DNA of 64,000 nucleotides, taken from assembly GCA_003427395.1 (NCBI GenBank), contig BFEA01000001.1, positions 5,785,719-5,849,718 on the forward strand, in the 5' to 3' direction. The notes below the pieces were generated by a model. That model was not told where the DNA came from, did not search any database, and saw only the letters and a program-made list of their open reading frames with translations. Every line of letters begins with the position of its first letter. The stretch's first letter is position 1. Below are positions 1 to 64,000 of the stretch, one piece after another. The translations under genes were made by a program, and so were the position numbers. Source of the DNA: Chara braunii (Eukaryota > Plantae > Charophyceae).

Positions 1-589
1 TGAGCGGGCAACCCCAATGACTATTTCCTCTTCCCAGCTTTTAGCTATCGAGATTTCTTTTTGTAGTCCGATATATTTTGGAATTTGGATTGGTGGTTTT
101 TAATCGTTTGCCTCCTCGGATGACATATTTCATAAAGATAATTTTATTACGTTCAGTTTAAAAATTGTATGTGTGTAGTTTTAAACTTAGGGTTAATTTT
201 GTATGCCTTTTGAATATTACTTAGGGTGAAAACTGTAAAATTCTCGTGAATTGCCTTGCGCATTATCGAGATCTGCAGATTATAAGTTGTAGTTTTTTGC
301 CATTAGTGTTTTGGTCTTAGAAACATGCCGGCCTTGTACTTCTCATGCGCTGCAAGGATATCATACTATAGGCTGAAGGAATAGACTAAGTGAGTTTTGT
401 TATGATTAGTTCAGCCACCTTTTCCTGTGTTTCAAGGCTATTTTGAGGAGTTCGTCTTCCTACTGAGGCAGTGTGGTCGTGGGACGCTGGACCCGGTTTC
501 CAGCAAGTTTCCTTGTCAACACCGGGTAGAATTGTGAGGTCCTCGGCCTCGACCACTTTTGTTTTTGAAATATAAAGTGACAACTTGTC

Positions 590-620
<31 letters not shown>

Positions 621-1039
621 TGCCAAAGGAAAGGAGAGACCAAGATAAGCACACTAGGTTTCAAAATGCCGCAAATCAAAATTTTTAGAAAATAAATAAA
701 GAAATAAAGAAATAAATAAGTAAATGAGGAGGTGAAGAAAAATTATGTGTTGGATTTTTCAAAAATTTCGACAGCATTTCGTTAACCTCATGGGGTTAAA
801 CTGTGCTGTCAAGAAGAAGGGCCAAGTAAAATGAGAAAATTTCGGCAGCACTTCGTTACCCCCACAGGGTCAAAATGTGTGCCGAAAGCAAGAATGACTG
901 ACTCCTAATCAGATTTTAAGGGTGCCGCAAAAAAAATCGAATTTTCAGAATAAATAAAAAGAAAAATGAAATAAACCAGAAAATGAGAAAAGAAGGTGGG
1001 GAATAAGATAATTCGAGTTTTTAAAAAAAAAAGGAAATA

Positions 1040-1480
1040 TAAATCAAAAGAAAGATAAAAACTTATTAGAAAGAAGAAAAACATAAAATTTCAAAATTGG
1101 GGGGAAGGGGAATGAAAAAGTGAAGGAGAAAGGAGAAAAATAGGTGAGAGAAAAAAAAAGAGTGAAGGGGGAGATGGGGGAAGTGATGGGGTTGTAGTTG
1201 TGGGAGAGGAGGGTGACAGAAAGGGAGAGAAAGGGATGGGAAAGGTTGGGAGGGATCAAGAAACAAAGAGAAAAGAAGAGAAAGAAAAGAAAATAAATGA
1301 ATAAAATAGAGAAATAATGGGTGGTGGGAGAAAAGGTGAGGTGGGGAGAGGGGTATGAGTAGTGAGAGGGATTAGAAGGAAGTGAGTGAGGTAGAAGAGG
1401 AAGAAGTAGAGAGGGTGAGTAAGAGGAGAGAGAAAAGTTAGAGAAAGTGAATTAGTAGGGAGAGGGGAGAGAGAGATGAT
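1040..1480. repeat. Purine-rich low-complexity tract
   Basis: About 440 nt of almost pure A/G on the + strand; the Leu/Phe/Ser-rich minus-strand ORFs here are compositional artefacts. Confidence 0.8.
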
Positions 1481-1555
1481 ACCTGGTCCTTGGTGTCTCC
1501 AAGGGCACAAGGTATACCAAGATCAGGAGGGTCTTGACCTTCACTGCAGCAAGCC

Positions 1556-1830
1556 AATCCAATGCCTGAAACTTCATGCCGCCATCCGTGTCGTATGCTA
1601 CTAGTTTTCAAAACACCGCTGATCGCTCAAGACAGTCACCCATGTTGTTGGTGATGAACCAGGTCACCAGAGGGCGACTCCTTCCGGATTTAGAAGGAGT
1701 TTCACTCCGAGGGGATGGCAGCCCTCAATTGGGCCACCGTTTCCTGAGTTTGTTCGGCCTTCTCAATATGCATCTCAAAAAGTCACCTTCGATCCATTAT
1801 CCAATTATTCCATCCTAGAGATCCGCCAAG
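1556..1830 (-). mobile_element. Fragment of the same L1-like LINE family as 9365-19218
   Basis: Close nucleotide match to ~12240-12510 (e.g. gtatgctactagttt...caccgctgatcgctcaagacagtcacc...gggcgactccttccgga). Confidence 0.85.
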
Positions 1831-1839
1831 GGCTGAAGC

Positions 1840-4800
1840 CTTGAAATGGATCGTACATCATACTGACAAGCTCTTCGTCCAAGTAGAATGTTATTGAATC
1901 TCTCTTAGTAAGTGATGATACACCAAGGTTGTTCAAGCAACTGATTTCGGGAGCCTCAAGATTTGAGACAAAATCAGACCCGAGAGTTGTTTTTATTTTT
2001 TTTGCCCTTGTTGTCAAGAGTCATACATATATTGCGGCATTCGAGAGGACATGAGTGGGAAGATACAACAATGAAAAGTTTTCCCTCCATTCGAGGTTGT
2101 ATCAACTTCCAAAACATTACCTTGCGAATAGCGAATTCTGCATCTATTTCTTAAGTGCAAAGAAAGTGGACGATTGTTGTCCAAATATCCCGGAGAGTGA
2201 AACAAAAAAGAAGGAAAGAGGGAGGAACAACCGTCATGACATACCACATATTGGATACAATGGAATTATTCATGATTAAGGCTCTACCAAAAATGTCAAC
2301 GATGGCCCCTAACTTTCAACCATACATACGTGACGTAGTGGTGCACAAGTTATCTTCCATTTGTAGATTTGCACCCCCTTCCTACGACATTGTATGACCA
2401 AGATTTTGAAAAAACCCTCCTTTGAAAAACTACAATTATCTCAATCCTAAGTATTTTGCATCAGTCGTAATACTACCGTGACACCACTGACTTTTTCCTA
2501 TTTATCCGAGCGTCTAAGAAGTATGGGAAAATGTCCAAGTATCAATGGAGCTCGACCGATTGCTTTTGATATACATGGACATAAGCAGTACAATCATTTG
2601 TAAATGTCGGTGAACGAAACTCTTCTAAGTCAAAGAGAAAACCTCTCAATCCTTCTGAAACGCGGAACATGCCATGAAAATGTTTTATGTAAAGAACATA
2701 TACGGCGATGGATAATGGAGAACCTTGACGTAGTGTTCGTAAAATCTTAAAGCAATATAACTTCATATGCAGTCAAAAGTTAGGCAACCCAAGATCGGAC
2801 CCCTGTACCAAAGTCTCTCTTACGCATCCCTTCCTAGCAACATGGTACCACATCCGCAGACAGACAACCAACCAGTTGATAAGAAAGTTGAACTATTTTT
2901 CACCACAAAAGAAACAATAATTATAATATCACTTAAGATGTTCATAACTTATGCAGCATAGTCGGACTATAATGTTATCACTAAAACTAACATAACGAAT
3001 AAAAATTATGTTATAATGTTCATAAACTAAGGATTACAGTCATTGAATTAAATCATTAAAAAATATATATATTATATAAAAACAATTCTAAATAAAGTAT
3101 TTTAAGAGCAGGAAAAAAAACAAAAGAGTGACTTCATTTAGTGAAATAAAATCTTGTTTTTTTTTATTGTTATACTGATTTTAATATTTGTCCTCATTAT
3201 TTCTGTTCGCATGAGCCGAAAGTCCGTTACTGGGAAGAGTGAGACAAACAATGGCATTATCATCACTTATTTTAGAATAACAGTACAATTGGTTAATGAA
3301 TGTTTTTTTGTTCTTTAAAGTCATAATATGCAGTTTGCACCTTGTTATTGAGACGTTGATATTTTATCCTTCTTCTCATTCATTTCTTAAACGTTTTTGT
3401 ACTGAGTTTTCAAACAATGATAAAAAGGGTACCTTGATCAAGGTCTTCACACCAAGAACGGTAGAAAATAAATTGTCATGTTCTGACACCATAAGGAGGT
3501 TTTTTAGCTTCAGCGTCACAAAGAAGTTTGTCAAGATCCAACCTCATATTTCTTGCATTAACCAAAATGAGTTTTCCCTTCAAGATTAACAAGTCTATGT
3601 CCAAAATTATTATGCAATTGCGTCACTTGCTATCACCTCACATGTAAAAAAACGTCAAAAGTTTTATTGCATTTTTTTTATATCCAATCGATTGTCCAAT
3701 GTTGATACAAAATTTGCCAAATAGGAGTATGATAGGTCCCTTTCCCCCTGCCCATTTTTTTTTCCAACCTTAGTTTAATGATTTTCACTACCACTGCTTC
3801 CAAACCATTTCCAAGTGCTTAGTCAGTGTCGGTGAAACTTGTTATGGTTCATTTGTATTGCGGGCTTGCTTAGGCAAAATCAACATCATAACTTATGCAA
3901 TAAAATGACGTTGTCCAATGTGTGATGTTGTAGTACTTCTTACGAACCATCATTCAATTACAATTTAGATTATTATATAACATAAATGACATGTAAGGTC
4001 CTTCACTAAGTACGATCTTATCATAGTACTCCAATCTGTTTGTTCCATGAAGATGTTGACCTCTTTTGTTGTGCAGATTTCACAAGTGGGAAGGGATGCA
4101 TGATCATGAAAGCGTCATGCATGTGCATCTTATATTAAAAAAAGACTAACGGTATCAAAATTGGTATGCGTATGTTCAACCCACATAAAACCAAACTCAA
4201 CCTCTTCGAAGATCTTGAACTTCACCGAAATTTGGCAATAGTGCAAATATATTTGATATTACTTTCCCTTACATTTATCTGTATGAACATGTAATTCAAG
4301 AGGTAACCTATTTGAAGATTTAATGTCTCTTACTATCTTTATGATTGAAGAACGATAACAATTAAGATGTGTGGATAGCAAGGGTACCAATTACAGACAC
4401 AAACCAATGATTGATAACCGTGCATAGTAGTGACTGTCAAATTTGTCTTCATTACTCCGACATTTGCAAGTGTCTTCAAGTAGTTCTTAACTTCAAAGTG
4501 TCATATGTTTGTTTTGCTCTTAGCTCATATTGTCAATAATAATACACAAGTTGTTTGAACCGTCCTTCTTCGACTTGTTCGCGTATGGCGACAACTACAA
4601 GACAATGGGGGGAAATGACAAAGTACATTAGGTAAAGCAATGCATACCATCATTCTTAATACATGTTATATTCAACGGTTGGACCCCGTTGCACGATCAG
4701 AAAAAACGGTTAAGAAAGTTAAAAGGATTGAAAGTTTCATTACAGATGGTTGGTGGTTTTTTCATACTAGGAGATATTTTGAAGAAAATGTACATAAAAA

Positions 4801-5500
4801 CCAACAAAGCAATTGGTTTAGAGTCCTTAGACGATAAAACCCAACCATAAAGAAGACTGTAAATAAGTTAGTGACCTTAATAAATAAATATAAGAAAATC
4901 TTGGTTCTTAATGATAAGAGGGTCATTTAAAGGAAGAATGTGTTCACAACATCGAGTGTTTCGACTTTGTAAAACGAGTCAGAAGACTTGAGAGAAACCA
5001 AATGATTATCTTATGGTTTGTCAAAGGGTATTAACCCCCTCCAAACGACTCACTTGTGAGCAAGTATCCCCAGTCTGGTGAGCAACAAGAAACTGGTGGA
5101 GGCATCGTCGTTACAACAAAATTGATAATAGGAATTACAGTAACAAGGACTACCTATGAGATGATAAACGAAAAATTAACATATCAATTGTCAAATTTAA
5201 TTCGATAGATAGAGCTCTCTTGTGTGGACTATATTGTTTGTGTCATCATGCAAAAAATAGTGACTTTTATGCTTGTAATATCGTAGGTCACAGATCCAAT
5301 GACGATACACCTGATATACATAAAAAAACATCATAAGGTACGTCATACAAAACTTTGGTAAAAAACAAGTTATAAGAGGACCTGATGTCAAGGTATTCTA
5401 CATCGACATGAAACATAAGGGAGGGGTTCGATCTAACGATCAATATAAAACATCCTCCCGGAGAAGCAATCATATGGACTATTTGTTTTTAAAGAGGTAT
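1840..5500 (-). pseudogene. Old, heavily decayed LINE ORF2 (RT and upstream regions); boundaries approximate
   Basis: Minus ORF 2542-2766 reads RTLRQGSPLSIAVYVLY...EEFRSPTFTNDC, a degenerate LINE RT RQGCPLS...FADD region; many stops and frameshifts around it. Confidence 0.55.
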
Positions 5501-6313
5501 CATCCCCAATCAAAAACTTGATAGTGGTTGACAAAAAAAAATGACGAAGGTGGATATCTTATTGTTGCATAAATATTATACAACGGTTAGTTATATCTGT
5601 CGCATTATTAAAATGCACGACTTTGATGAAACGAGTTGAGCAATATTCATACAAAGATAAATATGAAAACAATTACCCAGAACAATACATTAGATAATGA
5701 TGAGAATACTAATGACATATTGATATTGATAGTACAGGTTTCGCTGTTTTTTTACCCGATTGAGGAATAATGATCGAACTGAGAACCATAAGGTCACGAA
5801 AATCTCATTTCAGTCCAAAGGGAGAAAGACGATGTAAAATGGTTTTTGAAGCCGCCAGATGGACATGATAGTCACCGATTGACGGTGGATGCGAAAGTCA
5901 GAATTGAAAAGTTTTTAAGTTTATCAAAGATATGCTAATACGACTGTTTCATCATTCACTACTTCAACTGTTGAATTGAATATAATAATTAAAAAAAAAA
6001 AAACGACATGAAGTTAATGCTAATATGTTTGATATTAACAAGACATTGGGCAAGAAGACGTATCGCCTCACAGCGTAGCCAAGTGGTACATCGTATTGAC
6101 AACAAGGCTCATGGTATTTCTATCGAGTCATAGCACTTAGATTGAACTAACAACCACTGGGCAATAATAAACCTTATTTATATTAAAAAGGAGGAAGATG
6201 TTAAAAGGTAGTTTCGAAAACCGTTAAATCGAACTCAATATATGACTGTGTTGTTGGATAGGTTGGTAAAAATTGTAACATTTTTCAATTTCTCATGGGC
6301 ACGTAAACACGAA

Positions 6314-6860
6314 CTCCTCCCATTATTTATTGAAGGACCCTTAACCATCAGATCTGGCATAAAGGTTTCCAACGCTCAAACCATCAAGACAATGAAAGAC
6401 CATTATATTTAATCCGATAGTTTGACATCCGTATCATGATGATGATGCAAGACCTTACGATCGGATTAGAGAACAGTATGTATTGAGGGCAAAAATCTTG
6501 GCAATCTATCTCGACCATTGGGAGTTCCTCTATGAACTGTCGAACTAGTTTTGACAGTTGTAAGAGTGATTCAACTATTCACTCTTGCAACTGTTGAAAC
6601 TAGTTCGACAGTTTATTGAGGAACTCCCAATGGTCGAGATAATTTGTTTATTTTGGAAATCATAGTAGATTGCCAAGATTTTTGCCCTCAACACATACTA
6701 TTGTTTAATCTGATCGTAAGGTCTTGCATCATCTTCATTGTACGGATGTCAAACCATCGGATCATATATAATGGTTTTTCATTGTCTTGATGGTTTGAGC
6801 ATTGAAAACCTTTGTGCCAGATCTGACGGTTAAGGGTCCTTCAATAAATAATGAGAGGAG
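6314..6860. repeat. ~550-bp foldback (long inverted repeat with tiny loop)
   Basis: Left arm ctcctcccattatttattgaaggaccc... is the reverse complement of right arm ...gggtccttcaataaataatgagaggag. Centre aagagtga(6562-6569)/tcactctt(6579-6586); ~26-nt insertion in the right arm near 6641-6666. Confidence 0.92.
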
Positions 6861-7149
6861 GGTTTATCTTCCCACTATTTGGATGTTCAATCATCAAATA
6901 TGATACAATAGTTTCACATTGTCTTTTGAAGTGTCAAGGATTTTGCGCAGTAAAAGTCGTTGTATCGGATATGATGATCCCGGGTAACTAAAACAATATA
7001 AAGTGAAAGATATTTCAGTTGGTGTAGCTGCCTGAGGCTATACCTCTGGCCTGGGTGAAATAATTGAAAATAAGTCCCATGATCGAAGAATGAGACTATG
7101 TCATCTACTATACAAAATTCCACCTCCTAATGACAATCTATTAGATAGA

Positions 7150-8650
7150 GACATGAAATTGTGAGATGGCTCACCTAGAAGCATATGAACCCAGCCTCCC
7201 TGGACCAGTTGGTCACAACTGGTAAGGAATGACAATTACGATTAAATCGTCAGCACCTTTCCCATATGTCGAACGCAGGCAGGTTCGGAAGGCCAAAACA
7301 AAAAAGCATCGCCGATTCGATGGCCTTCCCCGTTTGGTCCCCGTGTTACCTAGAGCGTCTCAACAAAATAGTTGGGAAAGGTACTAGTGGTTTAAAATGG
7401 GAACTAATCCAGTCTAGTGAGGGAGAGACTCCTGAAGGAAGAAGACCATACAAGCTATATTTATAAATCGTCTCTTCTAATTTGCTCCCTTCCCTTTGAC
7501 ATGATAGAATGGGAATGGCCAGAGGTTATAGGAACGTGTTGATGATACCATAGCAATACACGGTTAAACAGGGGTAGAGGATTGTCCACAAGATGAACTT
7601 GAGTGGGCAAATAATAAAATAAAGGTGGGCAAAAAAACCCATACTACCAAAGACTGACCTTCAAAACTTCAAATGGTCGAAATACACCCACCCCATGCTT
7701 ACCGCACATATGGCTCTCTAATGGCAGATAATTTACAGTTGTTTGCCTACACTAGACTGGGTAGTCGTTGACACGAACCTAGAGCAAAAGGGCTTCCTTT
7801 CCCCCACTGCAGCTACTGTAATAAATCATCCCTTTCAGCTAGAGCGACCTTAGAACATTGCCTTTCCGCTTGCCCCATAGTCAATTAGCTCTGGAGGTTA
7901 TGAGATGAAATTTTGATAATTGCATACAAAATTCACAGAAGGTGACTCCATGCCTTGATCAAACAACCATTGATGGCACCTCGCTTGAAAATGCAATAGT
8001 CAAAAGAGAATTTAAATAGGGAGCAACCGTACTTCAAAACTTGGTGAGATTAAAAAGTGGCCTGCAGAGTTCACACTGGGAATCTATTTCAGTGGTTGGC
8101 TCGTCGCTTGTTGCCAAGTATTCCATAAGATGTCCCACTTACATGGACCCCTTACGAGAGAAACCTATTTAACATCACTCGACTAGAAATTGTGATGATC
8201 GCGTGGAGAACTCTATGCTCATTCAAACGCCGACAACACGCTTTTGGGTTTCTGCAAGCAAAATAGCACATGATTGCCTGAAAAACGATAACCAGAGCTG
8301 CATGGACAAACCGATACCGCAGATCAAGGGTATTGATGGAGAAACTTACACACTTTTACCGACAAAGAACAAAGGATAGAGGACGCGAAAAATTTATTTT
8401 CCGAGGAATGGCTCGATCCTTGGAAGGTTATGACTGTTTTGCACGGATCGCAGTTGTGCTGGAAAAATGGAGGACAGATGAGCACAGGTGGAAATATCAA
8501 CCCAGTCACACTTCTTCATATCCCACTCGGCCAACCCCCCTTCTTCGTTTTACTCCCTCCATGAACCCCCGCCCACCCCACCACCCATCATTCTTCCTGT
8601 GCGCCATGGATGACCTTCTCCTTTCACCCCTCACCCATATGATAGATCTC
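7150..8650 (+). pseudogene. Possible degenerate 3' part of a LINE ORF2
   Basis: Broken Trp-rich frames ending ...RGMARSLEGYDCFARIAVVLEKWRTDEHRWKYQP, followed by a C-rich tail; weak resemblance only. Confidence 0.3.
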
Positions 8651-9749
8651 CATACTACTGATGATGCAAGCATAATGGATGGATGTAGGTAGAAGAACCT
8701 GAAATGCAGCTTGAGTAAGTAGGGATAGGGGAAGGAATGGCAGGACCGAGATTGGGTGAGAGGGAGCAGGGGAAAAGTGTCGGAGCAAAAAGGGTGGTGT
8801 GCTGAATGCCTCCGAAAAGAATGATCAGAAAACGCACGGCCCGACAAAGCGCGTCGGCAAGGTTAGTGTAAAAGAGACAGCTCTAAACTCGGTATAGGAG
8901 TACTATTTGTGCTGAGCAGCGTCCTGCTCACTGCTTGGATCTCAGGTTCGGATTTACTGTAATCTTGTTCATACGATAGGGATGCTGAACCCAGTTTCTA
9001 ACAGGCGTAGCTCTCCACCAATAGACATGAGCATACATGCAAGCAGACGCCATGCAGAAAATTCTGCACGTTTGGCGCATGAGCGGACCCTCACGGTGCG
9101 GCACACGGGGGAAATATTCAGTAAACAAAAAAGGGGGTTGCGTGGTTGGGTCAATGGTTAGTGGTCACTTGCGTCCCCTTGAAAGATTTGTTGTGGGATG
9201 AAAAAAAAAAAAAAAAAAACCTGGTGGGAGGGTAATGCCGCTACCTAAAGGTCAAGACTGATGTCCCAGATACCTTTTTTTGGCTATTTTTCATGCCCAA
9301 ATGGATGATAAGAAAAATTTGTATGACTACACTTGAAAAAGATCAGTTCCTCAGGTGTCGCACTTCTTATTTTTATTTTTTTTAAACACTTTCTCCTTTC
9401 TATTCGTGGGGAGCTGCATGAGTTGGGAACCGGGCCCAACGTCCCTCATAATAACAATTTGAGGTCGGGGTCCTCACAGTCTACTCGGAGGCTGGATCAT
9501 TACCCAGTTTCGCTTACGGGTCGGAACCTGAGGGGACCAACCCCCTAGACACACGAGCGGAAAACACCGGAACAAACAGGACAACAATCGAAATTTAGCG
9601 CACCTAAGGCGAGGCGTCGGAACGGAGTTCCAATGGGCCAAATGACGCTCCCTTTGAACCCCCCGGCCACCAGCCACTTTCTACTGCCTTCCTACTGTGG
9701 AAATAAAACCGAGCGCCTAGATACTTCACAAATCACTCGGCGGCCAATC

Positions 9750-12700
9750 ATTCAAAACCAGCTTACCATCTTTGACCTCTGCCAAAATTCCTATGGCAGC
9801 CCAGGTTTCAGCGAACGAAACCATTTCGTCGAGTATATGTTTGGCACATGTAACCCGTCTTCTCCAATCTACCTTAATGGCGAGCCGAATGTGCCTTTTT
9901 ACAGACTCCTTGATGCTCTTGTCGGAAATGAAGGGACCTTCGAAGATATTTTTTGCTTATGACTTCCCATACTACCCAAAACAGGCAAGCCCTGAGGGTT
10001 TCCGCAACATATCCCCAACCCTTGACCAAACTCAATCCCTGTAGAACGCCCCCAAATAGTGTCAAGTGGTCGTCCCATTCAAAGGTGGACCGCTTATCCA
10101 CTCCCATTAGGCTCTCCAACAGACACAGATCCTTTGCAAGAGTGGGTAATACAACCACAAGTGAGTGGTAGATTCGAAAGGGTACTTACACCGGGAGCAC
10201 AAAATTGAGATTTTCATCCCTCGTTCAGCTAGCCACACTGCTGACGGGGTGAACAACAGTGATAACAACCACAATAGCGTTGTTGCCCATGGTAATGGAA
10301 TCCCCTGCAACTGGGCCCAACATCTACGGATATCTTGGATAATCGTCTCGGCATCTGTGGTTCTGACTTGCGCCCATCTGCTGATTGCTACTGAGTCAGG
10401 AATTCTTCCCGTCCTCAATAGCTCGTGTCCACCGGCTAAATTGTAGTCTGTGAGCCAGGCTTCCTGTGAGAATTTCTTGGACCCCCTCCAAGACCAGAGC
10501 TTGGGATCCAAGCGCAGTGTGCGGACTAGGGCTCCATCTGCCCACACAATGCAGTTCTATGTATCATCTTCACTACAACTTCATGAACCCTTACCTGAAC
10601 CAGACTGCCCAGAGGTCTATTGAGTCGAACCTCAGGCTCTGAATTGCAGAGATGCAAGGCTTCCGAATTTGGGTTTCTCTCCCACGCCTGAAACTGCCTG
10701 CTGCCATCCGTGTCGTATCTTACTACTAGTTTCCAAAACACCGCTGATTACTCAGGACAGTCACCGACGTTGCTGGTAATGAACCAGGTCCCCGGAGGGG
10801 CGACTCCTTCCGGACTTAGAAGCCGTTTCCACTCCGGGGGGATGACGACCCTCAATTGGGCCGCCCTTTCATGAGTTTGTCTGATCCTTTTCAATATGCA
10901 ACTCAAAGCGTCACCTTCGATGCATTGTTTAATTATTTCATCCTAGAGATCCGCCGCCTTTGAAATCCCTCTTTCAATCCAAACCCTCCCAAAAGCATTA
11001 GGTGCAGTGCCCGCTGAGAAAGGCTTGCCCTTCTCGTTCCAGATGGTTGGGTTGTCGAAGAGGGATTGCATTAGTACCTCCGCTTTGGTGACCGGCGGGA
11101 CCCATTGCCTTGGTCCCACTTTTCTTCAGGCACTCAGGATATCATTCCAGAATTGGGACAATGTATGTCTGCATAGATATGAATCCAACATGAAGCAGGT
11201 CCATACATCCCTTGGTTGCGGTAAGTGTCATTCATTTGCTAGGATCATCTCTGCTACCAGAATCCAATGGTCGTCCGAGTCACTTGAGATTGCTTTAACC
11301 AGCCATTTAGCGAGCAGTGCCGTATTTTGATTGGCAGGATCCAACATCCCAAGTCCCCTTTCTTCCCATGGGTAGCATATAAGGTCCCAGACTACTTTTG
11401 ATATTAACCCTTCTTTTTCTTTCTCGAATGGCTTTCACAAGAATTTTGATGCGACCCTTCGTACCACTTTGATTAACTGTTTGCCTAATGCTTTTACCAT
11501 GCCGGTAAACCAGATGCGAGCACACAACGCCACGCTGGTGGCCAATGCTCGACCGAACAGCGAGAGGTGTTGAGACGGTCCCCATACGGCCATGGGTCGG
11601 ACCACCTTCTGTTGGATCAAGTCATTTTGAGACTCGATCCACCAAGCGCTACCTGCACCTCCAAGTATCTCTCTGAATTCTCACTTGTCGCTCTTTTCAT
11701 TCCCCACTCAACAACTAGGCCATAGTTTTCTGAACGCAGAGAAATTGATTTTTCCCAATTTAGAGAGGCAGCTGTATTCCAACAGACAAATCTTCAGTGC
11801 GTGCAGGGATTCGGTAGAATTTTTGGAGATGGCCATGAGATCATCCGCAAGAGTTTTCACCTGACATTCACGGTGTTGCACTTGTAGTCCCTGCATTTGT
11901 GAGTGTTGTTTGATGTTGCAAACTAGAACCTCCAACTGGATTACAAACAAGAGTGGTGCAAGCGGACAACCTTGGCGTAGTGCTCTTGTGAGGGAGAAGG
12001 AGTTTGTGAGCCAGGTGTCATGTGGGAACTTTTTGGACCCCCTCCAAGACCAGAGTTTGTGATCCAAGCTGAGTGTGTGAACCGGGGCTCCAACTGCCCG
12101 TAGAGTGCAGTTTCACGTAACATCTTCACCGCAAACTACACGAACCCTTACATGAAGCAGAGTGCCCAAAGGTGTATTGAGTCGAGCCTCAATCTCTGAT
12201 TTGCAGAGCTGCAACGCTTCCGAATCTGGATTTCTCTCCCACGCCTGGAACTTCTTGTTGCCATCCATGCCGTATGCTACTAGTTTCCAAGACACCGCTG
12301 ATCGCTCAAGACAGTCACCCGCGTTGTTGGTGATGAACCAGGTCCCCGGAGGGGCGACTCCTTCCGGACTTAGAAGGAGTTTCCACTCCGGGGGGATGAC
12401 AACCCTCAATTGGGCCGCCCCTTCCTTAGTTTGTTCGAGCCTTCTCAATATGCATCTCAAAGCGTCACCTTCGATCCATTGTCCAGTTATTTCATCACAG
12501 AGATCTGTCACCTTTAAAATCCCTCTTTTAATCCAAGCCCTCCTAAAAACATCAGGTGCAGTGCCCCCAAAGAAAGGTTTGTCGTTCTCGTTCCGGATAG
12601 CTGGGTTGTCAAAGAGGGGTTATATTAGTACCTCCTCTTTGGTGACCAACGGGACCCACTGCCTTGGTCCCACTTTTCTCCAGGCACTCACGATATCATT

Positions 12701-15700
12701 CTAGAATTGGGACTGTGTATGTCTGCGTAGATATGAATCCAACATGCAACAGGTCCATATGTCCATTGGTTGCGGTACGTGTCATTCTTTTGCTAGGATC
12801 ATCTCTGCTAGCAGAATCCGATGGTTGTCTGAGTCAGTTGAGATTGCTTTAACTAGCTATTTACCGAGCAGTGTCACGTTTGACTCGCAAGATCCAACAT
12901 TCCAAGTCCCCCTTCTTCCCGTGGGGAGCATATCAGGTCTTAGGGTACTTTTGATACAAACCCTTCTTTCTCTTTCCCGAATGGCTTTCACAAGAATTTT
13001 GATGCGACCCTTCGTACCACTTTGATCAACTGTTTGCCTAATGCTCTTTTCGTGCCGACAAACCAGAGCAGAGCAAACAGCGTCATGTTGGTTACCACCG
13101 AACATCAACAGGTGTTGAGCCGGCCCCCATACTGCGATGCATTGAACCACCTTTTGTTGGATCAAGTCATTATGAGACTCAGTACTTGTATCAAGCGCTA
13201 CCCGCAACCCCAAGTATCTTTTTGAATTCTCACTTGTCGCCCTTTTCATTCCCCATTCAACAACCAAGCCATAGTTTTTTAGAAGATAAATTGATTTCTT
13301 TCAGTTTACAGTCGTCTATTATATTCCAACATACAAACCTTTAGTGCGTGCAGGGATTCGGTAGAATTTTCGGAGATGGCCATGAGATCACCCTCAAGAG
13401 CTTTCACCCGACACTCACGATGTTGCACTTGCAGTCATCGAATTTGTAGGTGTTGTTTGATGTTGCAAACAAGAAACTCAAACTGAATTACAAACAAGAG
13501 TGGTGCGAGCAGGCAACCTTGGCGCAGTGCCCTTGTTAGGGAAAAGGCGTTTGTGAGCCAGGCTTCTTGTGGGAACTTCTTGGACCCCCTCCAAGACCAG
13601 AGCTTGGGATCCAAGCTCAGTGTGCGGACCGCGGCTCCATCTGCCCACAGAGTGCAATTCCACATACCATTTTCTCAGCGAATTTCATGAACCCTTATCT
13701 GGAGCAGACTGCCCAAAGGTCTATTGAGTTGAACCTCAGTCTCTAAATTGCAGAGTTGCAAGGCTTCCGAATCAGGGCTTTTCTCCAGCGCTTGAAACTT
13801 CTTGCCGCCATTCGTGTCGTATGCTACTAGTTTCCAGAACACTGCTGATTGCTCAGAACAGTCACCCGCATTGCTGGTGATGAACCAGGTCCCCGGAGGG
13901 GCGACTCCTTCTGAACTTAGAAGGAGTTTCGATTTTGGGCGGATGGCAGCCCTCAATTGGGCCGCCCTTTCCTAAGTTTGTCCGAGCCTTCTCAATAGGC
14001 ATCTCAAAGCGTCACCGTCGATCCGCTGTCAAATTATTTCATCCCAGAGATCCGCCACCTTTAAAATCCCTCTTTGAATCCAAACCCTCCCAAAAGCATC
14101 AGGTGCAGTGCCCGCTGAGAGAGGCCTGCCCTTCTCGTTCCGGATGGCTGGGTTGTCAAAAAGGGGTTGCATTAGTACCTCCTCTTTGGTGACCGACGGG
14201 ACTCGCTGCCTTGGTCCCACTTTCCTCCAGGCACTTAAAATATCATCCTAGAATTGGGACTGTGGATGTCTTCGTAGGTATGAATACAACATGCAGCAAG
14301 TCCATACATCCCTTGGTTGAGGTAAGTGTCATTCTTTTGCTAGGACCATCTCTTCTAGCAGAACCTATGGTAATCCGAGATTGTTTTAATGTACCATTTA
14401 GCGAGCAGTGCCGCGTTTTGATTGGAAGGATCCAACATCCCAAGTCCCCCTTCTTCCCGTGGGTAGCATATTAGGTCCCTGACTACTTTTGATATAAACC
14501 CTTCTTTCTCTTTCCCGAATGGCTTCTACATGAATTTTGATGCGACTCTTCGTACCACTTTGATTAAATGTTTGCCTAATGCTTACTATGCCGACAAACC
14601 AGAGCAAAGCAAACATCGCCACATTGGTGCCCAGGGCTCGACCGAACAACGAGAGGTGTTGAGCCGATTAACTGTTTGCCTAATGCTCTTACCATACCAA
14701 CAAACCAGAGCAAAGCAAACAGCGCCATGTTAGTGACCAGTGCTCGACCGAACAGCGAGAGGTGTTGAGGCGGTCCTCATACTGTGATGCGTCGGACCAC
14801 CTTTTGTTCGATCAAGTCATTTTAAGACTCAGTACATCTACCAAGCGCTACTTGCAACCCCAAGAATGCTTTTGAATTCTCACTTGTCGCCCTTTTTATT
14901 CCACACTTAACAAGTAGGCCATAGTTTTATGGAAGCAGAGGAATTGAGTTTTTCCTGTTTACAACAGCCTTAGAGAGGCGGTTGTATTCCAACAGATAGA
15001 CCTTCAGTGCGTGCAGAGATTCGACAAAATTTTCGGAGATGGCCATGAGATCATCCACAAGAGCTTTCACCCGACATTCACGATGTTGCACTTGCAGTCC
15101 CCAAATTTGTGGGTGTTGTCTCATGTTGCAGACCAGAACCTCCATCTGAATTAGAAATAAGAGTGGTGCGAGAGGGCAGCCTTAGCGCAGTGACCTTGTA
15201 AGGGAGTAGGAGTCTGAGACGTGACCATTTACTATGACTGACGCGGTTGAAAAGGCATAAAGAGCAATAACGCATTTTCAGAGGTTCCAACCGAAATGGA
15301 GGATTTTTAACGATGTGAAAACATATGCCTAATTCACTTTATCATACGTTTTCTCTAGGTCAAGCAACCGTACAACCATATATAGATTCTCTTGCTGAAT
15401 TCATTCCAGTTCCTAGATAGCCATAACTATATTATCGAATATTGACCGCCCTTGGACAAAGCAGTCTGGTCTCTCTCTATCAGATCTGATAAGTATCTCC
15501 CTAACCTCTTAGCTAACAATTTAGCCAAAATTTTGTATGATACGTTGCAGACCAGAACTTCCAACTGAATTACAAATAAGAGTGGTGCGAGAAGGCAACC
15601 TTAGCGCAGTGACCTTGTAAGGGAGTAGGAGTCTGAGACGTGACCATTTACTATGACTGACGCGGTTGAAAAGGCATAAAGGGCAATAACCTATTTTCAA

Positions 15701-17609
15701 CTTGAAAGGTTCCGGTCGAAATGGAGGATTTTCAACGATGTGAAAACATATGCCCAATTCACTATATCATATGTTTTATCTAGGTCAAGCAACAGTACGA
15801 CCATATATAGATTCTCTTGCTGAATTCATTCAAGTGTCTAGATAGCCATAACTATATTATCGAATATTGACCGCCCTTGGACAAAGCAACCTGGTCTCTC
15901 CCTATCAGACCTGGTAAGTATCTCCCTAACCTCTTAGCTAGCAATTTAGCCAAAATTTTGTATGGTACATTCAATAAAGAAATCGGACGTCAACTCTTAA
16001 TATCGGCTTTGTCCCGCTTCTTGTACATAATGGTGATAATGTCGTGGACCATGTCTCTAGATAGTTGACCCCCAATTAGGATTTCGTTGTAGATTTGCAT
16101 TAAATCCTGGAAACGAATGTGACTGTTCTGAAGGTAGAATTCCACGGGAAGGTCGTCGCCCCCCCGATGACTTACTTTTTGCCGTGTTGTTTGCCGTCTC
16201 AACTATCTCTTCTAGTGTGATTGGCCTATCCAGGTCTAGTCAGCCCGAGGTCAGCAGCCGGATAGTAAAGGTTGTCCCAGTGAGTAGAGCCGGTGGACAA
16301 GTCTGTGTGGGGGAGTTCGTCATGTCTTCGAGAGAATTTATATCTTTGAAGTACATAGCACCATATGTGCACATTGCCTTTTTAGGAAGTCGCCTGACTG
16401 GCTTCTAAGGCAAATGGGTGATTAAGCAGTTTCATGGATTGTGCTGAGCGCTTGGGCAACAGACATTGAAAGGATTCTTTGGTCATTCGGTCATAGAATG
16501 AAATAACTTTGACGGTCAACCGCTCTGCGCATTCTTTTGATCGTTGTTGTTGCAAGTCCTCCCACCTAGCCAATAGTCTCACCCTTTCTGTTGACCATAC
16601 TGTTGTTGACACGGGATATGTATCCATCCTATCCTCGCCCATTACAAGTCCTTCAAACAGACTTGTTCCTCTTTGTGTCATTGGGTTGCCAAGATTCTGG
16701 ATAAAGTAGTCAGAATTTGTGGCAATCGCAGTTCCAACATCCCGCCATTCCCCTGTTGATGGAAAAACCCTTTGTGCCCGGGCCATTTGGAAAAGAAGGA
16801 TTTGACCCAAGCAGCTAGGCCTGGGTCTCTTTGATTCTGCACGTTGAGCCTAAAGAACCCCCACCCGTGATCGATAACATCAAGCATCTGAAAAGAGAAC
16901 TTGACTGGGTAATGATCATACATTGATTGTCCGACTTCTTTTGCATTGAGTACTACGTCCCACCATCTTGGGCTCATCAACCCATAGTCAAGTCTTCTAC
17001 GAACCCCCACCGTGTTCCCTGCCGTGGCTACTGAGCTCCAGGTAAAGTCGGGGTTGGTTGGGTGGATAAGCCTGTATGTGCCATATATATCCAGTTCGAT
17101 CATGTAGTCAATGAGGGAGAGGATGTTTGGAGATCCAGATCTGGTGCCCAGAGAACATCGTCAACGGAGCAGTTCCAATCACCTACCACCAGGAGGTTAT
17201 CTACATTCGGGGTGTAGGAGATTAGATCTTCGAAGAATCTGATCCGTTCTGATCTGTCTACGGGAGCGTATATACTCATAATCACCCACTCTGATTCGAC
17301 GGCTGCAAATTTGATCCATGCCCAACGTCCCCAAAGATCCACTACATGGTCTAAGATTTCAATCGGTAGGTCTCGGTGTATGAGTATTCCTACTCCTCCT
17401 CTTGCGCCCACAGCTGGTGACCACAATTGAGGTCCGTCCCACCACAGTCCTAGCTCTGCAATTTTCCGTTAATCTAGCTTAGTTTCCTGTAGACAGGCTA
17501 TGTGAATGCGATGATGGTGTAGTCATGCCTTGAACCTTGCGCGCTTTCCCCTTCGCGTTGTATTGCCTAAACCTCTCAGATTCCAGGAGATGACGTTACA
17601 TTTGCCCAT
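9750..17609 (-). pseudogene. LINE ORF2 (APE endonuclease - RT - C-terminal Cys/His zinc motif), disrupted
   Basis: Start MGKCNVISWNLRGLG at 17609; SIYAP, GDWN, RRLDY and YDHYPV endonuclease motifs; LRQGCPLAPLLF and LADD RT motifs; CSRCKYPFESTTHL near 10150-10200. Left end approximate. Confidence 0.88.
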
Positions 17610-18988
17610 TCACATTGGATCTTTGTCCCCTGGATTGGGAGGAGGGGGCTAATGTATGCCCTTTGGATCCAGAGTGTGACTGAGGGGGTCATGTACTCTG
17701 GCCGCTAGGCCTATTTGAAGGAGCAGCGGCTGAGGTAGAGGACCATTTATGAGCAAAGAGATTCTTCAAGTAAATAGATTGCAAAAGTTTGTTCTTCGGA
17801 AGTTTCTCGTTGAAGTTGAAGGTACTGAGAAATCATGCGTCTGACATGTGTTGTACTACCATCTGCTGGAGTGAGTCATGATCCTCTTCAATGAAGAGAG
17901 AGAGGGGGATCATTCACATACCCTCCATGAGGTGGGCGTCTAATCGATCCGGGGGAATGCAGAAATCCAACAAAGGGGCGAAAACTTTGCAGTTCCGGTC
18001 TTTTAGTTCCACGTAGAACCGTGGTTGGGCCATGTTTGGAATTGGTCTAACAGGGAAGCGCTCAACATGCATGTGCTTAACTGGCCCCAGGATCGCCTGT
18101 GGAGTTACAAACTCTTCTACCATCTGTGTCAGAAAGTTGATTTTGCCATCGGTTGGTTGGCAAGCTTCCACGTGGATTGTACCATTCACCAGCGAGTCAG
18201 TCATGGGAAGAAGCCATTTTTCCAATGGTGTTGGTTGGTTTCTAGTTGCTGTTATAGCACGTCTGCTTCTGGACGTCTTAATCCCTGTTTGTGGGAGTAT
18301 TTCCCGACCTTTTCCTGATCTAACCGAGGTTGAAGATTTTGTACAGTTTGAGGTAGAAGATTTTGATCCTTCCTGCATGGGGGCGCTGGCCGCAGGAGCC
18401 GCTTATAGCATCAAGAGTTGATTGGGCCCGGGGCGTGCTACTCTTGGAACTTTGAGAAGGGACTGTCCTCTCCTGCTTCAGTCGTGCACCACGATCGTTG
18501 ACGAGGAGACTTCCTCGTTCGTTGATTGCCTAAGCCTGGACACATTCGGGCTTGCTGAGGGGACTGGGCCAGGTGTGGTCTGTTGGTTTGAGAGGGAATG
18601 TTGCGCGTGGCAGCTCTCCGTCCCTGGTGGGGGGGGGGCGGGGGTCCTTTCGTGCCATGGCGGCTGCTCTCATTAGGTGCGACATGGCAGGGATCAGTTC
18701 TTGATGCGAAGTCGAGGGGATGAACGCCCGCTGAATTCTCAACCGAGAGTCCATCTCTTCTCGGAGGTGAGCGTCATAAGGGTCAGAATATTGTCTCGCC
18801 ATTGGTGAGAAGATTGGGTTGGTAATCAGACGCAATTGGTTTACCGGTATACCCGATCCCACCTCTTGCTCTTGCCGGATTTGAGAGGCTCCTCCTTCTA
18901 GAGAAGCCCCACTATGCATCGCTACTATAGGGAGATTTATACCAGCGGCCAAGTCTTCTTTGCATCTTGGGATGTTTCTTTGGCTGCT

Positions 18989-19198
18989 CTACTGTGAGTG
19001 TGCACTATCAGAGGATCGTTGGGACAATGAGTCATCATCGTCCGTTATCGCCATTTGTGATGTCCGGTTCCGCCTGAATTGGCTGCGTCGCCAGTTGGAG
19101 TTGTCCTTCTTTCTGTTGCATTGGTGTTCCATATGGGAGTACCATTTGCAATTGGAGCAGTAAGGGGTATCCGCTGAGGCCGACTTGATTTCGACCAT
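18989..19198 (-). pseudogene. LINE ORF1 fragment with CCHC zinc knuckle
   Basis: CSNCKWYSHMEHQC fits CX2CX4HX4C. Confidence 0.8.
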
Positions 19199-19231
19199 GT
19201 CTCCTTGTTTAGTTCGGACAGGTGTCGCACT

Positions 19232-19474
19232 CTTCTGTGTCTACAAAACAACAAAAAAAGGCGAAAAAAAAGGGAAGCTGCCGCTGGTACGGTGCACGAG
19301 CAGGTCCCACGTGCACGCCGTGCTGTGCACCACATGGTACGATGCACGATGCCGTTGCAAGTATGGACATGAGCCATCTCACTGGCGAGCCCTCAATCAT
19401 GGTGGTTCACTCACCACCACCAGGATAGAGGCCTTGCAATGGGATGAGTTGTAAAAAAAAAAAAAAAAAAAAAA
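19232..19474 (+). mobile_element. Short poly(A)-tailed retroposon-like repeat; related 3' end at ~9020-9219
   Basis: Both end in poly(A) and share gacatgagc, tcaat...gtggt(t)cact and tgggatga just before the tail. Confidence 0.4.
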
Positions 19475-19518
19475 GAATAATCAACAAATATTAAATAATT
19501 AATTAACACAATTTAAAA

Positions 19519-19911
19519 TTATGGGTAATTTGTAAAATGCCCCATAAATATTAAATTGAGATATATACCAAAATGCCCCTAAAAGAGGTGATTAGGGCGG
19601 AATGCCCCTCTGACGAAAAAATTCTGTTGTGAAATGCCCATCGTGTCGGTTGGACTTCCCAGCTTTGCAATATACCCTACTGGGAACCATCCAACTTCGC
19701 AAAATGCCCTGGTACTTGGCAGCTTTTCCAAGGCCCTATCGCAAACGCCTGGGTGCAAACTGCACGGGCCAGATTGCAAATTTGTGCACCAGCCTGGCAG
19801 GGGCATAACACAAAGATTTCGGCCCAGAAGGACATTCTGCTCTAGACACATGTTTCAGCGGCCTTTTGGCATATGCTCAACTTATGGGAGTATTTTGCAA
19901 TTTATCCGTAA
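19519..19911. mobile_element. MITE with ~30-bp imperfect TIRs (Mutator-like termini)
   Basis: ttatgggtaatttgtaaaatgccccataa versus reverse complement of ttatgggagtattttgcaatttatccgtaa. Confidence 0.6.
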
Positions 19912-19945
19912 GATTAAATAATTATAAATATAATTGTAATTAATA

Positions 19946-20453
19946 GGGAAAATTGCATCTGTACTCCACATAAAGATGGGAATACTCATTATACCCAGTC
20001 CCAGCACGAAACTTTGATCTATAACCATCAGGCCGTTCAACTTTGCATAGTACCCAGCTTTGCTCCTGCGTGAAATTGTAGGTGTACCCAATCCTGCAGG
20101 CCCTGGATTCCGAGAACCAAATTATGCTCATGCCCACCAAGTAGATCGTTGTGGCCCAACGGCTGCTGGATATGAGCATAATTTCAACCATCCGGTAGCA
20201 GTGCATATGAATGATTTGCCCATGCCTCCTCAGGTCCCGAGTATGCCCATAATTTTGTCTGGGTATGCCCATAATTTGTGCATTCCGGTAGTTGGTTATA
20301 ACTGCAATTTTGCGGTAGCAACCTGGGTCCGCCTCGGTCCTGGCCATGTAAACAATTTCCACCAGCCATTTTCTGGGTATGGATGCAAGTTGGCGCTGGG
20401 ACTGGGTATAGCCGGCATTGCCATCTTTAAGTGGGGTACAGATGCAATTTTCC
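19946..20453. mobile_element. MITE with ~70-bp TIRs (Mutator-like)
   Basis: ggaaaattgcatctgtactccacataaagatggg...tatacccagtcccagc pairs with gctgggactgggtata...ccatctttaagtggggtacagatgcaattttcc; no clear TSD. Confidence 0.8.
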
Positions 20454-22037
20454 GAACTTAATATAGCCGTTGATTACTGTAGATCCAGGGGAAAGGCCGG
20501 GTTACCTTATTATCCTCGCTGACTGTCGTATCCACTGCCCTCTGTCGCAGCATCTACTGGGCGCTTCCTCCTTCCATCCTCACTGTGCAGCTTCTTTCCT
20601 GCGCTTAGCTTCACAGTGCAGGATGTGGGGGGTGCAAAAATTGGGCCCTCTGACCTAGGAGTGTCTCTTATTCCTCTTCCCACGACGTTTGAAGGTCACA
20701 CCTCCTCCTCTGTAGGTTTGCCTCGGGGTTGTGGCGTTGCATTTCTGCTGCAAGCTTTGTAACGGGGCGACATTTCGTGACACCCCTGTGTTTCTGGGGT
20801 ATTTGAGAAAATACTCAAACTTTTACGGGGATTTCACTTCACACCTCCTCGTCCGTAGGTCGCCTCGGGGTTGGGGCGTTGCGTTTCTGCTGCACGTTCT
20901 GTGTTAGTGGGGCATTTCGTGACACCCCTGAAATTTTTTAGGGATATTTGACAAAATTCTCCAACTTCAACGGGCATTTGAACAATTCCCCCCCCAAAAC
21001 GTGCCATCAGTCAGCAATCCTTGTGAATCGCCACGGCAACGTACGGCAACGTCATCAAGATCGTTTTCCGTCAGGATGGAAGGTCGCATCCTCGCACCAT
21101 ATGAATCATCTGCTTAGGTGCAAGTTTCACAGCTCAGGAATGACCGAGTGTGCCCGCATGCCCGGACTTCGCTGAAGCCGTTGCTGGCGGGCAGACACAC
21201 TTTAGGGCACTCCTGAATGAACCCGGACGTAATTTATGTCTCAGTACATTCTAGGGAGTGCTTTTAGGACTATTATGTACTCTCATATGTTCACCGCGCC
21301 GGCGAACAGTTCCCGCAATTAGAGGGCAGCTATCGAGAGAGGAGGGCAGGTTCGGCGGCTCGCGCTCCTCTGCGAGAGCTCCCCTCGAACACTTCCCAGC
21401 GGCGGAATCGCGAAAACCTTTTGGCGCGTGGATAAGTTGGTCATTGGTCATCAGCAGAAAAGCGGAAAAAAGCGACGCGAAAAGGGCGCGGAAAAAGGCG
21501 CGGAGATTTGGCGCGGGACTTTTTCAGGCCACGCAGACGCACCTCCCCCTCTGCCACTCAGCGCTTGTGCATCTTGTCCAGCAGCAAACATATACATCTC
21601 GGCCCCCGCCGGGTTCCAGCTGCCCGTTATCTGGCCCCGCGTTCTTTTTGCCTATTTCGGCCTATACTATACAGTATATAGTGCTACTTTGTAGCGGGGC
21701 CTCTACCTCCAAACACTATACTTGCACGAATTATGCGTTATTGACCGTCGATAGCGAAGATCAACGGCCGAAATCTCCTAATCCGTGCAAGTGGGACCTT
21801 GCCCACGGATTCGAGCACACATACATATGCATTTTATCAACAGCTGATCTACGTGTATATGGCGCTCGGCTCCCGTCCATCCACAAGGCAGATGAGCAGT
21901 AGCGCGCGCCGTCTTTCGGGACACCCGTGAAACTTGGAGCGGGGAGAGAAGATTCAATTTGGATGGCACATCTTTTTGTTTTGTTTTCTGTTTTTGTCTG
22001 TTAACTTGCACAGGCGAGCAGAACCAAGCACTCGCCG

Positions 22038-22060
22038 CGAGTGAGTTTGATCCCCCCCGG

Positions 22061-22096
<36 letters not shown>

Positions 22097-22097
22097 N

Positions 22098-22155
<58 letters not shown>
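22038..22155 (+). mobile_element. Minimal 5'-truncated retroposon (tRNA T-arm-like stub plus long poly(A))
   Basis: 25-nt body cgagtgagtttgatcccccccgggc (B-box-like), ~93-nt A tail, 9-bp TSD cactcgccg at 22029-22037 and 22156-22164. Confidence 0.7.
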
Positions 22156-22156
<1 letters not shown>

Positions 22157-23312
22157 ACTCGCCGTCCGTTTCATGTGCCCAGTGGTATGTCTCCTACTCG
22201 GTGCTATGTCACTGCCATGCCTGTCCGTGCTATGTCTGTCCGTACTATGTCGGTGGTCAGTGACCGACGCATGGTCTGCCTAATGAATCCCACACTGAGA
22301 AACTGGCAAGGCTGGTGCTACAACATAGCACCGGTAGGGCCTGCCCGTCAGACAAAGGTCGTACTAACTTAGGACAGAAAACGCCATCAACGTTGGTGCT
22401 GCAGGAGATAGAACACCGGCGAGGTGTTTCGTGAACCGAAGGAGAGGAGCAGGCGGTGAACTGACCCCCCCACTTTATAGAAGGGAACCCTGGACCGGAA
22501 CTGCCTACCGGCCTTTGGGGGTAGTTGTGCCACGCGCCACGCGCCAACATTTTTGAATGCACAACAAGGAACCCCATGTTCAGATTCACTTTGAATGTGT
22601 TGGCGCATGTGAGGCCGACGGCGAGTGGCGCAGCTACGGTAGGCCCTTAGTTTTTTGGTAAGCGGGACGACTTTATTCCTGGTGGTGGTGGTTTGGGGGG
22701 ATGGGGGAAGGCTGGTTTCTCATGGGCGCTGGTCCACACCGTGCACCGGGAGGTTGGCGGGATGGAACCGATTGGACTGCTCAAGGCCTCCTCGGAACAG
22801 GGGACAGCGTTGGCGGCGGCGGCGGCGGCAGCAGGGGCCGCGAAGCTTTACGGTGGCCGACCGTGTAGGGGGAGTGTAGTAGGTCGAACGGCGGGTTGGT
22901 GGAGTGGGGGGGGAACAAGGGGTGGGCATCTGTTCCTGTGCCTGGGGTGGCGCCTCATCCATTTCCCCTGGATGGTTGGCTGTATCCCAATTCGAGCAGC
23001 TGCGCAGCTTGCTCAGGGCAAATGGGAGGAGGGGGAGGAGTAGGAGGAGGAATGGGAGGAGGACGGAGGTAGCATCGCCGGGCCGGGGGACTCGAAAGTC
23101 GGTGACGCTGAGCGTTCCGTGCGGATCGGGGATTCGGCGATGGTCCCCTCTGTTTCTGAATCCTCCTAACGCTGCAGCAACCCCTCTCGCCGCCGCCGCC
23201 ATCGTAGATTTGGTGGAGATTACCTCTACGTGGCGCCGTACACAGTCTCATCATCCCATCATCCCCCCTCCACGCCTTCTGTCCTTTTCACGTTTTTTTT
23301 CGTCATCTCTTC

Positions 23313-23315
<3 letters not shown>

Positions 23316-23356
<41 letters not shown>
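23316..23356. promoter_or_regulatory. (CT)n/GAGA microsatellite in the presumptive promoter/5'UTR of the CLU gene
   Basis: ~20 CT units ~190 nt upstream of the ATG at 23542. Confidence 0.5.
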
Positions 23357-23362
<6 letters not shown>

Positions 23363-23541
23363 GGTGTTTTCTCTCACTTCGCGGGCCCGTTATCTGTCTA
23401 TGATAGGATAACTAGAGTCTGCTCCTTAGTTCCGAGTTGCGTGACGAACATTGTGTGATTGGGAGGGGGAGGTGACTTCTCCACCTGACTGCGCTCTCGG
23501 CGGAGGGATTATGCGCGAACAGTCTTGTTAGAGTCGTTGAT

Positions 23542-24931
23542 ATGGAGGTAGCGGGAGCGCAGCAGCAGTCGGCGGACATGGAGGCATCGGAAGTGAGAAG
23601 TGGGGAGAACGTTGGGTCTGGTCACACGGTTGCGTCTTCTCCGCGGCCAAGTGAAGATTCGTCCAGCGCAGCGACGGCGCCTTCTCCTGCTCGACCTGAG
23701 GGTCTCCCTCCTCCTCCTCCTCCTCCTGCTCCTCCTCCCTCTCCCCCTGCAAATCCATCTCCGTCCCCGTGCCCATCTTCCGTCCCCTGCTCGATTGCGG
23801 ACAGTGCGGGAGCTGGCGACTTGTCTGACCGGGATGACAGACCTGGTGAACAGGGCGCAGCCGCTTCCTTGGGCGGCGCAGACGAAAACGAATCCGAAGT
23901 AATCGACGGGTCGGGGGCAGGAGCGCCGGTGAAATCGACGGCGGTGCAATCCCCGGCTGACAGCGATCCCGTCAGCGGGGCGGCGTCCGCCGCGCGAACG
24001 GCTGTTGATGCTGATCCCGTCGATGCCGAGAGGGAGCGCAATGGAGGAGAAGAGGTTGGTGTACACTCTTCTTCGGCATCAGTGAAGGCAGCCACAGCGG
24101 CAGCAGCCACAGGGGTCCAATCTTCTTCCGAAGATTTGTCCACCGAAGAGCATGGCGATGAGGCACTTGATAAAGCGGCGGCGGAGATTACGGCGGAGGT
24201 TACGGCGGAGGTTACGGCGGAGATGACGGCGGAGAATACGGCGGAAAGCGCGGTGGGTAATCCGACGACGAAGGGTGCGGCAACCCAACGCGCGCTGGAG
24301 ATCGAGGCGGCAGCGCAAAGCACAGTCGAACGGGCGGAAGAGAATAAGATGGCGGATTTGGGGGAGGAGGCGGAGGCGGCGGGCAATCCGGCGGATTGTG
24401 CGGGAAGTGTGGGGAAGAAGGGGGAGATGCCGAGCTTGAATATGACGTCGAATCCTGCATCAGCAGCAGATGCAGCGGGTGAGGTGTCACCCTCACCCTC
24501 TGCAGCGGAGGAGGATGAGAGTTCTTCGGCTGGCCAGAATGAGAAGGCTGGAAAGAAGGAGGAGGAAGTTGAAGAAGAGAGTAGGGACGGTCTGTCAGCG
24601 CCTGGAGGGTCCAACTCTTCGGCAATGCGTAGCCATGATGGTGCGGAGAAGATGAGGATCGGAGCTGAAGAGGAGGAGAAGAGTGAAGTAGAGTCTCAAG
24701 GAAGGCAGGAGGCGGGAAAGGAGGGAGTAGAGGTAGCCAGTGTGGGGGAGCAGGAGAAGGGGGTGGAGGCAGAGGTGCAGGGTCAAAAGAAGGAAACGAG
24801 TGAAGGGAAGGACGACCGTTCCAAGCGCGAGGACAAGGACGAAAAAGGTCATGCGAATGGTGAGGGCAAGAGTTCATCGAAGACGGGAGGAGGTAGTGGA
24901 GGTTCCAGCAGCGCTGCTGGGGAGGGCGATG
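23542..24931 (+). CDS. CLU: Clustered-mitochondria protein (CLU/FRIENDLY family), exon 1: acidic low-complexity N-terminus
   Basis: 463 codons open from ATG; donor G|gtgagt at 24931/24932; phase 1 matches the acceptor of exon 2. Assignment to CLU rests on phase and position. Confidence 0.75.
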
Positions 24932-25459
24932 GTGAGTTTTTTCTTTTTCTTTTTTTGGGTGAAATTTGGTTGTGATGAGCACAAGAACACCTGACCAATT
25001 ATTGCATTTTTGTTGACCTCCCAAAATAATAGTCTATGACTTATTTATCTATTATCTGTTTAAAAACAAAAGAAAATAAAAAATCTATTATCCACCTTCT
25101 TTTCTGTTCTAATGTGAAAAGTAACGTGGCAATCGATATGTACGTGGTGGATTGTGCGTCTATGTTCATTTTCCCTAAATTCCTTAGTTTTTTTTCATTT
25201 ATTCGTAATTTTTATTTGGCGACCTTCGCATCGACTTCCCTTTTTCCCCCTCATCCTTGTTCTTATTACGTCGTTTTCGGTGGAACGAGAGCCCAGCTGC
25301 TTTGGAAGGACTCTAGCCAGTCCGGGTAATCCATTTTCTGTTTTTTTTTTTTTTTTTTTTTTTTTTAATGAATTATAAATAATTGTAGTCCTTTTTTTCT
25401 GTTTTTGGGCCTGAGATTCTCAGAACAAGTTTCTAGGCAGAATGAAATGTCAGTGTACT

Positions 25460-25675
25460 TGCGCTGAAGATGATTGTTGTTATTATGATTAAAAAAAAAC
25501 TGCGCTGAAGATGATTGTTAAATGGTCAGCCCTCTCCCCCCCCCCCCCTTCCCCCCTCACCCCCTTTCGCTGAAGATGATTGTACTATGATTGAAAAAAA
25601 GAAAAACTTGCGCTGAAGATGATTGTACTATGATTGAAAAAAAAAAAAAAAAACTCGTGCTGAAGATGATTGTTA
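25460..25675. repeat. Irregular minisatellite
   Basis: Five copies of gctgaagatgattgt separated by A or C runs. Confidence 0.75.
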
Positions 25676-26087
25676 TTTTGGTAATCGAGGAGTCTAAAGT
25701 TGGGTGGGTAGGTGCAATCGCCTGCATATCGTTAATGTTATTGAATCCATACTTTCGTATATTATATACATAATATATTGTCACACTGTATGTGTATATC
25801 TATATAGGTATATAACATTATATGTTTATATACGTATATAACCTACATCCACGTGGGCGGCCTTGTACGCAAGAGGTTCTGAACAGGGGGAGTTGTAAGG
25901 AAGAAGATTAAAAAACGAATTCATTCTTTTTTCTTTTTTTCGCTTTTGCGCTCTCATATTCATGTGATGATATATACGTGGTGCCCACCTCAGGGTATCA
26001 GTTGTCGGGCGGTCGTTGATGCTTAACCACAGCCGGGGTTGAGGTGGATTATCACTTAGTGTATGTAATCAGTTATCAGGGGATTCT

Positions 26088-26154
26088 GCAGACTGTTGAG
26101 GGTTTAGCCTCCTCCTGATGAGTCGGTAGGTGAAACTCCGACGAAACAGTCTGT
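26088..26154 (+). ncRNA. Type III hammerhead ribozyme
   Basis: Stem III GCAGACUGU(26088-96)/ACAGUCUGU(26146-54); NUH site GUU ending 26097; stem I GAGG/CCUC; core CUGAUGA 26115-21; stem II GUCGG/CCGAC; GAAA 26143-46. Confidence 0.88.
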
Positions 26155-26233
26155 CTGTCACAGCCCCTCGTTTGTTGTCCTGTTCTCCCTCTCTGCCTAC
26201 GGTTTACCGGGCAGCTCTGTTTGACTATATAGA

Positions 26234-26458
26234 TGCGCAAGGATGGCATCAGGACTTCCTTCTTTCGATGAACGTCCTGCTGGTTTGTTGGGATGTGGAC
26301 CGCATGTCCTTTGTCAGGACTGTTTTGATGGGATGGTCCGTGCTAGTCGTTCTGCTGAATGCTGTGCTGGCGCAGCTCTCCTTGGGTATCCTTGTGAACG
26401 TCCACGTCATCCTAAGCGTGCCTGTCCTATCTGTCGGGGTGGGGGCTCCTCTTCCTGA
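26234..26458 (+). pseudogene. 5'-truncated C3HC4-like RING-finger ORF end
   Basis: C-ARMASGLPSFDERPAGLLG-CGPH-VL-CQDC...A-CPIC-R then stop; the first Cys is lost at a (TA)n junction. Confidence 0.65.
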
Positions 26459-28310
26459 CTGGTCAATAGAGTCAAGCAGGTCAGGAGCAACACTAATTGT
26501 TGTAGGACAGAAAGTTTTCGACACTACCAACAGATACGGAGTTGAAGAAAGAAGAAAGAAAATATTGAAAAAACTAAAAAAAAAAAAAAAAAAGAAATTG
26601 CTGAAGGAAAGAAAAAAGAAAAAAAGAAAAAAAAGAAAGAAAAAAAGAAGGAAAGAAAAACTATGTTGCACTTTGTTGTGACAGTGGCAATTGGTTTATC
26701 TGTGGGATGTGTCATTTGCTTTGTTTGACTGGTAGGCCTTCCTCTTCCCTTGTCCTTTTTTTTTGACTGGATCCCTTTCTCTTTCTCTTGCCTCTGTGAG
26801 GTTTGGTTTCCTCCTCCTTTTCTTTACCTCTTTTTGCCTTTTGGCTGCGTGCAAGTGGCTCCTTGTGACACACGGGGATGGGGGCAGCCAGCGCTCAATC
26901 TGTCATCCACGTGGCTGGCTTTGTACGTAAGAGGCGATGAACAGGCAGAGCTTCCTTCTTTCCTTTTTTGTTTTGTCTTTTTCCGCCTTTGCGCTCCGAT
27001 TCACAGTGTGACAATATAATATGTATGCGACAATGTATATGTAGGAGTCGGTGAAACTCCGACGAAACAGTTTGTCACAGCCTCTCGTTTGTTGTCCCTT
27101 CTCCCTCTCTGCCTACGGTTTACCGGGCAGCTCTGTTTGACTATATGTATCAACCTACATCCACGTGGGCGGCCGTGTACGCAAGAGGTTTTGAACAGGG
27201 GGAGTTATAACTAAGGAGATAAAAAATGAATTGATTTTTTCTTGTTTTTCTATTGTTTTTACGCTCTGATATCTTTGTGACGATATATATCGTCGAACAC
27301 AGCTGCCCGGTAAACCGTAGGCAAAGAGGGAGAAGAAGACAACATATTTGCAAGTGTGTCGATATGACACACGGGAGTGGGGGCAGCCGCCGCTCACCCT
27401 GCATCCACGTGGGCGGCCTTGTACGCAAGATGTTCTGAACAGGGGGAGTTGTAAGGAAGAAGATAAAAAAACGAATTCATTTTTTTTTATTCTTTTATTT
27501 TTCTTTTTTTCTTTTTTCGCTTTTGCGCTCTGATATTCATGTGACGATATATATATATCCGGTTGATGATATATGATATATATAGCCGCCGCTCAACCTA
27601 TATCCACGTGGGTGGCCTTGTACGCAAGAGGTTCTGAACAGGGGAAGTTGTAAGGAAGAAGATAAAAAAATGAATTTATTTTTTTCTTCTTCTTTTCGCT
27701 TTTGTGCTCTGATAACTTTGTGACTGTATATCTGATATCTATGTGACGATATATATACTCCTTCTGTGCCTACGGGTGCAAACGGTTTACCGGGCAGCTT
27801 TGTTTGACGCTCCATATATATAGTCAAACAGAGCTGCCCGGTAAACCGTAGGCAGAGAGGGAGAAGAGGACAACAAACGAGGGGCTATACATTAGTATTT
27901 TTTTGACGCTCCATTATTTACATAAGTATTTTTTTACAATGCCGCATCTTCCCCTACGTCTGTGAGATTTTGCTTTTCTTTCGGTTATGTTTGAATTTAA
28001 CCGTGTGTGACATTCTAGGTGGAATGTTTTGTACGTAGTCAGTCCGTAAATTGCGGTTAAAAATATGATTGAAATAATAATGCAAGTATAATTCATAAAG
28101 GAGCTGGGCTACCAGCCGGGCCGCCCGGGTCCCGGGTGGCCAGCCCGTGCAAGGACCAGGGAAGGTCGCAGCCAAAAAGAAAAAAAAAAAATTCCAAAAA
28201 ATCCGGGAAAAAATTATGTTATGCTGAAAAATAAAATGAACAACGTTTGCCTCAGGGTCACATCGAAATTCTTCACCAAATTTAGAATAAAAAATAAAAT
28301 TTAAAAATAA

Positions 28311-28750
28311 TTATTTCGGTCGGTGATGCAAACGCTGGACTCGTTGGGAAGGGTGCAGGTCACTCCGCCGGGCCGTATGGGAAGAGGAAGAAGAACGATT
28401 GTTTCGGGCAGTGATACCAAGAATAGGACGGAGTGTGGGAGGAGATTTATGGGCCTTAAGAACACAATAGAGATACGGCAATGTGTCAGCATGAGGATAA
28501 TTCCAATGATTGTTCCAAACTGCATGGCTATTCAGAATGTCAGCCACTGATTCAGCAGGCCGAGAATACGTAGGACTGTCAAGGTGGCTTGACAGTTTGA
28601 ATCTGTACCAATTTTTACAGCAAATAGCCAAATTATGTGATGTTTTGTCCACAGGAACAATCGCAAAGGATTCTTGAAGCTGACGCAGGGCCGTATGCGC
28701 GTGCCGCAAAGAGCGAGGCTGTCGCAATGGTGACGCGGTAGTCACATCTG
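28311..28750 (-). pseudogene. Penelope-like reverse transcriptase fragment (pre-RT and fingers)
   Basis: IVPVDKTSHNLAICCKNWY...L...TY...LPYLYCVLKAHKSPPTLRPI matches the PLE DK / LY..K.HK...RPI motifs. Confidence 0.8.
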
Positions 28751-28758
28751 GCTTTCCA

Positions 28759-29306
28759 GTGGTGACCGATTCGGATCTGCGGGCAGACCTACCAAATTCT
28801 TGTGGTTTGACAACCACAAATGTCTGCCTACAGGCTTCTCAGCGTCAATGTTATAGTGCATCCCAATTTCTTACGATTGCGTATCAGCTTGACGCTGTTG
28901 AAAATCAGTTGTTGCTTGACCATAATAGTCCACCTGCAGAAGGTAGTAACTATACTACCTCAGGAGGCTTTACTGTAAATGTCTTACAGTATCAGTTGTT
29001 GCTTGACCATAATAGTCCACCTGCAGAAGGTAGTAACTATACTACCTCAGGAGGCTTTACTGTAAATGTCTTACAGTTAGCGTTTCACGGTCGCCACCTT
29101 CTTATGCATCATACGACGCCAGGCGATGACCTCAATAACGATCCTCATATTTTTGCCTGTATTTTACATAGACCCGGGCATTATATGGCACTCATTCGTG
29201 CAGCTGCCCAGTGGGAACTGTGGGATGGTGGGACGATGAGTCAGGTCATTTTCGACGTGAATGAATTTTTGCGAGCGTTGTCGAATCATACTTTATTCTG
29301 GATTAT
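28759..29306 (+). CDS. Josephin (ataxin-3-like) cysteine protease domain; frame runs into an assembly gap
   Basis: SCGLTTTNVCLQ...IAYQLDAVE, SNYTTSGGFTVNVLQLAF and GHYMALIRAAAQWELWDG parallel ataxin-3 LCAQHCLNNLLQ...IAHQLDEEE, GNMDDSGFFSIQVISNAL and EHWFTVRKLGKQWFNLNS. Cys 28801, His 29179, Asp 29224. Confidence 0.78.
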
Positions 29307-30934
29307 NNNNNNNNNNNNNNNNNNNNNNNNNNNNNNNNNNNNNNNNNNNNNNNNNNNNNNNNNNNNNNNNNNNNNNNNNNNNNNNNNNNNNNNNNNNNNN
29401 NNNNNNNNNNNNNNNNNNNNNNNNNNNNNNNNNNNNNNNNNNNNNNNNNNNNNNNNNNNNNNNNNNNNNNNNNNNNNNNNNNNNNNNNNNNNNNNNNNNN
29501 NNNNNNNNNNNNNNNNNNNNNNNNNNNNNNNNNNNNNNNNNNNNNNNNNNNNNNNNNNNNNNNNNNNNNNNNNNNNNNNNNNNNNNNNNNNNNNNNNNNN
29601 NNNNNNNNNNNNNNNNNNNNNNNNNNNNNNNNNNNNNNNNNNNNNNNNNNNNNNNNNNNNNNNNNNNNNNNNNNNNNNNNNNNNNNNNNNNNNNNNNNNN
29701 NNNNNNNNNNNNNNNNNNNNNNNNNNNNNNNNNNNNNNNNNNNNNNNNNNNCGCTCAACCTGTCATCCACGTGGCTGGCCTTGTACGTAAGAGGTTATGA
29801 ACAGGTGGAGCTTTCCTTACCTCTTCCCCTTCCCCTTTTTTCTTTTCTTTTTTTCTTTTCCCTTTTTCGCTTCTGCGCTCTGATTCACAATGTGACAATA
29901 TATATATTTTTTGGCCCGGCCGGGCAAGTGACCCCCGGCCACTCTGGTAGCCTAGTAAAGGAGTAAATAAATCGTGGAAATCTGTCACGGAGTCAAAGGA
30001 GAACGATGGTTGTACCGCTCGAGATTCCAATTGGAGGCGACCATCAAAATATGTATAAATTAATCAAGTTCGTTTTGTGGTTTTGTTTTTCTGGGTGGAC
30101 TCCCGCCACTGGAAGGTGAATGAGTTTGTGGCAAGTCAGAGTCGGATTCACCCTTTTTTTGTATATCTCTTTTTTTTTAAAAATAAATAGAATTAACATC
30201 CCTTTTTAATTAGTCGCCTTCCTTACATGCTGCTCGGTGATAAATAAATAGAATTAACATCCCTTTTTAATTAGTCGCCTTCCTTACATGCTGCTCGGTG
30301 ATTGGCACGAAGAAGGCGGCACTCTGGCAATGGCCATTCTGTGAAAGTGATATCCATGAGAAGGGGAAAAAAAAGAATTATTAATTAAACAACTTAATCT
30401 GGAAATATAATTTAACTCAAAAAGAAGAAAATCGATTTGACGACTGAACAATCCGGTCCTTGCCCGCCACCCCCTCCCAGCCTTCATCGCGGCTTGCATC
30501 CCTGATATCAATTATCAATGTGCTAAATGCCAGGTAATGACAGAGGAAGAACTACTTGGGCTGGTTGTAATGTGCACCGGCCCTTCCCCCTCTCCCCCCG
30601 CGCCCCCCCCCCCCTCTTTTGTTTTCCCCCTTTTTGAAACGTTTCCTACCAGCTTCTTCGCCGTTAATGCATGGGCGGGAAATTCTCTTCAACGCCATGT
30701 GGAACAGGATATTTTGAGTCTTTTCTGTTTTTGTTCTTTTTTTACATGGTGTAGTAAATGAGTGAGGAGTGAATCGCCCACCCATCGTCATCAACTCCTG
30801 TTCTTCCCCTCCCTCCCCCCGCCCCCCCCCCCCCCCCCCCCCTGTTTTCCTCCCTCAATCATGGTCCGAACGCATGTCATGTCGTTGGTCTTTGTTTCAT
30901 GTGACAGTTACTCTTGTGCCTACTATTCAGCCCC

Positions 30935-31110
30935 GTCACGGGCCTCTGGTTGATGACCGTTTGTGTACCAGTCATCTGAGCCTGGTCACGGCCCTCTGGT
31001 TGATGACCGTTCCACTGCCATCTGTGTACCAGTCATCTGAGCCTGGTCACGGCCCTCTGGTTGATGACCGTTCCACTGCCATCTGTGTACCGGTCATCTG
31101 AGCCTGGTTC
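30935..31110. repeat. ~61-bp tandem repeat, three copies
   Basis: gtcacggccctctggttgatgaccgtt...gtcatctgagcctg repeated. Confidence 0.85.
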
Positions 31111-31565
31111 AATCAGGGTGCGAACACATGTCATGTCCTTGATCTGTGTTTCATGAAGTTGCATGTGTGTACCTGCCGACCATTCAGTCCCAGGATGGGC
31201 CTCTGGTTCATGACTGTCCCATCTGTATATAGAGGTGATGAACAGGTGGGGCTTTCCTTCTTTTCCTTTTCTTGTTTTGTCTTTTTCCGCCTTTGCGCTC
31301 CGATTCACAGTGTGACAATATATATGATCAGCCTCGTGATCAGTAGGTAGGTAGGCGAAACTCGGACGAAACAGTCTGTCACAGCCCCTCGTTTGGTATC
31401 CTATTCTCCCTCTCTGCCTACGGTTTACCGGAGGGCAGTTCTGTTTGACGATGTAGACCTACGTACTCATCAGGTCAGGAGGCTATATGTTATGATGTAT
31501 GTGTATTTTATTTTATCTGTTATTTTTAGTTGAGTGGAACCATCCCTCATGGTGCGTGCAGGTTA

Positions 31566-31920
31566 CTATTACTCATGGCCAACGGGCCTAGAACTCAGTT
31601 GGCACACCCATGCATGAGCTGTTGAAATACAGACCTTCGTTCGAATCCAGATGGAAGTAGATGCATGGAATTCGTGAATTATTATTACGCAGGAGAATGC
31701 ATTCAATTCTCTACTGACCCCTTTCGGAATGTGCAAAGCCCAGTACGAGCGTATATGAGAATCCACCTGGTCATAAGGCACAGTCAGGTACGCCAGAATG
31801 CACCAGGTTGTTGCATTGTGACAGGTCATGAGCAGGACCTCACCCCTGTGCGCAAGGACGACACTCATAAATTGAAAAAAATGGTCCCCCCAAAAAACTA
31901 ACAAGGAAAGAAAAAGTGAA
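31566..31920 (+). mobile_element. Retroposon ending in a U6 snRNA 3' half plus an A-rich tail
   Basis: 31843-31887 cccctgtgcgcaaggacgacactcataaattgaaaaaaatggtcc matches the U6 3' region; degenerate TSD ggtgcgtgcaggtta (31551-65) / ggtgcggtccaggtca (31921-36). Confidence 0.65.
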
Positions 31921-33729
31921 GGTGCGGTCCAGGTCAGCAAGAAGGTTGTCGCTGATGTGTGGCTTGCCGCAAGATCGTTCTGCTTTTTTTCTTTTCTTTG
32001 TTTTCTTTCACTCCGTCACCAGATCATTCTGTCCTCACCCGTGGAAGGGACCCTGCGGGATTCATTAACCGCCTGCTGTCGATGCAGGTCAACCTACGCT
32101 CCTGATCCGTCACCCAGGGCCTTGTCTCACTATCCAAGAGGATACGAATAAGAGCCTGAATCTGGATGTGTCTTATGCAGAGATGCACAAAAGCTGATCA
32201 ATCGCGATTTTCTGCACTTCTCCACGAACACGTCCAGATTCGGCTGGTAAATCTAATCCTCTTTGGTTTTGGGACCTCGCCTCCGGTTCCTTTTTCATGG
32301 ACCCGCGGCGAAAGGGGGCACAGCTGTCACACTGGATGTGCAAGATTCAGGCGTTGCATCCGGATAGATGTGCGGTTTCGATGTGCATTTCGAAACCGGA
32401 AACTACTGGGGCGAGGTCCTACTTGCAAAGAGGATTGGATGTAACGCCTGAATCTGGACGTGTTTGTGGTGAGTTGCAGAAAATCGCGATTCATCTGCTT
32501 TTCTTCATCTCAGCGCAAAACACATCCAGATTCAGGAGCTGACTCCAATTCTCTTTGCGAGAGGGACCCCGCCCCCTGTAGCTTCCGATTGCTGGGATTC
32601 ATTAACCCCGGCGTAACAACAGAAGCAGGCAAATCCATCTACATGTCCAAGGGTAGATCACGGAGGTTGGGATATCTGCATGTTCCGGCGCACAAAGTTC
32701 CTGACATAACCAGTCGGTGTTCAGAAGCTAAGTGGGGCCCCATCTTCTGTCCTCCTTTTCTTTTACTATGCCCGACCTGCGACCCAGTGTCAAGCCGGGC
32801 GTAGTAAACACGCCCAGTTCTGGAGCTGAATCCATCTCTTTGCGAATAACAGTGGATAAAACGAACAAAACCGGCATCCATCTACATGTCCGAGGGAAGA
32901 TCACCGATGTAGGGATCTTTGCATGTCCAGGTGCACGCAGGTCCCGACAGGACCAGTCAGTGTTCCGAAGCTAAGCGGGGCCTTCTTCTGTCCTCCTTTC
33001 CTTTTACTCTGCCTGGCCTGCCACCCAGTGTCACCCATTCCACCCTCGGGACTCCAGATCCCAGCCTATAATCCACTGTCACTCGCTGGCCTACATACTG
33101 AGAGGAGTCTGAGTTCCTTTTCGTTGACCCCCATTGTACGATCTTCCTTCCCCCGAACACAAGGCGTGGCCAGAACAGCTGTACCTGGCTTGAAAATCGC
33201 CCCAGATGCAGTGATGATGATCATGCCTGTAGTGTTTGTGGGGAGTTCTGATTTTTTTTTTTTAAATTAATTAATGCAACTGACATGCTTTGTTTTTTTT
33301 GTTAATTAATGCAACTGACATGCTTTGTTTTTTTTTTGTTAATTAATGCAACTGACACGTTTGTTTTTGGTAGAGTGAGTGACTGGCCTTCCCGACCTGG
33401 CCCTTTGATATGTGGTAGATATTGTATCGCATATGTCTGGATGCCTGGCGTATTACTGCCGCTGTCAAACACACCAGGCTTTTCTGGTTTCTCACCTTTT
33501 GCCAATGTTACCCGCTCAAATATTCTGCAGGCGGACTCCTGGCTTGCCACCCACTGTCACTCACCGTCGCACAGTATGGCTCTGCATTCCTGATATGTCA
33601 TGCGTTGCTGCACCGGGGTTCTGTATTCCTAGCCTCTCCCACCCGCTGTCTCACACCAGCATCCTTGATTCCTAGCCTGTCAGACGCTGCCATCTACAGT
33701 AGGATTCTGTGGATTCCCCTGGCTGTCTT

Positions 33730-34200
33730 GAACTCGCTGTCACACAGTCCCCTGTCTTCAAACTGGCTGTCACAGTCCCCTGCTTTGTGACTTGTCACTG
33801 TTGCACAGTATGGCTCTGCATTCCTGATAAGCTGGCTGCCTCGCTGGCTTGTGACTTGCTGTCACACAGTCCCCTGTCTTCAAACTGGCTGTCACAGTCC
33901 CCTGGCTTGTGACTGGTTGTCACAGTCCCCTGGTTTGTGACTGGCTGTTGTAAGTCCCTTGGCTTGTGACTCGCTGCTACACAGTCCCCTAGCTCGTTAC
34001 TTGCTGTTGTAACGCAGTGTGACTGTTGTCGGGTCCTGTCACTGGCCTCTACCCTCGTCAGGATTCTATATTCCTGGTCTATTGCCCTTTGTCACAGAGC
34101 AAGACTTTTGATTCCTCGTTTGTCACCAACTGTCACACACGCCAGTATTCCGGTTTGCTGGCTTATCAAGTCCCCTGGCTTGTGACTTGCTGTTGTAACA
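33730..34200. repeat. ~30-bp degenerate minisatellite
   Basis: Repeated tgtcacagtcccctggcttgtgactgg units. Confidence 0.75.
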
Positions 34201-36363
34201 CGGTATGAGTGTGTTTGGGGACCTTTCAGTGGCTGTTACCCTCACGAGGGTTCTGTGTTCCTGGTCTGTCACCTGTTGTCACGCAACAAGATGTTTAATT
34301 ACTGGTTTGTCACCCGCTGGCATGCTTGCGAGTGTTCTGGTTTGCTGGCTTATCCGCTGCTGTCACACACATCAGAAGTCTGCATTCCTTCCAGACATCC
34401 AGTGGAGAGATTCTTTTGATTCCGGGTCTATTGCCCTGAGTTGCACAGTATGTTTCTGTACTGTCAATCTGCCTCTGTCGTGGCCATCGGGACAGGCTTC
34501 CTTTCTTCCTGGCTTGTCAGCTGCACTCGTGTTCGTCAGCATACGTTTCCGACAAATGCTGAGGGATGTCATATACAAATGCTGAGAGATGTGATGTATG
34601 TCGGTTGAATATGGTCACAAAATTATCCGGTGGGATTTCTGTTCGACAGCTGACTATGTCATTGTGAACAACTTGTCGTGGATGGTTCGAAATGGGGGTT
34701 TACTGTGTGAATTAGACTCTAACAAATGGGTTCTTTTCCATGCTGCACCCTAACGACTAGGGGTGGGGCTTCTATGGACTATCAAAGAGTCTTTGTAGGA
34801 GGGGAATATCTCTGTGGGGCAGATGTGCGAGGTTGTCACCTCAGTTCTTGTCTCTCGAGACTAATTAATACTCCCAATCCCCCCCCGGCCCTCGCCCCCC
34901 CCACCCCCCCCCCCCCACCGCTTTGTGCCATAAGGAAGATAACTCTGACAGCCACTCTTGTGCGGTTGGACGTAGCTGCTTATAGCATACAATATTTGTT
35001 ACCTTTTTCAGCTGCAAAGAGTGTATGGTCGTCACTCTGCTGTATGTAGTAGAGAGTCAAGAGGCCGATCGCCAAATGTGGGACAAAATGGCATGTTTGT
35101 CGGCGACAGGTGGGGCCGTTACCTGAATGATTGGCCACTCAGTTGTACGGGAAGGGAAATGTTTGTTTGTGTGAAATGGGTCATCAGGGCAATGGGGTGG
35201 TGGCATCTGTAGAAGCACTCCTTTATCCGGTGTGCTTCTTTTTTGGTGACGTGCTCGAGTGACTGGATGGACTTGAATAACCCGTCCACCACTGTCCCAT
35301 TTGACAAATAATTTCCTTGAACGTTCAGCCTCTCTAGGAGGTGGTCTCAGTGGCTGGTTTTTGAGAGTTTGCTTTTCACATGAGCTACATAATACGGTTC
35401 CCAGGTAACCTTTCGTACAGACTTGTATGGGTTCTAGCCGCCCCATGCCATTGGTTCGGAAGAGAGCCAAGAAAGTTCTTGGTCTGTTTCAGGAGCAAGT
35501 GGTGGTTTAGCATGACCCACTATGTTGCTCATTTCTAGTGTTGGGCTCTAAACTTCATAGCCATCCCCTCAGCCCTGAATTTGGCCATGGGAGAATAAGG
35601 CATTGTTTAAAGTATTATGGTCAGCGATTGAATTCTGCTGGGCACTTTCCTGATGCATCTCACCATAATTTTAGCCAGTTCCACTTGAGGGACGCCCGGT
35701 GTCATACGTACTTATGAGCCTGACACATTCTGCTGTCTGTTCGATTCCCAGGCTGTATCTACCAGTCGTATTTTGCTGCTGCGTATAGTAATGCATCGTA
35801 TACGCCTTACCCTGCCTTTCCGACTTCTTCATGCGAAAACGGATTTTCAGAAACCTGGCGAGTGCTTCTGGACATCTGCCTTATTCTGCCGTCTGTTCAC
35901 TTCCCAGCTGTTGCTCTCCAGCCTCCTTGTTTCGCAGTAGAGAAAAGCACAGTTTGACAAACGTCTTTAATCGGTGTGACACATTACGACTCTTCGTTTT
36001 GCTCTCCCATCACCCGTGTATTGTGGTAGAGTACCCAGCACAACTGTCTTGTACCTGCAACTTTGCAGGATCTGGTGTTCAAGCTGGAGCAAATGTTTTT
36101 GGGTTAGTATCCAGCACAACTGTTGCGCGAGTTGGCCATTTTGCAGGAACTAATGTTCAAGCTGGCCAAGTGATTCGAGTGGACCAAAGTGTCTCACTGG
36201 CCAGGCCTGCCACATTGGAGTTTTGCGGCCGCTTGAGCTGCTGGTGTGGGAATTTGTATGGCTGGACTTGCACGCTGAACATTAGACAGAAACTGTTATA
36301 TTGACTTGATGGAAAATAGTTGTAGTCAGTTGATGGAAAATACTCGAAATAGTATATTCACCC

Positions 36364-36512
36364 AGCCCATGTGGCTGAATGGTACAAGTCATGGACTGTT
36401 GATGGACAGACCTGAGTTCGAACCCTGATGCGATCAGAAGAATAAAGGACCTCGGGATTACCTGGTCCGGGCAGTTCGATGTGATACCTCAAGGCCATGG
36501 TCTTAAAAAAAT
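36364..36512 (+). mobile_element. tRNA-derived SINE
   Basis: A box tggctgaatgg 36372-82, B box gttcgaacc 36416-24, short body, A-rich end; not a clean cloverleaf. Confidence 0.6.
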
Positions 36513-37969
36513 AAGTTACTGTGGGTCTGTGGCAATGAAACTTCTGATGTAATCTTTCGTGGATATGCTAAGAACCCAGTCCTTTTTCGACTGTCAAATC
36601 CTTTTCGGTCTGCCGGTCTTAGAGAACCTACTAGTAGTAAGATTGCACTCCATAATGAACTATTGTACTACTTTTCAAGAGCAATCCCTTTACTGTCTGC
36701 CTAGCCTGGCCGGTATGCAGCAGGAACAGTTGTGCACTGAGAGACTATATAGAGAAGCACAGGCCCTCTCTGGCTGTGTCTGTTGGTTCGTTGCCTAAGT
36801 GGTAGTTTCTGTCTATTGTGTCACGTCGAACACCCACAGGCATCAGGAAGTCTACAAAAGGAATTGAGAGTGCATCAAACAAGCGCGTTAGTGAATCGTG
36901 CTTTATGCGTGTATGTTTGACAGGACAATCATTGGAACAGTGTGCGACCCTAACACGTTTCAGGATAACACTTCCGCAGGATATCGTGGTGATCCGCCTG
37001 GTACGGAGGCTTAAGCCACCAGTACCCTGTCCAGCTATTTGTTTTGCAAGCTGGGCTGTATACATGCAACGCCCTTTGGGGTATGCCGGCCACTGATGAA
37101 TGTTGTCGATGGCCGCAAAAATGACCCCTACCCCCGAAGGTCGCGGGAGCTACCCACGTATTGGGGGGCTGCCGTGTATGTGACAGTATGTAGCTGCAAG
37201 CAGTTAAGCATGGTGATATGGACTGACAAGTTTCGAGGCATGTTCCTGTCGTGTACCCGTGGTTGGGTGGGGAGTTTTTTAATGGTCCATGTGAAAGATC
37301 GCTGCATCCTTGGCTGTGGCTGCTGAGCAGTCACTGATATTGTGAGAGAGATCTTCGACCCAGGTTTTAGGAGGGTGCGTGTAGGTTTGTCTCTGTTCTC
37401 TTCTCTTATATCGGTGATTGGGCGGATAGTTCCTTATGCACGACATGTGAAGAGGCATGGTGTCCTGGCCATGACCCAGCCATGACTGCTGTGCAGTCAG
37501 TGTTATTGTGTGAGAGATCGTCCGGCCAGCTTGGGGTGAGGGGTGGCTGTAGGCATGTTGCCAATCTCTTGTCTTGTACAGATGATCGGCAGGGTAGTTT
37601 GTCAGGCATTTCTGTTCTCCTCTCCTGTACAGTGGTTATGAGGATAGACCCTAAAACGAAGGGAAAACTTTTGCTTTATGTGTTGTTTAGTCCTCGGCCT
37701 TTCTGCATTGTGGCCACTTGCATCCCAGGTGCCATTGTGCACGGTACTTTTCCTTTCTGTGCAGTTGGCGCACCACTTGTTGATGTCTGTATTGTGGAGG
37801 ATCGAAACTGGGATGAAGGCAATTGGGGCACCACTTGTTGATGTCTGTATTGCGGAGGATCGAAACTGGGATGAAGGCAAGTGTGTTATGCACCACACAG
37901 GCCCTTTGGGCCCGGTGGTAGGTTTGGGGTAAGCCAGAGGGTAGGGGTTCATCGGTTCTCTTTTGGAGC

Positions 37970-38117
37970 CTTCGTTATGGTATGATTGTGTTCATTGTGT
38001 GGGAAGTAATGGTTTTTGTAGCTTTTTTTTGGGCTTTCTTTCATTCGAGTCTGGCGCCTACTGTAGAAATTGGAGCTATTTGGCCTCCAAAAGGTATTGA
38101 TGTGTTAGATCCTTGGG
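37970..38117 (+). pseudogene. cox3: NUMT: mitochondrial cox3 fragment
   Basis: [49 protein letters not shown] is the conserved plant COX3 segment. Confidence 0.93.
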
Positions 38118-38415
38118 TATCTGACTGCGTAGGAGGACCGATACAGGTCCACTGGCTGTTTATCAGGCCACTTGCAGCTCTCCTTTTCAGCGGGGCGCCA
38201 GTTCTCAGCACTGGGCGCCAGTTCTCTCCTTTTCAGCTCTTTTCAGCTGGGCTCTAGTGCTCTTTTGGGCACCAGATTGCAGCACCTCAGTTTGTCCCGT
38301 AGTGAGGATCCCTGGGCGCCAGTTCTCCAGTTTGGTCGTCAGTTCTCCATTTTTGAGTTGGGCGCCAGTCCTGGCTACACCACAGTAGGCCCAGTGGCAT
38401 ATATAGCTGGGCCAG

Positions 38416-38724
38416 CAGTGTTGCACACCTCGACCGTCGGCGACCCTTGACTGGTCGACTGCCAACCCGCCAACCGGTCGGAGGTCGTCGGTTCCCCGGA
38501 TCTTCTTTTTTTTTTTTTTTTTTTTTTTTTGGGTCGAGAACCCCTAATAACCCAACCAACAACCCAATACCCTCCCCAAATTCAGTGAGCGCAGTACAGC
38601 TTCAAGCGCAGATCTGAAAAAAAAATAGTGGATGGCTGTTTTCTGACTGGTCCGCGGACCGCCGACCGGTTGGGCCTACTGCTCGGCTGCAGAACGGTTG
38701 GCGGTCGGCAGCTATGCAACCCTG
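38416..38724. mobile_element. hAT-type MITE
   Basis: TIRs cagtgttgca / tgcaaccctg; perfect 8-bp TSD tgggccag at 38408-15 and 38725-32. Confidence 0.85.
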
Positions 38725-39011
38725 TGGGCCAGCCTCATTTGTGGCTACACAAAGTTGGAGGTAGAGTCTCAGCATGTCACAGTAGCAAAGTCGACGTGCT
38801 GGGCACAGTAGTGGTAGACTTCAGCGCTGGGCGCTCTTCATGTTGACGACATCGGCTTCGAGCTTGGCCTGCAGCTCGCTGCAGCCAGTTTAGAGGAGTA
38901 GAGGATGAGGTGGAGGCCAGGACTTACCTGTCGACTTACCTGCAACGCCATAGTTCCAGCTTTGTCTTCAGCGCGTCCATACCTGTGTCAAGGCGGCACC
39001 TCTTAGCAGGT

Positions 39012-39012
<1 letters not shown>

Positions 39013-39077
<65 letters not shown>

Positions 39078-39230
39078 NNNNNNNNNNNNNNNNNNNNNNN
39101 NNNNNNNNNNNNNNNNNNNNNNNNNNNNNNNNNNNNNNNNNNNNNNNNNNNNNNNNNNNNNNNNNNNNNNNNNNNNNNNNNNNNNNNNNNNNNNNNNNNN
39201 NNNNNNNNNNNNNNNNNNNNNNNNNNNNNN

Positions 39231-39301
<71 letters not shown>
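39013..39301. repeat. (GA)n microsatellite spanning an assembly gap
   Basis: GA repeats on both sides of the N run. Confidence 0.9.
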
Positions 39302-39303
<2 letters not shown>

Positions 39304-40563
39304 GAGACTGGGTGACATTGGACTATGGACAGAGACATTGGGAGACTATTTTGGAGACTTCATGAGCGACATTTGTGTTGACGACATCTTTATTCCTCCT
39401 CTTCCTTCGTCTCTTCCCCCTCCTCTATGGATGTTTGCTGGCCTGGTGACCTTCGTCTGTGTGTTTGGCTCGAAGACCCCTTCCACCCTGCTTGATGATG
39501 ACGAGTTTGCTGCAGCTGGTCTGCGTCATTGTGAGTCAGCTCGTGGTATATCAGTCTTCCGCTGTGCTATCTTTGCTCTCTGCTTGAGGTCGGTTCTTGG
39601 TTCTGATCTCTGCCTTATAGGCATGTGACAGCAAGCCTGAACAAGAAGAGAGTTGGAGCATCACACGAATACCTGCATAGCCAGCCCCTTTTGGGGTGTC
39701 TTCCGCTAGTTTTCTGATGTTTCCGGTCACGATTCCATCAAAGGTGTTTTTGGTACATGGATACTGCTGAAGGCCAAAGTTGGTAATCGTCCAAGCCAAG
39801 GGCCGTTCAGAGGCACTTTTTTCCGCTATACAGGTGGTACAAGGTTGGACCCCAAAGAAAGAAGTGGTAAGGTGCTTTCTTTTTCTTGTTGTGGCAGAGG
39901 GATTCTGCTGGTTGCGGGTATGCTCAGCATGGGGTAGACTTTAGGGTTTGGACAGTTCCCTCCGGACTTCCTATTTTGGCCGAGGTATCCTTTTGTGTGC
40001 CCTAACTCCATTGTTCATCCATGGAGTGTTTTGTTCTTTCTGTCTCCTCAGAATGATAGGTGTGATCCAGAAGGAGAGGGAGAAAGGAAAAATAAAATCA
40101 TGTTTGTCTGCAGATGTGAAGATCACATGAACATCTCTTTAGAAGCTGGAAGGTATGGATAGCGTGAAATGGGACTTCGGTTATTTTGGACCTGAAAAGG
40201 CAGGACTCTTATGTCAATGATTGTACTATTGGACAGATGTGGAAAGGTACTTTGGCTTATTCTCATTGCAGAAAGGCATGAGTGGGTTCACTTTGTTGTT
40301 GGTCTGATAGCACAAATTAATGTGGGATGATAAATCTTTGATGTGGAAATGTACAAGGACGATGACAATTCCTGTGCTATCAGCTTGATGTGGAACGGGA
40401 ATGGATGATGATAACACAGGGAGCTACCCTGGCAGCTAGCCTGGTAATCTTGGAAGGAGTATGTGTGGTTGTGGTGAAATGTGTGGTTTTTGCCGTATTG
40501 TATTGCGTACAAAAGTATTGATGATGGCTATCTTGTGACGTGTGTTCTCGTCCTTCTCTCCAG

Positions 40564-40625
40564 AGAATGAGGTGCTCTATCCTATGATGGTCACTGGGCC
40601 AAGTGGCGAAAAAGTGGAGCTAATG
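40564..40625 (+). CDS. CLU: CLU exon 2
   Basis: cag|AG...ATG|gtgag; ENEVLYPMMVTGPSGEKVELM matches the start of the plant CLU_N domain. Confidence 0.85.
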
Positions 40626-41976
40626 GTGAGCACTCTGTGTTCCCTCTCTGCACATCACTATCTCCTGCTTTTCCCAGCCTTTCTTCTCTGTGTTGCCCGT
40701 GGTTCTCCTCTCCCTCTCTCCCCATGCATATGATAGTCGGCTTCACAGATGGCTGACCTGGTGGGCTTGGGAATGCCGAGCTTGGTAAGCGTGGCAGGCG
40801 TGGTGTTTTTGGTGGTGGTGGGGGGGGATTGGGGGGAAAGTCTTCAATGTGCTCGAGCGTTAAGTCCTATGGAGTTTGGAGTTTTGGAACGAGTGAACCT
40901 GTGTCACCTTCTTTTTTGGGTATTCCTGGTGTCAAAGGTGGGACTTTGTTGTGGCACTTGTGGGATGCATGCGTATCTGTATGCACTATGAATGGTAAGG
41001 TTGGACTCGGTTGTGGCACTTGTGGGATGCATGCGTATCTGTATGCACTGTGAATGGTGGCTAGGGGCATCCTGTCAATGGAGGGCAGGGGTGAGCTATG
41101 TTTAGATGTGGGGCGTTGGGGAGGGTTGATTCTATCAAGGGTTGTTTTTTGTGGACTGGGGGGACCACTTTCAAAGAGAAGAAATAGGCTGCTGTCACTT
41201 CGTTGTAGCGTGATGGTTCTCGTCTTAGTGGTGTTGGGCTCAGTGGAGTGCCCTGTTACGATCTCCGTCGGTTGTTGTCCACACTGATATTAGTAGTGTT
41301 GGAATGTGCCCCCTTGTGGCAGAAAAGGACCAGTTTGGTGGAAGGTTCTGGTATGCCTCGCTAGAATGGTAGTACTCTCAGACACGGAAGAACGATGGGG
41401 AAGTGGGCATTCCTCCTGAACCATGGACTCCGTCATTTTCGTGATCAAACTGTTGCAGTATTAGTGGTCAGGTCTTTGTGCTCGCCTTGGCCCAACGGGT
41501 GGCTGCAGATTGCTCCCTGGCTGATGGCCTGAAGACCACTCTGAGCTATTTCCTGTGCTGTCCTGCAAGGTAGGAGTGCTGGATAAAGGAGAGAGACACA
41601 CCTCAGTGGCTCACAGGAGTCAGATCTTGTGTGTTTGTGTGTCAATGTGCCTTGGGGTTCACTTCTCTGTGATTATTGCCTTGATTTTGTGCGTATGCCT
41701 GATAGCCTGGACAGCACCATGAGATGATTCAGACGCTACCATGCAAGTCAGAGGGAGTGCAGATAAAGGAGAGAGAGACACCACAACTTGCGCATTGTAT
41801 GCAGTTCTCGTGTGTGTGTGTTGGTGTTACTGTGTGTTGTCTTCCGTGTGTCCGTGATGATTGGCTTGATCTGATCTGGATGATTGCATGAATACAATTG
41901 TTGTTTGACTGGTACGTCAATGGTGGTCACTGATGAGTGAGCGTCTACCAAACTGCTGGACTGTGCATTTCAACAG

Positions 41977-42166
41977 GTTCTGCCGACAGACACAGTGATG
42001 GATATAAGGCAGTTCCTTGCGGATGCCCCAGAGACGTGCTTCTATACGTGTTATGATCTCATTCTGACGCTGCCAACAGGAATGAGGTATCAGCTTATGG
42101 ATTACCTTGAGCTGTCCGAGGTGTGCGATGTGGCAGCAGGGGGCTGCAAGTTGGAGATGGTGGATG
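41977..42166 (+). CDS. CLU: CLU exon 3
   Basis: VLPTDTVMDIRQFLADAPETCFYTCYDL...CKLEMVD; canonical splice sites. Confidence 0.95.
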
Positions 42167-42902
42167 GTGAGTTAGTGTCCTTGTTTGGGCTTGTCGTTGT
42201 TTTGCGTATAGCTAACAAGGAAGCCCCTTGCAGAACAATATGTTTTCGAGAGAGAGGAGTAATTGAATATTATCACTGGACGATGACTGCATCCCACTCT
42301 GCTATGTCGGAGGGAGCCTTTGCAGGGAAATCTGTGGGGTGATAACGCGTGGTTGAATTGGCAATTCCACTGAGCTTAAGCGCAGATCGGACTGTGAAGG
42401 TGTTCCTAATTCCAAGCACCAATCTCTGCATTAGTATGCATGCATTCATCGAATTTGGCTCTGCCTGCTGGGAGACACCAATCGCCTGAAAGCTCGGCCA
42501 TAGATGATGTTAGGGTTTCTCGCTGCAGTTCTCTTTTGTGAAGTTTCAAAATCTGGCTCCGATCAGAGAGATGATTCTCTGAACGGAGACTGTAAGTATG
42601 TGGCAGGTGGAGCATCATTGTATGTATTTGCCAACTTGGGCTCTGCCTGCTGGGAGACACCAATCGCTCGCTTGAAAGCTGGGCCAGAGGTGATGTCAAG
42701 GTTTTTCACTGCAGTTCTCATTTGTGGAGTTTCAAAATCTGGTTCAGATCAGGGGGATGATTTTCTAAACTGAGACTAGGTATGTTGCAGATGGAGCATC
42801 ATTATCAAGTATGCGGTACAATCATCAATAGGAAGTGCAGAGTGTGTGGCAAAATGGGTGAGAAAAAGGACATTTTTCAAAGATTTAAGGATTGTGCTTC
42901 AA

Positions 42903-43125
42903 CTACATCTCAACCCGGAAAGGCCTGGAACCATTATGCAGATTAGGCTTGTGCTGGAAATCGGGTCCAGCGTCCCATATCCACAAGCTTTCGAAAAATG
43001 CTGCAACTGGACTAACAAAAGGAGAATCTTGTTCCTACAAATTCTGGGCCTCGTGTCTTGTCCGTCTACCCAAAGACCTGCATTAGCAAAGACACAACTC
43101 CCTTAAAAAAAAAAAAAAAAAAAAA
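42903..43125 (+). mobile_element. 5'-truncated retroposon 3' end with poly(A)
   Basis: 13-bp TSD gattgtgcttcaa at 42890-42902 and 43126-43138; ~21-nt A tail. Confidence 0.75.
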
Positions 43126-43147
43126 GATTGTGCTTCAAGCCTTCAAC

Positions 43148-43296
43148 TCCTTTTTGGGACATCTGTCAAAATTGGAACGATATGGAGAAGATTAGCATGA
43201 CCCCTGAGCAAGGATACACAGAGAGAAGATTAGCGTCCCCTGCGCAAGGATGACACTCATAAATCGGAAAATGGTACCCACTTAAAAAAAATAAAA
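43148..43296 (+). pseudogene. U6: U6 snRNA retropseudogene with internal duplication
   Basis: gggacatctgtcaaaattggaacgatatggagaagattagcatgacccctgagcaaggat, then again gagaagattagcgtcccctgcgcaaggatgacactcataaatcggaaaatggt; A tail; ~24-bp imperfect TSD at 43127-50 and 43297-320. Confidence 0.9.
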
Positions 43297-44100
43297 ATTG
43301 TGCTTGAAGCCGTGAACTCCAAAAGCCATCTGTGTCTTCCCTTTCTCTGCGCGTCCTTGCATTCTCTCTCCTAACCCTGTCTGGCTTACTCTGTCATCTT
43401 TTTCACAGCGTGCAAGTGGGCTGTCATGACAGATGGGGTACGGGCGCCTCATGCCAAACCACACTGGCATGGGGAGCCTTGCCCCTGAGAGGCACAGTCA
43501 ACAGGGAGAGCTGAAAGAAATAAAGACGAGAAACCGCAAAAGAGTTAAAAGGAAGAAAGACGACAAGAACTGCTCAGAGAATGGCAAAATAAATGGGTTC
43601 AGCGCCTCTCTTGCCATCTGCTCTTTTCTTCATTTGCTTCACTCTGAATCCAGAATGCTTGGTACATAAATTGAGCAAGAAAGGGAAAGCGGTAAAGGGC
43701 CGACCAAGAAATCCCAAAGAACGGTGGAAGGATTGAGAGTGAGACTAAAGACTAGAGTGTTTGGGAAATCCCATGACAGTGTGACCTAAATGAGTGGAAT
43801 GGGGGAACGGTACCATTGGAGAACTGTATACTGTTTCTCATGTGTATCATATCAGGTGCATGAAGGTGTGGCCTTTGGAATTATAGCTGTGGAAACAAGT
43901 GGACTTGTGACTGTTTCTCTGATCAAATTGGGGTTTGGTTCTGGGGCTCATTGTGTGGTGGATAAGGTTGCAGCTAGGTACAATCAGTGATGTTTTTTTC
44001 AGAGTTGTGGTGCTTACAACATATCGTACTGTATCTGACATATCAACTGAAAGCATGAATGTAATGCATATTTTGATGTCTCTCTCTTTTCTATTTGCAG

Positions 44101-44226
44101 CATTTTATGATGATAGGACAGTTCGTAATCATGTTCGGCGGACAAGGGACTTGATATCTACTTCGAACATCCATATGTCTTTGTCGACAAAACTGGCAAT
44201 GGAATTTGAGAAGTCGCTGGCAAATG
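44101..44226 (+). CDS. CLU: CLU exon 4
   Basis: AFYDDRTVRNHVRRTRDLIS...; polypyrimidine-cag acceptor, G|gtacag donor. Confidence 0.9.
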
Positions 44227-44284
44227 GTACAGTGTAAATGCTCAACACATTGGTTCAGTGTTTCGTGATCGGTATCCCTTGCAG

Positions 44285-44286
<2 letters not shown>

Positions 44287-44344
<58 letters not shown>
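44287..44344. repeat. (GT)n microsatellite
   Basis: ~29 GT units. Confidence 0.95.
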
Positions 44345-44345
<1 letters not shown>

Positions 44346-45905
44346 GCATGCGTGGTTGAGGACAACTAATGTCCCATGGCAACTTTTCTCTATCTATAAA
44401 GGGGGATAGCTCAGATTATTACGAATTCTTACAGTATTGTTTGCTTATCAACACCACGTAGCATTGAGCTATAGGGTGGCTCCATAGGTAGGTATAAGGT
44501 GAAACATGAACAGCATGAAGGTGAGGTCGTGCCTGGTCTGGCTGTGTGTCAAAGCATTATAAGGGCATTCTCACGCTTTCATCGATGCATCTGATTGTTT
44601 TTATGAGCGTATGAAGCCAAAACATATCAAGCCAGAAAAGTCTTAGTGTGATTATGCTGTGCAGCCCTTTCTCTGTTTGAGGTTTTACATTGTTATCAAG
44701 ATGTTGACGTGCATTTGTCACGGTCATGCCCTGGTGCCAGTAAGGTGGGAACGCAGGATATGGTGTGCATAGAAGAACAGAACAGTCGTCTTTTCAACTT
44801 TCTTCTCCCTGACGTGAATGTCATAGGGTGTGCAAGTAAGCTCAGTTCACTCAGTTGTGAGTCCCAAGAGGATACGATTTTTGTGGAGCCCAGTGCTGGA
44901 CTGCAGAAGGTACTGGTCCTATAAGAGAAGCACCGAGGGAAAGTGTTTGTGTCAGGTGTTGTGTTTTGTGTATAAATCTTCGCCACTGATACGGAGGGGG
45001 GGGGAGTTGAGCTATGAAGTGCTGCGAAGCATTATGGAGCATTGATGTTATTGCACTCGAGATATGATGCATTTCTTCTGTTCTTTTTTTTTAAATATGA
45101 ACAAAATACAGCTGTCTTCTCCTCCTATGGGGACATTTGTATTTTTTTACCTGCCCTATTTTCTTCCCTCGTTTTACCTCACACTAGCTACCGATATCTA
45201 CCCACAAGCCCTACAAGGCAGATATTGAATCACCTCTCTTCAGGAAGAGCAGCTACTACCCCAGACAAGCAAGGGGTGCAACAGCCTATTGGCACATCAA
45301 GGGAACCCTTTTTTTTTTTCTTTTTTTTTTTTCCGGTTATGGTCCTGGCTCCTTCTATTCTGGGGAGCGTCAGTCCGGTTCCTATTCCACCGGCAAGTCA
45401 AAATAAGCATTACATCAATGACACTCACATACGCTTCCTTCCGTCAGGCCGAAGGATCCCTGAACAGCATTGATTGCTCCACCGTGGTGGAGGATTGACT
45501 GTCAGCTTGCCCTATCCCACTCTTTCCTCTCAGACCTAGGTTCCAGGTCTGCCAGATAGCACCATTGGCCCTAGAAAGAGCTCATCNGATAAACTTGACG
45601 GCCTGTATCTTCCCCATGCATCTCCCTACCCCTTTGGAAGATCTGTGATAAACCCTACACCCTAAACCCTATGCCTGCGCCCGACTTCCAATAGTCGAAC
45701 TCTATCCCTTTCTTTTTTTTTTTTTTTCCTCATCCAAACTGTCTGGAATGAACCTTGAGAAATGTCCATTGCTAAACCCTAAACCCTTGATCTTACTGCC
45801 ACACTCTAGAATGTGTCCTATAAACAGTCCTTAACTCACCCTAAACTCTATCCTCACCAACCCATCCTCTATGTCTATGTGGTTCCCTTAAACCCTAACC
45901 TCATC

Positions 45906-47540
45906 CTAACTGTCTGGAACGTGTCCTCTCCAAATGAAGGATAAATTATTATTCTTTATGATTGCAACTGCTCCTTGCCCCAAGATATTCTGATTAAACC
46001 GTTTCATTATCTCTTCCGCTTGTCCCGGATGGAGTGGTACTCGTTTCCTTACTACTTTCCATTGTGCTCTAAAATCTGTTTCAACCAACGTGAGAAATAT
46101 CTCCCTTGCTTCCTGTATGTGCATTGGCCTATCTTCAAAAGTAACTTGGCACCTGCGTTTCCAGATAGTCCAGAGACTATACTGTCGCACTAATTTAAAA
46201 AGATGTTTCTCAAAGTTCTGCCATAGNTTCGGGATGTTGAGTCCCAACATAAGGGAGATTTTAGACTCAGGAAAAGAAGACCTTGTAATCTGTCCCCATA
46301 TGTTCCTCACTTCCCCCCAAAACTTACCTGCTTCCTCACATGCTATGAGGCAATGCAGCATTGTTTCCGGATCCCCCGATCTACATACCCGGCATGCAGC
46401 ACTGTCCGCGCTCCTCTGACCCAAACTTCTACGCTCATCCAACCAAGCATTGACCGGAAGTGNCACGTGAGCTATCAACCACTGCATACTTCTAACCAAC
46501 CCCAACCGTATAGCTGTAATACTTGACCAAGGTATTTTCGTTAACTGATTACGTGGAATGTCTACTCTCNTTTCCCATCTCTTTGTCAATAAAGGCGCGA
46601 GCGTATGAGCCCGTCTTCTCAATCNATACCCAGAACTAGTAGTATAATGTAAGATGTTAATTCTTCTTTCTACACCTNTACCTCTATTCTTGAGCTTCCA
46701 AGCCCATTCTACCGGATCCACTTCCAGATCTTCAATTGATACTGATGGACTATAAATTGTAAAATCCTCTGTCTCCACTACCCTCACCTTCCTCAGATAT
46801 TGTTTAAGAATAACTAACTGAACTTTAGAAGTNATGTCCAGAAGAGAAGTTGTATTGGATGGATGGGTAATTTCATACTTATCTGCATGTAGCCAATCNT
46901 GCTTTGAAGAATCTTGATTCCATATCCTGAAGGCTTCCTTAGGTTCACTATCATAGTTCCATGTGGCCCAGTCCCCCTGCTGCCATTTTATACCCTCCTG
47001 TAGGACTTGTTGCCACCTTTGTGGTATTGCCCCTAAGACAATCCCCCGATTATCATCTAATTTATGACATCCTTTTAATTGAGTCCTTAATTCTCCCACT
47101 GTTTTCCATCTCCCTTCCCTGTCTTCCCAGATATGCTTTACTTGCCAAACCCCATGCTCTACCCATCTTCCCCACTTTGCGTCTTTTATNGACAGTATCA
47201 GCGGNTNCCCTTGTGCATCCCTAATACTCTGATTACCAAACAAAGGTTGTCTAAGAATTTCTTCCCTCGTGCCTGGCTCCTTAACTTTTGCTGGGAAAAT
47301 GTCCTTCCATAGTCTCAATAGCTGTACCCAATACGATGTTTTCGCTGCTTCATTGTCAGCCCCCTGAATACCTCGTACATGTCCTCCCACCTTAGGCCAA
47401 TTACTACACATTAACCAAAACAAGCCTGACATATTCTGGGGCGTTTTGAATTTAGCCATTTGTCGTATTCTGTGCAACACTATAGAGGTCCATGGTAGCT
47501 TGTGCTGTGTTAAGAGTCTAACCACCCACTTCGTTTGCAA
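45906..47540 (-). CDS. C-terminal part of an L1-like ORF2 with zinc-binding motif (5'-truncated, frame still open)
   Basis: EEILRQPLFGN, as in the 9-19 kb family; CRVCRSGDPETMLHCLIAC; LWTIWKRRC; poly(T) tail at ~45308-45332. Confidence 0.88.
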   Translation of the reverse strand: MQTKWVVRLLTQHKLPWTSIVLHRIRQMAKFKTPQNMSGLFWLMCSNWPKVGGHVRGIQGADNEAAKTSYWVQLLRLWKDIFPAKVKEPGTREEILRQPLFGNQSIRDAQGXPLILXIKDAKWGRWVEHGVWQVKHIWEDREGRWKTVGELRTQLKGCHKLDDNRGIVLGAIPQRWQQVLQEGIKWQQGDWATWNYDSEPKEAFRIWNQDSSKXDWLHADKYEITHPSNTTSLLDXTSKVQLVILKQYLRKVRVVETEDFTIYSPSVSIEDLEVDPVEWAWKLKNRGXGVERRINILHYTTSSGYXLRRRAHTLAPLLTKRWEXRVDIPRNQLTKIPWSSITAIRLGLVRSMQWLIAHVXLPVNAWLDERRSLGQRSADSAACRVCRSGDPETMLHCLIACEEAGKFWGEVRNIWGQITRSSFPESKISLMLGLNIPXLWQNFEKHLFKLVRQYSLWTIWKRRCQVTFEDRPMHIQEAREIFLTLVETDFRAQWKVVRKRVPLHPGQAEEIMKRFNQNILGQGAVAIIKNNNLSFIWRGHVPDS

Positions 47541-47854
47541 TGCCTTTAGTTGAGTATCTGGGTCCAGAATTCCCAGCCCCCCCTGTTGTTTTGGAATGGT
47601 GACATGCTTTTTACCTCACCTTATTTTTGGGGGACAGTTGTATTTTTTGGGGGACAGTTGTATTTTTTTCCCTACCCTATTTTCTTGTCTTTTTACCTCA
47701 CACTAGCTACCCGTATCTATGTCCTACCGACAAGCCATACAAGGCAGATAATGGATCACCTCTATTCAGGAAGAGCAGCTACTATCCCAGACAAGTACAA
47801 CAGCCTATTCGCACATCAAGTGAACCCGGATCTAAGACTAAGTCCACAGCTAGG

Positions 47855-48057
47855 ATCTAGGGCTAGGGTCTAGGGCTAGGGTCTAGCGCTAGGGTCTAAG
47901 GCCACCTTAAGTTTACTAACCATGTTTCTACATCGGCTAGGGTCTAGGGCTAGGGTCTAAGGCCACCTTAAATTTACTAACCATGTTTCTACATCGGCTA
48001 GGGTCTAAGGCTAGGGTCTAAGGCCACCTTAAATTTACTAACCATGTTTCTACATCT
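47855..48057. repeat. Telomere-like (CTAGGG/TCTAGGG)n within a ~61-bp tandem unit, three copies
   Basis: ctagggctagggtctagggctagggtc...aaggccaccttaa..ttactaaccatgtttctacatc repeated. Confidence 0.8.
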
Positions 48058-48191
48058 ACCTACTTCTGCTCTGTGCAGGGAGCAGTACCCAAGCTCCTAA
48101 CACCTGGCATGGGCTGGAAAGAATCACTTCCACAACCAGCCAGGAGGCCCAAGCCAACAATGTCCGCGGGTGAACCTGAAGCATCCCCCAG

Positions 48192-48257
48192 GAGGCCACG
48201 GGTATCGAACCCACGACGAGCGCCACTTACGTGCTCAACCAACTGAGCTAGCCTGCG
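48192..48257 (-). promoter_or_regulatory. tRNA-derived Pol III head (A and B boxes)
   Basis: Minus strand gcaggcTAGCTCAGTTGGttgagcac...gtggGTTCGATACccgtggcc; anticodon arm shortened. Confidence 0.75.
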
Positions 48258-49139
48258 TGGGCAACATGATGCATTTCTAGTATTGTGATTTGTGAAATGA
48301 TTGCGATAGGCTCTGGGTGTTGCCGAGTGTCCTGTTGCATCGTTTCTTCCAGCTCGCCCACAATGTCACCTTGCCGATCAAGCCGAAGCTGGTCTTTTCT
48401 GATTTGTCAAAGTGGGGTGGCATGTTAGTCCAGAGGAGGAGTTGGTGAAATGATCAGGTGAACGGATATGTTCTGTGCGATTCCAAGAGAAGTGATTGAT
48501 TTTGTAATCACTCTGGCATGCGTGTCGTTGATACCTTGCGGGTGAGGGGTGGGGAGTCATCATGGTGGCTGCAGTGGGGTGAGGCGAATCTGTATCACCG
48601 ATGCTTGAGGTGGAGTCGTGAAGAGGGGAGAGATATTGGGTTTAGTGTTGTGCAACCGTTCTTTGAATTGCTGTCGAGTCATTTGAGTACTGTGCTCCCT
48701 ACAAAAAACAGTGATCCTGTATAGTGAAATTTTAGTTGGAACTTGAAAGCAGGCTCTTACATGACAGTGTGCATGTGTGATAGTTTTCTAGATGGGAAGG
48801 TGCTCCCTAGAAAAGGCCTTGCGCATGTGATGATTTCAGAAGTTCTGTAGCAAGGATGTGCCTGTCCTACCTGGTGAGCATGTAATTGCTAGGCAGCTGG
48901 AGCTTGGGATAAAGATGTAGACAGGAATATTGTGGAAGCGTGTAGGCCTTTGTGCCGAGGTCTGAGCTTACTTGACATGTGTCTTGAGTCTTGCAAGGAC
49001 TTATTGTTGCATTGGCTACACAGCCAACTTTTGTTGTCATCGACCTTCTGGCATTTTCGGCAAATGAAATGCGGAGTATTGCATGATCTTAACCTTGCCC
49101 AGGGCTATACGTGTGTATTCCGCTGGTGAAAATTCACAG

Positions 49140-49371
49140 GGAAATCGGCCCCTGAGACATCATCTTCCAAAAGCATAGGAGCTGCCGCGAAGTTGGATGC
49201 AGACAAAGTGGATGGGGTTGCAGGAGGGACGGATGGTCTTGGGTTTATGGAGGACTCAGCAGGGCACCTTCTCAGGCTGCTTGTGGAAGCCCAGGCTTCT
49301 GACCCGGACGGTTCATCCTGCCTGGGAAAACTGGCGTTCTCTTCGCTTAACCCAGTCCCTGGGTATAGAAG
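49140..49371 (+). CDS. CLU: CLU exon 5
   Basis: ...DGLGFMEDSAG...LAFSSLNPVPGYRR; cag and gtatgt sites, phase consistent. Confidence 0.88.
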
Positions 49372-50107
49372 GTATGTTATCTATGGAGTTTGCAGACGAT
49401 GCGGTCTGTATCTTTTTTGGCCTGGTGTGGTCTACGGTGTGGGTTCAAGGTTGCTGTTGCCATGATCCTTGCTGGATTCAATGATGAAATCAGCCGACAA
49501 TTGGCTATGAAGTTTGACTCAGCACCACAATGACAAAATAATGGAGAAGAGGGGACGAAGAAGAACAAGACAAAGTAGAGAAGAATTGAAAACAGTCCCT
49601 ACAATACCTCTCTCCCTTGTGTTATTCACAATGTCCTCCTTCATCAAAGTGTCTCAAAGAACGAATGGAAGTTTTCACAAAGGATGGACAATGAATGAGT
49701 GCCAAGGCAGCCAAGTGTCTTTTCCACCCTTGAAAGATTAAGAGTGGGATTAGTGTATCCAATGCCATCTGCAATTACGTACGGCTGTAAGCTCACTCCT
49801 GAAAAAAGTGGACCTGTGAAGGCGTAGGAAAACGCAAAGTGCAAGGATGTATAATTGCGTGTATTGACGTCTGTGTTGTGACAGTGTTGCGCATGGCCTA
49901 GAGACCCCCCACAAAAAAATTCAGATTTTTCTGAACATTTGCTGATAGGGTGGTATTTGGGGGGGGAAGGGGGGGTAGAAGGGGTTTTGGTGGGGATAGG
50001 AGAGGTATAGATGGGGAATGAATCTTTAAAGATTCTTATTATTTATTCTACTGGCCCAAATGATCCAAAAATTTGGTGGCATACACCTAATGCAAGGTGG
50101 AAGCCAC

Positions 50108-50166
<59 letters not shown>

Positions 50167-51591
50167 GCTAGGTCGGACATACCCTGTCCGGTCCGACGTC
50201 CGACCAGACGTCCGGTCGGACATCCCGGACGGTCAGGGGGGTCCCGGACGTCCGGCCCGGTAACCTAGCTAAAAATGGGATTAGAGCAGATGGTTTGCAG
50301 CTTAACAGGAGGGCAGAGGGTGCATCTCCTAGTGCTAGATGCGGCGAAACAAGGATAGGATTGTTGATCGTTCAAGCAAACATGTGCTGGTAGCTTAATG
50401 TACTAGTTGTGGGAGGCATTTGACATGTTATTAAACTCTCGGAGGGCATCCTTGTCTAGGCGCGTTTCGATAATGACGTTCGTTGGCATGATCTTCAAGC
50501 CGGGCTGCTCACTTGTATGCTTTCATTGATGATGTTCTTTCATGGGGGCAATTATATCAGATGGGTCGTGTGCATATTTAGGTATGCGACTACGGGTCTG
50601 CTCTGATGGCTCGCTTTGTATGAGTGTCTTTGATAAGGCGGCGGCCCGGGATTTCCGTGTCGTTTGTTAGCCGAGTGCAATCTCCAACATCCCTTCCCAT
50701 CACAACCGACATGTCTCTGACCTTTGGGAGCTGTGGGACAATGGCACCATGGTCCATGCCACGACTAATGCTACGGGTTTCTTACGTAACGATGCTGTTT
50801 TCTTGCCACGGCAAACCGTCCGCACACTCTTTTATGCCGAAGATAATTGTATTGCAAATGGATGACAACGTATCAAAAATCCTGCAACCTTGTCCATTGC
50901 ACAGCTACAGACAGTGTTACACTTGGCTGCAGCCATCATCGACTCTTTCACAACCACTATAATGACTTGGTTTCTGCATTCACGTGGGTGGAGAGGACTG
51001 ACCCTCCTCTCCTGACAGGCACCCTCTGCATCTGGACACACTGTCCATTTTGCGGCCATGGGAGTTATACTGAATGCACAGTCTTTTGTGGTGCCTGTGT
51101 TCCTTCATGTTAGCGTGCAATTGGCATGTCATGTGTTGGGTGTGTTTGGTGAGCATGGTTAATGCTAGCTGTCATGGCAATTGTTTTCCAGGTCCTCGTC
51201 CGTCTCATCCTTGACCTCTCTGTCATCAAGGACAGACTGATTCCTGAGCCTTCTCTTATCCTTTCCTATGCGTTCATCTTCATTCCGCACTCCTTACTTT
51301 CCCCGTCTTTCCCTTGGTCTTCCTTTGCTTTGTCTTCTTTGCATCTTTTCTCTCTGTTTATCCCCTCCCCCTTTTCTCGGCCTCTTTTTCACATTGTACA
51401 ACTGTGCAGTTATGGCATACGAGGAATGTGGGCAGCTTGTGTTCAACTTAATCAACATGGCAAGCCTTGTATGCGAGAGGCCAAGTAAAGGGGGAGGTAA
51501 AAGGAGCAACAGTAAGGAAAGAAACAAAGAACAAAGAGCTGCATAGGAAGTGGCAAAAGCGGTTTCATTGTGGTCTTCATGTTTCGAGAAG

Positions 51592-52030
51592 AGGTTAACA
51601 AAGCCCTGAATTTTAAGTATTTTTTCAGGGTCATTATAACAAACGTCCCATACCGTTTACGCCGCACTTGTCACCAGTCCACAGAGTGGACACCAAATAA
51701 ACCAACGGCAAAAAAATAAAATAAAAACATTTGATCAAAGGGGCCTTAAACCCCAAGGCCAAAGTGTGTTTTCATGCAAAATTCACTCTTTTCAGTTTTC
51801 AGGATTTTCAGGATTTTTCAGGGCTGGCCAAAACAGTGAACTCCAAGACCCCAACAAACACCAAACTTGGCACACACAAACCTTGACCAAAAAAAAAATA
51901 GGGCAAAAAAAAAAAAAAAAAGAAAGCTGGAAAAAATGATCTCCAATGCACTTTTCAGGGTTGGGGGTGTTACCTTGGGGCTGCATAGTGGGGGGTTTGG
52001 GGCTGCATAGTGGGGGGTCCCTGTTAACCT
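51592..52030. mobile_element. MITE with AGGTTAACA termini
   Basis: aggttaaca...tgttaacct; internally similar to 61232-61635. Confidence 0.55.
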
Positions 52031-52548
52031 TTGGTGCATGTTTCTCGTATATTTTTACCGTTTTTTGTTTTTCAAAGTGCGCTCTTTGGTTGATAGATGT
52101 GTGACAATATATGGGTGTTTTCCCTTAAATTTGTTTGGGGCGTTTTTCTTTTAATGCGTCTTAAATTCTTAATGGGTATGCTGGGTGCGATCTTTGTTGA
52201 AGGTTGATGTTGAGTTCAAAGAAGCTTTTGCTAAGGTCAGAGTGTCGGTTTCGCTCTTAGATGTTCAGTTGTAGGCGCTCAGATACATTCGGGGAGTCAT
52301 TTCGTCTCATTTGCGTAACAGAGCTCTCGGGACATGAAGTCATGAATAGCTCTTTGGTGTTCCACTATTTCTTTTTTGCATCAGAGACATTTATACTTTG
52401 TTATTTGTCGCTTGTTTGACATGGGTCTTCCTTGCAGTTGCAGCGTGCATTTTTAACAGGCTTCCGTGTTATGACTGCTGTGGCTTCCAGCAAGAAATGG
52501 TGCTTGCAGGGACTCATGTTTTGGCCAATTAATGTTTTGGATGTGCAG

Positions 52549-52742
52549 GCTTCAAGGTGACATCCTTTACCTTGACGTGGTTACTTTAGAGGGGAAGAAA
52601 CTGTGCATTACTGCACACCAGAGAGGTTTCTTTGTGAATAAGACGACCGCAAGTGTGCTGAACCCGGAGCCGGCATCACCGCGCCTGGAGGCGACAACAC
52701 TTGTGGGATTGCTCAAGAAGGCTAGTGACAAGTTTGCAGCAG
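52549..52742 (+). CDS. CLU: CLU exon 6
   Basis: LQGDILYLDVVTLEGKKLCITAHQRGFFVN...TLVGLLKKASDKF. Confidence 0.95.
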
Positions 52743-53974
52743 GTAAGAGTGGGTGACAAATGTTTTTTTCTTGTTCTTTTTGTTTTCATTGTGTCTGTCA
52801 CCAGCAGCAGTGGGAGTACCTTTCTTCCCGCAATTACCAGGAAAGTGCAACGTATCTCAGCTGGATCACAACTGGAATTCTTTATGAATCTTGCAGGCAA
52901 CAAGCGAACGGTTCAATCCTTTCAACGTGGAGCTCACTCCAAGCTGAAGCCTTGCTTTGATGATGTCATCACCCCCGGGAGCTGGAGAGATGGAATTGCT
53001 ATAGTTTGAGTCTGCACAACCGTCTATAGGAACCAGATTGGCAGATCCTGCGAACCGTTTCTGAATGGACAAAATGACAAATTCTACGTTGTTGGCAAGT
53101 GAGCCGCGGCATTGTATTCATTGAATTTCATTCATTATTAGTATTATTGATGCTTTCCTCCTCTCGTCTACTTCTTCTCCACCCTCATCTATTTTCTGGT
53201 TGAGGCTATATTGTGTGAGAGGAATAAAGATATGCATGGTGCTTTCATTGTGAGCTTCACATGAGTGGGTTCATTACTGACTGTTTTAATTCAGCAATTT
53301 CGTCCAGAGCCCATGGTCGACTTTCGGCATATTGTTCTTTGCAGATGGTTTCTATCAATTTCTTTGCAATTCCATTCCCGCCTTCAGCCTAGAGGACGCT
53401 CCCACTAAGAACTCGCCACCTCAGCACCCATCTCTACTGATGTCACTGATGCAGTCTCTCTGCAGCAGTCTCTCTCTACAGGCAGGTTCAACGTCCAGGA
53501 CGTCCTAAAAACCACCGGTCTCCAGAAGCAACCCGCTGTCTCAACCATTGGATGTGTGTGAGATCTGTGGCTGTGGCCGACTCCTCAGAAATGTTTGACT
53601 CTCGGTATGCTGTCTGAGTTAGGGCTGACTCTTCGACTTTCCTACAGTCAACTGTGGTCTCTGGAGTGCACGCGGTGCCTCTTTTGATCCTCGTCCTAGT
53701 ACCTTCTGACTGGAGAGCTTCCCAACCCCCCCTCAAACGCAGTAGATGGGATTTCTGACCTCTGAACATTCTGTACCAACAGCCATGACCGTAGATTGTG
53801 TCTGTGCAGATTTCGCACTGGGTTCTTTGCTGGTCTGTCTAAGTGATAAGAACTAGAATTGTTTTAGTGTCCCATGGGGGAAACTTGAGCACTTGTATGC
53901 AGTGAGAGGAATATGTTCAGTGAAAGGAATATTTTATTATTTTCTAATTTGCTTGGCTTTATATTGGGTGGCAG

Positions 53975-54076
53975 GGTTTGCAGATGTGTGGGAGAAGAAA
54001 AGTGCTGGTCACCAGTTCGAGAATATGCAGCTCTCTTTGCCACCCAACCCTTGGCTTGGTGCGACTCCGCCAGCAG
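53975..54076 (+). CDS. CLU: CLU exon 7
   Basis: FADVWEKKSAGHQFENMQLSLPPNPWLG; canonical sites. Confidence 0.9.
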
Positions 54077-54767
54077 GTATGTCTGCCTGCCTGCCTGCCT
54101 CTTTCACCTGATCGATCTTGCGTTCTATGTGGCTGTTCTTTACTAGGTATGGCCGAGTCTCCATGTCATCCCTTCTCTTCATGCCTGATCGTGCTCTGCT
54201 GCAATCAAGCTGTCACCCTGTTCGAATGCAAGTCGACTACCCGTAGCAGTGTTTTCAACAGAGGCTTGTGGATCTCCTTTAGTTGGCAACCATGCATGGC
54301 GCAATTGAGTTTGCAAATCTTGAAAGGCACAGCTGCCATGTGTGTACATGATGTAAGCTCTGTGTTTTTCTTGGTCGATGTGCTGTTACTTGTCATAGAC
54401 TCGGGGAGATACGGAAAGAGAAAGCGAGGGAATGGGAAGTGAAATCTTATCGTGTCTGGGAATACTTCGTGTTCGGTTGTCTTGGGATTTGCTGGTTGGG
54501 AAGAGATGCAGGCTGCATGCTGAAGGGAGTGGATGCAGACAACCTTGTGAGTATGCTGTACAGAATGCAACGCATTTTCGTGGTGAAGTATAACAATGCC
54601 ATGGGCCACTGAAGGAGTGAACCACTCCCAGTTGACAGACACTGTAGGGAAGTTAACCTCTGTGACGTGTTTGGTGAACTTTTGGAGGTGTTTGCAGCTG
54701 CATGTGATGCCTATTGTGGCGGCAGAAACAATGTTGAAGCTTTTGTGCAATTGTGTTGTTCGAGCAG

Positions 54768-54903
54768 CTCATGTCCGTGATGTTGCAAGGGCGGAAGAGG
54801 CACTGCTTACTCCATATGGGACTGATGTGACGGGTATTCAGAGGGACTGGAATGAAGAGCTACAGAGCTGCAGGGAGCTACCAAGAGAATCTCTCCAGGA
54901 TCG
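54768..54903 (+). CDS. CLU: CLU exon 8
   Basis: HVRDVARAEEALL...QRDWNEELQSCRELP, a signature CLU-domain motif. Confidence 0.95.
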
Positions 54904-57900
54904 GTATGATGACCTCTGAAGCCTTTAGCCGTTTTTGCTGTGTATTCATCTTGGCAAGAGGAGATGACTTGTATCCTGTTAGTAGAGCAGGGGCTGATGA
55001 ATCGGGGTTTTTGAGTATGGCGGGAAAGGTGAAGTGTACGGATGATTCACGTTCTGGATGAGGAGAGGGGATTATATAATACATCAGGGACAAGGGTGGC
55101 AAAGGGGTAAAGAAGGACACTGGCAAGGGAGCTGCCTGGAACGATTCAGATCGTCTTTGTTTTACTGGCTTATTCATGGAATGTGAAGGGGGGGATGCGC
55201 AGGAGGTGGGGAAAGATTAAGGGGAGTTTTAAGTGATGGTTTGTGCCCAACTTTCTGTGGTCTCTGCATTTTGGCAAGTAGTGAGCTGGGGTCCGTTAAC
55301 TGATTCTTTGCTCACAAAGTTGCACACTGAAAAAGGCATATGCACACCCTCCATGGACAGCGACAACGGATGCATCGGAATCTTTCATGGACTGCCTCAG
55401 CATCCAAATGTGGTCCTATGTTAGCTCGTGGTTTTCTCAGACTCTAGGCTGCTAAGGAGTGTTTTGTATTCTGTTATGTTGGCGACAATAGTTGAATTGT
55501 CTTTGGTCGTCTTCTTTTGTTCGACAGAAGGTGCACCAAAGCATTTGTGCACTTTGCGGCACAGGGTAATCAAGGCATCGGAAACAACTATTACCACATT
55601 GTCTTGAAGTCTCCACATATCAAACAATTTCCTGATAAGGATGCTTTGCGTGGCTGCTGTTGACTTGTGTGTTGAGTGCCTACTGGCCATGCGCTGTGAG
55701 CTGGGACTCGGCAGGCGTGGCTGGTGTGGGAACACTGGAAGTGCTAGTGCGGAGCACTGTCGCCAGTCTCTACACCTCCCCTCTGTGCCAGCTGGCCTAC
55801 AGCAGTGTCCCTTATCCAACATTGTCGTTAAATTGCACCCAACAATAATGGCTAAGGTCCTGCTAATGCGGGCCACGAAGGCCAGTGGGATATCTCTAGA
55901 CGGTAGAGCACCAAGCATGCACATGAGGCAGAATTGGAATGGTAGTTATTGAACCCACAACCTCCTGGGTGCAACTTCTGTGCCTTGCTAACAAAGCAAG
56001 CCCGATTGACCGAGAATCAGAAAATTTAGAACGTATAAGAAAAAGAAATCTTTGGAAAATTAATTAGTAATTTTTTTATTATTATTTCTCCGGCTATGAT
56101 CTGAAAGAACATTTATTCCAACCATGGATAAACAACCGGAAGCTAGCAGGGAGGGGATCACTGTTTGCTTCACGATAAGCTGCTGCAAGGTCCTCTCAGC
56201 CGCAATGCAGGAGTGACTGTGAGTACTACATATTGCATGTTTTCTTTTGACTGGCTGGTCAGATATGAATGGGAACAACACTTGCTAAACCACCACGACC
56301 CCCGATACTGTTTTTGCCGAGCCTGAATTTCATTGCGCAGCAAGTTTTGCCGAGCCTGGGTCCCATACTTATTTCTAGACTGGTATTCACGGCCGTTACA
56401 TCCCGAATAGAACAAAAAAAAGAAAACAAAAAAAGAAAAAAAAAGAAACTTCGCCACATGCCGTGATAGCCATCAGATATATTCTATGAGGTGCTGGTGA
56501 GACTGTGCCCTCAGTGAGGGCATCTGTCCCTTATGCTGCTATCGCGGTCCAATACAGGATGCTACAGTGCAGGTGTGAGTATGACGTGAGTGAGGCAGTT
56601 GGCCGCCCCCAGTGGAATCCGCCCTGCATCGTAGGCAGGGCACCAACGAGAAACGAAAAGCTGGAACTAGTGTGAGGTATTAGTAGAAGGCGAATCTCTA
56701 GTGTAGGCAGACAGGACTCAGGGAGGGGAGTAGGAGGTAAGGGATAAGGGCAAAGGAAATTGGAAGGCAGGAGATGGTGGACAGTTAAGACAGGAAGGTC
56801 TTAAGAATGTGGATGTGGTGGGAAAGTGAGGTAGAGGGAAGGTAGAGCTGAGGCAACTAGGATGGCAATGAGTTGAGCAAGTAACATGCGGCCAGAGGGG
56901 CTGGCAGGTCACTTGCAATGACTTGCTGATTTCTGCTGCCGAGATCTGACTGCGAGGTTGTATAGTCGTGTCCTACGGTCAGATCCGTAATTTTGTTTGT
57001 GTCAGGGACTAACCGCCGGTCCAGTCCTGAGGGAAATTCGTGAGGGACATATCTGCAATTTACACAAAATTGCAGGCCCGAGTTCCCCTTATCCGTTACT
57101 GCCCTTAGCAGACCCGGGCTATCACTAGGACAGCAGGCCCATCTGGGCCTTGGGCTGTAGAGATGGTTTAGACGCCGTATAGCCGGTTAGGGCCCAGGCC
57201 GAGCAGGCCAAACTGATGCGGTACCGGTCCAGTAGGTCTAGGTCTAGGGCAGGCTGGTCTATTAATAGGACTGAGCCTGTAGTTTAGGGACTTTTGGCTT
57301 TTCATTTCCACGATGCAGCGTTGTGAGCCAAGCAAGTAGGTGGTGGTGATTGTCTACAGGCGGCATCCTGGGACCCTCGCCGTGGACGGCAGCCATAGCC
57401 TGCCTTCTGGAGGTTGCCATAGCTGGGGCATCCACAGCGCATCTACCCCTGGGGGTATCTGCGTCTGGCTGGGCTAGACCGAGGCTCTTCACTGGGTACT
57501 CGTGGGTGGACCACTGTCGCCCATCTCGCATCTGGAGATATCAGGGCTGTGTCAGTGGTGTGGCAGCCATAGCTGCCTGTTTCCTCGTCAGAGTTGTTCA
57601 TCGGCACTGAAGACTTCATCCCGGGACCTGTTCTTCATCTGAGCGGTGGGCGGTGGCCTCTGGGAGGCCTTCTCAGTGTTGCACTACTAACTGTGTGTAG
57701 GGTAGAGAGTGGAGTGTGGAGTTCTGAGGGTGGTGAGATACTGAAACAAACTCTGTGATGATAATTGGTCCGAGTTGGCTCATCATTGGTGTAAATCCTA
57801 TTGTTATCCTCGCAGGTGTCTTCTTGTGATTGGTTGTTGGGAGTATTGTCAGAGAGTGAGAAATACTGTGTGTCTCTCCCCATCTGTGCATGGTTGTATT

Positions 57901-58019
57901 TCGCTGCCTACTTTGATCTGTGTGCAGTTTGGACTGTCTCCTCTCCCCTTCGTCTTATGCATGTATGGGCGTGTATGAGATTGTCTGTGTGTGAGTGGCG
58001 GTGAAAATCGTCAAACAAC

Positions 58020-58340
58020 CAAGTTCATAACACACTCCTCCCCCCTGTGCCTGGACCCCTTGGACCTTATCCTGCAGTGTGACTGGGTGCTGCTAATAAT
58101 TTTCCGGACTTGAAGGAGAATCACCAAGGAAAGGCCAAAAGGCAGGGGGTGTTGGCGCTGTGGGAACCCCCCCTTCAATAGGCGGCTCGAGCCACAAGGG
58201 CAGGCTGTCTCTCTTCGCTGTCTCTTCCCCCCCCTTTCTTGTTTCAAATTGTATAAAAAACAGTGCTTGCCGGTGATAAGCAACCGGACTGATGCCCCCC
58301 ACAATAGAAGGGGCTGGTGTTGTTGGGTAAAAAAAATCGA
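58020..58340 (+). mobile_element. Retroposon 3' end sharing its tail with the LINE at 45308
   Basis: ttgccggtg..a..aaccggactga.gc.ccc.a.aatagaagg.gc is the reverse complement of ~45340-45397; ends in an A run. Left boundary approximate. Confidence 0.6.
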
Positions 58341-58981
58341 AAGAACAAAACAAAACATAAGCAATCACGTTCCCCACATGCTGGCCACATGCTTTCCTCA
58401 GAGCACTGGTGTGACTTCCACCTCGTGAGGGCCTTCCCCAAAGTTGCTGGTTTCAAAGTTCTAAGATAAAAAGAACGGAAAAAAAAAAGAAACTTCCCCA
58501 CACGCCGTGATAGCCATCAGATAGATTCTATGAGGTGCTGGTGAGACTACCCTCAGCGAGGGCATCTGTCCCTATGAGAAGCAAATGAGGGACAAAAAAA
58601 AAGAACTTACCTTATGCTGCTATCGCAGTCCGGTGGAATCTGCCCTGCCTCGCGGGCAGGGCACCAACGAGAAACGAAAAGTAGGAAAACAAAAACAAAC
58701 ACAAGGAATCACGTTCCCAACATGCTGGCCAGATACATTCCTCAGAGCACTGGTGTGGCTTCCACCTTGTGAGGGCCTTCCCCGAAGTTTTAAAGTTCTT
58801 AGTTCGTTTTTTTTTTCTTCTCACTGTGGGACTGCGGGGTCCGAATGCTTTTTATTCTTTTTTTCCAACCGACCGTATGCCAGACCCCCAAACTTTTCGG
58901 ATGAAGTCATTTTCCCAAATTGGACTACAGCTTGGAAAGGTAGTGGTGGGGTTTAATGGGAAAAAATGATTGACGGGGTTA

Positions 58982-59471
58982 TGGCGATGATGATTGGTTT
59001 CTGGTTTTTCTTAATTAAGTAATTTATTGTTTAAACTTTCAGGGTATAGTCCCAGCCAATTTTGTTGGAAATGGTCTTACATTACATGCCTCTTTCCTAT
59101 TCTAAACGACTTTCCCTTGTTTTTTTCTCTGTCCTCGTCACGTTTCAGTGTTCAGTGTGCCTGTGACGTGCCTGTGGTGCTGCACATGGTGCATGCCTTC
59201 CAATTTCAATGGGAACAAGGCATTGTTGGCGATGATGATTGGTTTCTGGTTTTTCTTAATTAAGTAATTTATTGTTTAAACTTTCAGGGTATAGTCCCAG
59301 CCAATTTTGTTGGAAATGGTCTTACATTACATGCCTCTTTCCTATTCTAAACGACTTTCCCTTGTTTTTTTCTCTGTCCTCGTCACGTTTCAGTGTTCAG
59401 TGTGCCTGTGACGTGCCTGTGGTGCTGCACATGGTGCATGCCTTCCAGTTTCAATGGGAACAAGGCATTGT
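58982..59471. repeat. 245-bp near-perfect tandem duplication
   Basis: tggcgatgatgattgg... at 58982 and 59227; one substitution noticed. Confidence 0.9.
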
Positions 59472-59765
59472 TTCACAGTGGACGCCACAGGGCGAAGGGT
59501 TTATCATGTGGTCAATTGGCCATGGTTATCGAGTATGTGGTTCTGTACTCCTTCTAGGAGGACCCTCCCACCCCCCCCTAATGGAGTGATTATGTTATAA
59601 CAGTAATTGGCTGGCTTTTGTGGATGACCAGGGTAGCGCTTGAGCAATGATGCCTGCTCCTCATGCTCTTGTTTCAAACATTCTGTTGTGGTTTTGGTTT
59701 GTTCTCGGATCTTATACAACCACCTCATTGGCTCTGTTTTTCTGGTTTCAACCGTGGTTTTGCAG

Positions 59766-59894
59766 GATAATCCGTGATAGGGCTTTGTATAAAGTGACAT
59801 CTGATTTTGTCGAGGCTGCGGTCAAGGGTGCAAAGGCAGTGGTTGGACACTCCATCACACCGATCAATCCAACAGATCCAGAGCGCTTCCATAT
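59766..59894 (+). CDS. CLU: CLU exon 9
   Basis: IIRDRALYKVTSDFVEAAVKGA...PINPTDPERFHM. Confidence 0.95.
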
Positions 59895-60043
59895 GTAAGC
59901 TTCATTTCTTGCTGCCAGAGCTCCCCTTGATGACTGACTGAAGTCTTTACAGTTTGTGGGTCAGTGTCAGTGCATTGCTCCGCCGTTGGAAGGTTGTTTA
60001 TTAGTCAACAAGTATGTGGGAAGCTTTGCTATCATCTTTGTTT

Positions 60044-60345
60044 GGGAAAATTTTCGAGATGCCCCTGAAATTTCCATTAATTTACCGTGTGCCCCTCTGA
60101 ACTCCGACTTACCCTGTCGTGGCCCTGGGGCCTCTGAAGTTTTTAGCAGGCCCCTGTCAGCAAGGGGCACAACTTTCCGCTATGCCCTTACCGGACGGCG
60201 GATGGCGTTTCGTCGGTACCTCCTCCAAATGCCCTCACAAGGGCCATGCATCTTTCTGTGACGCCCTTGCAGCAGGCCACCGAAAATGCAGCAGCAGTCA
60301 GTCTCTTCACGTTCGCTGGTTGGAGTTGCTGCCGTGCGAAGGTGA

Positions 60346-60384
<39 letters not shown>

Positions 60385-61094
60385 CGAGAGNNNNNNNNNN
60401 NNNNNNNNNNNNNNNNNNNNNNNNNNNNNNNNNNNNNNNNNNNNNNNNNNNNNNNNNNNNNNNNNNNNNNNNNNNNNNNNNNNNNNNNNNNNNNNNNNNN
60501 NNNNNNNNNNNNNNNNNNNNNNNNNNNNNNNNNNNNNNNNNNNNNNNNNNNNNNNNNNNNNNNNNNNNNNNNNNNNNNNNNNNNNNNNNNNNNNNNNNNN
60601 NNNNNNNNNNNNNNNNNNNNNNNNNNNNNNNNNNNNNNNNNNNNNNNNNNNNNNNNNNNNNNNNNNNNNNNNNNNNNNNNNNNNNNNNNNNNNNNNNNNN
60701 NNNNNNNNNNNNNNNNNNNNNNNNNNNNNNNNNNNNNNNNNNNNNNNNNNNNNNNNNNNNNNNNNNNNNNNNNNNNNNNNNNNNNNNNNNNNNNNNNNNN
60801 NNNNNNNNNNNNNNNNNNNNNNNNNNNNNNNNNNNNNNNNNNNNNNNNNNNNNNNNNNNNNNNNNNNNNNNNNNNNNNNNNNNNNNNNNNNNNNNNNNNN
60901 NNNNNNNNNNNNNNNNNNNNNNNNNNNNNNNNNNNNNNNNNNNNNNNNNNNNNNNNNNNNNNNNNNNNNNNNNNNNNNNNNNNNNNNNNNNNNNNNNNNN
61001 NNNNNNNNNNNNNNNNNNNNNNNNNNNNNNTGAGAATGAATCTTGCCGCCCTCTCACAGACGATTCATTCTCATTTTGCAGTTTTGTGTCCACG

Positions 61095-61137
<43 letters not shown>

Positions 61138-61931
61138 AGCGAGCCAGCGAGCGAGCGAGAGAGAGAGAGAGAGAGAGAGAGAGGGCAGGGCAGAAAGATC
61201 CTCTCCCAGGGCCAGGGGAAAGGCCGAGAAAAGGTTAACAGACCCCCAATTTTTCACCTCAATTTATAAGAAAACCATAAGGCCATCCCAAGCAAACTTC
61301 ACACCAATCTATAGAGTGCACTTCTTACTAACATATTATAACAAAAACACCAAAAAAAAAAAAAAAACAAACACATAAAACAGCAACTCAAAAGTGCATT
61401 TTCAGGCAATTTTGCCAAAAAACAACTCCATCAAAATTTCAGGATTTTTAGGATGATTAACAGCACAAATTCTAATAACCCAAATGACACGAAATTTGAC
61501 ACACAGCAAGCTTGTCCTAAAACAAAAACAGGCAAAAAACAAAATTCCGAAAAAACACAAAATTTGACCCCGAAACCCTAATTTCAGGATCATTCATCGT
61601 TACCCAGGGCCGAAAAGTGGGGGTCCCCGTTAACCACTTGTGCCGAGAGTGTCAACAACAGCCACAGGGGCATGCTGGAAAGACGCTCGGTACCGGTAGG
61701 GGCGTATGGGGAATGCTTCTGCTGGTTCTCAACGGCTATTTGGTAGGGGCGTACTGGAAATTTGGGGGAGGTACCGTTAGGGGCATATGAAACATGTTTC
61801 AGGCCCAAACGACACCAGGGGTTTTCTGGAAAGATCATTCGTTGTAAGGGGAGCGCGACAGGGTAAGTTGGCCGTCAGAGGGGCATGCCGCAATTCAATC
61901 AAAATTTCAGGGGCATATCGAAAAATTTCCC
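60044..61931. mobile_element. Non-autonomous Mutator-like element (MULE)
   Basis: TIRs over 80 bp starting gggaaa.ttttcga.atgcccctgaaattt; perfect 9-bp TSD tctttgttt at 60035-43 and 61932-40. Confidence 0.9.
61232..61635. mobile_element. GGTTAAC-terminal MITE nested inside the MULE
   Basis: aggttaacagacccc...ggggtccccgttaacc; same family as 51592-52030. Confidence 0.55.
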
Positions 61932-62434
61932 TCTTTGTTTTCAATGGTCAGGACGACGGGAGTGATGACCTGTGCCAGCGTGTAGGCTGCGGGTTTTCTC
62001 TGATCGCCTGATGGAGGTGTTTGATGAGATGGATGGCATGGTGCAGCTTTGAATTGAGATTGATTAGATGTTGTGATCTTTGGCGGTGATCTTCCTGTTA
62101 TCTCCATGTTTTGGCCTTTGCTGCACGGTTTGGTCTGGAAGAGGTGATGCTGCTTAATGGGGTCAGACAACAGGAATGGTGCTGTATGACAGTCTCATAG
62201 AATGGGGTGACGTGATTTGCATTGGGAAAAGAGAGCAACAGGTTATCTAAAGAAAGAAAAAACATAGACCGAGAGGAGGATGGATGGATGTGAAGGTAGT
62301 CGTCAATTGGAAGGAAACAAAGGAAAAACTTGCGTGGTTAATGCATACACGGATCAGAGTGAAGGCGTTAAACATATCTGTTTCTTTCAGAAGTTGTGAC
62401 GCGATTGACAGGCTCTATTTGTCTCCCCTATTAG

Positions 62435-62840
62435 GTACGTACACAATGGGATTTTCTTTAGCTTTGCGGTGGATGGTGACTTCGTAATGATTCAGCAACT
62501 GAGGGAGGAGGAGCTCAAGCAGAAGCAGCAGGCCGAGCCCAATGCCGATGCAAAGGAGGTAACAGGGGATGGAGAAAAGTTGGAAGCTGAGGTGGTTTCA
62601 TCAGAGGGCCCAGTAGGGGAAGGAACCTCACCAGCAGATGGATCAGCAGTGGATGCCTTACCGTCTGGCGCGAAGCAGGCTGGAAGCAACCCACTTGTGT
62701 TGGAGGGAGAGCAAGCAACTTATGCCTCTGCAAACAACGATCTGAAGGGGACACGTGCCTTCAATACAGCTGATGTGTCTGGACTCTACACACTGGCCAT
62801 GGCAATTGTTGATTATCGAGGATATCGTGTAGTGGCCCAG
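62435..62840 (+). CDS. CLU: CLU exon 10 (gene continues beyond the window)
   Basis: YVHNGIFFSFAVD...EQATYASANNDLKG...LAMAIVDYRGYRVVAQ|gtatgt. Confidence 0.95.
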
Positions 62841-63958
62841 GTATGTTTCTTGAGACAAATCTGCCTTGTTTGTCTTTCCAGATCTGGTATTGCAGAGGCA
62901 ATAAAATGTCTTTTCCTGAGAGCTCTCCAACCATGATGTCAAACTCCTCAATCCTTAAGCTGTCTTTATTTAGTGACCTCCTGGGAGCACAAATAGACAG
63001 CTGCTGCCAAGGAACTGCAACGCTCGACTTCATGGAGCCCGGTTATGAGCCTTGCCAGTCTCCCTCTTGGTTCTCTCTCCAGTCATCCAAGACTGCTAGC
63101 ACCAACCTTCGTTCCACCCCTACTGCATCCAAAGCATCTCCGACGCGCCACACAGGTATAATGTGTACTGATCTCCTCCCCTTGTGTGCCTGTGTGGGTG
63201 GTGTGGATCAATTGTGCTTCAGCACCAACAGAAGTGTCTCAACTCAAGGGCCTGCTGGTGTATGCTTCCGAAATGCTCAACACAGGAGAAGCTGTTTACG
63301 TAGATACTATGCCATGACTGATTGTGGCTCATTCGCACTGCGACAAGCACACTACCACCCAGGGAAAGGCCGTGCACCTGTGGCTGCTCTGGACCTGTTT
63401 TCCGAAGGCCAGCACGTGGCAGAAAACAGCGGCCCAACCGGTAGTGCCATGCCTGCGTTTAGTATGGGGTGTGGCCCAGAGTGGTATGGCCTAGGGTGGC
63501 ACTTGAGACAAATCCTTCAGGTGTTTATTTTCATGTCCAGTCACATCGTACGGCCCTGCAGGTTACGGAGACGAATGACACTGGACCTCGCTCCACTAGT
63601 TTCAAATGACTCTGCATCATACTTGTGGCGCATTTGTGCGCTGCGCATGCGAGCTGCGCCTTGCGTGGATGACTGGTGCGTGCGCACCACGTGCATGGCG
63701 CATAAGTGCGCTATATGCGCATGCGCGCGCTACTCATGCGATGTGCGCTGATGCGCGTGCACCTGTGGGCCATGCTCTAGGGTGGTACGCCAGATGCGCA
63801 GCCTTTCTTTTTTTTTTCTTTTTTTTTGGGTGCTTCCACCACCCGTTTGAACTCAGACTCAGCGGAAAGGTTCCCTCTCTCTCTCTCTCTCTCTAGCAAA
63901 CAATTTAAACATTATTAGAAATTTCAACAAACAAAATGGTGGTCAGCCCTCCCTCCTT

Positions 63959-64000
<42 letters not shown>

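Follow-up and report, generated by a model that had tools for sequence, protein, structure and literature searches.

The window, a 64,000-nt stretch of Chara braunii DNA, holds fragments of Penelope-like elements (PLEs), two kinds of 3′-end module termed A and H, and an assembly gap. Positions are those of the window.

25829–25976, plus strand: module A, variant a1, 5′-truncated within the P1 loop (repeat comparison)
26088–26235, plus strand: module H1, a 3′-end module with a complete hammerhead core (pattern search, folding)
26236–26458, plus strand: 5′-truncated copy 1, comprising its final, beta-type RING-like module together with the stop codon (ORF 26243–26458)
26459–26846, plus strand: 3′ UTR of copy 1, A-rich and then T-rich low-complexity sequence
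26847–27030, plus strand: complete module A (stem P1 26887–26892 / 26914–26919; hairpin 26920–26931)
27043–27150, plus strand: module H copy, 5′-truncated within hammerhead helix II (repeat comparison)
27142–27290, 27345–27556 and 27584–27757, plus strand: further module A copies of variant a1 (repeat comparison)
27283–27344 (minus), 27777–27808 (plus), 27813–27898 (minus) and 31332–31457 (plus): other H pieces (repeat comparison)
28401–28721, minus strand: orphan piece of the reverse transcriptase (RT) of a Chlamys-type PLE, spanning DK motif to RT1/2 within ORF 28311–28817 (BLASTP, tblastn)
28745–29306, plus strand: Josephin-like cysteine-protease domain of the 5′-truncated copy 2, ending at the gap (Pfam, BLASTP, profile)
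28904–28990 and 28991–29077, plus strand: perfect 87-bp in-frame tandem duplication (2 × 29 aa, 100% identity) within the Josephin domain
29307–29751: assembly gap (run of 445 Ns)
29752–29906, plus strand: a2 variant of module A beginning in the P1 loop, 3′ of the gap (repeat comparison)
31231–31325, plus strand: module A copy, 3′ half only, with the H copy 31332–31457 directly after it (84% to 26930–27144 over 224 nt)
43406–43522, plus strand: isolated, diverged module A core, with P1 retained via compensatory changes
50516–51520, plus strand: the third copy, decayed and from a sister family (blastn 73–77% to 10614–11352 of the C. braunii locus L003; tblastn)

The 3′-end modules A and H

Module A is a conserved 3′-UTR module of about 105 nt that precedes (TA)n. 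The window has six matches to its core motif (0 expected by chance), each on the plus strand, and every copy terminates in ‘..GTGAC(R)ATATA’. In the complete copy, the hairpin is followed by a pyrimidine tract, the terminal box ‘..GCGCTCCGATTCACAGTGTGACAATATA’ and TA-rich sequence. The 6-bp stem P1 displays covariation: three of its six pairs change on both sides, and 95% of cells are paired, compared with at most 52% when the stem is slid. The module, with compensatory changes in P1, is kept between families with a protein identity of only about 35%. A pseudoknot at this RNA end, proposed in the initial annotation, is not supported; a search for a knot-forming helix in module A found none, and only one stem is backed by covariation.

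Module H1 lies upstream of the RING-like ORF; it is a separate 3′-end module outside copy 1 and went unnoticed in the initial annotation. Its hammerhead core is composed of helix III (26088–26096 / 26146–26154), the GUU site (26095–26097), helix I (26098–26102 / 26110–26114), CUGAUGA (26115–26121), helix II (26122–26126 / 26138–26142) and GAA (26143–26145). The pattern has one match against 0.01 expected, and the core has 19 pairs, all of them standard, with a fold energy of -22 kcal/mol, while the Rfam Hammerhead_1 score reaches only 16.7 bits against a 34-bit cut-off. The core, complete in H1 only, is situated about 80 nt from the end of H, where H1 terminates in GTTTGAC plus TA. As with module A, H copies have a common fixed 3′ end and ragged 5′ ends; they are 84–97% identical among themselves within the window and, in the same range, 90–94% identical to positions 9917–10003 of L003. 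H belongs to a different type of element, probably Chlamys-2-like or non-autonomous, and shares with A the kind of terminal box and the target.

Module A is followed by H in three places (25829–26235, 26892–27150 and 31231–31457), and one such stretch aligns as a unit between two sites (84% over 224 nt), a pattern expected if H were the 5′ UTR or pseudo-LTR part of module A’s own element and A–(TA)–H a pseudo-LTR tandem junction. We regard this as unlikely: H always stops at GTTTGAC plus TA, the sequence downstream varies (the RING-like ORF, module A, the Josephin region in L003, other DNA), ragged 5′ ends are a hallmark of a 3′ terminus, and the H copy in L003 has TA repeats at both sides. 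The adjacency of A and H is instead attributed to their common (TA)n target.

Coding remnants and the order of the parent element

The RING-like module of copy 1 carries the motifs CGPH (26294–26305), CQDC (26312–26323) and CPIC (26423–26434), and its alignment lacks the first Cys pair present in its relatives. Copy 1 is 79% identical at the nucleotide level to L001 996–1068; its module shares 46% of amino acids with the beta module of L003 and 38% with a RING-like module of the relative P0001 (E 2e-7). ORF 26243–26458 scores below Pfam cut-offs (zf-RING_5, 19.3 against 27.9 bits). The RING-like repeats alternate between alpha and beta types and follow the spacing C-x3/4-C-x9-C-x2-H-x2-C-x2-C ... 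C-x2-C, with an additional conserved segment, ‘C-x-H-P-x-H-P’, and with His or Asp as the sixth ligand in the alpha type. Their predicted fold is beta-beta-alpha, and RING domains make up nine of the top ten Foldseek matches, with all matches statistically non-significant. We read these Cys/His modules as RING-like from their spacing and from the sub-threshold fold matches. The order of a RING ORF leading through a UTR into module A and (TA)n, as first annotated, stands; the match to RING itself is sub-threshold with a spacing that is RING-like, and on the same evidence the proposed E3-ligase module is not supported. The spacer of L003 equivalent to the 3′ UTR of copy 1 is only about 50 nt long.

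In copy 2, the plus-strand ORF 28759–29306 matches Pfam Josephin with 37.4 bits (cut-off 26), and a profile built from this domain and its relatives matches the Josephin structures of ataxin-3 (E about 1e-5) with the catalytic columns aligned, Cys at 28801–28803 and His at 29179–29181. The closest relative is P0001, with 72% identity over matched stretches and 59% across the duplication (E 3e-74, BLASTP). Identity to two C. braunii copies is only 33–45%, and the window Josephin may therefore belong to a sister family. The 87-bp duplication is absent in P0001 and reflects a recent event or, alternatively, an artefact of assembly.

On its left, the gap is bordered by ‘HTLFWI’, the end of Josephin; in P0001 it precedes the first RING-like Cys pair by five residues. 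On its right, the sequence resumes within the P1 loop of module A. The 3′ strand of P1 (29774–29779), the hairpin (29780–29791) and the terminal box with (TA)n (29893–29906) follow, and the core is 90% identical to 26892–26953. The plus-strand Josephin frame entering the gap, with module A and (TA)n beyond it, was annotated correctly. Since the sequence right of the gap is non-coding, the 343-aa ‘ORF’ running across the Ns is meaningless. Order and strand on the two sides fit one 5′-truncated copy; by comparison with L001, L003 and copy 1, the gap would be expected to contain a pair of RING-like modules, then the UTR and the P1 5′ strand, and, judging from copy 1 and L003, to span about 550–850 bp compared with the 445 Ns.

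The order of the parent element emerges from related sequences; those relatives that carry a species name are all Chara braunii. A metagenome ORF of 1282 aa, P0046, combines an N-terminal GIY-YIG (20.3 bits), the CxC motif, RT and Josephin (38.6 bits) in one frame, and is 46% identical over 1024 aa to the L004 ORF, which has an N-terminal GIY-YIG (22.6 bits, equal to the cut-off), the CxC and DK motifs and the RT core. P0012, P0013 and P0014 each contain an RT core and Josephin, and in P0001 Josephin and RING-like modules share one frame. In L002 (8927–13315), DK, RT, Josephin and four RING-like repeats lie in a 1462-codon frame with three in-frame stops, while L003 has Josephin, RING, RING and module A on one strand. 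The third copy of the window retains RT5–RT7 (50516–50703), an internal deletion, the C-terminal end of Josephin, RING-like alpha (50874–51092) and beta (51101–51238) modules, and a module A core (51393–51510). Taken together, these comparisons support a source order of (GIY-YIG endonuclease–CxC–)RT–Josephin–RING-like–UTR–module A–(TA)n. The previously inferred order RT–Josephin–RING–UTR is largely recovered in this way, by L002 for RT to RING-like and by L003 and the third copy for Josephin to module A. Co-linearity in one ORF with an N-terminal GIY-YIG extends through Josephin in P0046; the RING-like part shares a frame with RT and Josephin in L002 and with Josephin in P0001.

Josephin-like proteases have been reported in Dualen LINEs, as cited in PMC8557442, and LINE remnants occur in the window, the best LINE match being only 61% identical. 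A Josephin and RING derived from a Dualen/RandI-type LINE or a host gene, lying beside a PLE fragment by chance, is nevertheless highly improbable. P0046, P0012, P0013 and P0014 join Josephin to the same RT family in uninterrupted ORFs, the first also with an N-terminal GIY-YIG; L002 holds RT, Josephin and RING-like modules within one frame; and the element ORFs scanned gave no Pfam match for AP-endonuclease, RNase H or REL-endonuclease. This origin, named initially as the case that would overturn the annotation, is contradicted by the RT–Josephin joins.

The minus-strand RT fragment

Residues 38–139 of minus-strand ORF 28311–28817 correspond to 28401–28706, and tblastn extends the match to 28721. 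The fragment contains the DK motif (28641–28658) and RT1, ‘LPYLY..KAHK..LRPI’ (28422–28481), and its relatives are ORFs combining an N-terminal GIY-YIG endonuclease with RT: identity is 61% to P0011/L004 (E 2e-43) and to P0014 (E 3e-37) by BLASTP, and 59–65% to L002, with tblastn matches also to L004. The ORF gave no Pfam match at all, and the RT has neither a Pfam nor a PDB match. Domain order, motifs and the published description support its assignment to the N-terminal-endonuclease Naiad/Chlamys type of PLE; the initial annotation had recognized the minus-strand PLE-type RT and pointed to the Naiad/Chlamys group. No RT core, endonuclease (EN) or CxC sequence was found on either side of the fragment, nor EN or CxC anywhere in the window, which contains 0 intact copies. 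The inverted piece is an orphan fragment.

Its origin can be explained in two ways. The initial annotation proposed that the RT piece was inverted during integration, that is, that it arose together with the Josephin copy through renewed priming or template switching on the element RNA, akin to L1 twin priming. The geometry permits this: the direct copy has its 5′ end at about 28745, beside the 5′-most point (about 28721) of the inverted segment; that segment derives from upstream of the direct one within the element, and its far end adjoins A/T-rich DNA. A plain target-primed insertion would keep the 3′ end, whereas the fragment lacks the RT core and has no minus-strand module A, and inverted copies at the 5′ end are a known feature of PLEs (PMC8557442). 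However, about 2.2 kb of the element between the segments would have been skipped, the usual PLE inverted copy extends to the 3′ end, and this is a single case, with no such RT(minus)/Josephin(plus) junction in L001, L003 or the third window copy. A single event is somewhat less likely than not. We give about even odds to a remnant of an independent, older minus-strand copy trimmed afterwards by deletions or neighbouring insertions, or to an assembly mis-join in a scaffold rich in repeats and gaps. Nested fragments are densely stacked here in both orientations, the 445-N gap lies 500 bp away, perfect 87-bp and 61-bp tandem duplications are close by, and PLE structures often disrupt short-read assemblies (Craig et al., PMC8557442); a nested insertion would, on the other hand, leave a minus-strand continuation (CxC or EN) right of the Josephin/module A copy, where none was found.

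Known relatives and a possible mechanism

We interpret the locus, with a probability of about 0.88, as a (TA)n-seeded cluster of dead, mostly 5′-truncated insertions of Chlamys-type PLEs in a Chara genome, whose parent element had a single long ORF running from the endonuclease to the RING-like modules. At the sequence level, related loci and ORFs establish the domain order, and the copies establish the fixed 3′ and variable 5′ ends and one covarying stem in module A. The parent ORF would encode a GIY-YIG endonuclease, CxC, a telomerase-like RT, a low-complexity linker, a Josephin-like protease and tandem alpha/beta RING-like modules, followed by the 3′ UTR, the structured module A and the terminal box set against (TA)n. 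PLE endonuclease cleaves AT-rich DNA, and RT initiates in a stem-loop (PMC11167929). We hypothesize that the endonuclease nicks AT-rich or (TA)n DNA, that RT binds module A and target-primed reverse transcription begins at the terminal box, and that incomplete copying yields truncated copies such as those in the window. The Josephin, a predicted deubiquitinase, and the RING-like cassette could act on host ubiquitin conjugates, for example by shielding the element ribonucleoprotein or altering target chromatin.

The PLE with Josephin and RING, presented as novel in the initial annotation, is real but not new: a PLE with Josephin and a Cys/His motif after RT was published in 2021, from C. braunii, as Chlamys-1_cBra, with an ORF of about 1800 aa, a Josephin-like motif and an “unknown C/H motif” (Craig, Yushenova, Rodriguez and Arkhipova 2021; PMC8557442). 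Compared by published description rather than by consensus, the two share the N-terminal GIY-YIG, the CxC motif, RT with the DK motif, a long ORF whose C-terminal extension has the Josephin-like and a second Cys/His-rich motif, the Chara host, high copy number, 5′ truncation and tandem or inverted pile-ups; the motif left ‘unknown’ there is read here as tandem RING-like alpha/beta modules. Two small points are new: the hammerhead-core motif (26088–26154) in module H and the alternating alpha/beta repeats. Chlamys-2_cBra, the Chlamys type of C. braunii that has a gag-like ORF upstream and a canonical hammerhead at its 3′ end (PMC8557442), resembles H in its 3′-terminal, complete hammerhead core and host lineage, but H has no attached coding part in the data at hand and could just as well be a short element of the non-autonomous kind. 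Non-autonomous PLE derivatives and retrozymes (bioRxiv 10.64898/2026.07.22.740005; MRC1 in Chlamydomonas, PMC8557442) are likewise short units with 3′ ends common with autonomous PLEs, some with hammerheads and stacked head to tail, whereas H has one hammerhead per unit and no tandem H monomers are evident.

Naiads, PLEs of invertebrates, share the N-terminal GIY-YIG, CxC motif, (TA)n preference, pseudo-LTRs and inverted copies, but are metazoan, with a CCHH motif in EN and a DKA motif, and lack the Josephin or RING-like extension. Dualen/RandI elements of green algae (Kojima and Fujiwara 2005, as cited in PMC8557442) also have a retroelement ORF with a Josephin-like cysteine protease; they differ in their LINE-type RT, AP and REL endonucleases and RNase H, for which the ORFs scanned here gave no Pfam match. 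Among Josephin (MJD) deubiquitinases (ataxin-3, ATXN3L, JOSD1/2), the Pfam and ataxin-3 profile matches and the catalytic Cys/His are shared, but the window domain, a predicted protease inside a transposon polyprotein, has Asp at the third-triad Asn of ataxin-3 and no UIMs. The RING-like modules resemble C3HC4 RING fingers (RNF4, RNF24, RNF165, arenavirus Z) in spacing and predicted fold, with matches that are all non-significant, and differ in the added segment and the alpha-type sixth ligand. The (TA)n target seen here departs from the (CA)n and (C)n usual for Chlamys; (TA)n is the target of Naiads (PMC8557442).

Coding pieces and their order in the element

The window is eukaryotic, repeat-rich and interrupted by many assembly gaps, and every element copy in it is broken. 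The RT fragment, Josephin domain, RING-like ORF end and module A with (TA)n described in the initial annotation were confirmed, and they are listed here with the other element-derived features.

Element-derived features of the window
26088-26235, plus strand: H1, directly upstream of the RING ORF; sole complete copy of module H
26243-26458, plus strand: RING-like Cys/His module at the end of an ORF; RING families matched only below the Pfam cut-offs
28311-28817, minus strand: ORF with the RT fragment; residues 38-139 match RT-bearing ORFs, from the DK motif through RT1
28759-29306, plus strand: ORF with the Josephin domain; Pfam PF02099, 37.4 bits against a cut-off of 26
50516-51520, plus strand: third, decayed copy, from a sister family; RT5-RT7, internal deletion, Josephin C-end, two RING-like modules and a module A core
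Recurrent in the window, plus strand: module A; core of about 105 nt, pyrimidine tract and terminal box '..GCGCTC.GAT....TGTGAC(R)ATATA'
31231-31325 (half copy), 43406-43522 and 51393-51510 (diverged cores): further module A sequences, additional to six motif matches
Six occurrences, both orientations: module H; end '..CTGCCTACGGTTTACCGGGCAG..GTTTGAC', then TA

The Josephin domain is also detected by Pfam in the related metagenome ORFs P0046, P0012 and P0013 (38.6, 40.3 and 33.1 bits). A profile built from the window domain and its relatives matches the Josephin structures of ataxin-3 (E about 1e-5), and the catalytic Cys and His columns align with the ataxin-3 motifs 'LCAQH' and 'EHWF', the window residues lying at 28801-28803 and 29179-29181. 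By profile and by catalytic residues alike, the window ORF belongs to the Josephin (MJD) family. It holds a perfect in-frame 87-bp tandem duplication, which its closest relative does not have, and these 29 extra residues may still disrupt the window copy. The duplicated beta-strand-like sequence 'NYTTSGGFTVNVL' (28904-29077) also drew strong multi-stretch matches to giant bacterial SwmB repeat proteins (P0002-P0006), which were discarded as spurious. Nearby, tandem duplications with a 61-bp unit occur at 30181-30302 (100% identical) and 30957-31078 (97%); they may be assembly artefacts or the result of recent slippage.

The Josephin frame runs into the gap at 29307-29751, at whose left edge lies 'HTLFWI'; in the metagenome ORF P0001, this motif precedes the first Cys pair of the following module by five residues. 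The right edge falls inside module A, in the loop of its 6-bp stem P1, so that the 5' strand of P1 is lost. Because the right side is non-coding, being 'in frame' across the gap is meaningless, and a 343-aa ORF read through the Ns was rejected as an artefact. Judging from window copy 1 (the RING-like ORF piece with its UTR and module A) and from the C. braunii locus L003, about 550-850 bp would be expected in the gap, against 445 Ns of estimated length. Order and strand on either side are as a single 5'-truncated copy would give, and continuity between Josephin and the downstream module A is plausible.

Searching protein-cluster representatives with the Josephin ORF retrieved P0001, at 72% over the matched stretches; all remaining matches were Chara braunii proteins. 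In P0001, Josephin leads straight into a Cys/His module, followed by an in-frame stop and the start of a second module with 79% DNA identity to window 26267-26339, and P0001 thus bridges the Josephin copy and the RING copy of the window. The plus strand of L003 carries, within 1.5 kb, an H end, (TA)n, Josephin, two RING-like modules, module A and (TA)n. At the C. braunii locus L002 (8927-13315), a single frame of 1462 codons, with only three internal stops and zero frameshifts, comprises the DK motif, RT core, linker, Josephin, four RING-like modules and a terminal stop. A search with the L002 RT core identified three uninterrupted metagenome ORFs combining RT and Josephin (P0012, P0013 and P0014), and their cluster-mate P0046 (1282 aa) holds GIY-YIG, CxC, DK, RT and Josephin in one ORF. 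The N-terminal GIY-YIG endonuclease (EN) scores 20.3 bits in P0046 and 22.6 bits, at the Pfam cut-off, in the ORF of the related locus L004 (745-3648, 967 aa); between EN and RT, the CxC motif reads 'DCHCR' in P0046 and 'NTCACR' in L004. No EN was found anywhere in the window, and an N-terminal GIY-YIG is seen in the relatives only. The CxC and DK motifs upstream of RT1 that mark the Naiad/Chlamys group are both represented, DK in the window and CxC in the relatives.

The RING-like modules were compared in an alignment of nine modules from four loci. Residues C17, H20, C23, C50, P56, C60, C63 and G66 are invariant, and the first Cys pair is present in all modules except the window copy, which is without ligands 1 and 2. 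Alpha-type modules ('LC..HY') and beta-type modules ('C..C') follow one another in alternation; the C3HC4 eight-ligand cross-brace spacing fits the beta modules, while alpha modules have His or Asp as ligand 6. No significant RING profile or fold match was obtained with Pfam, PDB profiles or Foldseek. In Pfam, one of the nine modules, the window copy, matched RING below the cut-off, and the best PDB profile match, the arenavirus Z RING, was non-significant (E 0.18). An AlphaFold model (pLDDT 71) has a beta-beta-alpha layout, and RING domains make up nine of the ten Foldseek matches ranked highest for it, each with E >= 4. Because profile and fold evidence beyond the spacing is weak, we call these modules RING-like rather than RING, and any E3 activity is hypothetical. 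In the metagenome relative L001, an in-frame TGA (978-983) separates the first and second RING-like modules, with the same frame continuing after it; L002 reads through at the corresponding place.

Five lines of evidence agree that the architecture RT - Josephin - RING-like - module A is real. The order RT - Josephin - RING - UTR proposed initially is largely right, being supported by L002, L003, P0001 and P0046, except that the RING fold stays below significance. Co-linearity in one ORF with an N-terminal GIY-YIG domain was found in P0046 as far as Josephin, and the L002 frame joins RT, Josephin and RING-like modules. The alternative that the Josephin and RING pieces come from a Dualen LINE or a host gene is contradicted by these related loci and ORFs, in which RT, Josephin and RING-like modules are joined. 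Dualen/RandI LINEs carry an AP endonuclease, RNase H, REL endonuclease and LINE RT, whereas Pfam detected none of these in the related ORFs scanned, and their N-terminal domain is GIY-YIG. The 6-kb stretch and the site at 50.5-51.5 kb can be labelled as fragments of Chlamys-type PLEs and not as a host deubiquitinase or host E3 gene.

Module A and the orientation of the RT fragment

Between 25.8 and 31.5 kb, two short modules, A and H, each recur many times. Their 3' ends are fixed beside TA repeats and their 5' ends are ragged, which marks them as retroelement 3' termini whose copying began from the 3' end. (TA)n is found at every A and H end, with H present in both orientations; the 5' truncation, tandem and inverted stacking and microsatellite insertion characteristic of Naiad/Chlamys PLEs are all seen in the window. 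The core motif of module A has six matches in the window, all on the plus strand, against a chance expectation of none, and the module is conserved among families that share only about 35% identity at the protein level.

Stem P1 pairs 26887-26892 with 26914-26919 and is backed by RNAalifold and by pair counting: three of its pairs show changes in both partners, and the share of paired cells is 95%, compared with at most 52% when the partner strand is shifted. In the following hairpin, CUUG-NNNN-YRAG (26920-26931), pairing is maintained by wobble changes alone, and a rival long-range pairing with GUGCAAG upstream is just as compatible. A pseudoknot had been suggested at this RNA end; when the alignment columns were scanned for a helix linking the P1 loop with sequence further downstream, none was better than P1 itself, leaving a single supported stem. 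The shortest A copies do not have the 5' strand of P1, so they would be truncated beyond function. Module A is a candidate RT-binding site.

The RT fragment contains the DK motif 'VPVDKT' (28641-28658) and RT1 'LPYLY..KAHK..LRPI' (28422-28481). Its residues 38-139 are 61% identical both to P0011, the L004 ORF (E 2e-43), and to P0014 (E 3e-37), and 59-65% identical to L002. Pfam returned no match for this ORF or for the L002 ORFs, nor did single-sequence and profile searches of the PDB with the RT. The piece is about 320 bp long, with no RT core, EN or module A nearby on its strand; its 5'-most point (~28721) adjoins the 5' end (~28745) of the Josephin copy in direct orientation, and its opposite end borders A/T-rich DNA. 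Inversion by second priming or template switching during integration would give such a geometry, including the abutment; however, about 2.2 kb of the element would have to be skipped, and the case is single, no second example having been found. It is no less probable that the piece came there by subsequent rearrangement or through an error in joining this gap-ridden assembly. A possible terminal-inverted-repeat pair at ~28100 and ~29930 was dropped, as only a 9-mer is common to the two sites and the pair is absent from the repeat search.

Module H and its hammerhead core

In H1, positions 26088-26154 contain CUGAUGA...GAA, a GUU site and three helices with 9, 5 and 5 pairs, all standard, in a type III reading, and by these elements (CUGANGA, GAA, UH site and three helices) H1 carries a complete hammerhead core. 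At gathering and E-value thresholds, Rfam reported no hammerhead, HDV-like or other ribozyme in modules A or H; the hammerhead of H1 lies below the gathering threshold, and a short-range scan gave Hammerhead_1 at 16.7 bits against a cut-off of 34, in a type I reading without helix I. All other H copies are cut inside the motif or decayed. Scanning metagenomes for the H core retrieved one contig, L006 (BFBZ01009962.1), whose H copies are truncated; a second complete hammerhead was not among them. At 250-410 of this contig, a module A end is followed by an inverted H that meets a direct H head to head inside the hammerhead's GAAAC, an inverted stacking of the same kind as in the window. Rfam E-value matches to miRNAs at 27776-27855 (mir-2831, mir-8 and mir-299) were rejected, being merely the hairpin of two H copies placed tail to tail across a TA run.

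The window H copies are 90-94% identical to that of L003, in the same range as among themselves (84-97%), and all relatives with a species name are from C. braunii, in keeping with a Chara host. Exact look-ups of ten window ORFs retrieved no match. We regard H as a separate 3'-end module rather than the 5' UTR of the RING copy, because it always ends in GTTTGAC and TA, unrelated sequence comes after it, and in L003 TA repeats lie on both of its sides. The likeness of the H and A terminal boxes suggests that both may be served by a single enzyme or by related enzymes.

Relation to known elements, and other repeats

Craig et al. (2021, PMC8557442) described PLEs of the Chlamys clade in Chara braunii, their ORFs about 1800 aa long, together with another type, Chlamys-2_cBra, that has a canonical hammerhead at the 3' end. 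By its published description, Chlamys-1_cBra has a Josephin-like motif and then a conserved Cys/His motif, termed 'unknown', at the C-terminus of the RT ORF, as do L002, P0001 and L003. The architecture, presented as possibly new in the initial annotation, was already published for C. braunii in 2021 (PMC8557442), and the additions made here are modest, their main value lying in annotation. They comprise the RING-like spacing of the Cys/His motif with alternating alpha and beta modules, a 3' UTR element with a stem supported by compensatory changes, the (TA)n in which the Chara elements here end, and a further 3'-end module that combines a hammerhead core with a terminal box of the same kind.

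In the one PLE examined in vitro, the endonuclease introduces nicks in AT-rich DNA, reverse transcription starts inside a stem-loop and the hammerhead is dispensable (PMC11167929). By analogy, the endonuclease of the present elements would nick (TA)n, RT bound to module A would start at the terminal box, and incomplete copying would leave 5'-truncated copies stacked at the locus; the Josephin and RING-like cassette is proposed to act on ubiquitin conjugates. We give roughly one chance in four to the full reading, in which the Cys/His motif is a tandem RING-type E3 pair forming a ubiquitin-editing cassette with the Josephin deubiquitinase, and the hammerhead H units are non-autonomous riders that share the terminal box and target (TA)n as well. 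If it is true, such riders would parallel, in the green lineage, what has been described in animals for retrozymes and PLEs, and an active cassette would make this a rare retroelement with both ubiquitin-removing and ubiquitin-adding modules.

Other repeats occur in the window. A U6 snRNA match at 43147-43242 (Rfam, 54 bits, above the gathering score) is situated about 160 bp upstream of the diverged module A core at 43406-43522, and 31849-31904 aligns to 43241-43297 (blastn, 80% over 59 nt), at and just past the 3' end of the U6 match. LINE-type remnants with weak zf-RVT matches occur on the minus strand at 45906-47540 and 10107-10547; the longer is 61% identical to C. braunii CBR_g23228, its sole database match. 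The AT-rich sequence at 28180-28299, which separates a minus-strand H copy from the RT fragment, shares 75% identity with L002 15889-16006, a similarity that points to a further repeat family common to the window and C. braunii.
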